64,000 nucleotides of DNA from an uncultured Gammaproteobacteria bacterium (GCA_963729605.1 CAVSNY010000003.1:418018-482017), one strand, 5' to 3'. Shown: positions 1 through 64,000, counted from the first letter of the stretch. Notes: generated by a model from the letters alone, not told the origin. Program-made: numbers and translations.

Positions 1-1
1 A

Positions 2-283
2 GAACTCGATGCCTCCGATAACAACGGCGGCCGCAGCATGAAGGGCAGCCGCCGACCCAAGGCCCAAGCCCCCGGCCACGTCACTACCTCGATGCCCGGC
101 ACCATCGTCGATGTCCTGGTCAAGGTGGGCGACGAAGTAAAAGAAGGTGATCCGGTGTTGATCACCGAGGCCATGAAAATGGAGACTGAGGTGCATGCAC
201 CGATCACCGGCAAAGTCACCGCCGTGCATGTGGCCAAGGGCGACGCGGTGAATCCGGACGAGGCGCTGATCGAGATTGCGTAA
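2..283 (+). CDS. C-terminal biotin carboxyl-carrier domain of pyruvate carboxylase subunit B / oxaloacetate decarboxylase alpha (5'-partial)
   Basis: EAMKM biotinylation motif with MPG...V.VGD.V..G context; frame is open to the window start. Confidence 0.85.
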   Translation, partial: ELDASDNNGGRSMKGSRRPKAQAPGHVTTSMPGTIVDVLVKVGDEVKEGDPVLITEAMKMETEVHAPITGKVTAVHVAKGDAVNPDEALIEIA

Positions 284-386
284 AGAGGGGATTAGCCACG
301 TAGGTTATAAACTCCTACGTCATCGTTCGAAAAAGCCATGAATAAAACCTCACACTCCACTATCTCCGTGGCTTAATCCTCCTATC

Positions 387-965
387 ATGCCAACCCTCGT
401 GCTCGCCTCCACTTCGGCTTATCGCAAGGAATTGCTGGCCCGTCTCGGCCTGCCGTTCACCACCGCCGCGCCGGAGGTGGATGAAACGCCGCTACCCGAT
501 GAAACACCGCCGCAACTGGTGAGGCGCCTCGCCGAACTCAAGGCCCGCGCCGTCGCCGCGCGATATCCCGGCGCACTGATCATCGGTTCCGATCAAGTGG
601 CGGTGATCGACGGCCAGATACTAGGCAAACCCGGCAATCATGAACGCGCTGTCGCGCAACTGCGTCTGGCCTCCGGCAAACGGCTGGATTTTCTCACGGG
701 CCTGTGTCTGTTCAACGCCGCGTCGAGTAGTCTGCAAGTCGAGGTCGTTTCCTTCGGCGTGGTATTTCGTCGCTTGAGCGACCAACAAATCGAAAGTTAT
801 TTACGCCGCGAACAGCCCTATCACTGCGCCGGCTCATTTAAGTCGGAGGCCTTAGGCGTTGCCCTCTGCGAACGCTTCGACGGTGAAGACCCCAGCGCCC
901 TCATCGGCCTGCCGCTCATCCGTCTGATACGGATGCTCGAGCAGGAAAATGTGTCCGTCATCTAA
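387..965 (+). CDS. Maf-family nucleotide pyrophosphatase (YceF-like)
   Basis: LVLASTS.YR.ELL N-terminus, IIGSDQ, GKPG, CAGSFKSE, LIGLP motifs. Confidence 0.92.
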   Translation: MPTLVLASTSAYRKELLARLGLPFTTAAPEVDETPLPDETPPQLVRRLAELKARAVAARYPGALIIGSDQVAVIDGQILGKPGNHERAVAQLRLASGKRLDFLTGLCLFNAASSSLQVEVVSFGVVFRRLSDQQIESYLRREQPYHCAGSFKSEALGVALCERFDGEDPSALIGLPLIRLIRMLEQENVSVI

Positions 966-994
966 TACCGCTTACATAAGCATAATAGCGTAAG

Positions 995-1022
995 ACAAGC
1001 ACCCCTGTGACGGGGTGCTTGT
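995..1022. terminator. Hairpin between convergent genes (probable bidirectional terminator)
   Basis: ACAAGCACCCC-tgtgac-GGGGTGCTTGT perfect 11-bp stem. Confidence 0.65.
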
Positions 1023-1054
1023 GTAAAGTTCGTAGCCGCGTAGCGCGGACGCAC

Positions 1055-1396
1055 TTATGCGGCGCGGCGCGGTTCGCTGTTGGAATTGGCGGCCTCATCG
1101 CGCCGTGCCTGGCCGTTTAACGCGACCACCTCACTGGTGAAGCAGTGCGGCATTTCCGCGTTAGCGCCGCGTTCCGCACGCCACAAGGAAGTACTCAGGG
1201 GTGTTGCGGCGCACAAGGCCATGAGGCCGAAGACAACGCCCAAGGCAATGAAGGCGGTATCTTGCAAAGTGAACGGGCCTTGGTGAAAGAAGATGTGCCC
1301 TCCGATTAGCAGCGTTGCCTGTATGGCGTAGAAGGCGATTTCGGCAAAACGGGCAACCCGCAGGGGGTCTAAATGAAGGGTTGATTTCGTATTCAT
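1055..1396 (-). CDS. Small membrane protein, unknown function (2 predicted TM segments)
   Basis: Strong AGGAGG RBS before the ATG, two hydrophobic stretches, ends at the terminator hairpin. Confidence 0.7.
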   Translation of the reverse strand: MNTKSTLHLDPLRVARFAEIAFYAIQATLLIGGHIFFHQGPFTLQDTAFIALGVVFGLMALCAATPLSTSLWRAERGANAEMPHCFTSEVVALNGQARRDEAANSNSEPRRAA

Positions 1397-1821
1397 ATTA
1401 ATTACCTCCTAATTAAAATGAAAAATATAAACACGAATAACACGATCACTTGACTCGGAGACCGCGGTTTTCCGCAGCTCCTTGCTCGCGCGTAACAAGA
1501 GATTTTTTACGCCGGAAAAAGTTCCGTAAGGAAGATCTGCAAGGGAATTTCCGATTTACCGCTGTGAATCCGTCCAACAAACGATATCCGCAACGCCCCA
1601 TGGTGCTGAAGACATGGACACGCGGTGACATGACGGGCGGGCGCCGTCCCGCGACGGCAAGCCGCTCACAGCAGTCAAAGTCACGGATGAATTCACATCC
1701 TGCGGTAGCTAAGGAAAGTGTGGCGAGGGCGACGTTAGCGCATCGCCCTATTCAGTAATTGGATGTGTTGGGCAAAACTCGTGCTTCTTCCAGGATACGG
1801 AGAAGACTTCAATGTCTGGCC

Positions 1822-2547
1822 TTAACGGCGGAAGATCATTACTACTGCGGAACAAAAGTCTTTATATGTTCCTCCTTTGGGCGTGGGTGTCGGCGATCTT
1901 TGGGGCGTGGTTGTAGTATCACCCTCATCGAAATAAACGCCAAAGTCATAGGCTACCCCCGCCGTCAAATCGAAATAATCGGAATTGACGTCCTGCACGC
2001 TTATATGAGGTCCCGGCGTTACGCTGCCCAGGTAATATTGAGCGCCCAGTAGGATGTTATTGCCTGTACGGACGGCCACACGATGTTCAAGAATTTGACC
2101 CGCGCTATCACCATCGAAGGAACAGCGGGTTTGCACAAAGGCGCGGGCATTGACGGTGGGTGTATAACTGTTCAGAACCTCTCGATTATTTGCATCGACA
2201 TCAATGCGAGGTGCAATCGGGATATAACCGGTGTAACCCGTCGTGACTTCGGGTACGGTAAAGTTCCCCCTGCGCTGATTCAATAATGCCCCGATCGATG
2301 CCGACACGGCATTTTCTATGACTTGAATACGTGTTGCGTGATCCGCTATGTCCGACGTATTGGAATTGATACGCGTATTATTATCATCCACCGCCGTTTT
2401 CACCGCGTTGAAATTGGCGTTGACCTCGGCGGCCTTGGCCGGTGTGCCGGCGGTAAAGGTGGTGAGATTGGTTACTTCACCCGCGTTGGCGTGGTGAGCC
2501 ATCAGAATCAGCGCTGTCATCGCAGCGAGTTTAATACGGGGATTCAT
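1822..2547 (-). CDS. Secreted hypothetical protein with N-terminal TFTAGTPAKAAEVNANF motif and short coiled coil
   Basis: Sec signal (…HHANA|G), GGAGGA RBS, heptad-like segment followed by a beta-rich C-terminal domain. Confidence 0.8.
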   Translation of the reverse strand: MNPRIKLAAMTALILMAHHANAGEVTNLTTFTAGTPAKAAEVNANFNAVKTAVDDNNTRINSNTSDIADHATRIQVIENAVSASIGALLNQRRGNFTVPEVTTGYTGYIPIAPRIDVDANNREVLNSYTPTVNARAFVQTRCSFDGDSAGQILEHRVAVRTGNNILLGAQYYLGSVTPGPHISVQDVNSDYFDLTAGVAYDFGVYFDEGDTTTTPQRSPTPTPKGGTYKDFCSAVVMIFRR

Positions 2548-2590
2548 TCTGTCCTCCTGCGATGTTTATTCTTCTGTGACGGGGGCCGGT

Positions 2591-2767
2591 TTATTGCCAC
2601 TGCCCTTCATCCCATTTCACGGTGTCCCATTCCAGGGCCGCGGTCGGCGGCGTGGCGCTGGGAGCGGGGACATTCGAGGCGCTACCTCCGCCGCCGCCAC
2701 CGCAGGCGCTGAGGGCGCAGATGGCCAATAAGAGGCAGATCGAGAATACCGATTTGGTTGATTGCAT
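2591..2767 (-). CDS. 58-aa lipoprotein with C-terminal Trp repeat (WDTVKWDEGQWQ); not in the ORF track
   Basis: Manual translation MQSTKSVFSICLLLAICALSACGGGGGGSASNVPAPSATPPTAALEWDTVKWDEGQWQ*; lipobox LSAC followed by a Gly tether. Confidence 0.8.
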   Translation of the reverse strand: MQSTKSVFSICLLLAICALSACGGGGGGSASNVPAPSATPPTAALEWDTVKWDEGQWQ

Positions 2768-2966
2768 CTGCGGAGACCCCCCGCTCTATTTATTTATGTT
2801 ATTTATGATTATCTCGCACGACGCTGGATACTTAAGAAATCGCGCGTACACAGAAGTCTATACTCGCCACTTCATTCTGCCCAGTAGGCACGGCTTCGAT
2901 TCGTACAAATACTTTATATTAAACACGCAACTCTTTGTGTATTAAATTAATTTAAATAAACATCGA

Positions 2967-4076
2967 TCATAAATATTCTCGTCCAAACACGCCTTCCAGG
3001 CGGAAGGTGATGGAGGGTTCGGGGTCGAAACCCCGCTCTTCGAGAAAAATAACCTGGGGGATGAGCTCGATAAACAGCCAGCTTTTATAAACGTCTTTGC
3101 GATAATGCACCGCCGCGGTGTATTGCCTGACATCCCAATCCGGATCTTGAGTGGCCACCATGCTCAGTTGATAAACCAGATATTGGCGCTGATCCAATTG
3201 TTGATAAAGCGATACGCGCTGTTCGGCGGTGAGAAATTGATCGTTCTCTTCCCAGCTCAAAATCGAGGCGCTGCGGAACAGCCAGGACTCACCGAGGCGC
3301 CGGTCGTATTCCAAGGCGGTGTTGGCGCCGAAGCCGTCATTGCTGAACCAGAACATGCTGCCGGACGCCCTTTCGAGCCATCCATCCAGATTACGATAAC
3401 GGCTGGCACGCAGACGCACGAACAGGTCCGGACTCCAACGTAACCGGACGCCCGCGGCCGGCCGGATGTCCCAATCCTTGGCCTGATTCACGCTCTCGAC
3501 GGAGAGCAGATAGTCCTGCCGCTCCAGCACGTTCACTGGTGATTCATCGGGGCGGTCCGGGACACTTTCTTTGGCGTCGCTTTCGATGAGGAGTTTCAAT
3601 TTCCGCTCGGTGCGCGGTAAATCGATCTTGATTCTAAGATCGCCGTCGAAACTCAGCTGATAATCTTTATCCAGCGTGGTGTCGAGGCGCAAGCGGGCGT
3701 AGGTCGACGTCGCTTCATCAAAGGATTTGTCCTCGGCGAAGAAACTGTCGATATTGCGCGCCATCCTCTCCAGGCCGGAGGACACCACTATATGCGCGGC
3801 CTCGGTCTTCTCCAGCAAGGTTTTTACATCGTCCTTTTCAATCTCATCTGCATCCCTTTCAAGCTCATCCGCGGCGGGTGCGGAATCGTCCGCGGCGGGA
3901 AGGTCGTCATCGCCGGGCGCGACCGATTCGTCCCCCTCTTGCGCGGGGATGGCGTCGACCAGGGTCTCGGCAAAAAGGGGCGCGGAATACATGACCAGCG
4001 TTACCGCCAATGTCATTACGGCTGCCACGCATCTGTGGGAAAAAGGACGGATCATGGGAACGGCGCGATCGTACAT
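2967..4076 (-). CDS. Putative outer-membrane beta-barrel protein (start uncertain)
   Basis: Signal peptide, acidic low-complexity N-terminus, amphipathic aromatic-rich strands, C-terminal FRLEGVF. Confidence 0.7.
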   Translation of the reverse strand: MYDRAVPMIRPFSHRCVAAVMTLAVTLVMYSAPLFAETLVDAIPAQEGDESVAPGDDDLPAADDSAPAADELERDADEIEKDDVKTLLEKTEAAHIVVSSGLERMARNIDSFFAEDKSFDEATSTYARLRLDTTLDKDYQLSFDGDLRIKIDLPRTERKLKLLIESDAKESVPDRPDESPVNVLERQDYLLSVESVNQAKDWDIRPAAGVRLRWSPDLFVRLRASRYRNLDGWLERASGSMFWFSNDGFGANTALEYDRRLGESWLFRSASILSWEENDQFLTAEQRVSLYQQLDQRQYLVYQLSMVATQDPDWDVRQYTAAVHYRKDVYKSWLFIELIPQVIFLEERGFDPEPSITFRLEGVFGREYL

Positions 4077-4228
4077 TTAAGGGTTTGCGAATGTGCCGGA
4101 GTCACATCCCTCCGGTGGAAGTGAACGCCACGCGAGTCAGCGTCTCGATTGTACCTGGGCCGGACCGGGAGCTGAATGGGTCCCTCGCCCCGCCGCCGAA
4201 AAATTTTCGCGCTCTGGCGCGGTTATTT

Positions 4229-5302
4229 TCAGCGCGTGTATTTACGCACCCGGGCCGCGACCCGGCATAACAGTTCGTAGGGGATGGTACCCGCGGCGGC
4301 AGCCACCTCCTCCACCGGCAGTTCCGGGCCCCATAAAATGACAGGGTCGCCGCAGCGGGCGGCGGGCTGGTCGCGCAGATCCACGCAAATCATGTCCATG
4401 GAGACGCGGGCGATGAGCGGCGCATGGCGGCCGTTGACCAGCACCGGCGCCCCCGGGCTGATGCGGCGCGGATACCCGTCGCCGTAACCGATGGCCACCA
4501 CCCCTACCGTCATGTCGGCGGGGCAGAGATAGTCGCCGCCGTAACCGATGCGTTCACCGCGCCGACGCGGATGGACGGCGATGAGCTGGGATTGCAGGCT
4601 CATCACCGGCTGCAAGCCCAAGTCCGCGCCGGTTCGCCCGGCGAAAGGCGACACGCCATACAGCATGATGCCGGGGCGGACCCAGTCGTTTTGGGTATCC
4701 GGCCAGGCGAGGATGCCCGCCGAATTGGCCAGGCTGCGTTCGCCGGGCAGCGCGGCCAGCGCGTCGTTGAAACAGCTGATTTGTTGGCGGGTGATATCGT
4801 CGTGCGGCTCATCGGCGCCGGCGAGGTGGCTCATGAAACCGATTACCGAGACACCGGGGCAGGATTTCAAACGTTGCCAGACCGCGGCCACCTGCTCCGG
4901 CGCGAAACCCAGGCGATGCATGCCGCTGTCCATTTTGATCCAGACTTGCAGCGCACCGTTTAACGCGCTCTGTCCCAGCATTTCCAACTGAGCGTCGTGA
5001 TGAATGACGGTGATGATGTTCTCGCGGACCAAATCCGGCAATTCGGCCGCGGAGAAAAAACCCTCGAGCAACACGATGGGCCGGGTGATGCCCGCCTCGC
5101 GCAGGCTCATGGCCTCGTCGAGACAGGCGACGGCGTAGGCGTCGGCCTCGCTGAGGGCATGGGCCACCGTGACGATGCCGTGGCCGTAGCCGTTGGCCTT
5201 GATGACCGCCATGACCCGCCGGCCGGGGGCCGCCGCGCGCACCTTGCGCAGATTATGCTGTAACGCGCCGAGGTCGATGATGGCCCGCGCCGCCCGCGTC
5301 AT
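4229..5302 (-). CDS. alr: Alanine racemase
   Basis: AVIKANGYGHG PLP-lysine motif, DSGMHRLG, GYGDGYPR, RVSMDM; start overlaps the dnaB stop. Confidence 0.97.
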   Translation of the reverse strand: MTRAARAIIDLGALQHNLRKVRAAAPGRRVMAVIKANGYGHGIVTVAHALSEADAYAVACLDEAMSLREAGITRPIVLLEGFFSAAELPDLVRENIITVIHHDAQLEMLGQSALNGALQVWIKMDSGMHRLGFAPEQVAAVWQRLKSCPGVSVIGFMSHLAGADEPHDDITRQQISCFNDALAALPGERSLANSAGILAWPDTQNDWVRPGIMLYGVSPFAGRTGADLGLQPVMSLQSQLIAVHPRRRGERIGYGGDYLCPADMTVGVVAIGYGDGYPRRISPGAPVLVNGRHAPLIARVSMDMICVDLRDQPAARCGDPVILWGPELPVEEVAAAAGTIPYELLCRVAARVRKYTR

Positions 5303-6693
5303 CCATAACCCTCGGAATAGACATCCTGCGTGTAGTTTTCGAAACGGGTGAATTGGCCGAGGAAGGTCAGCCGCGCCGTGCCGATCGGGCCGTTACGCTG
5401 TTTGGCGATGATGATTTCCGCCGTGCCTTTGTCCGGGCTGTCTTCGTTGTAGACCTCGTCGCGGTAGATGAACACGATCAAGTCGGCGTCTTGTTCGATG
5501 GCGCCCGACTCGCGCAGATCCGACATCACCGGCCGCTTGTTGGGGCGCTGCTCCAAGCTGCGATTGAGCTGCGACAGCGCGACCACCGGCACACTCAGCT
5601 CCTTGGCCAGGGCCTTCAACGAACGTGAGATCTCCGAGATCTCGGTCGCGCGGTTTTCCTTGTTGCCGTGCACCTGCATCAGCTGCAAGTAGTCGATGAC
5701 GATCAACCCCAGACCGTGCTCGCGCTTGAGGCGGCGGGCGCGGGCGCGCAGATCGGTGGGCGTCAGCGCCGGCGTGTCGTCGATGAACAGCGGCGTCTCC
5801 GCCAGCAGGCCCACCGCCGAGGTCAGCCGCGGCCAGTCGTCGTCGTTCAATTTGCCGGTGCGCAATTTGTGCTGATCGATGCGGCCCAGCGACGACATCA
5901 TGCGCATGGCCAGCTGTTCCCCCGGCATTTCCATGCTGAACACCAGCACCGGCAGGCCGGTTTTGATCGCCGCGTTCTCGGCGATGTTCATCGCGAAGGT
6001 GGTTTTGCCCATCGACGGCCGCCCGGCGACGATGACCAGATCGGACGGTTGCAGACCCGAGGTGCGGTCGTCGAAATCGGTGAAGCCGGTGGGCACGCCG
6101 GTGATGGGGTTGTCCTGTTGGAACAGCGTGTCGATGCGATCGACGACCTTGACCAGAATGTCTTTGATGCTGATATGGCCGCGCCGGCCGCGCGCGCCTT
6201 TTTCCGCGATCTCGAAGACCATTTGCTCGGCGTGATCGAGCAATTCGGCGGTGGAGCGGCCTTCGCGATTGAAGGCCGCGTCGCTGACCTGCGTGCCGAC
6301 GCGGATCAGTTGGCGCGCCACCGCGTGGTCGCGCACGATGCCGGCGTAGGCCTTGATATTGGCGGCGCTGGGGGTGTTCTTGGCCAGCATGCCGAGATAG
6401 GCCAGGCCGCCGGCGTTGGCGAGCACGCCTTCATTCTCCAGCCGCTCCGAGACGGTGATCACGTCGAAGGGTGCGCCCTGCCCGGCCAGGGTGCTGATGG
6501 CCGAAAAAATCTGACGGTGATCGCGCCGGTAAAAGTCGTCGTCGCTGATCAGATCGGCCACGTCGTCCCAACTGGCGTTGTCCAACATCAGACCGCCCAA
6601 CACGGCCTGTTCCGCCTCCACCGAATGGGGCGGGACTTTCAACTGTGCGGTGGCCGCATCCAGTGACTGCGTTAGATGAGCGAGTTCCTGCAT
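5299..6693 (-). CDS. dnaB: Replicative DNA helicase
   Basis: PPHSVEAEQ, GRPSMGKT Walker A, IDYLQL, SDLRESGAIEQDAD. Confidence 0.98.
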   Translation of the reverse strand: MQELAHLTQSLDAATAQLKVPPHSVEAEQAVLGGLMLDNASWDDVADLISDDDFYRRDHRQIFSAISTLAGQGAPFDVITVSERLENEGVLANAGGLAYLGMLAKNTPSAANIKAYAGIVRDHAVARQLIRVGTQVSDAAFNREGRSTAELLDHAEQMVFEIAEKGARGRRGHISIKDILVKVVDRIDTLFQQDNPITGVPTGFTDFDDRTSGLQPSDLVIVAGRPSMGKTTFAMNIAENAAIKTGLPVLVFSMEMPGEQLAMRMMSSLGRIDQHKLRTGKLNDDDWPRLTSAVGLLAETPLFIDDTPALTPTDLRARARRLKREHGLGLIVIDYLQLMQVHGNKENRATEISEISRSLKALAKELSVPVVALSQLNRSLEQRPNKRPVMSDLRESGAIEQDADLIVFIYRDEVYNEDSPDKGTAEIIIAKQRNGPIGTARLTFLGQFTRFENYTQDVYSEGYG

Positions 6694-6952
6694 TGTTTAT
6701 TGATGGCTTTATGGGCTGGCTGCATGACCCGGTCCCGGGCTGTGAGGCATCACATTACGGAGTAACAGGGGGAGACGTCAATCTTAAAAAAATCAGGTGA
6801 AGGCGGCGATTAAAATCGCAGGTCGGCGCAGTGCTTAACTAACGGCCGGTAACCGCCGGGTGCTCATCCACGAGGTGAGGTGGACGTCATAAGCCGCTGT
6901 TGAAACACCGTCGCGCGCACGATTGAATCGTGCGCGTGACAGGAAAAAACAA

Positions 6953-7402
6953 TTATTCCTCAGCGACCACCACCACGGTGATTTGCGTGTTCACGTCGGC
7001 GTGAAGATGCAGCTCGATTTCATAACTGCCGATGTTGCGCAGCGGACCGCTGGGCAGGCGCACTTCGTGGCGTTTGAGCGTCAAACCAGCGAGGCCGGCG
7101 GCCTCGGCGATATCCACGGTGCCCACCGAACCGAACAGCTTGCCTTCGGTACCCGCCTTGGCGGCGATGGTGAGGGTCTTGCCGCTCAAGGTTTCAGCGC
7201 GGGCCTGGGCGGCACCGAGGGTTTCCGCCTCGGCCTTCTCGAGTTCGGCGCGGCGCTTTTCAAAGGCGGCCAGATTATCCGGCGTGGCGATCACGGCCTT
7301 GCGCTGCGGCAGCAGAAAGTTGCGGGCATACCCGCTACGCACCGCGACGCGATCACCCAATTTTCCCAGGTTCTGTACTTTTTCCAGCAGGATGACGTTC
7401 AT
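6953..7402 (-). CDS. rplI: 50S ribosomal protein L9
   Basis: [12 protein letters not shown]…[16 protein letters not shown]. Confidence 0.98.
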
Positions 7403-7439
7403 TGTTAAAGTCCTCGTCTTGTCTCTATAACCAATTTGA

Positions 7440-8372
7440 TTACGTTTCAGATCCGCCGCCCGACGGCTTGTTACGACTCAAGCGGGCGCGGATATCCAAC
7501 CAACTGTCACCAAAAGCCGCGGTGGCGAGCAACAAGGCCAATTGCGGCAATATAAACAAACCCAAAATATAGAAACCCGCCAGCCACGCCGTGTGCAAAC
7601 CCTTGATCGCCACCACCCCGTGCAACAAGGCCAAACCGTGAAGCAGATACACGGCCACCAGCACCACCATCATATTGGCCGCCAGTTCCTGCGCCTTGCC
7701 CGAAGTCAGTAGACTGACCGCCATGATCGCGAAACACATCAGCGCGAAATTGCGGCTGAGGCGCAAGTCGTGAAACTCACGGCGGAAACCGCCGGGGTTA
7801 TACAACAACGACTGCCACCAGCGGGCCAGCAACACGCTCAACAACCACCCCAGCACCCCCGCCGCCACCAGCATACCGGTCATGTGCGGGGCGATCTGCG
7901 CGATCACCGTATTCATCATTTCCGGCGCACTGCCTTCTTGCGGGAGCTGGATCTCGCCGATCACCCGCTCCAAGGTCGCGCGCCAGGTATCGGCCGGGGC
8001 CTCCAACACCAAGTAGGTCAAGCCCACCCCCGCGATGCCAATGACCGCGGCGATCATCAAGGTGACCGGCAAGGACACCATGCGTCGCAACACCAAGGCC
8101 AGCAGCCACACCGGCAACCACACCCCCGCCGCGAACAGGCCGGCGTTGAGCGGATTGATCGAGGTCACCGCCGCGAACAAGGCCACGACGACACCGGCCC
8201 CGATCACGATGGTCAAGCCATCCATCCAACCGCGACGCAGGGTGACCAAGGCCACCACCGCGCCGCTGAGATAATTGAACGGCGGCAGCAGCAGCGACAA
8301 CAGGGTCGCCGCCACCGCGACCAGCATGGCCTGCATCCGACCACGCATAATGTATTGAGCAAACGCCCGCAT
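7440..8372 (-). CDS. DUF2232/YybS-family membrane protein
   Basis: Multi-TM protein, ARWWQS.LYNPGGF motif, characteristic position between rpsR and rplI. Confidence 0.85.
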
Positions 8373-8451
8373 GGCTCACAGTCCGCTTAAAAGCAATCGG
8401 GCAAACGCCCATTGCGCGCGGTCTTTATCCCTGGATCTACCCTTGTTGTGT

Positions 8452-8676
8452 TCAGTGCGAATCGCAGTACGGCAACAGCGCCAGGAAACGGGCACGCTTG
8501 ATGGCCGTGGACAATTGGCGCTGATAACGGGCATTGGTACCGGTGATCCGGCTCGGGACGATCTTGCCGGTTTCGGTGACATAACCCTTCAGGGTTTGGA
8601 TGTCTTTGTAGTCGATCTCTTTGACTTTGTCCGCGGTGAAACGGCAAAACTTTTTACGGCGAAAAAAACGTGACAT
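8452..8676 (-). CDS. rpsR: 30S ribosomal protein S18
   Basis: RRKKFCRF…IDYKD…[10 protein letters not shown]…AIKRAR. Confidence 0.98.
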
Positions 8677-8793
8677 GGTGCTCTCCGTTAACTTATCCGG
8701 CCAGGCGGCGCCGCGTACATAACGACAACCGCCCGCCCATACAACCTATCCAAACAACCGCGGGACCGGTGTGCCCCGCTCAACCGTGGCGAC

Positions 8794-9198
8794 TTAGGCG
8801 TCGGCCCCGTCGCCGTCTCCGTGTTCGGCGTCACGCCGTTCGGAGAATTCGCGGGGGGGACGGCCGCCTTCGCGATCGTCTTTCGACTTGATCAGCGGGG
8901 ACGGCTCGGTGACGGCGTCGTCGCGGCGCATGATCATATTGCGGATCACGGCGTCGTTGAAACGGAAGGCGGAGGCCAGTTCGTCGATCACGGCCTGGCT
9001 GCACTCGATGTTCATCAACACGTAGTGGGCCTTGTGGATCTTGTTGATGGGGTAAGCCAGCTGGCGGCGGCCCCAGTCCTCCAAACGGTGGACGGCACCG
9101 CCGTCGGCGGTGATGGCGGCGCGATAGCGCTCGATCATGGCGGGGACTTGGTCGCTCTGGTCAGGATGGACCAGAAACACCACTTCATAGTGTCTCAT
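8794..9198 (-). CDS. rpsF: 30S ribosomal protein S6 (true start at MRHYE)
   Basis: [15 protein letters not shown]…[12 protein letters not shown]; GAGGAG RBS. Confidence 0.97.
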
Positions 9199-9250
9199 TT
9201 GAAACTCCTCTCGGATTAGTAGCCTCCCGCTCAGCGGTGAGGCAAGGAGA
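9199..9250 (-). promoter_or_regulatory. rpsF (S6:S18) autogenous leader RNA
   Basis: Minus strand CCTTGCCTC…GGGAGGC…AATCCGAGAGGAG: hairpin with the CCG motif next to the SD, as in S6:S18 leaders. Confidence 0.6.
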
Positions 9251-9874
9251 AATATTGTTAAGGCGGCGTATTCTAATGGAAAGCCTGGACCGAGGCAAAT
9301 GGGGCGGATCGCCTCCGCCAGCCCCCGCTCACCCTGGCTATATTCTAAATATAACCGTGGCGTACCGGTCACCGGCAACCGGCACCGCGGTCCGGGTTGC
9401 GTCGGGAACGGGCCGGCCCGCCCGGTCAAGCGGTGCGGGCCATGCCGTCGGTCCAAGAGGCGTGGAGAGGCTCGCCGCTCGCCATGATGAATACCCGACG
9501 CACAAGCTAGTGATTTATTCGTCATATGAAGCGTCCGCGAATCGGAACCGCCGTAAAGATGAAGCACGATGAAACAGTGGCTTGACATCATCGGCGTGCG
9601 GGTGAAGACGGCCGTCATCGGTTACCGCTTCGTCAATCGCTGACCCGCCAGATCGCGATGAGATGAAGTATGTGCTCTTGCCCCGCCCTCATGCCGAGCG
9701 GCACTCACGCCGGCACCCACCGTGGGATATGTGGCGGCGAACTCGACAGTTCATTTTCACTAGGACGATCCACATATCGCTCGGGGTCAAGCAAGTCCGG
9801 CGCCGCAGTCAAGTCCACTTTGCGTCACATGGAAAAACTCTGGTATTAAACCGACATAACCCAGATGAACAGGT

Positions 9875-9897
9875 TTATCCACAGAATTTGTGGATAG
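9875..9897. promoter_or_regulatory. Inverted pair of DnaA boxes
   Basis: TTATCCACA (perfect) + 5 nt + TGTGGATAG (1 mismatch). Confidence 0.65.
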
Positions 9898-10099
9898 CTT
9901 GTGCCCGTACTTCGGAAAAGCAACCTCTCGTCATGCTCAAATCGCCATTGACATGGCATTCAATTGCGAAGTTGAACGACGGGTGCCAGCTTATCCGCCT
10001 TCTACATGTCATCGGCATAACCATACTGAGGCTGTGCTGCAAACACCTACAGTCTCATCATCAAGTAAATTTCTCTTCATTTAAAGCATATTGCTTTTA

Positions 10100-10567
10100 T
10101 CAGTCCTTATTTATCTCAACAGTATTCGCATCTTGCCAGGGTGACGCGGAAGGATGAGGCATGTGAGATTTCGCGTCATGATGTTTCACGCGCACGGTAC
10201 CACCGGGTATCAACGGCGGCGGAATCAGCAGGCTGAATTCAGCGTGGAGGGACTTGACGCTTTTTTGTAGGTGATCGATCTCAGCCTCTTTCATCACCTT
10301 ACCGTCCGGACCGAGCAACTCCACGTGCAGATGCCCTGGGATGGGTCCGCGCGCGGGAATGCGCCGTGCCAGTTCACCGCGCAAGACTAGCCCCTCTTCG
10401 CTAGTCTGTAGATAGGTACGGATTATGTGCACACTGCTGGAATCAATGTTCTCCAGCTTCATTACGTCCTGTTGCACCCATGCCGGGGTGGTAGCGCATC
10501 CCGTGGCTAATATCGCTACCGTTAATAAAGTAGCAGTACTCGTTATTTTGTGTACCTGTTTCATCAT
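10100..10567 (-). CDS. Hypothetical lipoprotein, distal gene of the RND operon
   Basis: Lipobox ATGC, AGGAGA RBS, several His in the C-terminal half. Confidence 0.75.
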   Translation of the reverse strand: MMKQVHKITSTATLLTVAILATGCATTPAWVQQDVMKLENIDSSSVHIIRTYLQTSEEGLVLRGELARRIPARGPIPGHLHVELLGPDGKVMKEAEIDHLQKSVKSLHAEFSLLIPPPLIPGGTVRVKHHDAKSHMPHPSASPWQDANTVEINKD

Positions 10568-10608
10568 GGCCGTCTCTCCTTTACGTTTAAAAGATCACAT
10601 ATAAAAAT

Positions 10609-10914
10609 CTATAACCGACCCTGTTGCTCTACTGGGCTGACCCAGTAAATACCTTGCCCCTGAAAACTCCGCTGAGACAGCAATGCGGCCAGCACGAGGC
10701 TGACATCCGCATCCACCAGCAGCACATCCACGCGTACCCGAGGCACATACCCCACTACCTTGTCGCGTGCCGACAAAAAAGGATCTGCCCCGCTGTAGCC
10801 GGAGTGGCCCTCAACGGGGGTGAGAGTAAAACCTTGCACCTGCTCAAGCGCACGCAGACTGTCGGCCAGCGCTTGTTGGGCGCCGGCGTGGATGACCAGC
10901 GTCAGATTCTTCAT
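10609..10914 (-). CDS. P-II-like protein (DUF3240-type) linked to heavy-metal RND pump
   Basis: 101 aa, GFT..PVEGH…RDKVVG, YWVSPVEQQG; start overlaps the RND stop. Confidence 0.75.
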   Translation of the reverse strand: MKNLTLVIHAGAQQALADSLRALEQVQGFTLTPVEGHSGYSGADPFLSARDKVVGYVPRVRVDVLLVDADVSLVLAALLSQRSFQGQGIYWVSPVEQQGRL

Positions 10915-13900
10915 AGGTTTTCTCCCTTATTGCGTTCAGCGCGCCCTTCGAGCCACGCGTAGAGTGTGGGCAGCAAAATCAAGGTCAGCAGAGTCGAAGT
11001 AACCAGGCCGCCGATCACCACCACCGCCAAAGGCCGTTGCAGTTCCGAACCTGGTCCGGTAGCAGCTAACAGCGGCACCAAACCGAGACTGGCGATCAGC
11101 GCCGTCATCAATACCGGCCGCAAGCGCCGTTCCGCCCCTTCCTGTACCGCCTGCAATACCGTGCGGCCCGCCTCGCGCAGTTGATTGAAGTAACTCACCA
11201 TCACCACGCCGTTGAGCACCGCCACTCCGAACAGAGTGATGAACCCGACCGAGGCAGGCACGGAAAGATACAACCCCGAGAGATAGAGACTGATCACACC
11301 GCCGATCATGGCGAAGGGGATGTTGAGGATAATCAACCCCGCTTGCCGTAGCGAACGGAAGGTGGTGAACAGCATCAAGAAGATCAGCATGACGGCGATG
11401 GGCACCACCAGCGCCAGACGCGCGGCGGCACGCTGCTGGTTTTCGAACTGGCCGCCGTAGGTGATGTAGTAACCCTCCGGCAACTTCACTTCCCGTTGAA
11501 TGGTCGTACGCACTTCATCGACGAAACCCACTACGTCACGTCCCTCGACATTGGCCTGCACCACCACTTGTCGTTTGGCCGACTCACGCGAGATCACTAC
11601 CGGGCCATCCACTTCGCGGATCTCGGCCAGCGTCGCCAGCGTTATCTTGTCGCCTGCGGGTGTCTCCACCAGCAGCGCGGCGATCGCCTCGGGCGAAGTG
11701 CGAGCCTGTTCCGGGTAGCGCAACAACACGCCGATGCGCTGACTCTCTTCGATCACCTCGGTGACCACGCGGCCACCCACCGCCACCTCGATCAGTTTAT
11801 TGATCGCTTCAGTGTTGATGCCGAAACGGGCGATGGCCTCGGGCTTGATCTCGATCTGGAGATAGATCTGGCCGGAGAGCTGTTCACGAAACACATCCAC
11901 CGCGCCGGGGATCGCATTCACTAGATCTTCAATCTGTTTCGATGTTTCTTCCAGCAAAGTGAGGTCGTCGCCATAGAGCTTGATCGCCATGGCGGCGCGC
12001 ACGCCGGTAAGCATTTCCGAAACCCGCATGTCGATGGGCTGGGTGAAGGCGTAGTCGATGCCGACGAACCCCTCCAGTTTTTCACGCAGTTGCGCCTGAA
12101 ACTCCTCCAGACTCACCGTCCACTCGTCGCGCGGTTTGGTAAGCAGGAAGTTGTCGGTCTGGTTGAGGTCCATCGGGTCCAGGCGCAGCTCGTCGGCGCC
12201 GGTACGCGACACCACGCCGATCACCTCCGGCAATTCCATCATCGCCTTCTGGTAAGGTACATCCAGCTCCAGCGACCGCTCCAGCGAGATACTCGGCAGC
12301 TTCTCGATGATGACCACGGTGGTCCCCTCATCCATCACCGGCATGAACTCCTTGCCGATGAGGGGAAACAGTGCCAGCGCAATCATCAATGCCGCCAGCG
12401 CGCCGCCGACTGCGATCTTGCGTTGCCGCAAGGCCCAGCGCATCACCGGCAGGTAGAGGTTTTTCAGGGCGGTGAGCAGCCGTCCATCCTCCTCGCCGCC
12501 GCCACGCATCAGCAGGCTGGCGAGCACCGGGATCACCGTCAGCGACAGCAGCAGCGAACCGAGCAGGGCGAAGCTGATGGTCACTGCCAGCGGCGTGAAC
12601 ATCTTGCCCTCCAGCCCACTCAGACTGAACAGCGGCAGGAAAACCACGATGATGATGAGAATGCCGGAGATCACCGGCGTCGCCACCTCGACCACCGCGC
12701 GGTAGACCAGATGCAGACGGCTGACCCCTTTGGGCGCATGGCTGAGGCGGGTGTGGATATTCTCCACCACCACCACGGCGGCATCCACCAGAATACCGAT
12801 GGCGATGGCGAGCCCTCCCAGCGACATGAGGTTGGCGCCGATGCCGAAGATGCGCATCATGACAAAGGTGAACAGCACCGACAGCGGCAGGATCAACGCC
12901 ACCGTCAAGGCGCTACGCAGATTGCCGAGCATCACCAGCAACACGATTAGTACCAGGACTACCGCTTCGCCGAGGGCCTTCTCCACCGTCCAGACCGAAT
13001 CATTCACCAGTTCGGTACGGTCGTAAAAGGGAATGATCTCGATGCCCTTGGGCAGTGCCGGCTTGAGTTCTTCCAGCGCCTGCTTGGCCCCTTCGACGGT
13101 GGTGCGGCTATTGGCCCCTTCGCGCAGCAATACCAGGCCGGTGACCACCTCGCCCTTGCCGTCCGCCGTGACCGCGCCGTAGCGAGTCAGCGAGTTGATG
13201 CGCACCTCGGCGACATCGCGCACATGGACCGGGATGCCGTTGCGGCTGGCGACGGTGATGGCGCCGATCTCCTCCATGCCGCGCAACTGGCCGACGGTGC
13301 GCACCAGCAGCACTTCGTTGTTACGGTTGATGCGGTCGCCGCCGGCATTGCGGTTGTTGGTTTGGAGCGCGGTTTCCAACTCGTCGATCCCCAGGCCATG
13401 GGCCGCCAGCGCCACCGGATCGGCGACCACCTCGAAGACCTTCACCTCGCCGCCGAGGGAGTTGACATCAGCCACCCCCTCGACGCCGCGCAGACGCGGC
13501 CGGATCACCCAATCCTGGATGCGGCGCAGCTCCTGATTGCTGTAGCCCTCGCCCTCGACGCGGTACATATAACCCTCGCCCAGCGGCGTGGTGATCGGGC
13601 CAAGCCCGCCCTCGACACCCGCGGGCAGTTCGTCCCACACCTGGTTGAGCCGTTCCGCCACCTGCTGGCGCGCCCAATAGATGTCGGTGCCGTCCTCGAA
13701 GTCGATGACGATGATGCTGAGAGCATATTTGGTGGTGGAGCGGAGCATGGTCTGACGCGGCAGCCCCTGCATCTCTACCTCGATAGGGAAGGTGATCCGG
13801 CTCTCCACCTCGGTGGGCGAGAGTCCCGGCGCCTTGACGACCACCCGTACCTGGGGCGCCGATATTTCGGGAAAGGCGTCGATGGGCAGGGTATTAAACG

Positions 13901-13988
13901 CCCAGATCCCCGCGCCGGTCAGCCCCAGCGCCAGCAGCAGGATCATCAGCCGCTGGATCAGGGAGAAACGGATCAGTGCGTTGATCAT
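10911..13988 (-). CDS. CzcA/CusA-family heavy-metal efflux RND transporter
   Basis: LPIDAFPEIS, NLMSLGGLAIAIGILVDAAVVVVEN, RLRPVLMT; 1025 aa. Confidence 0.95.
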   Translation of the reverse strand: MINALIRFSLIQRLMILLLALGLTGAGIWAFNTLPIDAFPEISAPQVRVVVKAPGLSPTEVESRITFPIEVEMQGLPRQTMLRSTTKYALSIIVIDFEDGTDIYWARQQVAERLNQVWDELPAGVEGGLGPITTPLGEGYMYRVEGEGYSNQELRRIQDWVIRPRLRGVEGVADVNSLGGEVKVFEVVADPVALAAHGLGIDELETALQTNNRNAGGDRINRNNEVLLVRTVGQLRGMEEIGAITVASRNGIPVHVRDVAEVRINSLTRYGAVTADGKGEVVTGLVLLREGANSRTTVEGAKQALEELKPALPKGIEIIPFYDRTELVNDSVWTVEKALGEAVVLVLIVLLVMLGNLRSALTVALILPLSVLFTFVMMRIFGIGANLMSLGGLAIAIGILVDAAVVVVENIHTRLSHAPKGVSRLHLVYRAVVEVATPVISGILIIIVVFLPLFSLSGLEGKMFTPLAVTISFALLGSLLLSLTVIPVLASLLMRGGGEEDGRLLTALKNLYLPVMRWALRQRKIAVGGALAALMIALALFPLIGKEFMPVMDEGTTVVIIEKLPSISLERSLELDVPYQKAMMELPEVIGVVSRTGADELRLDPMDLNQTDNFLLTKPRDEWTVSLEEFQAQLREKLEGFVGIDYAFTQPIDMRVSEMLTGVRAAMAIKLYGDDLTLLEETSKQIEDLVNAIPGAVDVFREQLSGQIYLQIEIKPEAIARFGINTEAINKLIEVAVGGRVVTEVIEESQRIGVLLRYPEQARTSPEAIAALLVETPAGDKITLATLAEIREVDGPVVISRESAKRQVVVQANVEGRDVVGFVDEVRTTIQREVKLPEGYYITYGGQFENQQRAAARLALVVPIAVMLIFLMLFTTFRSLRQAGLIILNIPFAMIGGVISLYLSGLYLSVPASVGFITLFGVAVLNGVVMVSYFNQLREAGRTVLQAVQEGAERRLRPVLMTALIASLGLVPLLAATGPGSELQRPLAVVVIGGLVTSTLLTLILLPTLYAWLEGRAERNKGENL

Positions 13989-13991
13989 GGT

Positions 13992-15095
13992 CTACTCGCC
14001 TCCCTGGTACTGCCAGTGGGATTTGAGTTCGGCGACGCCGCCGCTGACGATCTCGGTGCCCGCCACGATGCCCGATTTGATGGAGACCCAGCCGTCGCTG
14101 CTGTCACCGAGCGTCACCTTGACCGGCTCGTAACTGCGCGGCCCGTTCACCTTGAAGAGGTAATTGTCGTTGCCACGGCGGAACACGGCGCTCGCTGGCG
14201 CCATCAGTCCCGTCCGCTTCGCCCCCTGCAACTCCGCCTGCACATACATGCCGGGACGCAACAGTCCCTGGCGGTTGTCGATCACCACCCGTCCGGCGAT
14301 GGTCTGGTTCTCGGCGTCCACCTCGCTGCTGAGGGTCTGAAGCTGACCTTCGATGTTCTGCTGTGGAAAGGCGGCGACCTTGATAACGACCTTGGCGCCG
14401 GGCGCCGCCTGGCCGATGCTGGCCACGGGAATACGGATATCCGCCCACACTTTACTCAGATCGGCAAGCCGAAACGCCGTTTCACCCGCGGTGAGCAATT
14501 GACCGCTCTCCACCGCCACCTCCAGCACCACACCATTGGCGGGGCTGATCAGCGGGTAATCGGCAATGCTATCGGATTGCCGGGCCAGTCCCTCGATTTG
14601 GGACGCACTCAATCCCGCCAGGATCAAGGCACGACGACGCTGATCCAGCATCGCCTGCGCCATCTTGTATTGGCTCTCCGCCTCCAACAGACGGCTCTCG
14701 GCCACCACGCCGTCCTGACGCAGTCCCTTGATGCGCTGCCGTTCGGTCTGCGCTACGTCATAACGGGCCAGCGCCTCCAGATAATCCGCCTGTGCCTGCC
14801 CCAGGGTATTGCTGTGCAACCGCGCCAGCACTTGACCTTTGCGCACCACCGCATACTCCACCACCTTCAATTCCGTGACCAAGCCATCGACGACCGGTGC
14901 GACGCGGAACAACCGTTGCTGATCGGCGCGCAAAACACCGCTGGCAATAATCGTGGTGGCGGCTTGACGCTCGATCACCTTGGCCGTGCTCAGTTTCACA
15001 TTGGCCATCTGCTGGGGTGTCAGTTCGAGGCCATGCACAACCACGGGCAAGGCCATCAAGATCAATAACAGGGATTTCGCGAATACAGATTTCAT
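13992..15095 (-). CDS. RND periplasmic adaptor (CzcB-like)
   Basis: Signal peptide, lipoyl/hairpin pattern, LRPGMY, DLSKVW. Confidence 0.92.
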   Translation of the reverse strand: MKSVFAKSLLLILMALPVVVHGLELTPQQMANVKLSTAKVIERQAATTIIASGVLRADQQRLFRVAPVVDGLVTELKVVEYAVVRKGQVLARLHSNTLGQAQADYLEALARYDVAQTERQRIKGLRQDGVVAESRLLEAESQYKMAQAMLDQRRRALILAGLSASQIEGLARQSDSIADYPLISPANGVVLEVAVESGQLLTAGETAFRLADLSKVWADIRIPVASIGQAAPGAKVVIKVAAFPQQNIEGQLQTLSSEVDAENQTIAGRVVIDNRQGLLRPGMYVQAELQGAKRTGLMAPASAVFRRGNDNYLFKVNGPRSYEPVKVTLGDSSDGWVSIKSGIVAGTEIVSGGVAELKSHWQYQGGE

Positions 15096-16408
15096 TGTGC
15101 GTTTCCTTCAACAGATGGCGAGGCGAGCAGCGACACACCGGCGGCGCGGCGCAACTCGGCGGCCTCCAGCCATGACTGCTGCAACAGTTCCAGGTAACGG
15201 GCGCGGGCATCGAAATAGGTCTCTACCGCATCGACGAGATTGAGTATCTCCACCTCGCCGGCGGCGAAACCCTTGCGGCTGAGTTGGAAGATCTCCTCGG
15301 CGGGTTCAAGCACCTTGCCGCGGTATTCCTGGGCCTGCTCGATCAGATGCGCCAAGTGCAGATGATTGAGGCGCAGCCGGTTGCCGATCTGACGTTGCAG
15401 GGCCTCCGCCTCGAACTGCGCTTTCTGCTTAGCGGCACGAGCGGTGTCGATATGTCCCTTGCCGCGATCCCACAGCGGCAAGGTCACCGCCACGCCGATC
15501 GCCGTGACGTCCTGGCGGCTACCGCCCAGGAAACCTCGCTCACGCGCCAGCCATAACTCAGGGTCGGCAAAACGGTTGGCGCGCGCCACATCCACACCAT
15601 GACGGGCGGCTTCCACCCGCTGACGCGCCGCCGACAGGATAGGGTTGGCCTCAAACTGCGATTCCAACCCGGCCAAATCCGGCAATACCGGTGGATGATT
15701 CAAGGCCGCCACGGCGGGATCGGCTTCAGCCACATTCAACAGGGTTAGAAAATCGGAGAGGGATTCACTGTATTCACCTTCGGCGGAGGCGATCAACTGC
15801 TTGGCCGATTCACGCACCACATCCAGACGCAGGCGTTCCAGGCGCGACAAATCTCCCGCCTGTTCACGGCGACGGCCGATGTCTTGAAACTCATCGGCGC
15901 TTTGTAGCCGTTGTTCGGCCAGCAAGAACAAGGCGCGATTCAGTTGTAAACCATGAAAAACCCGCGCCGCCTCGTATTCCAGCGCCAGACTTTGTTGCCC
16001 CGCCTCAGCCTCGGCCTGTTTGAGACCGGCATCTGCCTGTTTACGTTGCACGCCCAGGCGGCCACTCACGGGCAGCGGCTGGCTGACTCGGAACTGAGTC
16101 AAGTCGGCGCCACCTTGACCATCCTCTTTACCCAGGGAATTGTCGGCGCCCAATTCGACGGTAGGATTAGGCCAGACACCGGCCTGACGCAAAACTCCCT
16201 GGCGCGCTTTCACTTCGGCTTCGGCGGCGCGCCGTTCCGGCGCTTGCTCTAATACCCGTTGGGCCGTGGTCTCCAACGTCCACGCTTCGGTTTGAGCGGC
16301 GGCGACGCCGCTCGCCACCATCAATACCACACCGGCGCACACCCCTCTGCCGGCGCGTTCGAAAAGTCCTCTCGACACGGTATAAATCCTCACCCATGGC
16401 CACGCCAC
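15092..16408 (-). CDS. TolC-family outer-membrane factor (CzcC-like)
   Basis: PNP..E, SQPLP, LPLWDRG.G, G.AAGE….LVDA motifs; exact start uncertain. Confidence 0.9.
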   Translation of the reverse strand: MAWPWVRIYTVSRGLFERAGRGVCAGVVLMVASGVAAAQTEAWTLETTAQRVLEQAPERRAAEAEVKARQGVLRQAGVWPNPTVELGADNSLGKEDGQGGADLTQFRVSQPLPVSGRLGVQRKQADAGLKQAEAEAGQQSLALEYEAARVFHGLQLNRALFLLAEQRLQSADEFQDIGRRREQAGDLSRLERLRLDVVRESAKQLIASAEGEYSESLSDFLTLLNVAEADPAVAALNHPPVLPDLAGLESQFEANPILSAARQRVEAARHGVDVARANRFADPELWLARERGFLGGSRQDVTAIGVAVTLPLWDRGKGHIDTARAAKQKAQFEAEALQRQIGNRLRLNHLHLAHLIEQAQEYRGKVLEPAEEIFQLSRKGFAAGEVEILNLVDAVETYFDARARYLELLQQSWLEAAELRRAAGVSLLASPSVEGNAQ

Positions 16409-16528
16409 AAAGCACCTTTAAGGCGCATCCATGGCGGCCAACGAATTAAACAAACGGGATTGCGTGCTGACAGACTCGAACACCAAGGTTCGCATCCCAT
16501 AGCCAGCGCTGTTTACGTCAGATGAGGA

Positions 16529-16948
16529 TTAGAGCGGGGGTGCGCGCAGCGGCGGCCTGAAGGCGATGCCGCGGGTAGTAAAGGAGACTTCAAGATTGAC
16601 CGGCCAATAATAGGCACGGACCAGCAGAGGTACCAACAGGATAACGGAGAGAAATAAAACCGCGACCAGGGTGTCGCTAAATTTGAGGTTCTTGACTACC
16701 GCGTCCGCCGATAAGTCGATCTCGGTCGCGGGGTCATGCTCTTCTTCATTATTTGCGTCGGAAGAAGTCACATGAATCTCGGGATGATGCGCATGGTTAT
16801 CCAGCATACCCACCTGATCGAGCTGCTTATGATGATCATGCGTGCTGTGCACATGAAGCGGCAGAGTCTGTACAAACAACAACGCCATGACGGCCATGAA
16901 CACCATCAAGATTCGATTGCGGCAGTTGTGTATACGGAATTGATTCAT
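16529..16948 (-). CDS. His-rich 2-TM leader protein ending in RAPP (DUF2946/CruR-like arrest peptide candidate)
   Basis: Start MNQFRIH; TM, His-rich loop (HVHSTHDHH…HAHH), TM, then FRPPLRAPPL*; 120 nt upstream of the czcC-like gene. Confidence 0.75.
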   Translation of the reverse strand: MNQFRIHNCRNRILMVFMAVMALLFVQTLPLHVHSTHDHHKQLDQVGMLDNHAHHPEIHVTSSDANNEEEHDPATEIDLSADAVVKNLKFSDTLVAVLFLSVILLVPLLVRAYYWPVNLEVSFTTRGIAFRPPLRAPPL

Positions 16949-16981
16949 GAGGTCTCGGAATGTTTGCTTGATAACAGCTTG

Positions 16982-16997
16982 AGCAAAAGCTTCGCCA
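16982..16997 (-). promoter_or_regulatory. Candidate sigma-54 promoter
   Basis: TGGCGAAGCTTTTGCT with GG-N10-GC spacing, about 35 nt upstream of the RAPP ORF. Confidence 0.4.
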
Positions 16998-17613
16998 GCT
17001 TTCCATACCGGATTGTTATTGTCAATACGCTTTGGATACCAGCGCATTGTTGTACAGGCCGGTGGGCACGCCGTTTTCGTAACGCTGATTGCTGCCGTCG
17101 CCCTGATCCAGCCGGGTCTCGCCGCCGGCGGTGACGGCGCCGCGCGAATTGAACTGCCAATTGTAAAAAGCGCCGCCGTCCGATCAAACACCGGCGCCGT
17201 TCGGAACGTATTCCAGCTTGGAGACCTGCGAGATCGAGCGCCGGCGTTTCTTCGCCGCGGAGGGGCGTTGCCATTGCAGCGTCGGCCGTGTACCGTGGGA
17301 ATCGCCCTCCCTGCTGCGCGAGGCGCCTTACGCCGAACGCCCCCGCTTTCCCGCAGACGAGGGTAATCGTTTTTAATCTGCGCCCGCGTCTTAAATGCAC
17401 TTGCACAGACCACGGGATAAAAACCGTTGACGTAGACACCGGGGCGGCGAATCACCATCCGTCGCCGCAATTGCGGCCATGCGCGACTTCCTATTCATTA
17501 TATTCCGCGCAATCGCCGCGGCTGGGCTAAACTGAAAATATCATCGGCGATCAAACGCCTCGCTCCATTCCAAATCTTGCGGTTCTCGTTCGCCGTATTT
17601 CACGAGGTACATC

Positions 17614-19026
17614 ATGGACTGGTCCGATCCCCTGCTCCTCGCCCGCGTGCAGTTCGGTTTCACCATTGCGTTTCACATCATTTTTCCGGCCTTTTCGATC
17701 GGGCTGGCCAGTTTTCTGGCCTTTATCGAGGGTCTATGGCTCGGCACCGGCAAGGCCATTTATCTCGCCGTATTCAACTACTGGAAAAAGATATTCGCAC
17801 TGACCTTCGGCATGGGCGTGGTATCGGGCGTGGTCATGAGTTATCAGTTCGGCACCAACTGGAGCGTGTTCGCCGACAAAACCGGCCCGGTGCTCGGCCC
17901 GCTGATGGGCTACGAGGTGATGTCGGCCTTTTTCCTCGAGGCCGGTTTTCTCGGCGTGATGTTGTTCGGTCTCGGACGCGTCGGCAAAAAATTACATTTT
18001 TTCGCGACGCTGATGGTCGCGATCGGTACCTTGTTCTCGGCGTTCTGGATTCTATCGGTCAACAGCTGGATGCACACGCCGGCGGGTTATGCCATCAACG
18101 GCGCGGGCCAGTTCATTCCGGTCGACTGGTGGGCCGTCATATTCAATCCTTCGTTTCCCTATCGTCTCGTACATATGGTGTTGGCGGCTTATCTCACTAC
18201 CGCCCTCGCGGTGGCGGCGGTCGCGGCCTGGCATCTGCTGCGCGACAAGAATAACGCCGCGGCGCGGGTGATGTTCTCGCTCGGCATGGCCATGGTCGCC
18301 GTGGTCGCGCCGCTGCAAATTATCGCGGGCGACCTCCACGGCCTCAACACACTCGAATATCAGCCCGCCAAGATCGCGGCGATGGAGGGCCATTTCGAGA
18401 CGCGCGCCGGCGCGCCGCTGATCCTGTTCGGACTGCCCGACATGGAAGGCGAGACCACGCGCCATGCCGTGGAAATCCCCCGTCTCGGCAGTCTGATCCT
18501 CACCCACGACTGGCAGGGCGAGATCAAAGGGTTGAAGGCGTGGCCGCCCGAGGAACGGCCCAACGCGTCCATCGTATTCTGGAGCTTTCGTATCATGATC
18601 GTGCTTGGCTTGCTGATGGCGCTGCTCGGCGTGTGGAGTCTGGCGCAGCGTCTGCGCGGCCGTTTATACGACGATCGCCGGCTGTTGCGCGCGGCCTGCT
18701 TGATGGGCCCGAGCGGTTTCGCCGCGCTGTTGTCGGGCTGGATCACCACCGAGGTCGGCCGCCAGCCCTACACGGTCTACGGCCTGCTGCGCACCGCCGA
18801 TTCGGTGTCGCCGGTCGCCGCACCCGTGGTCGCGAGCTCCCTGGCCGCCTATTTCGTCGTCTATATAGCCATCTTCGCCGCGGGCGCATATTACATCCTG
18901 CGCCTCATGCGCCACCCGCCGGACGTCCACGAACCCGACCTGCGGACCGGCCTGCCGCTGCGCGCCGCGGGTATCACGCCCGCGCCGGCCATGCTGCCGA
19001 AAAATCATCCGGAGAACTCGCCATGA
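17614..19026 (+). CDS. cydA: Cytochrome bd-type quinol oxidase subunit I (CioA-like, short Q-loop)
   Basis: FHIIFP, QFGTNW, FFLEAGF, QPAKIAAMEG, EVGRQP. Confidence 0.95.
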   Translation: MDWSDPLLLARVQFGFTIAFHIIFPAFSIGLASFLAFIEGLWLGTGKAIYLAVFNYWKKIFALTFGMGVVSGVVMSYQFGTNWSVFADKTGPVLGPLMGYEVMSAFFLEAGFLGVMLFGLGRVGKKLHFFATLMVAIGTLFSAFWILSVNSWMHTPAGYAINGAGQFIPVDWWAVIFNPSFPYRLVHMVLAAYLTTALAVAAVAAWHLLRDKNNAAARVMFSLGMAMVAVVAPLQIIAGDLHGLNTLEYQPAKIAAMEGHFETRAGAPLILFGLPDMEGETTRHAVEIPRLGSLILTHDWQGEIKGLKAWPPEERPNASIVFWSFRIMIVLGLLMALLGVWSLAQRLRGRLYDDRRLLRAACLMGPSGFAALLSGWITTEVGRQPYTVYGLLRTADSVSPVAAPVVASSLAAYFVVYIAIFAAGAYYILRLMRHPPDVHEPDLRTGLPLRAAGITPAPAMLPKNHPENSP

Positions 19027-20027
19027 GCGTCGATTTCGCGCTGGTCTGGGCCGGCATTCTCGCCTTCGCGATCCTCGCCTACGTCGTGCTCGACGGCTTC
19101 GATCTCGGCGTTGGCATACTGTTTCCGTTCTTTCGCGATCCGCACGACCGCGACCGCATGATGAACTCGATCGCGCCGGTATGGGACGGCAACGAGACCT
19201 GGCTGGTGCTCGGCGGCGGCGGCCTGTTCGCGGCCTTTCCGCTCGCCTACGCCGTGGCGATGCCCGCGCTGTACATCCCGCTCACCGCCATGCTGATCGG
19301 CCTGATCTTCCGCGGCGTCGCTTTCGAATTTCGCGCGCGCGCGCGAACCAGCAAATTTTTATGGGACTGGGCTTTCACGGCCGGCTCGGCCGTCGCGGCC
19401 TTCGCGCAGGGCCTCGTGCTCGGCAGTTTCGTGCAAGGCATCGCCATCACCGGGCGCGCCTACGGCGGCGGGACGTGGGATTGGCTCACGCCCTTCAGCG
19501 TGCTGACCGGTTTCGCATTGCTGATCGGCTATACGCTGCTCGGGGCAACCTGGCTGGTGATGAAGACGGAAGGCGAACTGCATGAGCACGCCGGTCGTTG
19601 CGCGCGCAAAGCCGGTATCGGGACCTTCGCGGCGATCATCGTCATCAGCCTGTGGACGCCCTGGCTGCATCCGCAATACGCCGCGCGCTGGTTCGATTGG
19701 CCCATGACCTTGTACACCTTTGCGGTGCCGGCGCTGGTGGTGATCTGCGCCGTCATGTTGTTCCGCGGTTTGCATCAGCGCCGCCCCGCGCTCCCGTTTC
19801 TCGCGGCGCTGGGACTGTTCGTGTTGTGTTATTTCGGTCTCATCATCGGTCTCTTTCCCTACATCGTGCCGCACTCGCTGAGTTTATGGGAGGCCGCCGC
19901 ACCCGACAGCAGCTTGCGATTCCTGTTGATCGGCGCCGTAATCCTGCTGCCCATGATCCTCGGCTACACCGCCTACGCCTACTGGGTGTTTCGCGGCAAG
20001 GTCGCGGAGGCGTCGCATTATCACTGA
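19023..20027 (+). CDS. cydB: Cytochrome bd-type quinol oxidase subunit II (CioB-like; start MSVDF)
   Basis: DGFDLGVG, PVWDGNETWLV, FRGVAFEFR; ATGA overlap with subunit I. Confidence 0.95.
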   Translation: MSVDFALVWAGILAFAILAYVVLDGFDLGVGILFPFFRDPHDRDRMMNSIAPVWDGNETWLVLGGGGLFAAFPLAYAVAMPALYIPLTAMLIGLIFRGVAFEFRARARTSKFLWDWAFTAGSAVAAFAQGLVLGSFVQGIAITGRAYGGGTWDWLTPFSVLTGFALLIGYTLLGATWLVMKTEGELHEHAGRCARKAGIGTFAAIIVISLWTPWLHPQYAARWFDWPMTLYTFAVPALVVICAVMLFRGLHQRRPALPFLAALGLFVLCYFGLIIGLFPYIVPHSLSLWEAAAPDSSLRFLLIGAVILLPMILGYTAYAYWVFRGKVAEASHYH

Positions 20028-20123
20028 CAGCGAACGAGCGCCCCGATACGGCAAGACGCACATGACGGTGAAGCTGCCGTATTCCGGCGGCGTTGAAATT
20101 GGCGACGGCAAATGACGGCGGAC

Positions 20124-20160
20124 GCCGTCCCCGCGGCGCATACACGCTGCGGGGACGGCC
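20124..20160. terminator. Hairpin between convergent cydB and TBDR
   Basis: GCCGTCCCCGCGGCG…CGCTGCGGGGACGGC. Confidence 0.6.
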
Positions 20161-20166
20161 GGCCGA

Positions 20167-22203
20167 TTAGAGGAAGTTGATGATGACGCCGGCCATGACA
20201 TTGGTCGGCGCCCGCGGATTGAAACTGGTCGGCTGGCCCTGCGCGTTGGCGCCGGAGATATTCTCGCCGTAGACCTCGTCGGCGAGGTTGTTAACGTCCA
20301 TATACCAGCGGACGTTGCGGCCTTGCGCGGTACGCATCGTATAAAACACCGTGGCGTTCACCACATCGTAACCTTCATATTCACCGGTGTTCTGATTGTT
20401 GGTGTAATAAGGGCCGACCGAACGCCAGCGCAGACTGCCGCCCCAGCCGTTCGGCGGCGAATACTTGGCGCCGAGGTTGGCGACGTAACGCGGCACGCGC
20501 TGCAACTCCTTGCCGACGACGGTCGGGTCGGTGCTCTTCTCGATCTCCGAGTCGAAGATGCCGAAGCCCGTCGACAGTTCGACGTGGTTCCACATCGGCG
20601 GGTAATAACGCACCTCGCCTTCGAGGCCGATGCGGCGGCTCTCGCCGGCGTTGATGAACTGCGGCGGCGTGACGTTCGGCACCTGCTGGATCTCGTCGGA
20701 GCTGTCGAGAATGAAGGCCGCGAGGTCGACGTACCATTGCGGCGAGGGCGCACCGTTGACGCCGATTTCATATTGCCAGAATTCGACGGCATCGACATTG
20801 ATGTTGGGATCGAACTTCTGCGTGCTGTTGGGCAAGGCGAAACCGTTGGCGGCGCTGGCGCGCAGCTCCCAATTGTCGGTTATTTCCGAACGCACGCCGA
20901 ATTTGGGGCTGATGCGCGCGAAGTCGTCGAGATCGGTCGTGATGCCGGTCTGCAGATTGGTGAGCGAACCGTCGAAGTCATCGTAACGGAAACCCAGGGT
21001 CGGCCGGAAACGCGGATCGATGTCGAGGTCCATCTGGCCGTACAGCGAGGTGGTGGTCAGCGTGAAATCGCGGTCGCGCTGCTTGGCGCCGCGCACCCGC
21101 GCGTTGGTCGCCCACTGATCTTCATGGGTATCTTCGTCGTAATATTCGGCGCCGAGCACCCAATGGCTGTCGATGCCCAGCAGTCGATGTTCGCCGTTCA
21201 AGCTGGCGCCGACCGCCCTGACCTCGCGGTCGTGGGCGCGTTCCACTTGATTGGGCGGCGGATTGGGCGTGCTCGACTCGAAGCGGGTCAGGTTCATCTG
21301 GGTGTTGTAGGCGAAGGTCAGCAGCTTGAGCTTTTCGTTGATGAGGTGATTGAAGTCGATGCGCTGCGACGAATAACGTTTCTCGCCGCCGTCACGCTGA
21401 TCGGCCACACTCGGCGCCTGCCGGTGGCGCAGATCGTCGTTGAGGAACTGGTCGCGGCCAATATTGCCCGGGCCTTCGAACCAGGCGCCGTGGCCGCGCA
21501 GCGACAAGGCGATCTCGGAGCGATCGCCGATCTCATAGGCGGCGCGCAGCGCGGAATTCATCTTGCTGAAGCGCGAATTGTCGCGCCAGCCGTCGCTCTC
21601 GTAGCCCTGCACCGCGCCGTTGAGCTGCACGTCGCCGACCCGGGTGCCGAAGGCGACCTGGCCGTCGTAGCTGTCGAACGCGCCGCCCGACAGGTGTACG
21701 TCGGCGTATTCACCGCCCTTGCGGGTGGTGAAGGCCATCACGCCGCCGCGCGCGAAGTTGCCGTACAGCGGCGAGACCGGGCCCTTGTACACCGCGAGGC
21801 TCTCGATCTCGAGCGGAATGACGACGTTGGTGTCGGCGTAACCGTCGGCATGGCCGTCGGCCTCGTTCATGGTGACGCCGTCGAGCGTGAAACCGATATC
21901 GCCGCCGTGGCCGCCGCTGGTCATGCCGCGAATGGTGATGAAGTCGGCGACGCTGCCCGACTGGATCGAACGCGCCTCGACGCCCGGCGCCTCCTCGAGG
22001 ATCGCCAGCGGATTCTCCCAGCGCTGCGATCCGATCGTGTCGGACGAAATCACGTTGACCGTGAACGAACGGTCGGAGTCCTTCATGGCCTCGCCTTTGA
22101 CGGTGATTTCATTGAGCTTGACCGGCTCCTCGGCCTGTACGCCTATCCCCGTGCCGAATAAGGCCAGAGCGATCGCGCATTTTTTGAAACGATGATGCAT
22201 CAT
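20167..22203 (-). CDS. TonB-dependent receptor (His-containing plug; paralog of 39491-41503)
   Basis: Signal peptide, EITVKG TonB box, YKGPVSPLYGNFARGG plug, NNLADE.Y near C-terminus. Confidence 0.92.
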   Translation of the reverse strand: MMHHRFKKCAIALALFGTGIGVQAEEPVKLNEITVKGEAMKDSDRSFTVNVISSDTIGSQRWENPLAILEEAPGVEARSIQSGSVADFITIRGMTSGGHGGDIGFTLDGVTMNEADGHADGYADTNVVIPLEIESLAVYKGPVSPLYGNFARGGVMAFTTRKGGEYADVHLSGGAFDSYDGQVAFGTRVGDVQLNGAVQGYESDGWRDNSRFSKMNSALRAAYEIGDRSEIALSLRGHGAWFEGPGNIGRDQFLNDDLRHRQAPSVADQRDGGEKRYSSQRIDFNHLINEKLKLLTFAYNTQMNLTRFESSTPNPPPNQVERAHDREVRAVGASLNGEHRLLGIDSHWVLGAEYYDEDTHEDQWATNARVRGAKQRDRDFTLTTTSLYGQMDLDIDPRFRPTLGFRYDDFDGSLTNLQTGITTDLDDFARISPKFGVRSEITDNWELRASAANGFALPNSTQKFDPNINVDAVEFWQYEIGVNGAPSPQWYVDLAAFILDSSDEIQQVPNVTPPQFINAGESRRIGLEGEVRYYPPMWNHVELSTGFGIFDSEIEKSTDPTVVGKELQRVPRYVANLGAKYSPPNGWGGSLRWRSVGPYYTNNQNTGEYEGYDVVNATVFYTMRTAQGRNVRWYMDVNNLADEVYGENISGANAQGQPTSFNPRAPTNVMAGVIINFL

Positions 22204-22298
22204 GATTCCCCTCTCCGTTATGACGAACAGACAGCCACCCCGGTAATATCCGGCGCTTCGCCTGGTTACACATGCAGCCGGTTTGAACCGGCCCACCC

Positions 22299-24563
22299 CT
22301 AGAAGTTGACCGCCACTTCACCGAACACGGTGCGGCCCGGTGTTTGCCCGAAGCTTTGATAATATTTTTTATCGAGCATGTTGTTGACCGACAGCGAGAG
22401 CGACACTTTGTCCCAGCCGGTATAAATGAACTTGCCGTCGAGCGTGGTATATGGATCGATGCCACCGCGGACCCCTTTGGCGGTATCCAAATTATCGTCG
22501 CGGCTGAAGGCGTCGCCGACGCGGCGCAGCATCAGGCTGCCCTTATAAGACTGGGCGTGCAGATCGACACCCAGGTTGTACATATGTTCGGGAATCTGCG
22601 GAATGGTTTTGCCCACCAAGCCCGGCTGGGTATCGCTGCGGGTGATGGTGGCGTCCAGCCAGGTCGCGTTCGCGAACAAATCGAGATAGGGGGTGATTTC
22701 TTGCGTGAGGTCTAACTCGATGCCGTTGCTCTCGCCCTCCGCGGCGTTTTCCATCACCCGCACGGTGAGGGTATCCGCGGGGGCGCTGATGGTGCGCCGG
22801 TAAATCCAGTCTTCAAGTTTATTCTGGTAATAGGTCGCGCCGATGCGGGTGGCGGTGGGGAAACGCTGCACGATGCCGATTTCCCATGCCGTGACCTTTT
22901 CCGCCTTGAGATTGGGATTGCCGATGGTCTGGGTGCCGCCGTGACTGGAGTTGACATAGAGTTCATCGAGGGTCGGCGGCCGAAACGCCGTGCCCGCCGA
23001 GGCGCGCAGGGTGGTATTCGTAAACGGGGTATAAACGGCCGAGACCTTGGGATTGACCGAGGTCTGGCTGCGATCGGCGAAATGCGTGCGCGGGTCCGGC
23101 CCCAGTTCCTGGAAACCATCGGTATTGTTCCAGTGATCGTAACGCACGCCCAGGAACAGATCGAGGTTGTCGAGCACGGTGTATTGATCCTGCACGTACA
23201 CCGCGTGGGTCTGTTGTTTGCCGCCGCTGCTGCTGGCCATGCCGATGACCTCGGGGACGCGGCGATCGAAGATCACCGGGATTTTTTGCGTCCCTTCGGC
23301 GACTTGATACAACAGCCCGGTGGTCAGCAGATGGCGCGCGCCGAGCTGAATGTTGCTCGATACCTCCGCATGCAAACCATTCGAGTCGCGATCACGGGTG
23401 GTCCAGCGCGCCGAACCCAAACCCAAGCCCGCGGGCAGCGCGCGGTATTCGGTTTCGCGGTTGAACTGCGTGGAATAGCCGAGACTGGCGTCGACGGAAA
23501 TCGTCGGCGTCGCGGCGACGCTGTATTTGAGGGCGTATAAACCGGCGTTGTCTTCGCGGGTGATCGGGAAGAAATTCGATTCCGACAAGCTGACCCGATT
23601 GCCTTCGATGTTGAGAGGACCGCTGATCACCGGCATGCCGCTCGGGTCGCGCAAATAAGTATGGTAAGTGGGTTGATCCAGGGACCATTCGCCGTACAGC
23701 GCGGTAAAGGCCAGCGTCGAGGACGGCGTCAGATCGAAACTGAGTTTGGTGGTGAAATAGTCGCGGTCGAACACCTGCTCGCCGCCGTCGCCCACCGTGT
23801 ACAAGGTCTGCTGGCCGGTGACGTCGCTCATCCGGCCATAACCGGTCACCACGGTTTCCGAGCCGTCGGCGGGGGTGTTGCCGCGCGGTCGTTCGACCGT
23901 CGAGACCACATAGCCGTCGGTCTGCCAGCGGTCGAAGCCGACGATGAAGCTCAGCCGGTCGGATAAGGTGCGGTTGCCGTATTGCAGATGATAATTGCTG
24001 GTGCCGAACGAACCGTAGCCGGCGCGGGCGCGGGCGATTTCTTTCTCGGGCGTGGCGATGATGTTGTTGATGACGCCGCCCAGCGCGTAGCCGCCGTACA
24101 GCGACGAGAACGGGCCGCGCACTATATCAATACGCTCGATCTCGTCGACCGGTAATTCGCTCCACGGCACACTGCCGGTGGTGATGCTGTTGAGAGGAAT
24201 GCCGTCCAGCATCAGCAGGGTGCGCTGCTGTCCCTGGAAGCCGCGCATGATGGTGGTGGTGTGATTATCCACCGGCCCGCGGAATTTCAGCACGCTGACG
24301 CCCACTTCCCCGCGCAGGGCCTCGTCGAGGGTCGGGGCATGGCGTTTTTGCAGATCTTCCTGGGTCAGCACCGTGGTGCTGGCCGGGGCTTTATCGACAT
24401 CCTGCGCGGTGCGGGTCGCGGTAATCGTCATCTCCGCCATGCTGGCGGGTTTGGATTTTTCCTCGGCGGCCCAGGCCACCTCCGTTAATCCCAGACCGCA
24501 TGACAGCAGCGACATGCACCGCACCGATGCGGTGATACGCATCCGCGAATTCGTTTTCAGCAT
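22299..24563 (-). CDS. TonB-dependent receptor
   Basis: MTITATR TonB box, ERIDIVRGPFSSLYG, NNMLDKKY, terminal Phe. Confidence 0.93.
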   Translation of the reverse strand: MLKTNSRMRITASVRCMSLLSCGLGLTEVAWAAEEKSKPASMAEMTITATRTAQDVDKAPASTTVLTQEDLQKRHAPTLDEALRGEVGVSVLKFRGPVDNHTTTIMRGFQGQQRTLLMLDGIPLNSITTGSVPWSELPVDEIERIDIVRGPFSSLYGGYALGGVINNIIATPEKEIARARAGYGSFGTSNYHLQYGNRTLSDRLSFIVGFDRWQTDGYVVSTVERPRGNTPADGSETVVTGYGRMSDVTGQQTLYTVGDGGEQVFDRDYFTTKLSFDLTPSSTLAFTALYGEWSLDQPTYHTYLRDPSGMPVISGPLNIEGNRVSLSESNFFPITREDNAGLYALKYSVAATPTISVDASLGYSTQFNRETEYRALPAGLGLGSARWTTRDRDSNGLHAEVSSNIQLGARHLLTTGLLYQVAEGTQKIPVIFDRRVPEVIGMASSSGGKQQTHAVYVQDQYTVLDNLDLFLGVRYDHWNNTDGFQELGPDPRTHFADRSQTSVNPKVSAVYTPFTNTTLRASAGTAFRPPTLDELYVNSSHGGTQTIGNPNLKAEKVTAWEIGIVQRFPTATRIGATYYQNKLEDWIYRRTISAPADTLTVRVMENAAEGESNGIELDLTQEITPYLDLFANATWLDATITRSDTQPGLVGKTIPQIPEHMYNLGVDLHAQSYKGSLMLRRVGDAFSRDDNLDTAKGVRGGIDPYTTLDGKFIYTGWDKVSLSLSVNNMLDKKYYQSFGQTPGRTVFGEVAVNF

Positions 24564-24643
24564 TGCTTATCCCCCTTTAGTTTATTGCCGGCATACGCTT
24601 ATGAAATGCGCTTTTTTCCAGCGGTCTCTGAAAAATTTTCGCT

Positions 24644-26116
24644 CTATCCCGCCACCCGGCAGCGTCGCAAACCGCGCGCGGCCACCACCGCCAGCAACAA
24701 CAGCGGGACCGCGATGCCGATCATCGCCGCCGCGATGCGGCCGCCGGTGCCGATGCCGGGATTCTCGACGAACTCAAAACGTGGGAAGCGCTGGTAATCG
24801 TCGCTGGTCAACATCCGTTCGGCCTGGGCCTTGCTGACGAAGAACTCGCGCCACTCTTGATGGAAACGATCGATTTGGCCGAAGAATTCGTCGTAACGGC
24901 TGCGGCCGGTGCCGGCGATTTCCGCCAGGGCGTCGTTGATCAGCAGGGCCGGCGATATATAGGCGAGCCGCTCCGCCAGATCATGTTGACGTTGCAATTG
25001 CGCCTCGTGCACCGCCAGTATCTCTTCGGCGCGCGCCATCGCGGCCTGTTGCACGGCGAGACGGCGCAAGGTCCGTTCGCGCGCACTGCCGCGGGTCAAT
25101 ACTTCCTCGTGACTGTCTTCGCCCGAGGCATGCGAATGTTCTTCTTCATATCGCGCCAAGGCGGCATCGCGCTCTTTGTCGGCGCTGACCGCGGCGGCAC
25201 GTACATCCAACACCATTGCGGCCCGCGACGGCGAGGGATAAAGCGCCTCCGCCGCGGCGTTGGTCAGAGACGGCACGATGAGCAATACCGCGATCCAGGC
25301 CCCGATCAGCAGCAACGCGTTATAGGCCGAATCCCGGCCCAGGCCGTTCACGGCGGCGGCGAGGGCCGCCCAAAACATGCCGTAGATGATGATCGCCAGG
25401 GCGAGAGCGGACAGCGCGCCGCCCACGCCGGTCAAGCCATCGCCGATGAACACCAGGCCCGCGAACACCGTCGCGAGGGTAAACAGCATGGGCAACCCGG
25501 CGCGCACCATCAGCTTGCCGGCCAACACGGTGCGCAACTGCACGGGGCAGGACGCGGTGAGCGCCAGCGTGCCCTGCTCGCGTTCACCGGAGACCAGGTT
25601 ATAGGTCAACGCGAGTATCCACAGCGGATAAATAAAAACCAGCACGAAGGCGAGATCGAAGGTGCCGGCGAATAGATGGGCCGGATTGGCGATTTCGTCG
25701 CTGAACAGAAAGCTGTCTTTACTGCCGGTCGACACCCGCAAGGTCGGCGGATACAAATCGCTTTGACCGACCGCGGTGATGGCGAGCGGTTGCGCCGGCA
25801 AGGCGGCGATGGTGGCCCCCGAACCGCCGCCGACGAAGATCGCGTTGCGCGGATCGCGGAAGGGCTGGCCGGGCGGTGCGATTTTTCCGGATTCGATATC
25901 GGCGAGATTGTCACGCAGCTTCACCAAGCGCCCCTCCTCCTCCGCCACCGCGGCGGCAACGGCGGCGGCCCGCTGTTCGAGGAGGTTTTTGCCGTTGTGC
26001 AGCGCGTAGGCGACGGTGGCCAGGATCATCGCCAGCACCAGCCACAGCGCCGGGTCGAGCCGGAGGATGCGCCACTCGCAACGCATCGCCGCCATAAAAA
26101 CATTCATATTCGGCAT
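24644..26116 (-). CDS. ABC-2 type permease with DUF3526-like domain
   Basis: VGQSDLYP, FDLAFV….PL, SGEREQGTL. Confidence 0.85.
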   Translation of the reverse strand: MPNMNVFMAAMRCEWRILRLDPALWLVLAMILATVAYALHNGKNLLEQRAAAVAAAVAEEEGRLVKLRDNLADIESGKIAPPGQPFRDPRNAIFVGGGSGATIAALPAQPLAITAVGQSDLYPPTLRVSTGSKDSFLFSDEIANPAHLFAGTFDLAFVLVFIYPLWILALTYNLVSGEREQGTLALTASCPVQLRTVLAGKLMVRAGLPMLFTLATVFAGLVFIGDGLTGVGGALSALALAIIIYGMFWAALAAAVNGLGRDSAYNALLLIGAWIAVLLIVPSLTNAAAEALYPSPSRAAMVLDVRAAAVSADKERDAALARYEEEHSHASGEDSHEEVLTRGSARERTLRRLAVQQAAMARAEEILAVHEAQLQRQHDLAERLAYISPALLINDALAEIAGTGRSRYDEFFGQIDRFHQEWREFFVSKAQAERMLTSDDYQRFPRFEFVENPGIGTGGRIAAAMIGIAVPLLLLAVVAARGLRRCRVAG

Positions 26117-26158
26117 AAAGATTCGCTCCTCACCCTCATGGCGTATCGCCCGTCGCCG

Positions 26159-27700
26159 TCATCGAATAGCCGTATAAACGGCGGCCTTGAGCACCGCCAT
26201 CACTTTTGCGTACCTCACACCGGCCGCAGCCGCCGCACCGCGAACACGGCGAGCAGGCCCGCGGCCGCGCACCAGAATCGCCAAAGTGAACAGGTTGCGC
26301 GCCTGCGCGCTCAGCACCCACCCCGCCTGCGGGGCGCGATAACTGAAGGCGGGAATCCGCGCCCACAGCTCAGGGCCGGCGACATACGTCGGATCGCCGT
26401 AACGGCCGTTGTGGATCAGGTCCTCGCTAATCATGGTTTGCACCAGGCGGCGGTGCTGTTCGGCGGCGGTGGCGAAATGGTAGTGGCCGCGACTATCCGA
26501 ACCGGCGAGGCCCATCGAATACGGCTGTATCGCCAAAAACGGCAGCAGGAAACCGGGCGCCGCGCGCCAGCGGTCCTGCCGGGCGTAGTCGTCTTGCAGG
26601 CCGCCAAAATGTTTGTCGTAGATGCCGTAACCGATTTCGTCGCTCTTGCGCAGCGACAGGCCACGGAAATTCACCGGCAAATCCTCGACCCGGCTGACAC
26701 CGTAGTCACGCAGCACTTGATCGCGGAAGACGACGAAGGCCGGATGGGTCTCGTCATGACCAAAATCTTTTTTCCTGTCTTCGGCGATGGCGTCGCGGAA
26801 TTCCAGCGCGGTGGGCAGCGGCAGCGCGGTGCGGACCAGATCGGTCATCAACCGCGGCATCAGAAAACAATTGAGCAGCCAAAAGGCGAGCAGGCCGACC
26901 AAGGCCGCGCGCGAACTTTTGGAAAAGGCCGAGACGGCCAGCGCCAGCGCCGCGATACCGCCAAGATAAAAGGCGTAACCGAGGGTCAGCCAACCGAGCC
27001 GAGCCAACTGGTCGCCCGGCGACAGTTGCGCATCGTCGAGGAAGAACAGGCAGGAGATCACCACCCCGATCAATACCGGAAGCAGCATCGCGCTCAACAC
27101 GCCGCCGACCGCCAGGGCCTTGCCGGCGAGCAGGTCGAGCGGCCGCGCGCCCAGACTCAACAGTTGGCGCAACGTGCCGCGCTCGCGTTCACCCGAAAAC
27201 GCGGCGAAACACAGCAAGATCACCAGCAAGGGCATCACTGTCTGCAACACGAAGGCCAGCGACAGATTGCCGAGCCGCGCCGACACGCCGCTGTCGCGCG
27301 CCGGGCGGAACTGCACTTCATTCTGTTTGTGCGCCTCCAGCCACACCGCGGTGCCGACGTAGGCGTTGACGCCGGGATCGGCAAGGGCCAGCGGGCTTTG
27401 CGGTTTGAAGGCGTATTGACCGAAATGCGCCGCGGCGTGCGGGTCTTTCGCGCCTTGCGATGTCCACACTTCGCGATCTTCCTGCGCCGCGGCCGCGCGG
27501 TCGCGGTCGATACGCTGCGCTTGCTGGACGCCGAAGACGATCGCGCACAGCATCAGCAACAGGGTCAGCGCCGCCAGCCAGCGGAAACGCGCGTCGCGAT
27601 AAATGTCCAGCCACTCCTTGGCGGCCACGGTGCGGATGATGCGCCAGCGCCCGGACGGCAGCGGCGCCTCGGCGGCGGTGATCACGTCGACGGCGCTCAT
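26159..27700 (-). CDS. ABC-2 type permease with DUF3526-like domain (start MSAVD; probable C-terminal frameshift near 26276)
   Basis: KDPHAAAHFG, LEAHKQN, SGERERGTL; last TM continues in a different frame. Confidence 0.85.
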   Translation of the reverse strand: MSAVDVITAAEAPLPSGRWRIIRTVAAKEWLDIYRDARFRWLAALTLLLMLCAIVFGVQQAQRIDRDRAAAAQEDREVWTSQGAKDPHAAAHFGQYAFKPQSPLALADPGVNAYVGTAVWLEAHKQNEVQFRPARDSGVSARLGNLSLAFVLQTVMPLLVILLCFAAFSGERERGTLRQLLSLGARPLDLLAGKALAVGGVLSAMLLPVLIGVVISCLFFLDDAQLSPGDQLARLGWLTLGYAFYLGGIAALALAVSAFSKSSRAALVGLLAFWLLNCFLMPRLMTDLVRTALPLPTALEFRDAIAEDRKKDFGHDETHPAFVVFRDQVLRDYGVSRVEDLPVNFRGLSLRKSDEIGYGIYDKHFGGLQDDYARQDRWRAAPGFLLPFLAIQPYSMGLAGSDSRGHYHFATAAEQHRRLVQTMISEDLIHNGRYGDPTYVAGPELWARIPAFSYRAPQAGWVLSAQARNLFTLAILVRGRGPARRVRGAAAAAGVRYAKVMAVLKAAVYTAIR

Positions 27701-28413
27701 GCCGCCACCGCCTGCCGCGAAATATCGAGATAGGCGCGTTCGAGGCCGAGATGATCGGTGTCGTCGGTGTTGAACACCGCCGCCAAGCGGCCGCGCTGCA
27801 TGATGCCGACCCGCGTGCCGCATTGCTTGGCGAGGAACAAATCGTGGGTCACCATCAGCACCGCCATGCCGCGCCGGCGGAGATCTTCGATCAGCCGGGC
27901 GAATTCGTTGGCGGCGAGCGGATCGAGGCCGGAAGTCGGTTCATCGAGCAAGAGGGCTTTAGCGTCTTTGGCAAGCGCGATAGCGATACCGACCTTTTGC
28001 CGCATACCTTTTGAATAACCCGCGACCCGCCGGTTGGCCGCTTCTTCCTGCAACCCCGCTTCGCGCAGCAAGGCCATCAATTCCTGGCGCCCGCGCCGCC
28101 GGCCGGTGGACAGCGTGCTGAAATATTCGAGGTTTTCCACGCCGGTGAGATTGCCGTAAAGCATCACGGTCTCCGGGATATAGGCCAGCAGATGACGCGC
28201 CTCCAGGGGCGCGGCCGCGGCGTCCACGCCGCACACCAGGGCCTGGCCCGAGGTGGACGTGATGAAATTGAGAAAGAGATTGACGGTGGTGGTCTTGCCG
28301 GCGCCGTTGGGACCGAGCAGGCAAAACACCTCGCCGCCCGGCACCTGGAGATCCAAGTTATCCAACGCCGGTGCACCTTGATAAATCTTGGTCAATGAAC
28401 GCGCTTCAAGCAT
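27697..28413 (-). CDS. ABC transporter ATP-binding protein
   Basis: GPNGAGKTT, YSKGMRQK, LLLDEPTSG. Confidence 0.95.
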   Translation of the reverse strand: MLEARSLTKIYQGAPALDNLDLQVPGGEVFCLLGPNGAGKTTTVNLFLNFITSTSGQALVCGVDAAAAPLEARHLLAYIPETVMLYGNLTGVENLEYFSTLSTGRRRGRQELMALLREAGLQEEAANRRVAGYSKGMRQKVGIAIALAKDAKALLLDEPTSGLDPLAANEFARLIEDLRRRGMAVLMVTHDLFLAKQCGTRVGIMQRGRLAAVFNTDDTDHLGLERAYLDISRQAVAA

Positions 28414-28487
28414 GTTGGTCTCCTTGGTGTTCGTACCGGCGCGCGATGTCGGGTCGCGCGCCGGCTGTGCAAATAACGGCTGTCGTA

Positions 28488-30812
28488 TTACAGGGCGAGC
28501 TTGACCTCGCCGAATAAAGTGCGTCCCGCGTAGGGATGGCCGACGAAATAACGTTCGTCGGTCAGGTTGTCCACGCCGACGCCCAGCTTTACGTGGTTGT
28601 TGACGGCGTAGGTGAGCTTGGCGTCGAACACGGTGTAATTGCTGACGCCGTCGAAGGCGTTGGGATTGACGTCGGTGTTTTCCAGAGAACCGTATTGTTT
28701 GCCTGAATAACGGCCGGCCAAGGTATAGGCGAGCTTGTCGTTTTGGTGGTAGATCGCCACCAGGCTCGCCCGTGACCGCGGGATGCGGTAAAAGTCGTTG
28801 CCCACCGTCGCGGGATTGGTGCCGTTCTCGAGGATTTCGGAATCGTTGAAGGCCAGGCTGGCGGAGATATCCAATTGCGGCAGGAACACCTCGCGTCCGT
28901 CGTATACCAGTTCGATGCCGCGCACCCGCACGTGATCGATGTTCTGGTAATTGGTCACGCTGGGCACGACCACGGTGTTGGTCTGGCGGAACAATACATC
29001 CTTGGTGTCTTCTTCGTAGATCGAAAGGCGCGCGGTGGCCTTGTCGAAATGGCGTTCGACGGTGAAGTCCTTGAAGAAGCCCTGTTCCGGTTTGAGATTG
29101 GGATCGCTGTTGATGATCTGATTGCCCGAGATGCTGCCCTGGAACAGTTCGGTGACCGTGGGGAAACGATAGGCCTGCGCCAGGGACAGGCGATAAGTCC
29201 AGGCCTGGTTCGGGGTGAATTCCAACGCCGCCTTGGGAGACCAGTTGCTCTCGCTACGTTCCGGATAAGCGGCAGTCGTGGTGGTGGTTACGGCTGGCAC
29301 CCCGGCGGTAGTAGTGACGCTACGCAAACCGTCCATGGCCTTCCAAGCTTCATAACGCAGGCCCAGCACGGTTTTCCAACGGTCGGCGAAACGCCAGGCG
29401 TCCTGCACGAATACGGCCTGGGTGGTGGTCTGACCGGCGAAGGTATCGGCCGTTACGCCTGATGGTCCGCCATTGCGCCAGTCGGCGGTGGAATAATTTT
29501 TTTGATCGAGTTCGTAGAGGTCGAAGTGATACCCGAAGCTCCAGCGATGTCTATTTCCTTCGGCGGCCACCTGCTCGGCTTTGACGTCGAAGGTTTTCCA
29601 GCCGCTGCCGTCGAGATAACTGAGCGTGCCATTACCGCCTGAAAAGGCGCCGGGCGGCGCGGTGGTGGAGGTGCGCGTGAGATTCTCCGCCATGTCGTAT
29701 ATCGAGGCGACGGCCTCGTAATCCCAGCCGCTTTGATTATTGGTCTTGAGCGAAGCGGCGTAATTCCAGTGTTCCTCCTCACCGGCGCGCGGCGAAAAAC
29801 TGGTGGCGGGAATGTTGTAACGCATGCCGTCGATGTTGACGTTGCCGCTGTAAACCGGATTGCCGCCGGCATCACGCAGCCAGGTGGTATTGCCCACCTC
29901 GCCCGCTACACGGTCCATCGTCCAAGAGGCGACGGTGAGCCGTCCCTGTAGCGTCGGGGTGAAATCGTAACCCAGCTTGAGCTTGAACTCGTCCTGTTCG
30001 GTATGTTCGATGCCTCCGCCGCCGACACCGACCAGCACCGTATCGACGCCGTTGCGCGACTGGGCGTAATAGGCGCCGCGGCTGATCACCGTATCGGTGG
30101 GCTGCGCCGGGGTGGTGGAGATAGAACGCGTCACGAACTGGGTGGGCTGACTGGTCGCCTCCATCCGGCTCAGGCCCAACAGATAGGAAAACGCGCCTTT
30201 GCGATCGCCGAGGAAGGCATTGACGAGATGGCCGTCGTAGCTGTCGTCGGTGCCCAGATAGTTGAATTGCTGTTGATGGGCTTGCAGGCTGGCGGTGGCT
30301 TCGAAGTCATCGGGCATGCGGGTGGTGAACAGCACCGCAGCACCCATCGCATTGCCGGAATACAGCGCCGAATACGGGCCGTAGATCACATCGACCCGTT
30401 CGATTTCCTCGGGCAGCACCATCGACCAGCGCGGGGCGTTTTCATGTTGCGATGACAGAAAATTGCTCAAGAGTATGCCGTCGGCCAGCACCAGCCCGCG
30501 TCCGCCCTGAATATTGCTGGTGCCGCGCACCTCGATGGGGGCGTTGCGGTCGCCGATGAAACGCTTGCGCACGCGCAGGTTGGGCATGTATTTAACGGCA
30601 TCTTCGCTATTGGGGATGTTGAGATGCTGTAGCGTGTCCGCCGTGACGCTTTCGGTCGGCGCGGGAAGATCGGCGTCCACCGGCGAACGGTCGTCGGAGA
30701 TGGTGACGGCGGGCAATTGCTGCGCGGTGTTTTGCTCGGCGGCAAACGCGGGACTGACGACCAGCGTCACGCCACCCAGCAATAATGCGCCGTGCGATTT
30801 CAGTTTTTTCAT
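28488..30812 (-). CDS. TonB-dependent receptor
   Basis: Signal peptide, RKRFIGD plug, ERVDVIYGPYSALYSGN, DNLTDERY…HPY.GRT. Confidence 0.93.
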   Translation of the reverse strand: MKKLKSHGALLLGGVTLVVSPAFAAEQNTAQQLPAVTISDDRSPVDADLPAPTESVTADTLQHLNIPNSEDAVKYMPNLRVRKRFIGDRNAPIEVRGTSNIQGGRGLVLADGILLSNFLSSQHENAPRWSMVLPEEIERVDVIYGPYSALYSGNAMGAAVLFTTRMPDDFEATASLQAHQQQFNYLGTDDSYDGHLVNAFLGDRKGAFSYLLGLSRMEATSQPTQFVTRSISTTPAQPTDTVISRGAYYAQSRNGVDTVLVGVGGGGIEHTEQDEFKLKLGYDFTPTLQGRLTVASWTMDRVAGEVGNTTWLRDAGGNPVYSGNVNIDGMRYNIPATSFSPRAGEEEHWNYAASLKTNNQSGWDYEAVASIYDMAENLTRTSTTAPPGAFSGGNGTLSYLDGSGWKTFDVKAEQVAAEGNRHRWSFGYHFDLYELDQKNYSTADWRNGGPSGVTADTFAGQTTTQAVFVQDAWRFADRWKTVLGLRYEAWKAMDGLRSVTTTAGVPAVTTTTTAAYPERSESNWSPKAALEFTPNQAWTYRLSLAQAYRFPTVTELFQGSISGNQIINSDPNLKPEQGFFKDFTVERHFDKATARLSIYEEDTKDVLFRQTNTVVVPSVTNYQNIDHVRVRGIELVYDGREVFLPQLDISASLAFNDSEILENGTNPATVGNDFYRIPRSRASLVAIYHQNDKLAYTLAGRYSGKQYGSLENTDVNPNAFDGVSNYTVFDAKLTYAVNNHVKLGVGVDNLTDERYFVGHPYAGRTLFGEVKLAL

Positions 30813-31003
30813 GCGACCCTCCGTTAGATCTTTATTGTTTAAACACTAAAGGCAACTTGATGTGTTGCACGGTTTCTTATGCCACGACGCATCTTCTCTC
30901 CAGTTAAGCGACTCCCTGCAACGCCGGGGACGGATAGTAGTGCGCGCGCCCCACGGCGCTTTTAAACACAGGCCTCCTCATCATGGCCGCTGCACCAGTA
31001 ACT

Positions 31004-31292
31004 CTCCCCTCCTCTCCGAGGAGGATGCCTGCACCGCCACTGGCGTGGGTTATGCCGGACTCTCTCCCCTCCTCTCCGAGGAGGGGTGCCCCGCCGCACC
31101 ATGCATACCTACATCATCCGCAGGACTTTCTCCCCTCCTCTCCGAGGAGGGGTGCCCCCGTAGGGGGTGGGGTGGTGCGCTTCTCGCCCTCGCCGCTTTC
31201 ACCGCCTTTCACCCCGTCCGCTTTGCAAGCGCTTGGCAAAAAACCAAACCACCCCGGCCCTGCGGGCCACCCCTTCTTATGAAAGGAGGGGA
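31004..31292. repeat. Tandem palindromic REP-like repeats
   Basis: CTCCCCTCCTCTCCGAGGAGG at 31004, 31064 and 31130; third copy pairs with an inverted degenerate copy ending at 31292. Confidence 0.8.
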
Positions 31293-31400
31293 TAAGCTCA
31301 CGCAGATCCACCGGTTTGAGCGAGGCGGCCGTCTCGCTCAAACCCAGTGCGTCCCGTCAGAGGCGCGTCCCCCGCCAGAGCCGGGATTGACCTCGATCCA

Positions 31401-31817
31401 TCAAGGCGGCGTCTGCGGCTTGCCGGTGGCGAAGGCCAGGCGCTGCACGCCGCTGGAGCGCACCAGTCCCATGAGCTCCGCCACTTGGGCATACGGTAAT
31501 TGGGCATCCGCGTTGAGGCGGACCACCAAGGTGGGCTCGGCGGCGGCGCGGGTTTGCAAGCTTTGTTGCAAGGCCGCCGCGCTGATGAGATCGCCGTTCA
31601 ATGACATCTGTCCCGCGAGATTCAGTTCGACATCGACCACCTTGGGTTCCTGGCTGGGCGGCGCGCTCACCTTGGGCAAATCCACCCGCAGCGCCTGCGC
31701 GAACATCGGCGCGAGCAGGATGAAGATCACCAGCAGCACCAGCATCACGTCGACCAGCGGCGTGACATTGATCTCGGAGAGGGGTTGATCGGAATCGGAC
31801 ATTTGCACGCCGGCCAT
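31401..31817 (-). CDS. exbD: Biopolymer transport protein ExbD
   Basis: EINVTPLVDVMLVLLVIF, VDLP, AD..L.Y. Confidence 0.93.
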   Translation of the reverse strand: MAGVQMSDSDQPLSEINVTPLVDVMLVLLVIFILLAPMFAQALRVDLPKVSAPPSQEPKVVDVELNLAGQMSLNGDLISAAALQQSLQTRAAAEPTLVVRLNADAQLPYAQVAELMGLVRSSGVQRLAFATGKPQTPP

Positions 31818-31818
31818 G

Positions 31819-32481
31819 TCACGCCGCCTCCGCGAACAAATGCCGCGGTCCATCGATGGCGGCAAGATGAATGAAGTGGCGCAGATTGCGGTCAGTGAGC
31901 GCGGTCAGTTGCCTGAGCCGGCGCAGCAGCATGTTGTAGCCGACCACCGCCGGGATGGCGACGAACAGGCCCATCGCCGTCGCGACCAGCGCCTCCGCGA
32001 CCGGACCGGCTACCACCTCCATGCTGATGGTTTCCGCCGCGCCCAAACCTTGCAGCGCGTGCATGATGCCCCACACCGTTCCCAGCAGTCCGATGAAGGG
32101 CGCGGAATTGCCGATGGTGGCGAGCGTCGTGAGATAACTCTCCAGCTCGACCCGTTGACCGTGAGTAAGGCGTTCGGCGTGGTGCTCCAAATGATGGGCC
32201 TGCGCCTGAATGTCCGCGTCGCCGTGCCCGAGCGGCAGACGCCCCGCCTCTTGCAGGATGAGATAGGAAGGCGTATCCGCCACCACCCATTGCGTGATAT
32301 CGATGCAACTGCCGCGCGCGCGCAATTCAGCGACCACCCGCCGCTCCAGCCGTTCCAGCCGCCAGAACTGCATGACTTTGTAGATTATGAGGGTCCAGCT
32401 CACCAGCGACAGGACCACCAGCGTAATGAACACGCCACGCACCACGAAATCGGCGTCATGCCACCAGCTCATCATGCCCAT
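31819..32481 (-). CDS. exbB: ExbB (MotA/TolQ/ExbB proton channel)
   Basis: LATIGNSAPFIGLLGTVWGI, AEALVATAMGLFVAIPA. Confidence 0.93.
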   Translation of the reverse strand: MGMMSWWHDADFVVRGVFITLVVLSLVSWTLIIYKVMQFWRLERLERRVVAELRARGSCIDITQWVVADTPSYLILQEAGRLPLGHGDADIQAQAHHLEHHAERLTHGQRVELESYLTTLATIGNSAPFIGLLGTVWGIMHALQGLGAAETISMEVVAGPVAEALVATAMGLFVAIPAVVGYNMLLRRLRQLTALTDRNLRHFIHLAAIDGPRHLFAEAA

Positions 32482-32517
32482 TGGAATCTCCTCATGGTTT
32501 ACCTCAACTCATTGCAT

Positions 32518-33195
32518 CTACTTCAGGGCAAAACGCAGTGGCACCTCGACGTCGGCGGCCACCGGATGACCGGCGCGCCGCGCGGGCTCGAACTGCCAGC
32601 CGCGCACCGACCGCATCGCGGTCTCATCCAAACTGCCATGCCCCGAACTGCGTTTTACTTCCACTTTCACCGGTCTGCCGTTGGCGTTCAGCGAGACCGC
32701 CAGTACTACCACCCCTTCCAAACCGCGCCGTTTCGCCACCAGCGGATAGGGCGGGAGCGGATTATTGCGATAGGCCGCGCTCACGTCGGGTGGCACGTAA
32801 TCGTCCACGACGATCTTAGGCGGCGCCTCCACCACGACCGGCGGGGGCGGCGGAGCGGGCGGCGGTTCTTCCACGGCGGGCGCGACATCGAAGGTGGCCG
32901 GCAACTCACTGGGGGCCTCGGAAGTCAGCACCGGCGGCACCACGGGCACAGGCTCGGGGGGCGGCGGCTCCACGGGGGGCGGCGGCTCCACTTTCGGCGG
33001 CTCGACGGGGGGCGGAACCGGTATTTCTTCTACTAATTCAACTATTTCAAATGGCGATTCATCCGGTGGCACGGCCGGGACCGACGCTAACATAAGCGCC
33101 CCCGCGACGATTGCCGCATGCATCGTTACAGCGACAACGAATGCCCCCGCCGCGCGCGTTTTATCATGCCGCACCACCATCACTTGAAAGTACAC
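32518..33195 (-). CDS. tonB: Energy transducer TonB
   Basis: N-terminal TM with His, Pro/Glu-rich linker, P.YP..A…G.EG.V, SSG..LD. Confidence 0.92.
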   Translation of the reverse strand: MYFQVMVVRHDKTRAAGAFVVAVTMHAAIVAGALMLASVPAVPPDESPFEIVELVEEIPVPPPVEPPKVEPPPPVEPPPPEPVPVVPPVLTSEAPSELPATFDVAPAVEEPPPAPPPPPVVVEAPPKIVVDDYVPPDVSAAYRNNPLPPYPLVAKRRGLEGVVVLAVSLNANGRPVKVEVKRSSGHGSLDETAMRSVRGWQFEPARRAGHPVAADVEVPLRFALK

Positions 33196-33436
33196 CTAAC
33201 CATTTAATAATACTTTTCCAGTGTTTGTAACACTAAACTCGAATTCGTGCAATAGCACATTTTTAAAAAATTTCCATACTCGCGCGCTCTTTTTTAAGTT
33301 TCCCAACAAAATCAGGGGACCGAAACGCCGAGATTTTCGCCGAAGAGTCGAGGCAAGCATCAAATACCAAGTTGAATAAGATTTAAGCGATGGGCCAAAT
33401 CAGCAAATAGTGTTTCGGCACGCGATCAATTTTGCG

Positions 33437-33634
33437 TCAGCGGTTCGATACAACGTCAGCCCGCCGCCCTCGCCAGACGCCATAACGCCACTGGTACGCG
33501 CCGTAAAAACCCCACAGCAGCGCCAGACACAACAACAGAAATCCCAGCCACTGGACCTCGCCGTTGCCGGATGTGGAGGCGGTGATGGAAGTGCGCGGCA
33601 CGCCCTTGCTTACAGGCCGTCCCATGCCGGTCAC
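33437..33634 (-). CDS. Small single-TM protein at the end of the ABC operon
   Basis: GTG start overlaps the upstream TGA (GTGA); TM WLGFLLLCLALLWGFYGAY. Confidence 0.5.
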   Translation of the reverse strand: MTGMGRPVSKGVPRTSITASTSGNGEVQWLGFLLLCLALLWGFYGAYQWRYGVWRGRRADVVSNR

Positions 33635-34587
33635 AGAGGATAATGACAGGCGACCCGGTGTCCGGGGACGGTTTCTCGCAACAGCGGCGTTTCCCGCCGG
33701 CAGCGGGTCTGCACCAGCGGACAGCGGTCTTGGAACACGCAGCCCACGGTGGGCGATACGGCGGCGGCGGTCTCCAATTCCGGAAAATCACCGCCTTCGA
33801 CGAAATAGGCCGCGGCGGCGGTGAGGCTGCGGGTATAGGGATGGGCGCTGTGCCGCAACACGTGCAAACGTTCGCCGTCCTCCACCATTCGGCCGCGCAA
33901 CATGACCGCGACCCGCGTGCACAAATGATTGACGACGGCGAGGTCGTGGGAGATGAACAAATAAGCGAGCCCGTATTCTTGCTGTAAATCGCGCAGCAAA
34001 TTGAGTATCTGCGCCTGAATGGATTTATCCAGGGCGGAGACCGGCTCGTCGCACACCAACAGTTTGGGACGCAGCGCGAGGGCGCGCGCGATGCATACCC
34101 GCTGGCGTTCGCCGCCGCTGAGCTGATGGGGATAGGCGTCGATCAGCCGCGCCGGCAGACCGACGTCGCGCAGCAGCGCGGCGACCTGTTCCCGGCGCTC
34201 GGCCGGCGTGCCCACTTTGAAATTCGCCAGCGGTTCGGCCACCGCCTCGGCAATACTCATGAGCGGATTCAAAGCGCCGTAAGGATCTTGAAACACGATT
34301 TGCACTTCGCGGCGCAAGGCGCGCAGAACGCGCGGCCGTAATCGGCCTACGTCGGCGCCGTTGATGTTGACCGAGCCGTCATCGGGCCGCTCCAAGGCCA
34401 GCGCCAAGCGGGCCAAGGTGCTTTTCCCCGATCCGCTCTCGCCCACCAGTCCATAGACATCGCCGGCATGCACGCTGAGACTGACGTGCCGCAAGGCGTG
34501 CACCGGGTGCCGGTCCTCCCGCCACCAACTGCCCAGGGTGCGATAACGTTTGCTGACATCGCGCAATTCGAGTAGAGGCGCCTGCAT
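33631..34587 (-). CDS. Peptide/nickel ABC transporter ATP-binding protein (DppF/NikE-like)
   Basis: GESGSGKST, LSGGERQR, HPYT, C.F..RC, VACH. Confidence 0.93.
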   Translation of the reverse strand: MQAPLLELRDVSKRYRTLGSWWREDRHPVHALRHVSLSVHAGDVYGLVGESGSGKSTLARLALALERPDDGSVNINGADVGRLRPRVLRALRREVQIVFQDPYGALNPLMSIAEAVAEPLANFKVGTPAERREQVAALLRDVGLPARLIDAYPHQLSGGERQRVCIARALALRPKLLVCDEPVSALDKSIQAQILNLLRDLQQEYGLAYLFISHDLAVVNHLCTRVAVMLRGRMVEDGERLHVLRHSAHPYTRSLTAAAAYFVEGGDFPELETAAAVSPTVGCVFQDRCPLVQTRCRRETPLLRETVPGHRVACHYPL

Positions 34588-35603
34588 TATTTTATCTCCA
34601 CTGACGCGGAAGCCTGAGCAAGGTCAGGCGCCCCGGCCATCGACCACCAGCACGCCACCTCATGGCGGGTACCCGCGTTTTCGAGCGGCGGCGCTTGGCG
34701 GCGGCAACGTTCGTCGGCCGCCGCGCAGCGCGGGGCGAAGGCGCAACCCGCCGGCAAGGCGGTCATGTCCGGCGCGTGGCCGGTCAGGCTGGGAATGGGA
34801 CGCGGTTCCGCCTCCAGCCGCGGCAACGACGCCAGCAGACCGCGGGTATAAGGATGCCGCGGCGACCGCAGCACCTGCTCAGTGGGGCCGCTTTCCACCA
34901 CGCGGCCCGCGTACATGATGACCACGCGGTCCGCCAGCCGGCCGATCAATCCCAGATCGTGGCTGATGATGAGCATGGTGAGCTGCAAACGCCGGCGCAG
35001 TTCGCCGAATAAACGCGTCATCTCCGCCTGCGCCAGCAAATCGAGCGAGGCGGTGGGTTCGTCGGCGAGCAGCAGCGCCGGTTCCAGCGACAGGGCCAGC
35101 GCCAGCGCGGCGCGCTGGCACATGCCGCCGCTCAGTTCGAAGGGATAGCTGTCCAGAATCTCCCGTGGACGCGGCATGCCGACCATGGTCAAGGCCTGTT
35201 GCGCCGCGTCGCGCGCCGCGGCGGCGCTCAGCAAACGATGAGTGCGCAATGCCTGGGTGATTTGCCGGCCGATGGTGGCGTTGGGGCTGAACGACGCCTC
35301 CGGCGATTGAAAGATCATGCCGATGCGCCGGCCGCGCACCGCGCGCCACTGCCGTTCGTTCAAGCCGCGCAAGTCGCGGCCCTCGAAGTCGATGACGCCT
35401 TCCGCGACGCGCCCCGGCGGATCGAGCAGCCCCATCAACGACAGCGCCAGGGTACTTTTACCCGAACCGCTCTCGCCCACTACACCCACCACTTCACCGG
35501 CGCGTACTTCGAGGGTCACGCCGTCCACCGCGCGCACCACGCCTTGCGCCGCGTGATAGTGGCTCTTGAGTCCGCGCACCGATAACAAGGCCGCGCCCGC
35601 CAT
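34587..35603 (-). CDS. Peptide/nickel ABC transporter ATP-binding protein (DppD/NikD-like; start MAGAA)
   Basis: GESGSGKST, LSGGMCQR, HPYTRGLL, GCAFAPRC. Confidence 0.93.
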   Translation of the reverse strand: MAGAALLSVRGLKSHYHAAQGVVRAVDGVTLEVRAGEVVGVVGESGSGKSTLALSLMGLLDPPGRVAEGVIDFEGRDLRGLNERQWRAVRGRRIGMIFQSPEASFSPNATIGRQITQALRTHRLLSAAAARDAAQQALTMVGMPRPREILDSYPFELSGGMCQRAALALALSLEPALLLADEPTASLDLLAQAEMTRLFGELRRRLQLTMLIISHDLGLIGRLADRVVIMYAGRVVESGPTEQVLRSPRHPYTRGLLASLPRLEAEPRPIPSLTGHAPDMTALPAGCAFAPRCAAADERCRRQAPPLENAGTRHEVACWWSMAGAPDLAQASASVEIK

Positions 35604-36493
35604 CAATAACCGTCCCGCTGTTTGGGATTGACGATGTCGCGCAGACCGTCGCCGATCAAGTTGATGCACAAGACGGTGAGCACGATCATCAGACCCGGAA
35701 ACACCACCGGCCACCACGCGCCGCTCAGCACCGCGCTCATGCCGTTGCCCAGCAGATTGCCCCAGCTCGGCAAGGTGCTGGGCACGCCCAGATTGAGAAA
35801 ACTCAAGGTGGATTCAAGCAAGATGGCTTGCCCCACGCCCACCGTGATCACCACCACCAGCGTACCGAAGGCGTTGGGCAATAAATGTCGGAACACCAAA
35901 GCCAAGGACGAGGTCCCGGCGGCGACGGCGGCCTGCACGAAACCGGTTTGCAATAAGCGGCGGCATTCGGTGCGCATCATGCGCGCGGTGCCCATCCAAC
36001 TGGCGAGACCGATCACCAGGATCACTTTAAACAGACTGGATTCGCCGAAGGCCTGCGAGACGATCACCAACAGCAGGATCGGAATCGCCAGCATCGCGTC
36101 GAGGATCTGCATCATGACACGGTCCAGCCAGCCGGGGGCCATCGCGCTCACCACGCCGTAGGTCACGCCGATCAAGGTCGCCAGCACCGTCGCGAGCAGG
36201 CCCACCCACAAGGAGACGCGCCCGCCCTCCATCACCCGCAAGGCGAGGTCGCGGCCGAGTTGGTCGGTGCCCAGCCAGTGTTCCATGGAAGGCGGCGCGT
36301 ACATCTGCGCCAAGTCGACGCGCGCGCCGCCGCTCAACCACAGCGGCCCCAGCAAGGCCGCGAGCGCGATCACCGCCAGCCCGACCAAACCGCCGCGCGC
36401 CAGGCGATGCGCGGCGAAGGCCCGCAGCAAACCCTTGCCTTTGAGCACCGGCGCGGCGGCGGGCAATTCCAATGACAACTCAGACGCCGACAT
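35603..36493 (-). CDS. Peptide/nickel ABC permease (DppC/NikC-like)
   Basis: HWLGTDQLGRD, RHLLPN, ESTLSFL, PSWG. Confidence 0.93.
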   Translation of the reverse strand: MSASELSLELPAAAPVLKGKGLLRAFAAHRLARGGLVGLAVIALAALLGPLWLSGGARVDLAQMYAPPSMEHWLGTDQLGRDLALRVMEGGRVSLWVGLLATVLATLIGVTYGVVSAMAPGWLDRVMMQILDAMLAIPILLLVIVSQAFGESSLFKVILVIGLASWMGTARMMRTECRRLLQTGFVQAAVAAGTSSLALVFRHLLPNAFGTLVVVITVGVGQAILLESTLSFLNLGVPSTLPSWGNLLGNGMSAVLSGAWWPVVFPGLMIVLTVLCINLIGDGLRDIVNPKQRDGY

Positions 36494-37448
36494 AACTCCT
36501 CCGCAATTTGGGATTGAGCCAGGCCACCGCCATGTCCGCCAGCAGATTGCCGATGATCACCAGCACGCCGGTCACCAGCACCGCCGCCATCAGCAGGTTG
36601 TAATCCCGCGAGATCGCCGCCTGCAAAAACAGCCGGCCGATGCCGGGCCAGCCGAACACCCACTCGACGATGAAGGTGCCGCCGACCAATAACGGAAAGG
36701 TCAAACCCATCCAGGTGATGAACGGTGTGAGCGCATTGGGCAGCAGATAACGCCATACCAGCGTGGTGCGCGACAGGCCGCGAGCGCGCGCCGATTTATA
36801 AAATTCCATGCCCAGGATGTCGCGCACGCTGCCGCGCACCAGACGGATATACGGTCCCACGTGGGTGAGCACGATGCAGGTCACCGGCAAGATGAGATGG
36901 CTCAGATAATCGGCGAGATCGTTGTCGCGGCCCAGTGACGATTGTCCGGCCGACGGCAGCAGATCGAACGTCACCGAAAACACCAAGATCAATATCAGCC
37001 CCAGCCAGAAGGCCGGGGTGGCGAAGCTCACCAGCGCGAGGCCGCTTACCGCGTAATCGATCTTGGTGTGGGCGCGGGTGCCGGCCCAATACCCCGCCGC
37101 GACCGCCAACACCAGCAGCACCAACCACGATACGCCCGCCAACACCAGGGTCGCCCGCAGACCGTCCCAGAGAATCACGCTGATCTCGCGGCCGTCTTTC
37201 AAGGAATGACCCCAGTCGCCTTGCAGCAGATTGCCCAGCCACGCGCCGTATTGCACCAGCAGCGGCCGGTCCAGGCCCAGATTGTGCGCGACCCGCTGAA
37301 AATCGGCATCGGTCATGAATTCGCGTCCCCCCACCAGGCTGGCGATGGGGCTGCCGGGGGCGGCTTTCATGATGAGGAAGGCCAGCAGGCTGATCAACAG
37401 CAACTGCGGCAACATTCCCGCCACGCGGCGCAGGGCATAACGCCACAT
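36480..37448 (-). CDS. Peptide/nickel ABC permease (DppB/NikB-like)
   Basis: LGLDRP…QY..W, GDWG.S, ARARGL, FGWPGIG. Confidence 0.93.
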   Translation of the reverse strand: MWRYALRRVAGMLPQLLLISLLAFLIMKAAPGSPIASLVGGREFMTDADFQRVAHNLGLDRPLLVQYGAWLGNLLQGDWGHSLKDGREISVILWDGLRATLVLAGVSWLVLLVLAVAAGYWAGTRAHTKIDYAVSGLALVSFATPAFWLGLILILVFSVTFDLLPSAGQSSLGRDNDLADYLSHLILPVTCIVLTHVGPYIRLVRGSVRDILGMEFYKSARARGLSRTTLVWRYLLPNALTPFITWMGLTFPLLVGGTFIVEWVFGWPGIGRLFLQAAISRDYNLLMAAVLVTGVLVIIGNLLADMAVAWLNPKLRRSYVGV

Positions 37449-37449
37449 G

Positions 37450-39126
37450 TCAGCGCTTGCCCGCCACGTCCCACTCCTCGATATTCCACAAGGGCGAGGT
37501 GCCGTGGCCGAAGATGCGGTGTTTGAAGCCGGTCACGCCTTCCCGCACACCGTAGACATGTTTGAGATAAACCAGGTAATTGTAGGGCGGATCTTCGGTG
37601 AGCACCCGCTGCAATTCCTGATAGATGGCTTTGCGTGCGGCGGGGTCCATGGTGGTACGGCCGCGCTCGAGCAACTCATCGACCCGCGGGTTGCGATAAC
37701 CGCTGTAGTTGGTGCCCTCTTCTCCCAAACCGCTGGTGAAAGCCATATAAACATCGTCGTCGGGTTCGTCGGGGATGCCGCCGCCCAAAATCAGCGCCGT
37801 GGTCTTGGGAATGGAAATCACCGCCCAGTCCTTGACCTGCACTTGCGCATCGATGCCCACCCGGCGCAATTGCTCCGCCAACACCACCGCCAAATCCTGG
37901 CGCACCGGATCGTTGGCGGCGGCGGTGAGCGGAAATGACAGGCGTTTGCCGGCCTTGACCATGATGCCGTCATCGCCGCGCCGCCAGCCCGCCTCGGTCA
38001 ACAAGGCCTCGGCCTTGGCCGGATCGTTGTCGTGGCGCAGCGGTTCCGGCGCGGTGACCCAATTGAATTGCAGCGGACCGTAGGCGGGATTGCCGTAACC
38101 GATCAACGCGCCCTGCACCAGCGCCTGCCGATCGGTGGCGTATTGGATGGCCTGCCGCAGCCGCACATCCTGGAACAGCGGTTCGCGCAGATTGAACATC
38201 ATCACCCGGAAATCGGCGGTGTCCACGGTCTCGAGCTTGATTTGGTCGCCGGGCTTGATCGCGTTCACCTGTTTGGGGGTCAACATCGCCACGTCCACTT
38301 CGCCCTTCTTGAGCTGCACCAGCCGCACATTGGGATCGGGCAGGAATTTGTAAATGACCTGATCGAGTTTGGGCCGCCCGTCGTAATAATCCGGATTGGC
38401 CTCTAGCACCAGATATTCGCCGCGTTTCCATTCTTTGAATTTGAAGGGGCCGGTGCCGACCGGGCGGGCGCTGTTGAACTCGTCGGTGTTGAAGTCCTTG
38501 CCGGCCAGCGCATGTTGAGGAATCAATCCGATCTTAAGTTTGCTTAGCAGCGACGCCAGCGGTTTGTCCAAAGTGATCCTTACGGTCTCCGGATCGACCA
38601 CCTCCACCTTGCTGAGGGCCAGCAGCTGCTTGCGGAGACCGCTGTGATTCTTGGGATTCTGGATGGTCTCGATGGTGAATTTGACGTCCTCGGCGGTGAA
38701 CGGCTGACCGTCATGCCATTTGATGCCGGGGCGCAGGAAAATCGTGTAGACCTTGCCGTCGGGCGTGACTTGCCAGTCGCGCGCCATGTCGGTCACCAAT
38801 TCATTTTTGGCGTTGATCTTGAACAAACCCCGGTACATCGCGGTGTCCGAATCGGCGTGCTGATGACCGGCCACCGGATTGAGCCACTCGGGTTCGCTGG
38901 CGCGCGCCACCACCAGGATTTTCGGACCCGTCGCGGTGGCCGCGACGGGAGCCGCGGTCTCGGGCGGAGTGGCCGGTTCGCTGCAAGCGCCGACCATACC
39001 CAGCAGGGAAATCATCAGCCATGGCCTGAGCCGCGCTCGCTGCGCGCGCGCGATACGCCGCATGACCGCCAACATCCTAAAACCGGCCGCTGACGGGCTT
39101 TTTGTATTCGTAACGCTGAATTTCAT
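37450..39126 (-). CDS. ABC substrate-binding lipoprotein, family 5 (NikA/DppA/AppA)
   Basis: Lipobox VGAC, WHDGQPFTAEDV.FT, PVGTGPF, NPDYY; GHQH near N-terminus; start may lie downstream. Confidence 0.92.
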   Translation of the reverse strand: MKFSVTNTKSPSAAGFRMLAVMRRIARAQRARLRPWLMISLLGMVGACSEPATPPETAAPVAATATGPKILVVARASEPEWLNPVAGHQHADSDTAMYRGLFKINAKNELVTDMARDWQVTPDGKVYTIFLRPGIKWHDGQPFTAEDVKFTIETIQNPKNHSGLRKQLLALSKVEVVDPETVRITLDKPLASLLSKLKIGLIPQHALAGKDFNTDEFNSARPVGTGPFKFKEWKRGEYLVLEANPDYYDGRPKLDQVIYKFLPDPNVRLVQLKKGEVDVAMLTPKQVNAIKPGDQIKLETVDTADFRVMMFNLREPLFQDVRLRQAIQYATDRQALVQGALIGYGNPAYGPLQFNWVTAPEPLRHDNDPAKAEALLTEAGWRRGDDGIMVKAGKRLSFPLTAAANDPVRQDLAVVLAEQLRRVGIDAQVQVKDWAVISIPKTTALILGGGIPDEPDDDVYMAFTSGLGEEGTNYSGYRNPRVDELLERGRTTMDPAARKAIYQELQRVLTEDPPYNYLVYLKHVYGVREGVTGFKHRIFGHGTSPLWNIEEWDVAGKR

Positions 39127-39154
39127 CGAGGCCTCGATAACGCTCCACTTAAGG

Positions 39155-39191
39155 GTGCCACTAAAATAGTTTTTATAGCACGGCCTGTCAA
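39155..39191 (-). promoter_or_regulatory. Sigma-70 promoter with overlapping NikR-like palindrome
   Basis: TTGACA-N17-TATTTT on the minus strand; GTGCCA-N15-TAGCAC at 39155-39181. Confidence 0.6.
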
Positions 39192-39385
39192 GGTCAACTT
39201 CGATTGTGTAGCGGACGGCTCACCGTCTATTCAAACGAGATCAGGTCGCATTGATGCACCCGCGGCTCCTAACCGGGACGCTCCCATTCCAGTCAAGGTT
39301 CGCGGGGTTCCAGCCTCCCGCAGTTGGATGAAAATCGGTAGCGGAAGCAATTCTTCATTTTCGATGGTGTTAACCCTTGAAAATG

Positions 39386-39418
39386 AAGGGCGGCGAAAAT
39401 CACACTTTCGCCGCCCTT
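39386..39418 (-). terminator. Intrinsic terminator after TBDR
   Basis: AAGGGCGGCGAAA…TTTCGCCGCCCTT stem followed by a T-rich tail on the minus strand. Confidence 0.7.
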
Positions 39419-39490
39419 GCCCTGAAAATTCCAGGATGAATTATTCAGCGCCTACTTAACATTGCCCACACGGTTCGCAAGCTTCGCGTC

Positions 39491-41503
39491 TCAGAATTTA
39501 AGCGTGAGACCGGCCGTGAGATGGGCCGGCGGCGCCGGTGCGTAATTGATGGTGCCGAATCCGGAGAACACCGCTTCGGCATAGGCTTCGTCCAAGGCGT
39601 TGTTGACATCGAGATGCCAGCGCAAGCTGCGGCCTTGCTCCAGTTTCTGGTTGTAGAACACACCGAGATTGACCACATCGAAGCCGTCGTAGCTCACGCT
39701 GTTGTCGTCGGTCAAGGCGTATTCGCCCACCCTGCGCCAACCGGCCTTGGCGCCCAAGCCGGTGGGCGGCGCGTAAGTGACATTCAATGTCGCCAAATAT
39801 TCCGGCACGCCGGTGACTTGTTTACCTTCCAGCGCCGCATTGGGGTTCTTGGTGATCTCGCTGTCGAACCAGGCGAAGTTCGCGGCGATTTCCAATGACG
39901 GCAGCGGCGTCATGTAACGCAGCTCGGCCTCGACACCGTTGCGGCGGGTCTCGCCCACGTTGCGGAATATGCCCGAGCCGGGCGGATCCTGGAGTATTTC
40001 ATTGGTGGTGTCGGCGATGAACACGGCGACGTCGGTATAAACCGACGCGACGGGCGCGCCGCTCAAACCGATTTCATATTGCCAGATCTCGGTGGGATCG
40101 GCGTTGAGGGTCGGGTCGTATTTGGCCTCGGCTTCGGGCAACTGAAATCCATTGGCGATACTGCCACGCAGTTCCCAATTCGCAGTCAACGCGGAGCGCA
40201 CGCCCAACTTGGGACTGAAATGGTTGTAGCTGTTCATATCGTTTTTGAACGGCGCGCCGCCCGGATCGCGGTTGGTGTAGGTGCCCGAGAAATCGTCGTA
40301 GCGAAAACCCAGGGTGGGACGGAAGCGCGGATTGACCGCCAAGTCTACTTGGCCGAACAGCGAGGCGGTATTGATGGTGAAATCGCGGTCGACATCCAGG
40401 GATTGGCGAACCCGATTGGCGCTGGACCAGCGTTCCCAGGTGGTATCCTCGCTGTAGTATTCGACGCCCGCGACCCAGTTGGCGGCATAACCGGCGATGC
40501 TTTTTTTGCCGTTGAGGCTGGCGCCCAAACCGAACACCGGCCGGTCGTAATTATCCTCGCGCTGACCGCCGGCGGTGTAACCGAACTTGGCCCAGCGCGT
40601 CCAATCCATTTTGGTGCCGTACCCGAAGACCAGCAGCTTGATGTCGTCGCTCAGCAACTGGCTGAAGTCGATCCGCTGGGTGGTGAAGCGTTTGCGTCCG
40701 CCGTCGTTTTCGGCATTGACGGCCTGCAATTTGCGCCGCTCATCATCGTCGAACTGATCCTGCGGTTGGTAGCCGGGCGCATCCCATTGCCCGCCATGCT
40801 GGCGCAAGGACAGGGATATTTCCGAGCGGTCGCTGAGATTGTAGGAAATACGCGCCGCGGCGTTGGATTTATCGTAGCCCGAATTTTCGCGCCAGCCGTC
40901 GGTGTGATAAGCCTCCAGCGCGAAATTGGTGTCGAGCGCGCCGAAGCGCCCGCCCAGCGCCGCTTGCACGTCGTAGGTCGCCCACGGCCCGACGGCGAAA
41001 TCCAATTCCTGATACTCGCCGCCTTTGCGGGTGGTGAAGGCCAGCGTGCCGCCGCGCGCGAAATTGCCGTACAGCGGCGAAACCGGTCCCTTATAAATCG
41101 CAGCTTTTTGTATCTCGATCGGGATCAACACATTGGTGTCGGCGTACCCGTCGGCATGCGACATGCCTTCATTGAGCGGGATACCATCCACGTAAACCGC
41201 CGCATCGCCGCCGTGACCGGCGCCGGCGAAACCGCGGATCACGAAGACATCGGCGACTCCACCCTGACGGTAGGCGCCCAAATACAGGCCCGGCACTTGC
41301 TCGAGGAAGCGGAGGGGCTGCTCCAGATGGACACCGCGCAGCGTCTCGTTATCGACGACATTGACCGTGAACGCGCTGTTGGCTTCGTCCAAGGATTCGC
41401 CTTTCACCTCTATTTCTTTGAGTTGCACCGGGTCCGCCCAACTCGCCTGATAACCGAACGCCGACAGCAAAAGCGGCAATCCCCACATGGCTTTATATTT
41501 CAT
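39491..41503 (-). CDS. TonB-dependent receptor (paralog of 20167-22203)
   Basis: EIEVKG TonB box, GHGGD and SHADGYADTN plug, YKGPVSPLYGNFARGG, terminal Phe. Confidence 0.93.
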   Translation of the reverse strand: MKYKAMWGLPLLLSAFGYQASWADPVQLKEIEVKGESLDEANSAFTVNVVDNETLRGVHLEQPLRFLEQVPGLYLGAYRQGGVADVFVIRGFAGAGHGGDAAVYVDGIPLNEGMSHADGYADTNVLIPIEIQKAAIYKGPVSPLYGNFARGGTLAFTTRKGGEYQELDFAVGPWATYDVQAALGGRFGALDTNFALEAYHTDGWRENSGYDKSNAAARISYNLSDRSEISLSLRQHGGQWDAPGYQPQDQFDDDERRKLQAVNAENDGGRKRFTTQRIDFSQLLSDDIKLLVFGYGTKMDWTRWAKFGYTAGGQREDNYDRPVFGLGASLNGKKSIAGYAANWVAGVEYYSEDTTWERWSSANRVRQSLDVDRDFTINTASLFGQVDLAVNPRFRPTLGFRYDDFSGTYTNRDPGGAPFKNDMNSYNHFSPKLGVRSALTANWELRGSIANGFQLPEAEAKYDPTLNADPTEIWQYEIGLSGAPVASVYTDVAVFIADTTNEILQDPPGSGIFRNVGETRRNGVEAELRYMTPLPSLEIAANFAWFDSEITKNPNAALEGKQVTGVPEYLATLNVTYAPPTGLGAKAGWRRVGEYALTDDNSVSYDGFDVVNLGVFYNQKLEQGRSLRWHLDVNNALDEAYAEAVFSGFGTINYAPAPPAHLTAGLTLKF

Positions 41504-41669
41504 ATTTCCCTTCCCCTCGTTGGCGTTGATGGAACTCCCTCTGAATGAGCCCCTGACCAGAATCGAGATAGACCCCCGTTACATAACCGTGGGTGTCTGA
41601 TCGTAGAAACCATCCCGCGCTCTCTGTTCCCTCCATTCCCTCCGCTGCGTTTTGCGTGCGGAAATGCGA

Positions 41670-41706
41670 GTGACATTTTTATATATATCGTGCCACTAGA
41701 TGTCAA
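41670..41706 (-). promoter_or_regulatory. Near-consensus sigma-70 promoter with overlapping NikR-like palindrome
   Basis: TTGACA-N17-TATAAA; GTGACA-N15-TGCCAC at 41670-41696. Confidence 0.65.
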
Positions 41707-41973
41707 CGGAAAATTTGAGGCACGACTCGCGAGAAGGAATCGGCTCGAATGGAGGGAATAATGGAAATGTTCGTATAACGGAATAAACCGCAAAAGGGAT
41801 TATTCAATCCGGCAAGCGCGGTCCACGCGTTATCGGTGCATCGCTGGATGCGTCAACGACACCCGACTTTTCAGCGCATGGACAACCGGTGAGGACGAAC
41901 GCGTTAGCCACATCCGCCTCACCGGGTAACTCTGGGGGTTTAAGATTGGGAATGAAGGGAAGACGAGCGGCCC

Positions 41974-42246
41974 TCAGTCATGCGAATGTTTATGCGGCGT
42001 CTTTTCATGGCCTGGATGATTATGGCTGTGGGAACCATGTTCATCGGAGCCGGGATGGCTATGGTCATGCGCATCATCTTTGCTGGCGTGGGTGTGGTCA
42101 TGACTATGTTTGTGGCCGTGTTCATGGGCATGGGTGTGAACATGTTCATGCGCATGCTCCTCTTGGCCGTGTTGATGTTTGTGGTCATGGGTATGAGAAT
42201 GTTGGTGGTCGTGTTGGTGCTCGTGTTCATGCTTACCAGTACTCAT
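41974..42246 (-). CDS. 90-aa poly-His (HX)n metal-binding peptide
   Basis: MSTGKHEHEHQHDH…HKHSHD; 34 His by manual count; AGGAGAG RBS; no signal peptide. Confidence 0.85.
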   Translation of the reverse strand: MSTGKHEHEHQHDHQHSHTHDHKHQHGQEEHAHEHVHTHAHEHGHKHSHDHTHASKDDAHDHSHPGSDEHGSHSHNHPGHEKTPHKHSHD

Positions 42247-42343
42247 GATCGCTCTCCTTATCGTGGGGTGGTTTATCTGAGCCCATCCTTGGTCGGTAAA
42301 ACAGCCCATCCATAAAAAACCTTCAACCCTCGCCGCTCGACCG

Positions 42344-42538
42344 CTAGAGACTCTTTTGACGGTTGTCCGCCTGGTCGATTTTCTCGGTGATGGGCGGATC
42401 GACCAACGCGCCCTTCCCGCCAGCGGTGACCGCCTTGACCACGGCGCAGTCGCAAATACAGGTTTTATCATCGCTTTCCAAGTGCGCGGTAATCACTTGA
42501 TGGTGGGCACGCCGTTGATCAGTGCTGTCGCAGGACAT
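42344..42538 (-). CDS. 64-aa Cys/His peptide with CxCxC
   Basis: GAGGAGG RBS before the ATG; MSCD…HHQ…H…CICDC; coding-like codon use. Confidence 0.6.
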   Translation of the reverse strand: MSCDSTDQRRAHHQVITAHLESDDKTCICDCAVVKAVTAGGKGALVDPPITEKIDQADNRQKSL

Positions 42539-42703
42539 AAAAGCGCCTCCTCGTGGATATTACAATGCAATATATCGTGTTATTGGCGAGGATAAGGCGG
42601 CGCTTGCGCGGGGTCAAGCACATTTTCCCCATTCCAGTAAAACCCAGCTCCGCCAGGCCCGTTCTTAAAAACCGACACATCGGACCGGACGCCGCGCTGT
42701 CCA

Positions 42704-43792
42704 TTAACCCCAATGCAAAGACCCGCCGGTTTGATATTCCGTCACTTTGGTCTCAAAGAAATTCTTCTCCTTGCGGATGTTGGATTGCTCATCGAGCCAG
42801 GCCAGCCGGCACTCGGCGCCGGGAAAGGGTTCGTCCATATCCAGTTGGCGGGCGCGGCGATTGGCGATGTAACGGAACTGCTCGAGGTGATTCTCGACGC
42901 CGTAGCCCAGAATGGGCTCACGGAATAAGTAGCCCGCGTACGCGGCTTCGGCGGCCTCGGCCTCCCGCCACATCGCCATGACGGCGCTTTTATCGAGCAC
43001 GATGGGATTTTCCAGGAGTATCTGTTTGATGACGCGCAGGCCAAAGCCGCAGTGCATCACTTCGTCGCGCATGATGTATTGCAATTGTTCGGCGGTGCCC
43101 TTCATCAGCCCGCGCCGTTGCAACGCGAAAATCGGACTGAAGCCGTTGTAAAACCAGCAGCCTTCGAACACCGCGGCGAAAAACAGATAGGACATCACGA
43201 AATTTTCCAACTCATGCGGCTGCGTCAAATCGATATTGGGGCGCAGGATATCGTTGAGCCGGTGGTTGGCGATTTGAATTTTGTGATGGATCTCCGGCAC
43301 CACCCGGTAGCGATTGTAGATTTCAGCTTGATCGAGACCGAGGGTTTCGATGCAGTGCTGATAAGTCCAGGTGTGCAGCGCCTCTTCGTAAACCTGGCGG
43401 GCCTGATAAATCTGCAACTCGGGCGCGGTCATCTTTTCCATCACCGCCAGACCGATGTTGCGCATGGCGAGTATGTCCGAGGTGGTGAGATAGGCCAGCA
43501 CGTTTTCGTAGACATGCCGTTCGGCGGGCGTCAGCGCGTGGTGATAATCGTGGACGTCCTGCGACATGTTGATGTCGAGCGGCGTCCAATGATTCTTGTT
43601 GGCGTTGATGAAATATTTCCAGGCCCAGGGATATTTGAACGGCGCCAGCTGATTGATGTCACCGGCGCCGTTGACTACCCGTTTATCGTTGGCGGTTATC
43701 GGCGCCAGGGCCGCGCCGACGGTCGGCCGCAGCGGCGTTATAAGTCCGGGCTGCTGCACAATCGTTGCGATCTCTTCATCCCAATTCAACAT
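42704..43792 (-). CDS. nrdB: Class Ia ribonucleotide reductase beta subunit
   Basis: EEALHTWTY (radical Tyr), FEG.WFY.GF, RDEVMH, NFFETKVTEY. Confidence 0.96.
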   Translation of the reverse strand: MLNWDEEIATIVQQPGLITPLRPTVGAALAPITANDKRVVNGAGDINQLAPFKYPWAWKYFINANKNHWTPLDINMSQDVHDYHHALTPAERHVYENVLAYLTTSDILAMRNIGLAVMEKMTAPELQIYQARQVYEEALHTWTYQHCIETLGLDQAEIYNRYRVVPEIHHKIQIANHRLNDILRPNIDLTQPHELENFVMSYLFFAAVFEGCWFYNGFSPIFALQRRGLMKGTAEQLQYIMRDEVMHCGFGLRVIKQILLENPIVLDKSAVMAMWREAEAAEAAYAGYLFREPILGYGVENHLEQFRYIANRRARQLDMDEPFPGAECRLAWLDEQSNIRKEKNFFETKVTEYQTGGSLHWG

Positions 43793-43808
43793 GATTATTC
43801 TCCCTCGG

Positions 43809-46646
43809 TTACTGACAGGCTTCGCAAGCCGGGTCCGTGATGGCGCAGATTTTCGCGCTATTCGTTTCGGTCATGCCTATCACGTCGGCGGTCTCGGCAC
43901 GGTGTACCGCGGCACTGGATTTCTCGACATGGGTCGCGCCCAGTGTGCGCAGGTAATACGTGGTTTTCAGACCGCGCAGCCAGGCCAGTTTGTAGAGCTG
44001 GTCGAGCAACGGACCGTTGGGTTCGGCCAGATACAGATTCAGCGACTGCGATTGGTCCAGCCATTTTTGGCGGCGGCCGGCGGCCTCGATCAGCGAACGC
44101 GGATCGATCTCGAAAGCGGTGGCGTATTTGCGTTTCAATTCGTCGGGAATCCGGTCTATGGCCTTAATCGACCCATCGAAATATTTGAGATCGTTGACCA
44201 TCACTTCGTCCCACAAATCCAAGGCCTTCAAATCCCGCACGAGATAGGGATTGATCACGCTGAACTCGCCGGACAGGTTGGATTTCACGAACAGATTTTG
44301 ATACGTGGGTTCGATGGACTGGCTCACGCCGCAGATGTTGGAGATGGTGGCGGTCGGCGCGATGGCCAGGCAGTTGCTGTTGCGCATGCCGACCTGTTGC
44401 ACACGGGTTCGCAGTGCGTCCCAATCCAGCGTGGCGCTGGCGTCGGTTTGCAAATATTCGCCGCGCTGCTGCTTGAGCAAGTCTTGCGAATCGATGGGCA
44501 GGATGCCGCGGCTCCACAGCGAACCTTTGAAGGTCGAGTAACTGCCCCGCTCTTCCGCCAGATCGGTACTGGCTCGAATGGCGTAAAATGCGATCGCTTC
44601 CATGCTGCGGTCGGCGAAGCTGATGGCCTGCGCGCTGTCATAGGCGTAACCGAGTTTATACAGCGCATCCTGAAAACCCATCAAACCCAAACCCACCGGA
44701 CGATGGCGCAGATTGGAATAACGCGCTTGCGGCACGGCGTAATAGTTGTAGTCGATGACGTTATCGAGCATACGCATCGCGGTGCTTATGGTTTTTTCCA
44801 GCTTGGCGAGATCGAGACCGTGTTCATCGACATGGGCGGCCAGATTCACCGAGCCCAGATTGCAGACCGCGATTTCCGCATCCGAGGTGTGCAAGGTGAT
44901 CTCGGTGCAAAGATTGGACGAATGCACCACCCCCATATGCTGATTGGTGTAACGCAGATTGCAGGGATCTTTGAAGGTGAGCCAGGGATGACCGGTCTCG
45001 AACAACTGGCCGAGCATCTTGCGCCACAAGGTCACGGCTGAAATGCGCTTCCAAACTTTGATTTCGCCACGCGCGGCCTTGGCTTCATAGGCGACATATT
45101 TTTCGCGGAAGGCGGCGCCGGTGAGGTCGTGCAATTCCGGCACTTCGTCCGGTGAAAACAGCGTCCACTCCTTGTCCTCGCAGACGCGTTCCATGAACAG
45201 GTCGGGTATCCAATGGGCGGTGTTCATGTCATGGGTGCGGCGGCGGTCGTCACCGGTGTTCTTGCGCAGTTCCAGAAAATCCTGGATGTCGATATGCCAG
45301 GTTTCCAAATAGGCGCACACCGCGCCCTTGCGTTTGCCGCCCTGATTGACCGCCACCGCGGTGTCGTTGGCGACCTTGAGGAACGGCACCACGCCCTGCG
45401 AACTGCCGTTAGTGCCTTTGATAAACGCGCCGAGACCGCGCACCCGCGTCCAGTCGTTGCCGAGTCCGCCGGCGAATTTCGAGAGCAGCGCATTGTCTTT
45501 GATGGCGCTGTAAATGCCGTCGAGCGCGTCGGGGATGGTGGTGAGATAACAGGACGACAGCTGCGGCCGCGGCGTGCCCGAATTGAACAAGGTCGGCGTC
45601 GAACTCATGAAATCGAAGGACGACAGCAGCTCATAAAATTCGATGGCGCGGCCTTCCCTGTCGATCTCCTTGATGGCGAGTCCCATGGCGACCCGCATGA
45701 AAAAGGCCTGCGGCAATTCGAATCGCACGCCTTGTTGATGGAGGAAATAACGGTCGTAAAGCGTTTGCAGACCGAGGTAGGTGAATTGCAGATCGCGCTC
45801 TGGCCGGAGCGCCGCGCCCAGTCTGGCCAGATCGAAACGAGTGAGTTCCTTGTCCAGCAATTCCAGTTCGGCGGCGCGCTGGATATACGCGGCGAAATAG
45901 TCCGGATAACGCGCCTGCATTTCGGCGCGGGTCGCGATTTCATCATGCCCGGCGATAAAACTCAGCGCTTCGCGGCGCATGGCGTCGAGCAGGAGGCGCG
46001 CCGTCGCCTGCGAATAATCCGGGTCTTTTTCGATGAGTACCCGCGCGCTCATGATCAAGGCCGTCGCGACATCCTTTTCCGGAATGCCGTCGTAGAGATT
46101 GCCCATCGTCTCTTTGAGTATGCGTTCCGCGCTGACTTCAGCGAGACCCTCGCATGCCTCCCGCACCACGTCATTCAAACGCGCCAGGTCGAGCGGCGCG
46201 CGGTTGCCGTCGCTCAAGCGAATGTGCAACACCGGCGCGGCGGGCGCCGCATCCTGCTCCATTCGCGCCTGCCGACGCCGAGTGTGCTCTTCGCGATACA
46301 ACACATAGGCGCGGGCCACCCGGTAATGGCCTTCCCGCATCAAGGCCAATTCCACTTGATCCTGGATGGTCTCGATGTGCACCGCCCCGCCCGCGGCGAG
46401 ACGGCGAAACAAGGCATCGCCGACTTGGGCGGTCAATTGCTCGACGATTTCCCGGATGCGGCGCGAAGCGGCGGCGTCCTCGCCCTCCACGGCGAGGAAG
46501 GCCTTGGTCATGGCGACGCTGATTTTGCTCGCCTCGAACGGCGTCAAGCTGCCGTTACGGCGGATCACCTGGTAACGCGTCTCGGCGGGCGTATGAAAGG
46601 CCGGCATAACGGCCGGCGGAATTTGACTGGTGGCTTGTGTTTGCAT
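43809..46646 (-). CDS. nrdA: Class Ia ribonucleotide reductase alpha subunit with duplicated N-terminal ATP-cone region
   Basis: VIRRNG ATP cone, SSTPTLFN, SNLCTE, APTATIS, KTTYY, C-terminal C..C. Confidence 0.97.
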   Translation of the reverse strand: MQTQATSQIPPAVMPAFHTPAETRYQVIRRNGSLTPFEASKISVAMTKAFLAVEGEDAAASRRIREIVEQLTAQVGDALFRRLAAGGAVHIETIQDQVELALMREGHYRVARAYVLYREEHTRRRQARMEQDAAPAAPVLHIRLSDGNRAPLDLARLNDVVREACEGLAEVSAERILKETMGNLYDGIPEKDVATALIMSARVLIEKDPDYSQATARLLLDAMRREALSFIAGHDEIATRAEMQARYPDYFAAYIQRAAELELLDKELTRFDLARLGAALRPERDLQFTYLGLQTLYDRYFLHQQGVRFELPQAFFMRVAMGLAIKEIDREGRAIEFYELLSSFDFMSSTPTLFNSGTPRPQLSSCYLTTIPDALDGIYSAIKDNALLSKFAGGLGNDWTRVRGLGAFIKGTNGSSQGVVPFLKVANDTAVAVNQGGKRKGAVCAYLETWHIDIQDFLELRKNTGDDRRRTHDMNTAHWIPDLFMERVCEDKEWTLFSPDEVPELHDLTGAAFREKYVAYEAKAARGEIKVWKRISAVTLWRKMLGQLFETGHPWLTFKDPCNLRYTNQHMGVVHSSNLCTEITLHTSDAEIAVCNLGSVNLAAHVDEHGLDLAKLEKTISTAMRMLDNVIDYNYYAVPQARYSNLRHRPVGLGLMGFQDALYKLGYAYDSAQAISFADRSMEAIAFYAIRASTDLAEERGSYSTFKGSLWSRGILPIDSQDLLKQQRGEYLQTDASATLDWDALRTRVQQVGMRNSNCLAIAPTATISNICGVSQSIEPTYQNLFVKSNLSGEFSVINPYLVRDLKALDLWDEVMVNDLKYFDGSIKAIDRIPDELKRKYATAFEIDPRSLIEAAGRRQKWLDQSQSLNLYLAEPNGPLLDQLYKLAWLRGLKTTYYLRTLGATHVEKSSAAVHRAETADVIGMTETNSAKICAITDPACEACQ

Positions 46647-46787
46647 GGTTCCCCTCTTTCCTTGCTGCTGGTCGGGAACCTGCGTGAAGGCGGGAGAACA
46701 GATGGCGGCGTGAGCCAGGCAACGCTGTCCTTACCCGGTGACCTTGACGCGAGGTCCTGAGTTTATCCATTGCTGGACGACACGTTC

Positions 46788-47045
46788 CGGCAGGTATTCG
46801 GACTTGGGGGCGCGAACCAAGATTAGGAAAGCGAGATGATATTTCGCTTCCGCGCCCTGAACATTCCAGATGGAATTATCAGAACGCACCTCGTTCACCT
46901 GGGACCACGGCTTCCCATCCTCGCGGACAGTGCCTGACTCGACGTCGGTGGCCTTCGTTCCCCCATACCGCTGCGCGACAGTCCCGGAATCTCACCGGGT
47001 TCCCTGTTGACTCACCCACTACATGTAGTGGGTGAACCGGAGCGT
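46788..47045 (-). ncRNA. Cobalamin (AdoCbl) riboswitch
   Basis: Minus strand AACAGGGAACCCGGTGAGATTCCGGGACTG…GCGGT…GCACTG…GGGAAG…AAGTCCGAATACCTGCC (B12 box). Confidence 0.9.
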
Positions 47046-47063
47046 GCACACAAGATATATCAA
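47016..47063. promoter_or_regulatory. Tandem NrdR boxes
   Basis: CCACTACATGTAGTGG (47016) and ACACAAGATATATCAA (47048), 32 bp apart, upstream of nrdA. Confidence 0.7.
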
Positions 47064-47081
47064 CTATTTTAAAATCACAAC

Positions 47082-47987
47082 CTAGATTTCAGGCAGGCCA
47101 TGGTCGCGGTCGCGGGCCAGTTCGATAAACTCGCGCAGATAGAGAACATCACGCTCCGGCCGCCGCAGGGCGGCGTAAAGCAGGCCTTTCATGCCTTGCG
47201 CGGTCAGAGGCCGGGTCGCCAAACCGCCCTTCTGGGTGGTTTCGTTCAGCACCCAGTCGGGCAACACCGCCACACCACGCTGGCTGGCCACCAGCAGCAA
47301 AATCACCGCGGTCAATTCGGACTGGCGCACCGCCAGCGGTTCCACGCCCGCCGGTTGCAGAAAACGGGTGAACACGTCGAGCCGTTGCCGCTGCACCGGG
47401 TAGGTGATCAAGATTTCGCCGGCCAGATCGGCGGGCTCGATGTAGCTCTTTTCCGCCAGCGGATGGGCGCGCGCGGTGACCAAACGCGCCTCGTATTCAA
47501 ACAACGGTTCGAATACCACGTCGTTCAGCTCAAGCGGATCGGAACTGATCACCAGATCGATATCGCCTTTCTGCAAGGCCGGAATCGGATCGAAGCTCAC
47601 GCCGACCCGGATATCCACCTCCACCTCGGGCCAGCGCCGGCGAAAGGCGTCGAGCACCGGCATCAGCCACTCGAAACAGGCGTGGCATTCGATGGCGATG
47701 TGCAAACGCCCGGTCTCGCCTTTGGCCAGCCGCAGCAATTCCTTTTCCACGCCGGCGATTTCCGGCAACACCCGCCGCGCCAGTTCGAGTAATTTCTGCC
47801 CGGCCAAGGTCAGGCGCAGCGGCTTGGTGTTGCGCAAAAACAGCGGCGCGCCGTAATAGGCCTCCAGCGCTTTGATCTGATGGGACAACGCCGACTGGGT
47901 GAGATGGACTTGTTCGGCGGCGCGGGCCAGATTGGTCGCCTCCTCGATGGCGAGCAGGCTGCGCAAATGACGTATCTCTAAAAACAT
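47082..47987 (-). CDS. metR: LysR-family regulator MetR
   Basis: LEIRHLR…HLTQSALSHQ, IECHACFEWL; divergent from metE. Confidence 0.95.
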   Translation of the reverse strand: MFLEIRHLRSLLAIEEATNLARAAEQVHLTQSALSHQIKALEAYYGAPLFLRNTKPLRLTLAGQKLLELARRVLPEIAGVEKELLRLAKGETGRLHIAIECHACFEWLMPVLDAFRRRWPEVEVDIRVGVSFDPIPALQKGDIDLVISSDPLELNDVVFEPLFEYEARLVTARAHPLAEKSYIEPADLAGEILITYPVQRQRLDVFTRFLQPAGVEPLAVRQSELTAVILLLVASQRGVAVLPDWVLNETTQKGGLATRPLTAQGMKGLLYAALRRPERDVLYLREFIELARDRDHGLPEI

Positions 47988-47989
47988 AA

Positions 47990-48033
47990 TGAATGAATCT
48001 CATGATAATTAGTAAAAACGTGAAATTGCCTCA
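47990..48033. promoter_or_regulatory. MetR-binding sites
   Basis: TGAATGAATCTCA (47990) and TGAAATTGCCTCA (48021) fit TGAA-N5-T/CTCA. Confidence 0.6.
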
Positions 48034-48093
48034 ATACTAATCGCTGCTCATACTCCTGCGCAAATTCAGCGTCCATCAAAACAGGAGTAGTAC

Positions 48094-50409
48094 ATGACCA
48101 TCGCCCACAACCTCGGCTTCCCCCGCATCGGTGTAAAACGTGAGCTGAAAAAGGCGCAAGAGGCGTATTGGAGCGGCGAGATCGACGCCGCCCAGCTCGC
48201 CGCGGTCGGTAAGGAATTGCGTCTGCGCCATTGGCAAGTGCAGGCCGAGGCCGGCATGGACCTCATCCCGGTCGGTGATTTTTCCTGGTACGACCACATC
48301 CTCGATCTCTCGGCGCTGCTCGGGGTGGTCCCGCCGCGTTTCGGCTGGCCGGGCGGCGAGGTCGATATCGACACCTATTTCCGCATGGCGCGCGGCCGCG
48401 CGCCGACCGGCCAACCCGCCAGCGCCTGCGAGATGACCAAATGGTTCGATACCAACTACCACTACATCGTGCCCGAGTTCGAGCGCGAGCAGCGTTTCAC
48501 CTTGTCGTGCGACAAACTCTTCGACGAAATCGAGGAGGCGCAGGCGTTGGGATATCTCGTGAAACCGGTCATCCCCGGCCCCCTCACCTTTTTATGGCTG
48601 GGCAAAACCAAAGGCGCGGCCTTCGACAAACTCGACCTGCTCGACGCGCTCATCCCCGCTTACGGCGAGATATTGAACCGGCTGCGGATATTGGGCATCG
48701 AGTGGCTGCAAATCGACGAACCCATCCTCGCCCTCGACCTGCCGCCGGCCTGGCAGCAGGCCTTTGAAGCGACCTACAACCGCCTGCAAAACAGCGGCCT
48801 CAAAGTTTTGCTCGCCACTTACTTCGGCGGCCTGCAAGACAACCTCACCCTCGCCTGCCGTCTGCCGGTGGCCGGTCTGCACATCGACGCGGTACGCGCG
48901 CCGGAAGAGATCGACACGGTGATCAGCTGGCTGCCCGGCTACAAAGTCCTGTCGCTCGGCATCATCGACGGCCGCAACATCTGGCGCGCCGACCTCGCCC
49001 CGCTGCTCGATCGCCTCGCCGACGTAAAAGCCAAATTGGGCGAACGTCTGTGGCTGGCGCCGTCTTGTTCGCTGCTGCATGTGCCGGTGGATCTGGAACA
49101 TGAAACCGCCATGGACGAAGAGATCAAATCCTGGCTGGCCTTCGCCGCGCAAAAACTCGGTGAAGTCGTCACGCTCAAGCGCGGCCTGGATCAAGGCCGC
49201 GAGTCGATCACGGACGCGCTGGCGAAATCGACGCAGGCCCGGCGGGTCCGCGCCGGCTCATCCCGCATCCACAATCCGGCGGTCAAACAGGCTTGCGCCG
49301 ACATCAGCGACGTTTGGACCCGCCGCAACCACGCTTATCCAGAACGCGCCGCGCAACAAAAGGCCTGGCTGAAACTCCCGCTGTTCCCGACCACCACCAT
49401 CGGTTCGTTCCCGCAGACCGACGCAATCCGGCAATGCCGGCGCGATTTCAAACAAGGGCGGCTCAGCGAAGTCGAATACCACCAGCTCATGCAGGCCGAG
49501 ATCGCCCACGCCGTGCGGAAACAGGAACAACTCGGCCTCGACGTGCTGGTGCACGGCGAAGCGGAACGCAACGACATGGTGGAATACTTCGGCGAACAAT
49601 TGGACGGCTTCGCCTTCAGCCGCAACGGCTGGGTGCAGTCCTACGGTTCGCGCTGCGTCAAACCGCCCATCATCTACGGCGACGTGAGCCGCCCTCGCCC
49701 GATGACGGTGGCCTGGAGCCGTTACGCGCAATCGCTGACCGACAAACCGATGAAGGGCATGCTCACCGGCCCGGTGACGATTTTAAATTGGTCCTTCGTG
49801 CGCGACGATCAACCGCGCGCCACGACCTGTCTGCAAATCGCCCTGGCGCTGCGCGCCGAAGTGGTGGATCTGGAGGCGGCCGACATCAAGATCATCCAGA
49901 TCGACGAGGCCGCCCTGCGCGAAGGCCTGCCGCTCCGCAAAAAAGACTGGCGGACTTATCTCGACTGGGCGGTGCGGGCCTTCCGGATCAGCGCCTCGGG
50001 CGTGGACGACGCCACGCAAATCCACACCCACATGTGTTATTCGGAATTCAACGACATCATCGAAGCGGTGGCCGCGATGGACGCCGACGTCATCACCATC
50101 GAGACCTCGCGGTCGGACATGGAACTGCTCGACGCCTTCGAGCGCTTCGCTTATCCCAACGAAATCGGGCCGGGCGTCTACGACATCCACACGCCCAACG
50201 TGCCGAGCGTCGATGAAATTGTCGCGCTCATGGAGAAGGCCGCCCGCTACATCCCCGCCGAGCGGCTGTGGATCAACCCCGACTGCGGGCTCAAAACCCG
50301 CCGCTGGCCGGAGGTGGAAACGGCCCTCACTCATATGATGGCGGCGGCACGGCAACTGCGCGAGAACCGAGGGAAAGAAGAAATAAGCCTCGAGTCCAAG
50401 ACCGGTTGA
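48094..50409 (+). CDS. metE: Cobalamin-independent methionine synthase
   Basis: [35 protein letters not shown]. Confidence 0.98.
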
Positions 50410-50535
50410 TTCATTCGGGATAAGAATCGGCGGCGGCGAAGCCCGGCATGGATCGCCGCCGTGGTTTGGATTGCCTTATTCCGCGTAGCTGCCTATATTC
50501 AGCCATGACTTTTAGCGGACCGCTTTCTATTCGCC

Positions 50536-51687
50536 ATGGCCGTCGACTCATTCCCCAGCGCAAACTACGCCCACGAATTTCCGCTGGATGAAAACCTGGT
50601 TTATTTGAATCACGCCGCGGTCGGCCCCTGGCCGCGGCGCAGCGCCGACGCGGTGCAGCGTTTCGCCGAGGAGAACGCGGTTCATGGCGCACGCCATTAT
50701 CCGCGCTGGACCAAGGTCGAAACCGCCTTGCGCGAACAATGCCGCCTCTTGCTCAACGCCCCCAGCGCCGCCGACATCGCTTTGCTCAAAAACACGTCCG
50801 AAGGACTCTCGGTGATCGCCTACGGCCTGCCCTGGCAGGCCGGCGACAATGTGGTGATCAGCGATCAGGAATTCCCGTCCAACCGCATCGTCTGGGAGTC
50901 CTTGAGCACACTGGGCGTGGAATGCCGGGAGGCCGTGTTGGGCGCCGATCCGGAACAGGCCTTGTTCGCGCGCGTCGATCGGCGCACGCGCCTGCTCGCC
51001 ATCAGCTCGGTGCAATATGCCAGCGGCCTGCGCATGGACTTGGCGCGCATCGGCGAATTTTGCCGCGAGCGCGGCATCTTGTTTTGCGTCGATGCCATCC
51101 AAACCCTCGGCGCCCTGCCGCTGGACGTATCGGCCATTCACGCCGATTTCGTGGTGGCCGACGGCCACAAATGGCTGCTCGGTCCCGAGGGACTCGCGAT
51201 TTTTTATTGCCGCGCGGAACGGCGCGACCAACTGCAACTGCGGCAATACGGCTGGCATATGGTGGAACAGCTCGGCGATTACGATCGCCGCGACTGGCGA
51301 CCCGCCCGCTCGGCGCGGCGTTTCGAATGCGGCAGTCCCAATATGCTCGGCATCCACGCGCTGCACGCCAGCCTTTCCTTGCTGCTGGAAGTGGGCATGC
51401 AACGCGTCGCGCAAGGCGTGCTGGACAACGCGGCCTATCTGATCGAACAACTCCGCAGGCTGCCCGACGTGGAACTGCTCTCCCCCGCCGATCGCGCGCG
51501 TCACGCCGGCATCGTCACCTTCCGCCACCGGCAGATCGACGGCGCGGCCTTGTGGCGCGCGCTCACCGAACGCGGCGTGATCTGCGCCGCGCGCGGCGGC
51601 GGGGTGCGCTTTTCCCCCCACTTCCATACCACGCGGACACAACTGGACCGCGCCGTCGAATCGTTGCGCGCCTGTATCCGGGATTGA
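50536..51687 (+). CDS. Class-V PLP-dependent aminotransferase / cysteine desulfurase-like
   Basis: YLNHAA, NTSEG, VDAIQ, DGHKWLLGPEG, RFSPHF. Confidence 0.9.
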   Translation: MAVDSFPSANYAHEFPLDENLVYLNHAAVGPWPRRSADAVQRFAEENAVHGARHYPRWTKVETALREQCRLLLNAPSAADIALLKNTSEGLSVIAYGLPWQAGDNVVISDQEFPSNRIVWESLSTLGVECREAVLGADPEQALFARVDRRTRLLAISSVQYASGLRMDLARIGEFCRERGILFCVDAIQTLGALPLDVSAIHADFVVADGHKWLLGPEGLAIFYCRAERRDQLQLRQYGWHMVEQLGDYDRRDWRPARSARRFECGSPNMLGIHALHASLSLLLEVGMQRVAQGVLDNAAYLIEQLRRLPDVELLSPADRARHAGIVTFRHRQIDGAALWRALTERGVICAARGGGVRFSPHFHTTRTQLDRAVESLRACIRD

Positions 51688-51971
51688 TCCCCGCCCCGTC
51701 GATTAGGCCGGGCTCGGTTTGGGCAGCTTGCCGGGCGCGCGGTTTGCTTATCTCTTGAGATCGCCCCTGATATGGTGCCCGGCGTTGGAAACGGCGGTGA
51801 CTGGATTCGCCCTGTTAATGCCCGCGATTTTTCAGTGACTGGAGCCGTAAAACGTTTGTATAAAACTCGGCGCCCATTTCCGCAAACTTGGCGTTAAGCT
51901 ATCCGACACTCGAAGCGGAAGCCGGCTTGCGCGATAATGCCCCGCCGATGCGTTCGACTACAAGGAACCTC

Positions 51972-53141
51972 ATGTCCGACCCGCAAAACAGACTCGCCTC
52001 CATGACCGGCCTGCTGGCCGAACTGGTATCGCGCCCCAGCCGTACCGGCGAAGACAGTTGTGGCGCCACGCTGCATTGCATCGCCGCTTGGTTGACGCAA
52101 CGCGGCGTCGCGACCCACTGGCTGCATGACGGCGACGGCCAAGTGCTCGGCCTGTGGGGTGAGATCAGCGGCGAACGGCCGGGCCCGCTGTATGTGCTCA
52201 ACGCCCCCGCCGACACCGCGCCGTTCGGTGAACGGACCGCATGGACTCATCCGCCCGAACGCGCCACCATCAGCGACGGCTGGTTGTACGGCCGCGGCGC
52301 CGCCGACAGCAAGGCGGGTATCGCGGTGTTCTGCCACGTGATCGCCGACCTGTCGCCACAGCGCGATACGTTGCGCGGCAAACTCGGTTTCGTATTCGAC
52401 GCCGAAGAACACTCGGGCAGCTTCGCCGGCATACGCCGCTATTTGGAAACACGCGCGCATGAAACCATCAGCGGCGTGATGATCGGTTATCCCGGCAACG
52501 ACAAAGTGGTGGTAGGCGCGCGCGGTTTTCTGCGGGCCTGCGTGCACGTGCACGGCGTGGCGGCGCATTCCGGTTCGTCCGGCGGGAACGGCATCAACGC
52601 CATCGAGCGCGCGCGGCAATTATTGGATTCGATGGCCGGCTCGCCTCTGCCCGACGCGGACTCGCAGTTTCCGCTGCCACCCAAAGTGACCGCCACCGGC
52701 ATCCGCGGCGGCGGGAGTTACACCTTGATTCCCGATCACTGCGCACTCGACATCGACATGCGTCTCACGCCCGCCTTCGACGCCGCCGCGGCGCAACGCT
52801 GGCTGAGCCGGCTCACCGCGACGCTGGATGCGCACGGCGCGGCGCCCGCCACCACCATTACCTGGCAGCCCGGCTGGCCCGCTTATCGACTTTCAGCGGA
52901 TCATCCCATGGTTGCCGCGCTGACGGCCGCGGCGCGCGAGGCATTCGGGCATGCGATACCGCCCGCCGTGGTCGGTCCTTCGAGCATCGCCAACCTGCTC
53001 GCCACGCAGGGCATCCCCGCCACCGCCGGCCTGGGCGTCACTTACCGTAACATCCACGCCCCGGACGAGTGCGTCGAACTCGCGAGCCTGGAAGCGACTT
53101 ATCAGACTTATTTACGCGCGGCGAGGCGGTTATTGAAATAA
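51972..53141 (+). CDS. M20/ArgE-DapE-family metallohydrolase (atypical first metal motif)
   Basis: LYGRGAADSK, AEEH, AHSG, DMRLTP, IHAPDE. Confidence 0.85.
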   Translation: MSDPQNRLASMTGLLAELVSRPSRTGEDSCGATLHCIAAWLTQRGVATHWLHDGDGQVLGLWGEISGERPGPLYVLNAPADTAPFGERTAWTHPPERATISDGWLYGRGAADSKAGIAVFCHVIADLSPQRDTLRGKLGFVFDAEEHSGSFAGIRRYLETRAHETISGVMIGYPGNDKVVVGARGFLRACVHVHGVAAHSGSSGGNGINAIERARQLLDSMAGSPLPDADSQFPLPPKVTATGIRGGGSYTLIPDHCALDIDMRLTPAFDAAAAQRWLSRLTATLDAHGAAPATTITWQPGWPAYRLSADHPMVAALTAAAREAFGHAIPPAVVGPSSIANLLATQGIPATAGLGVTYRNIHAPDECVELASLEATYQTYLRAARRLLK

Positions 53142-53299
53142 ACTGGAACCTATCTCAAATCACGCCCCCTCTCTCACCAAGGGGAGAGGGAACGGTGGAC
53201 ATGAAATATCACATTGACGACCGTACCGCCATTGTTGCCCCTCTCCCCTCGCGGGAGAGGGGTTGGGGAGAGGGAGATGATTTCGAGATAGGTTCTAGT
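53142..53299. mobile_element. MITE-like element with terminal inverted repeats enclosing REP-like palindromes
   Basis: ACTGGAACCTATCTCAAATCA … TGATTTCGAGATAGGTTCTAGT; internal CCCTCTC…GAGAGGG hairpins. Confidence 0.6.
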
Positions 53300-53360
53300 G
53301 TAATGCTTCGCAATTGATCGAACATATGCGAGGTGATGAAAGGGCATACTGTCTTCATCC

Positions 53361-53407
53361 TTCCCCTCCTCAAATGAGGAGGGGTGGCGCGATAGCGCCG
53401 GGGTGGT
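53361..53407. repeat. REP-like palindrome, same family as 31130
   Basis: CCCCTCCTCAAATGAGGAGGGGTGGCGC…GCGCCGGGGTGGT. Confidence 0.65.
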
Positions 53408-53480
53408 GAGTGCAAAGGCGCGGTGAACACACACTGAATTTACAAAGCATTACACCAGGGTTTAAAAAGGGAACACGACA

Positions 53481-56400
53481 ATGAGCAACGGACATGACTT
53501 CACCCGCGGCACCGACCGCTTCCACACCCAGGAACTGCGCATCGCGCTGGTGATGAACGGCGGCGTCAGCCTGGCGGTGTGGATCGGCGGCGTGACCCAC
53601 GAGATCAACCGCCTGGTGCGCGGCGAATCGATTTATTTCAAACTCTGCGACGCCCTCGCACTGAAACCGCGGGTGGACGTGATCTCCGGCACCAGCGCCG
53701 GCGGCATCAACGGCGGCCTGCTCGCCCTGGCCCTCACTCAAGACACCTCGCTGGATCCGCTGCGCAATATCTGGCTCGAGAAAGGCGATATGCTCACCTT
53801 GCTGCGCACGCCCACCGGCGAAGATCCGCCGTCGCTGCTGGACGGCGGTTATTTCTACAGGGCGATGGTCCAGAGTTTCGGCGTCATCGCCAATCAAACC
53901 GGCAAATCGTTTCAAAGCGCCGACCGCGTGCCTATTGATTTGACGCTGACCACCACGGTGCTGCAAGGCGAAGTGCGCGACTTTCCCGACGACCTCGGCA
54001 CGGTAATCCGCGACGTCACGCACCGCGGCCGCATGGAATTCAAACGCGGCCCCGACATCAGCGGCGATCCTTTCGCCGACGCCGACATCGTGCGTAAACT
54101 CGCCACCGCCGCCCGCGCCACCGCGTCGTTTCCCGGCGCTTTCGAACCCTTCTTTTTGCCGGGTCCGGAAAACAAAGGCATCACCGCCGGCGGCGAACCG
54201 GTGGCGGATTTAACCGGCCACGCCAATTTCCGTCTCGACCGCTTCGTGGTGGACGGCGGCGTGCTCGACAACAACCCGCTCGAGGCGGCCATCGACGCGG
54301 TGTTCCGCCAGCGCGCCGAGCGGCATGTGCGGCGGGTCCTGGCCTACGTGGTGCCGGATCCGGGACAAATTCCCGATTCCGTTCCGCAACGCGCCGACGC
54401 CTTTCCCACCATGGCGCAGACCGTACTCGCCTCGCTGGTGAGTATTCCCCGCGTCGAATCCATTTCCGACCAATTGCGCGCGATCGCCGAACACAACCGC
54501 TCGATCACCGGCAAGCGCGACACCCGCGTGGTCATCGCCCAAATCCTCGGCTGGCAATCCGCTGAGGTGATCGCCCAGCAATCCTTCGACGGCTACCGCA
54601 AATTCCGCGCCCTCAGCGCCGCCGAACACATCGCCGCCGCGCTCGCCAGCGGTGCGGCGCGCTGCGTCGATGCGCAAGGCCAACCCATCGCCATCGGCTG
54701 GCGGCGGCGCGAACAACTCGCCAGTCAATTGGCGCAATTGAATCCCGCGCCGTGGATACCCTCCGAGTTGAGTTTCAACTACGCGCGCGGTTGGGACTGG
54801 GGCTTGTTCACCTTGGAAAACGTCACCCTGGTGCTGATGGATGTTTTGCGCCGCGCCGCGCGTCTCGCCCCCGTGCGGCGCAGCGAACTGAGCACCGAAC
54901 TCTGGGACAGTCTGCGCATCAGCCGCCGCAAGACCTACGACTTGGTCGCGGAACTCGGGCACCTGCGCAAGCTCGATCGCCGTCACTGGGAAAACCGCGG
55001 CACGGCCCGTTGCCAGGATTTACTGGCCGGCTTCGATCTGGCGAGCGACGGCCCCTTGCGCGGCATCATTCAAGATGAACTGCAACTTTGGATCGCGATG
55101 TTCGAAAGCGTGACGCCTCCGGCCGAACCGGCACGCGCCGCGGACACCCTTCGTCCGCCGTTCACCTTCACCGATTTGGCGGAGCGCGTTGGCCGAATAT
55201 TTTTGGAGAGCGCGCCACTTCTGCGCGCCATCCTCGCCCGCCCCCCTTCGGAACGCGACCGCGGCCGCCACGAAGAATTGACCGCGCTCACCGAATTTCT
55301 CCTCCCCGGCGATCAACCGAACATCGCCACCCTCCGGCAACGCCTGCTCACCTTGGAAGTCGTGCAATACACCTTCGGCGGCGAACATTTGCAGGATCAA
55401 CACTTGGAGTTGGTGCAGATCAGCGCCAACACACCCACCGCTTTCGGCGGGCCGAGCCGCCTCGAAGAAAAACTCGCCGGCGTGCAAATCGCCCATTTCG
55501 GCGCATTTTATAAACGTTCCTGGCGCGTCAACGATTGGATGTTCGGCCGTCTCGACGGTGCCGAACGTTTGATGCGGATCGTGCTCGACCCGAGCCGGCT
55601 GGTGCGCCTGTTCGGTTGGGAACCCGGCGACCCGCGTAATCCCGACGAAGCCGTCGCCACCGTATTGGAACTGGTCCGCGGCGTGGCCTTCGACGACGTG
55701 CGCCGCGAAGACGATCGCGAATTGCTCGAAGGCGAATGGCGCGCGCGACTCGCCGCCATGCGAGACGAACTCGCCTATCTCGCCGATCCGGCGCGGCCCA
55801 TCCCCGAACAACTGCCGGAATGCGCCGGCCTGCTGGTCGCGCGTCTGCATCTCGACATCCTGCGCCAGGAAATGCCGCAACTCGCCGACGCGGTCGGCGA
55901 CGACGGCTTGGACGGCGCCGATGCCAACGGCAACGGTCCTAAATTCCTGCGGCGTTTCGAACGCGCGTTAGGCATACCCGCGGCGGAGAACGCGGCCGGC
56001 CTACGTCAAAAATCACCCGCCGTCGCCGGACAACTGCCCGCCGAACAACTGGTGGAATTGTTCAGAGAGGCCAAAGTCGGCGAGGAAAAAGTTCAGCAGG
56101 AATTCGGCAGCGACCGCTTCACCGTGATGGCGGCCCGCGCCACCGCCGTGGCCAGCACGACCCTGGCCGGCAAACACTCGGGATTGAAACTGTTGCGCGG
56201 CGTCTTCGCCGCGACGCGGCTGCCGCTGATCACCCTCGACATCATCGTCAGCGGTTTATTGAAACGCGGCCGCGCCATGGTCGGCCTCTACGCGATGATC
56301 ATGGCCGCCGCCTTCACGATCGTGATCTCGCCCTTCCTCGCCGGCGCCGAATGGCCCGGCCTGGTGATCGCCGCCGCGCTGATCGCACTGGCCGCGGGCT

Positions 56401-56498
56401 TCGTCGTCTTCCTGCGCCGCCACGTCAAACTCATGCTGTTCGCGCTGCTGATATTGGCGGCGTTGTGGGTGTGGTTGTTGGTGATTCCGAAAGACTAG
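53481..56498 (+). CDS. Patatin-like protein with DUF3376-type domain and C-terminal TMs
   Basis: GGVSLAVWIGG, GTSAG nucleophile motif, DGGVLDN, HFGAFYKRSWRVNDWMFGRLDG. Confidence 0.92.
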   Translation: MSNGHDFTRGTDRFHTQELRIALVMNGGVSLAVWIGGVTHEINRLVRGESIYFKLCDALALKPRVDVISGTSAGGINGGLLALALTQDTSLDPLRNIWLEKGDMLTLLRTPTGEDPPSLLDGGYFYRAMVQSFGVIANQTGKSFQSADRVPIDLTLTTTVLQGEVRDFPDDLGTVIRDVTHRGRMEFKRGPDISGDPFADADIVRKLATAARATASFPGAFEPFFLPGPENKGITAGGEPVADLTGHANFRLDRFVVDGGVLDNNPLEAAIDAVFRQRAERHVRRVLAYVVPDPGQIPDSVPQRADAFPTMAQTVLASLVSIPRVESISDQLRAIAEHNRSITGKRDTRVVIAQILGWQSAEVIAQQSFDGYRKFRALSAAEHIAAALASGAARCVDAQGQPIAIGWRRREQLASQLAQLNPAPWIPSELSFNYARGWDWGLFTLENVTLVLMDVLRRAARLAPVRRSELSTELWDSLRISRRKTYDLVAELGHLRKLDRRHWENRGTARCQDLLAGFDLASDGPLRGIIQDELQLWIAMFESVTPPAEPARAADTLRPPFTFTDLAERVGRIFLESAPLLRAILARPPSERDRGRHEELTALTEFLLPGDQPNIATLRQRLLTLEVVQYTFGGEHLQDQHLELVQISANTPTAFGGPSRLEEKLAGVQIAHFGAFYKRSWRVNDWMFGRLDGAERLMRIVLDPSRLVRLFGWEPGDPRNPDEAVATVLELVRGVAFDDVRREDDRELLEGEWRARLAAMRDELAYLADPARPIPEQLPECAGLLVARLHLDILRQEMPQLADAVGDDGLDGADANGNGPKFLRRFERALGIPAAENAAGLRQKSPAVAGQLPAEQLVELFREAKVGEEKVQQEFGSDRFTVMAARATAVASTTLAGKHSGLKLLRGVFAATRLPLITLDIIVSGLLKRGRAMVGLYAMIMAAAFTIVISPFLAGAEWPGLVIAAALIALAAGFVVFLRRHVKLMLFALLILAALWVWLLVIPKD

Positions 56499-56548
56499 CG
56501 GGCAGTGCTATATCCGGGCTACGTTTTCTTTTGTCGTCGGGGGTATCC

Positions 56549-56836
56549 ATGTCCATAGAATCCGCCATTCAAAATCTCCAGTTGCTCTCATTTACTTACG
56601 ATGGCTACTCTCGTGTCGTCGAACCTCACACTTACGGCATTGATACCAAGAGCCACTTGGCGCTTCGCGCCTATCAAGTGCGAGGTGGAAGCGAGTCTGG
56701 CGAATATGTCGGCTGGAAGTTATTTCACGTCGACGAAATGCGCGGATTAACCGTGCTTTCAGAACGCTTCGTAGGTGCTCGGCCAAAATACAAGCGCGGT
56801 GATAGTGCTTTTTTCACCATACATGCTCAGCTTTAG
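56549..56836 (+). CDS. Stand-alone WYL-domain-like small protein (start MSIES)
   Basis: AIQ….FTYDG..R.VEPH..G…LRAYQ…GWKLF; more AT-rich than its flanks. Confidence 0.75.
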   Translation: MSIESAIQNLQLLSFTYDGYSRVVEPHTYGIDTKSHLALRAYQVRGGSESGEYVGWKLFHVDEMRGLTVLSERFVGARPKYKRGDSAFFTIHAQL

Positions 56837-57014
56837 CCCGATAGGGTGCATTTCATGCAACTCAATCCGCGTCAGCACAACCACCACCAGCGGTTATAAC
56901 ACCTACGCATGGCGTTTCGTCCATCATGGCGATAAACATCAAACCACCACCATTATGTCCACCCGTGCAATGGTGCATGGAATACACCCTACTTGGGTTC
57001 AACCGCCCATACTG

Positions 57015-59522
57015 TCACCGCCCCGATTTATTCGCCGGTTTGGCCCGCGCCGTGGGTGGTGCTTGCAGCGGGTCGTCGGGCCAGGCGTGTTTGGGGTAGC
57101 GGCCTTTCAAATCTTTTTTGACGTCGTGATAACCGCGCGCCCAAAAACCGGCCAAGTCCTGCGTCACTTGCACCGGGCGACGCGCCGGCGATAAGAGGTG
57201 CAACAACACGGCGACCTTGCCGTTGGCGAGACGCGGCGTGTCGCGCGCGCCGAACATTTCTTGCAGGCGCACCGCCAGTACCGGCGGATCATTGTCGTAA
57301 TCAATAGCGATGCGCGAGCCGCTGGGCACGGTCAGATGGGTCGGCGCCCATTCGTCGAGTGTTCGTCGCTGTTCCCAAGTCAACAGGCCGGTGAGCGCCG
57401 CGTGCAAATCGACGTTGGCCAGATGGGCGCGGCGCGAGCAGCGGGCAAGATACGGCGCGAGCCAGTCTTCGAGGGTCGCGAGCAAGGCCGTGTCACTCAC
57501 GTCCGGCCACGCGTCGCCATCGAACCGCCGCAAAAACAACACCCGCTGCCGCCAGCTTTGCATGGCGCCGTTCCACGGCAGGCAGTCGATGCCCATTTGA
57601 CGGATGCCTTGCAACAGCGCGGCGGTGACGGCGGCGGAATCGGCCTCGGGCAGCGGCGCGTCGTCCAAAATCAATTCACTCAAGCGACGTTGACGGCGCG
57701 CCTGCACCGCCTGCGCGCGGCCGTCCCATTCCACGAAGTCGCGGGTCGCGATCAACTCGCCGCAGTGGGTTTCCAAATCCGCCAATGACACGGCGGCGGC
57801 GAGAAAGATGCGCGTCTCGCGCGCGGCGCCGTCGAGTTGCGCCGCCACCAGATAGGGTTCGCCGCTCAGAGTTTCATGTTCGGCGAAATACGCGCCGCGA
57901 CCGTTGGCGAGACGGTAACGCGGTTCGCCGCCGGGCCGGCGCTGGGCGATGCGATCGGGATAGGCGAAGGCCAGCAATAAACCGGCGCGCTCGATGGGCA
58001 CGGCCGCAGCGGTTTCCGGCAAACTCAATTGCCGCAGGCAAATTTGCGCGGTTTTTCGCAGTTGCGCGCAGGCGTGGCGATCCGCGTTCGCCGCCATGTC
58101 GCCGCCTTGCAGGGCGTCCAGCCGCAAACGTAAATCGGCCTCGCTCACGCCTTTCAGCACGTCGCGTTCACCGAGCAAGGCCGCCACCGTGCAAGCCAGA
58201 TTACCCAGCCCGAGCGTCTTGCCTTTGATCACCATGTGCGCGAGACGCGGATGCATGGCCAGCCGCGCGATATCGCGGCCGTGCGCGGTCAGCCCGCCTT
58301 GCGCATCCACCGCGCCGAGCTGCCGCAACAGGTCTTGCGCCTGCGCGTAAGCGGCGGCGGGCGGAATGTCGAGCCAGGCGAGCGCGGCGGGATCGTGCAC
58401 ACCCCACTGGGCGAGGTCGAGCGCCAGTGGCGCCAAGTCGGCGTCGAGCATTTCGGGACGGGTGAATTCGGCGAGGCCTTTTTGCTCGTTCTCGCCCCAC
58501 AGCCGGTAACACACGCCGGGCGAGGTGCGGCCGGCGCGGCCGCGGCGCTGTTCGGCGGAGGCCTGCGAGACCCGCGCGGTGGCGAGGCGGGTCATGCCGC
58601 TGTTGGGATCGAACCGCGGCAGCCGCGCCCAGCCGCTGTCGATGACCACCCGCACGCCTTCGATGGTGAGACTGGTTTCGGCGATGCCGGTGGCCAGCAC
58701 GATTTTGCGGCGGCCCGCCGGCGCGGGACGGATGGCCTGCTCTTGCGCGGCCTGCGGCAGATCGCCGTAGAGCGGCGCGATCATCACCGGTTCCGTCCAA
58801 CTGTTTTCATTCAGCAAACGCTCGACGCGTTTGATCTCGCCCACGCCCGGCAGGAACACCAGCACACTGCCTTCTTCCTCCGCCACCGCGCGCCGCACGG
58901 CGGCGGCGACATGCTGCAGCGCGACGCCTGCTTGAGCGCGGCGCGGTTCGGGCGGCAGATAACGGGTATCCACCGGATGACTGCGGCCGACACTGCTGAC
59001 GATGGGCGCGTCGCCCAGCAATCGCGCCACCGGCGCGCCGTCCAAAGTCGCGGACATCACCAGCAGACGCAAATCATCGCGCAGCGCGCCCTGCGTCTCC
59101 AAACACAGCGCCAGGCCTAAATCGGCTTGCAGGCTGCGTTCGTGAAATTCATCGAAGATCACCACGCCTGTATTGGCCAGCGCGGGATCATCCTGCAACA
59201 AACGGGTGAGAACGCCTTCGGTGATCACTTCGATGCGGGTGCGCGGTCCGATCCGGCTGTCGAGGCGCACCCGATAACCGACCGTGCCGCCCACCGTCTC
59301 GCCCAATTGCGCGGCCATGTAATGCGCGGCGGCGCGCGCCGCCAGCCGCCGCGGTTCCAACATGAGTATGCGCCGGCCCGCCAGCCAGGACTGATCGAGC
59401 AAGGCCAAGGGCACGCGGGTGGTTTTACCGGCGCCGGGCGGCGCTTGCAGCACGGCGTTGCGGCCGTGGGCGAGCAGCGCCAGCAGGTCCGGTAACACTT
59501 CATCGACGGGCAGCGCGGTCAT
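57015..59522 (-). CDS. hrpB: ATP-dependent helicase HrpB
   Basis: APPGAGKTT, DEFHERS, MSAT, QRRGRAGR, GRYPKHAWPDDP. Confidence 0.96.
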   Translation of the reverse strand: MTALPVDEVLPDLLALLAHGRNAVLQAPPGAGKTTRVPLALLDQSWLAGRRILMLEPRRLAARAAAHYMAAQLGETVGGTVGYRVRLDSRIGPRTRIEVITEGVLTRLLQDDPALANTGVVIFDEFHERSLQADLGLALCLETQGALRDDLRLLVMSATLDGAPVARLLGDAPIVSSVGRSHPVDTRYLPPEPRRAQAGVALQHVAAAVRRAVAEEEGSVLVFLPGVGEIKRVERLLNENSWTEPVMIAPLYGDLPQAAQEQAIRPAPAGRRKIVLATGIAETSLTIEGVRVVIDSGWARLPRFDPNSGMTRLATARVSQASAEQRRGRAGRTSPGVCYRLWGENEQKGLAEFTRPEMLDADLAPLALDLAQWGVHDPAALAWLDIPPAAAYAQAQDLLRQLGAVDAQGGLTAHGRDIARLAMHPRLAHMVIKGKTLGLGNLACTVAALLGERDVLKGVSEADLRLRLDALQGGDMAANADRHACAQLRKTAQICLRQLSLPETAAAVPIERAGLLLAFAYPDRIAQRRPGGEPRYRLANGRGAYFAEHETLSGEPYLVAAQLDGAARETRIFLAAAVSLADLETHCGELIATRDFVEWDGRAQAVQARRQRRLSELILDDAPLPEADSAAVTAALLQGIRQMGIDCLPWNGAMQSWRQRVLFLRRFDGDAWPDVSDTALLATLEDWLAPYLARCSRRAHLANVDLHAALTGLLTWEQRRTLDEWAPTHLTVPSGSRIAIDYDNDPPVLAVRLQEMFGARDTPRLANGKVAVLLHLLSPARRPVQVTQDLAGFWARGYHDVKKDLKGRYPKHAWPDDPLQAPPTARAKPANKSGR

Positions 59523-59666
59523 GGCGCGGGAAACGCGCCGCGGCGCGTGCCTGAGCAATCATCGGGTAGCAGATAGGTCATCGCGGCGCATCACGCTCTA
59601 AGTTGAATGGCCTCCGGCAAAACCGGAGGCTTGTCTCCATCGTGCCGTCTATTCTCAAATTACTTT

Positions 59667-59860
59667 TCAGATAGGTTTTATCTTATCCCCTCTCCCCTGG
59701 CGGGAGAGGGGTTGGGGAGAGGGAGTCTCCAGCAAGGTCGCCTATGGGCCAGACGCCCCTGCCCTTCTCCCGACAGGAGAGGGATGTTCTAAATCATCTG
59801 ATGCGGCCAAACGTGCGAGGACTAAGTCTCTCTGCCGTCGGGAGAGGCATGTCTTAAATC
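59667..59860. repeat. REP/MITE-like palindromic element
   Basis: CCCTCTCCCCTGGCGGGAGAGGGGTTGGGGAGAGGG plus degenerate copies; related to 53238-53275. Confidence 0.65.
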
Positions 59861-59940
59861 AGATCTATTTTTTGATATTGGATCAAATAGCATGCATACC
59901 CGCGCGCCTATCTTGGCAATCGCCAACGCGACTCAGTTCA

Positions 59941-60741
59941 TCACGGCGCGGGCGGCGGGCGATTTTCTTCGTCCACCGGGTGGCGGGTCGCGCCGCTTTT
60001 GCGGCGGGCGCGGGTGCGCTGCAATTGCAGCAAGGTCATCACCGGGCCGGACAGGGCGTAGCCGAAGGCGATGAGGAACAAGACCTGCGGCGGATCGAGT
60101 GAGATCAGCACGAACACCAGCACCAGCAAGCCGACCGCGATGAAAGGCACTTTGCCGCGGATGTCGATGTCCTTGAAGCTGCGGTAACGGACGTTGCTCA
60201 CCATCAACAGGGCCACCGCCACGGTCATTATGGCGGCGAACACGCCGACCACCGACGAGTCGCGCCATTCGTAGTCATTGCCCAGCCAGATCAAACCGGC
60301 CACCGCCGCCGCCGCCGCGGGACTGGCCAGGCCTTGAAAATAACGCTTGTTGACCACGCCGTGCTGCACGTTGAAACGGGCCAGGCGCAGCGCGGCGCCG
60401 GCGGTATAGACGAAGGCGACCAGCCAACCGATTTTGCCGTAGCCCGCCAACACCCATTCATACATCACCAGCGCCGGCGCCAGACCGAAGGCCACCATGT
60501 CCGACAGGCTGTCGTATTCTTTGCCGAAATCGCTTTGGGTATTGGTCATGCGCGCGATACGGCCGTCCAACCCATCCATGATCATCGCGACGAAGATCGC
60601 TATCGCCGCCGCTTCGAAGCGGTCGTTGGTGGCGGCGACGATGGCATAAAATCCCGAGAACAAACCGGCGGTGGTGAACAGATTGGGCAGGAGATAAATC
60701 CCCCGCCGGCGTTTGGGTTTGTCGTGATTTTGTTCCGTCAT
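59941..60741 (-). CDS. pssA: CDP-diacylglycerol-serine O-phosphatidyltransferase
   Basis: GIYLLPNLFT, DGLDGRIAR…FG..YDSLSD, LRLARFN. Confidence 0.95.
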   Translation of the reverse strand: MTEQNHDKPKRRRGIYLLPNLFTTAGLFSGFYAIVAATNDRFEAAAIAIFVAMIMDGLDGRIARMTNTQSDFGKEYDSLSDMVAFGLAPALVMYEWVLAGYGKIGWLVAFVYTAGAALRLARFNVQHGVVNKRYFQGLASPAAAAAVAGLIWLGNDYEWRDSSVVGVFAAIMTVAVALLMVSNVRYRSFKDIDIRGKVPFIAVGLLVLVFVLISLDPPQVLFLIAFGYALSGPVMTLLQLQRTRARRKSGATRHPVDEENRPPPAP

Positions 60742-61442
60742 AAAGACTCCAGCAGCTCTTTGGACTCCGCGCTTCCCGCGCCGGCCTTGTGTACCAAGCT
60801 GGCAATGATATCCGAACCCGCTTGCACGGTCGCGCCGGCCGCCACTTTTACCCGGCTGACGGCGGGCAGATAGATTTCGGCCACCCCGCCGTAATACAAC
60901 AGGCCGCAACGCTGGCCCTGGCCGAGACGCTCGCCCGAGCGCGCCAAGCAAACGAAACGCGTCGAGAGCATGGCGCCGCGCAAGACCAACACGATCTCGT
61001 CATCTTCGTCGGTACGCACCCGCATGGCGTAGCGCGGCTGGGCCGGGCGATTATCGTCGGCGATAGCCGCCGCATCGGCCTTGGGTAAATCGCCGGCATT
61101 CAAACCCTGCGGCAAGGACCATTGCTGACAAACCTTGCCTTCGCTGGGGCTGCGGATGATATAGGGCCCCCACCACCGCATGCGGACGGTGATTTTGTAA
61201 GCGTCGCGATCGAGATAAAGATCGCGCGCCTCTTCCACGCGCAGCACCCGGCCGTCCACCGGACTCACCACACCCAAGGGAGCGGCCGGTATCTTGCGGG
61301 GCGGATCGCGGAAAAAAAACCATAATAACGCCGTCAACAGCAGCACCGGTCCCGCGCAAAACCAGCCGCACCACAGATAAGCGACCATCGCCGCCGCGAC
61401 CGCCGACAGGATGATCGGCCTGGCGTTACGGGCGAGGGACAT
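60738..61442 (-). CDS. Phosphatidylserine-decarboxylase-like protein lacking the canonical catalytic motifs
   Basis: FFRDPPR, SPVDGRV, GQRCG; YGG in place of the (F)GS self-cleavage motif; upstream of pssA. Confidence 0.8.
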   Translation of the reverse strand: MSLARNARPIILSAVAAAMVAYLWCGWFCAGPVLLLTALLWFFFRDPPRKIPAAPLGVVSPVDGRVLRVEEARDLYLDRDAYKITVRMRWWGPYIIRSPSEGKVCQQWSLPQGLNAGDLPKADAAAIADDNRPAQPRYAMRVRTDEDDEIVLVLRGAMLSTRFVCLARSGERLGQGQRCGLLYYGGVAEIYLPAVSRVKVAAGATVQAGSDIIASLVHKAGAGSAESKELLESL

Positions 61443-61563
61443 GAGTCGTGTCGGCTAAGACGTTCACTGAAAGAAGGCGCACTCCGGCCGGAAACACAAA
61501 CCCGCGGCTGGCCGACGGCTGCCGCGGGTTGCTTGGTTGATCATCCCTGAAACCACATGGCGA

Positions 61564-62592
<1,029 letters not shown>

Positions 62593-62675
62593 TCAACGAT
62601 TACTGAAAGCGATATGCCGCGGGAACAACCCCGCGGCGGTTAACACAAGTATAGTGAGTCCTGAGGCCGGCACAT

Positions 62676-63167
62676 TCACAGATGCAGGCTTTTTTCACCG
62701 CGGGCGATGCCGGAGACTCCGGAACGCACGACTTCCAGAATCGTGTTCCCTTCCAGCGCCTCGATGAAGGCGTCCAACTTGTCGCCGGTGCCGGTCAGTT
62801 CGATGACGTAGGTGGTGGTGGTCACGTCGATGATGCGGCCACGGAAGATATCGGCCAGGCGTTTGAGTTCATTGCGGGCCTCGCCGTCGGTCTGCACCTT
62901 GACCAGCAGCATTTCCCGCTCGATGTGCGGACCTTCGGTGAGATCGACCAGCTTCACCACGTCCACCAGTTTGTTGAGCTGCTTGGTGATCTGCTCGATG
63001 ACTTCGTCGGAACCGGCGGTGACCAGGGTCATGCGCGACAGCGAGGGATCTTCGGTGGGCGCCACGGTGAGCGACTGGATGTTGTAGCCGCGCGCCGAGA
63101 ACAGACCGGCGACCCGGCTCAAGGCGCCGGCCTCGTTTTCCATCAGGATAGAGATAATATGCCGCAT
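62676..63167 (-). CDS. ilvH: Acetolactate synthase small subunit
   Basis: ENEAGALSRVAGLFSARGYNI ACT domain. Confidence 0.97.
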   Translation of the reverse strand: MRHIISILMENEAGALSRVAGLFSARGYNIQSLTVAPTEDPSLSRMTLVTAGSDEVIEQITKQLNKLVDVVKLVDLTEGPHIEREMLLVKVQTDGEARNELKRLADIFRGRIIDVTTTTYVIELTGTGDKLDAFIEALEGNTILEVVRSGVSGIARGEKSLHL

Positions 63168-63172
63168 CGTGC

Positions 63173-64000
63173 TTACACCAGAATCATTTCATTAAGCCCG
63201 GCCCCGTGCGGGATCATGGGATAGACGTTTTCGTTTTGGTCGGTGATGAAATCCATGAACACCAGGCGGTCCTTGAGGGCCATCGCCTCCTTCAATGCGC
63301 CTTCCACGTCGGCGGGTTTATCGATGAGCATGCCGACATGGCCGTAGGCTTCGGCCAGTTTCACGAAGTCCGGCAAGGAGTCCATGTAGGACATGGCGTA
63401 GCGGCCCTGGTAGAAGAACTCCTGCCACTGCCGCACCATGCCCAAATACCGGTTGTTCAGATTGATGACCTTGATCGGCAGTTGATATTGCAGGCAGGTC
63501 GACAACTCCTGGATGCACATCTGAATGCTGCCCTCGCCGGTGACGCAGGCCACCGTTGCATCCGGATGCGCGAACTGCACGCCCATCGCGGCGGGTAAAC
63601 CGAAACCCATGGTGCCGAGGCCGCCGGAGTTGATCCAGCGCCGCGGCTTGTCGAACTTGTAATATTGCGCGGCCCACATCTGGTGCTGACCGACGTCGGA
63701 GGTGACGAAGGCTTCGCCTTTGGTCACTTCGTAGAGTTTTTCCAGCACGTATTGCGGTTTGATGATCTCGCTGGTGCGGTCGAACTTCAGGCAGTCCATG
63801 CCGCGCCATTCCTGGATCTGCCGCCACCACGCCGCCAGGGCGTCCTGGTCGGGCTTGCGTTCACCGGCTTTGATGAGACGGATCATATCGGCCAACACGC
63901 TGCCGACCGCGCCGACGATGGGTACGTCCACCTTGACGTTTTTCGAAATGGAGGCGGGATCGATATCGACGTGGACGATTTCGGCGGTCGGACAGAACTT
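63173..64000 (-). CDS. ilvI: Acetolactate synthase large subunit (5'-partial)
   Basis: [26 protein letters not shown] motif, LGMVRQWQ. Confidence 0.96.

Follow-up and report, generated by a model that had tools for sequence, protein, structure and literature searches.

A widespread tri-tryptophan lipoprotein gene paired with a fibre gene: a likely membrane anchor for a phage-type fibre, probably derived from a podovirus hub-fibre joint

The trimeric autotransporter SadA of Salmonella is encoded in an operon with a small gene for the lipoprotein SadB, which aids the display of SadA. SadA brings its own membrane anchor in the form of a C-terminal barrel, and SadB folds into a trimer. A joint of a different kind holds the fibre of phage Pa223, where, according to the preprint, the trimeric fibre gp60 attaches to the hub gp59 via one Fiber Attachment Loop in a 3:1 ratio (10.1101/2025.06.11.659172). 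This interface is described there as mismatched and mainly hydrophobic, with W363, W370 and W377 forming a pseudo-threefold surface inserted at the base of the fibre (10.1101/2025.06.11.659172; PDB 9nwi). The structure thus establishes the tri-Trp docking principle experimentally in one phage. On the side of cells, Bdellovibrio bacteriovorus produces mosaic adhesive trimer (MAT) fibres, and the respective study reports the cell-surface partner of their N-terminal domain as unidentified (PMC10769870).

Here we analyse a two-gene locus of an uncultured Gammaproteobacteria bacterium (GCA_963729605.1, CAVSNY010000003.1:418018-482017) in a window of 64,000 nucleotides, by which we mean the whole stretch of DNA that was analysed. 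The pair is located between maf and alr-dnaB-rplI, each of its genes is present as a single copy in the genome, and the following features were assigned, listed in the direction of reading:

2768..2966, minus strand: AT-rich intergenic region upstream of the pair (GC 0.43-0.45 vs ~0.6 in the flanks)
2702..2767, minus strand: signal peptide and lipobox, lipoprotein residues 1-22 (L-S-A-C at 19-22; Cys22 as the predicted lipidated residue)
2630..2701, minus strand: low-complexity tether, lipoprotein residues 23-46 (Gly6, then Pro/Ala/Ser/Thr-rich sequence)
2594..2629, minus strand: tri-Trp docking motif, lipoprotein residues 47-58 (W-D-x3-W-D-x3-W-Q; predicted interface 44-58)
2591-2593, minus strand: stop codon of the lipoprotein gene
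2548..2590, minus strand: intergenic spacer of 43 nt (AGGAGG at 2553-2558, 5 nt ahead of the ATG of the fibre gene)
2482..2547, minus strand: Sec signal peptide, fibre residues 1-22 (ends A-N-A)
2410..2481, minus strand: conserved N-terminal docking module, fibre residues 23-46 (from the alignment; residues 31-42 touch the lipoprotein in the model)
2275..2409, minus strand: helical stalk, fibre residues 47-91 (AF2 helix 39-89; the profile matches trimeric coiled coils)
1825..2226, minus strand: beta-sandwich head, fibre residues 108-241 (TNF/C1q-like fold by Foldseek)
1822-1824, minus strand: stop codon of the fibre gene

The first gene is a 58-aa ORF on the minus strand (2591-2767), in which the lipobox L-S-A-C is followed by Gly6 and a Pro/Ala/Ser/Thr linker ([sequence]) and whose C-terminus reads W47-D-T-V-K-W52-D-E-G-Q-W57-Q58. 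The protein matches the pattern of bacterial lipoproteins (Lgt/LspA substrates), an N-terminal signal peptide ending in [LVI][ASTVI][GAS]C. In E. coli, a glycine after the lipidated cysteine sorts a lipoprotein to the outer membrane and, because Gly also follows the Cys here, the same destination would be expected for the present protein. A search with the 58-aa sequence alone found only two relatives because the index is word-based, and a profile search was needed; it yielded at least 237 clusters (90% identity), none of them with an informative name, and a Cys-Gly run together with a terminal tri-Trp motif was present in all 13 clusters that were fetched. Among 48 aligned small family members C22, W47, W52 and W57 are the sole invariant positions, and D53 is conserved to at least 90%. 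This conservation rules out a chance ORF. The tether, by comparison, differs among relatives in length and composition: it may be as short as ~15 residues, exceeds 100 in Myxococcota, and in some cases contains whole extra domains. Most tri-Trp partners are lipoproteins of 45-65 aa and some are long lipoproteins with an identical tail; the lipobox expression was matched by 55 tri-Trp frames in loci L015-L094 (one doubtful), four more were recognised by eye, and a recognisable lipobox is absent from a few tri-Trp proteins. A gene of this size lies below the usual ORF cut-offs and is for that reason often missed by genome annotation.

The second gene encodes a 241-aa protein (1822-2547, minus strand, ATG at 2547) with a Sec signal peptide; the N-terminal stretch quoted for it in the sequence-only reading of this DNA starts at residue 30, which is residue 8 of the mature chain. 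In an AF2 monomer model (14 sequences, mean pLDDT 63.8) a helix spans residues 39-89 and a beta-rich part residues 108-240. The sequence-only reading had described the small ORF with its lipobox, Gly6/Pro-rich tether and terminal Trp repeat, ending 43 nt before the gene of a secreted protein with a coiled coil and a beta-rich head; the sequence agrees with the small ORF in every detail and with the spacer, and the model with the two-part architecture of the larger protein. The stalk profile matches the trimeric coiled coil of the P22 tail needle gp26 (E 1.4e-5) and avian reovirus sigma-C, and the stalk is probably a trimeric coiled coil itself. The head, modelled with a pLDDT of about 70-86, is matched by Foldseek to the TNF/C1q-type jelly rolls of CD40L, LIGHT and C1q and to the tip of the Bd2133 fibre (E 6e-4 to 3e-3, probability 0.99-1.0, TM by target 0.4-0.5, identity 8-17%). 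From the similarities of both coiled coil and head, the fibre would be a trimer.

Sequence relatives of the fibre divide along its domains. A word-indexed search gave 97 relatives, of which 13 are full-length with 50-98% identity, and the remainder share only residues ~25-100 and differ in their C-termini; an exhaustive HMMER search extended the family to 1084 representative clusters (50% identity, E up to 0.001). The C-terminal Pfam domains of relatives sharing the N-terminal module are Collar (PF07484), Peptidase_S74 (PF13884), FGE-sulfatase (PF03781) or Lcl (PF07603), or none is recognised, and the head (residues 123-241) is found without the rest at the C-terminal end of further, longer proteins. 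In 95 aligned fibres whose heads differ, F31, A39, V42, N43, N45 and F46 are invariant. Two head cysteines, C142 and C232, are invariant, which fits an exported protein. Database searches returned little beyond the stalk and head similarities: Pfam contained no family at E up to 1 for the lipoprotein, the fibre or the neighbouring 369-aa and 113-aa proteins, NCBIfam nothing at threshold for the same four local proteins (and 0 families at E up to 1 for the 241-aa fibre), PHROGs no match for the window fibre, and 50,697 phage records searched by tblastn no match either. A profile of the 95 fibres matched only coiled coils among all PDB chains, so that no sequence similarity of the N-terminal module to a solved chain was detected, and the leads from the protein atlas, all below 0.9, were unnamed viral and Nitrospirota clusters and one Sf6 tail-needle-knob cluster.

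The two genes belong together well beyond this genome. Within its family a fibre match was found in 5 of 12 genomes, the window's included, and a small tri-Trp lipoprotein gene lies directly upstream in all four other loci, one of which shares only the N-terminal fibre module. When 185,579 species were scanned with one genome each, 349 relatives of the fibre were confirmed, the best 80 of which were analysed. A neighbouring frame with W[DENQ]x3W[DENQ]x3W was present in 65 of these best 80 loci and a relaxed tri-Trp form in 7 further ones, so that 72 of the 80, from several phyla, carry the tri-Trp gene beside the fibre, in line with the conserved synteny that the sequence-only reading had set as a test. 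Seven of 79 assessable loci have no tri-Trp gene within 2.5 kb and one further locus lacks upstream DNA; in about seven of the 80 the tri-Trp gene is located downstream or on the other strand. The spacing W-x4-W-x4-W occurs 86 times in the 80 loci, compared with a mean of 8.3 and a maximum of 13 in 20 residue shuffles. It ends no more than 8 residues from the end of an open frame in 69 of the best 80 loci, and lies on the strand of the fibre and within 400 nt of its frame in 66. The hosts include Gamma- and Zetaproteobacteria, Desulfobacterota, Myxococcota and Campylobacterota as well as an Aquificales MAG and a Cyclobacteriaceae MAG. Among the cultured hosts are Steroidobacter agaridevorans SA29-B (L020), Mariprofundus sp. 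EBB-1 (L032) and, with a long form, Oceanobacter mangrovi SM2-42 (L028). In several loci a single lipoprotein gene is accompanied by 2-4 fibre genes in tandem.

For co-occurrence, 201 genomes of the class were sampled with one member per family, the window's own family (G000, G003) excepted, and the lipoprotein and fibre profiles were searched separately; related genomes in this sample are not fully independent. Weak lipoprotein matches to the signal-peptide half (positions 1-38, E 1e-8 to 1e-5, in large ORFs) were dropped, as they are generic lipoprotein leaders. Full-length lipoprotein matches (E up to 4e-11) remained in 13 genomes, every one of which also contains the fibre; no genome has the lipoprotein only, four have the fibre only (i.e. 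4 of the 17 fibre-bearing genomes gave no full-length lipoprotein match) and 184 have neither. Fifteen of 16 lipoprotein genes in this sample are placed directly upstream of the fibre match on the same strand. The gene pair is real, conserved and paired across phyla, and constitutes a widespread, unannotated two-gene cassette.

No further component is apparent in the vicinity. Clustering by blastp of 363 neighbouring ORFs from 81 loci revealed no third conserved gene within 2.5 kb, and a conserved export or assembly gene was not found among these ORFs. The upstream 369-aa gene, a supposed beta-barrel which the sequence-only reading had suggested as export or display partner, has to be abandoned in this role: a homologue exists in 10 of 12 family genomes, five of them without the fibre, in G004 and G007 it is separated from the pair by ~2 Mb or by its placement on another contig, and it occurs in only 3 of the 81 loci. 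It is an unrelated core gene of the family outside the module. Since a route across the outer membrane is not encoded nearby, a surface adhesin is no more than a candidate role and the complex could be periplasmic.

The AT-rich region 2768..2966 probably holds the promoter of the pair, while a consensus scan of the minus strand gave neither a sigma-70-like nor a terminator-like site. Over positions 1200-3300 the GC content is ~0.50 compared with 0.60-0.67 in the flanks, and in a related genome a broken copy of the head is found beside maf. In RNA libraries, relatives (90-99% alike) are represented by contigs over both genes, and a 319-nt contig from a rhizosphere metatranscriptome (2509-2834) includes the small ORF in full together with the beginning of the fibre gene. 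Indels of these relatives fall only outside the small ORF, including in 2768..2966, and the one substitution inside affects a non-conserved position. As the RNA runs are represented by assembled contigs of relatives with small word shares, which show presence in RNA libraries only, not the level, ends or strand of a transcript, and may include DNA carry-over, these contigs give a first hint that the pair is transcribed.

A counterpart of the pair is present in viruses. In 41 viral loci from an IMG/VR scan the module is located at the very N-terminus of fibre-like proteins, beginning ~9-11 residues after the initiator Met. Fewer than 25 codons precede the module Phe in 34 of the 41 loci, too few to accommodate a signal peptide. 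Ahead of the module, 84 of 87 bacterial copies have a hydrophobic core, compared with 2 of 41 viral ones. In 18 of the 41 loci the gene directly upstream codes for a protein larger than 400 aa that has W-x4-W-x4-W ~50 residues from its end. Aligning 10 of these upstream proteins, which share 18-20% identity between groups, leaves only 16 invariant columns, three of which are the Trp. The viral upstream protein matches phrog_3287, a 'virion structural protein', and the gene order is of the podovirus type, with capsid, tail protein, Trp-bearing protein, fibre and ejection-like genes. In the GenBank podovirus MW202803.1 the homologue is annotated as 'phage stabilization protein' and carries W-G-S-S-L-W-G-S-S-S-W, and the next gene starts with a variant of the fibre module. 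Searches of PDB sequences with three viral hub proteins gave no relevant match. For an AF2 model of a viral hub (pLDDT 43) the 11 best Foldseek matches are all podovirus tail hubs or nozzles, headed by Pa223 (9nwi_Y, E 2.6e-11), a consistent list although the superposition is not reliable. We consider the podovirus hub-fibre pair to be probably the evolutionary source of the cellular pair. As an envelope structure of the cell appears to share the docking code of a virion joint, it looks like domesticated phage parts.

The sequence-only reading had also proposed a structure prediction of the peptide with a trimer of its partner. For this, three copies of fibre residues 23-100 and one copy of lipoprotein residues 23-58 were folded with custom alignments. 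Three runs reached ipSAE values of 0.69, 0.67 and 0.62, compared with 0.00 for the best of three controls, so that the prediction came out in favour of an interface. In calibration, 116 of 157 solved complexes and 2 of 215 mismatched pairs attained this ipSAE mark, counts that hold only roughly here because of the custom alignments and the different 3+1 set-up. At least 96% of contacts are common to the runs, with pLDDT values of ~69 for the partner and ~89 for the other chains; the folding model may have encountered the Pa223 structure (9nwi, released 2025-08). The predicted interface is formed by fibre residues 31-42 of all three copies and lipoprotein residues 44-58. In the model every Trp is in contact with two fibre copies, via F31 of one and A39 of the other: W47 with copies 3 (F31) and 2 (A39), W52 with copies 2 (F31) and 1 (A39), and W57 with copies 1 (F31) and 3 (A39). 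A single peptide would thus fill three equivalent inter-subunit pockets. The contacting residues of the model are the invariant residues of both families. The tri-Trp tail is accordingly predicted by the model to bind the base of the fibre trimer at 1:3. As a separate observation, comparison by eye of D48/D53 with fibre residue 38 (K/R vs V) revealed no pattern of covariation.

Based on these data we propose, as the likely function, a self-contained anchor-and-fibre cassette in which the tri-Trp plug of the lipoprotein tethers the fibre trimer, in a manner derived from the podovirus hub-fibre joint. Gene 1 would give rise to a lipoprotein of 37 mature residues in which a flexible tether joins a lipidated Cys to a 12-residue tri-Trp tail, and gene 2 to a Sec-exported protein that trimerises via its coiled-coil stalk and carries a TNF/C1q-like head. 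One lipoprotein tail may then sit on a single fibre trimer as a cap over its N-terminal tip, with each Trp entering a pocket composed of F31 from one chain and A37/A39/V42 from the neighbouring chain. The result would be a pseudo-threefold plug with 1:3 stoichiometry, by whose tether the fibre hangs from the membrane. The variable heads would bind an external or envelope ligand in adhesion or recognition. The earlier suggestion of a docking peptide that anchors or nucleates an oligomeric fibre thereby survives in its central part, backed by synteny, predicted interface and phage precedent, and is lost only with respect to an export role of the upstream gene.

The same synteny and interface data would fit a lipoprotein that serves as a transient assembly factor, whose tail aligns three exported chains and nucleates the coiled coil before the fibre is released, secreted or handed on. 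A single lipoprotein gene serving 2-4 tandem fibre genes would suit such a catalytic helper, and nucleation was already mentioned in the sequence-only reading. We nevertheless regard this role as unlikely, since the lipid anchor and the long tether are kept in nearly all members without an obvious chaperone purpose, and the tri-Trp loop of the phage precedent is, according to the preprint, a permanent joint of the virion.

Small lipoproteins encoded beside secreted proteins are also familiar as bacteriocin release proteins. By this precedent, and with export signals on both proteins, the products could be linked without contact, the lipoprotein serving a secreted fibre-like bacteriocin or adhesin in release or lysis or by signalling envelope stress. 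Such an arrangement appears improbable, because the sole invariant residues of the mature lipoprotein beyond the Cys are three Trp at fixed spacing, the same Trp features recur in phage hubs that are not lipoproteins, and the predicted interface is specific, with controls at 0.00. That the pair is a decaying prophage fragment devoid of a cellular role, as the GC dip, the broken head copy beside maf and the clearly phage-type module might suggest, is hardly credible given that bacterial copies have gained Sec signal peptides and a lipobox, both absent from virion proteins, that the frames are intact across phyla in families of the size found here, and that phage genes do not flank the pairs, the window's neighbours being maf, alr, dnaB and rplI.

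The anchor-and-fibre cassette may be part of something more general. We tentatively suggest, as an extension that seems nearly as apt to hold as to fail, that the domesticated podovirus joint acts as a portable 'plug and socket' in several phyla, whereby a 12-residue tail captures any trimer with an N-terminal socket of ~25 residues and exchangeable phage-type heads are displayed on one common anchor. If true, the range of heads would include TNF/C1q-like, Collar, S74 and C-type-lectin/FGE-like domains, and the tail would be employed on larger lipoproteins as well. This would define a previously unrecognised class of envelope appendages and identify the kind of partner that is missing for fibres of the Bdellovibrio type. 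Both families are at present without a Pfam or NCBIfam family and without an informative name in the records examined, and the pair provides a concrete hypothesis, with named residues, for how phage-like fibres are held on bacterial cells. A 12-residue peptide predicted to bind a small trimeric socket at 1:3 could, moreover, serve surface display or protein assembly.

The sequence-only reading knew of no characterised system with this layout. For cells this stands within open PMC papers and bioRxiv, where no description of the tri-Trp lipoprotein or of the fibre module was found; in phages Pa223 provides a counterpart. A paper on 'three tryptophan' residues in Tuc2009 concerns a sugar-binding site and is irrelevant. 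Compared to SadA/SadB, the window fibre possesses neither a barrel nor a Pfam domain, and its lipoprotein is an unstructured tether with a 12-residue motif. Specifically, the YadA-type C-terminal anchor barrel is absent from the fibre by Pfam at E up to 1, and the sole link is a weak coiled-coil match of the fibre profile to fragments of trimeric autotransporter adhesins (E 0.35-0.45). The nearest analogue in cells is the MAT family, described as Sec-exported, phage-like trimeric cell fibres with one conserved N-terminal part and swappable C-terminal tips, some of these with an S74 chaperone domain (PMC10769870). The window fibre is Sec-exported as well, the varied C-termini of its relatives, Peptidase_S74 among them, may reflect a comparable design, and the window head resembles the Bd2133 tip (8ond/8ok3). 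The N-terminal parts differ: that of MAT is, in the same study, a beta-rich domain of ~130 aa, whereas the window has a module of ~25 residues followed by a helix and lacks an NCBIfam match.

In mechanism, the hub-fibre joint of Pa223 is the nearest relative. Uncultured podoviruses (MW202803.1 and IMG/VR loci L100-L135) share W-x4-W-x4-W, the N-terminal fibre module and the gene order with the window, with the difference that their motif precedes the end of a 526-721 aa hub by ~50 residues and that of the window is terminal. In relation to Pa223, no sequence homology was found between window-family fibres and gp60 or between the anchor and gp59; the Trp are spaced by 7 residues in Pa223 vs 5 in the window, and the Pa223 loop is internal to a 513-aa beta-propeller virion hub, whereas the motif of the window forms the C-terminus of a mature lipoprotein of 37 residues. 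A loop on a beta-propeller hub is thus to be expected only in the viral relatives, with the poor hub model (pLDDT 43) as its basis, and not in the window lipoprotein. Despite these differences, both systems have in common one segment with three regularly spaced Trp that addresses the N-terminal base of a trimeric fibre at 3:1, a ratio seen in the Pa223 structure and predicted for the cellular pair.

Base composition sets the stretch around the lipoprotein-fibre pair of the window, the 58-aa lipoprotein gene and the 241-aa fibre gene on the same strand, apart from its surroundings. The GC content is about 0.49–0.54 across positions 1200–3300, compared with 0.60–0.70 in the flanking housekeeping genes, and the 425 nt between the fibre stop codon and a 113-aa ORF (1055–1396) are devoid of a convincing ORF. 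The low GC content and this ORF-poor stretch are compatible with horizontal acquisition of the lipoprotein-fibre cassette. In a genome of the same genus (G003), an 89-aa open fragment (locus L014, G003:C62:103236-103466), matching only residues 153–241 of the fibre head, adjoins a homologue of maf, the gene flanking the pair in the window. The fragment resembles a relic of the pair, at the site where the pair stands in the window; an intact pair is found on the same G003 contig, about 10 kb from the fragment. Upstream of the pair, the window encodes a further exported protein:

2967–4076, minus strand: exported protein of 369 aa, acidic in its N-terminal region and beta-rich in the remainder

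This conserved envelope protein, which is not tied to the fibre pair, matches no family in Pfam or NCBIfam and is found in 10 of the 12 genomes of the family.

The C-terminal tri-Trp tail of the lipoprotein (W-D-x3-W-D-x3-W-Q in the window) also terminates much longer lipoproteins of 150–457 aa, whose other parts comprise acidic repeats rich in Asp and Gly, further domains or very extended Gly-rich linkers:

L028, 1106–2476: long tri-Trp lipoprotein
L040, 1089–2393: long tri-Trp lipoprotein
L048, 1496–2470: long tri-Trp lipoprotein
L058, L073 and L082: long tri-Trp lipoproteins of Myxococcota

As the same tail thus ends long and varied lipoproteins with the fibre gene directly downstream, it behaves as a portable module. 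At three loci (L066, L067 and L092, one of them from a Cyclobacteriaceae MAG), tri-Trp-ending proteins of about 135–142 aa, devoid of an evident lipobox, have their genes immediately downstream of the fibre gene, not upstream.

On the fibre side, two to four genes are arranged in tandem at L065 (four genes), L022, L025, L033, L064, L084 and L042, each locus containing one tri-Trp lipoprotein gene. The tandem fibres have the N-terminal module, the predicted docking part, in common and differ in their downstream parts. In several phage loci (L110, 3980–4237; L100, L123, L128 and L130) the protein carrying this module is only 85–100 aa long, and it may be no full fibre but a short adaptor. An FGE-sulfatase-type (PF03781), C-type-lectin-like domain forms the C-terminal end of some family members (the fibres P0055, P0067, P0077 and P0082); this fold is typical of the targets of diversity-generating retroelements.
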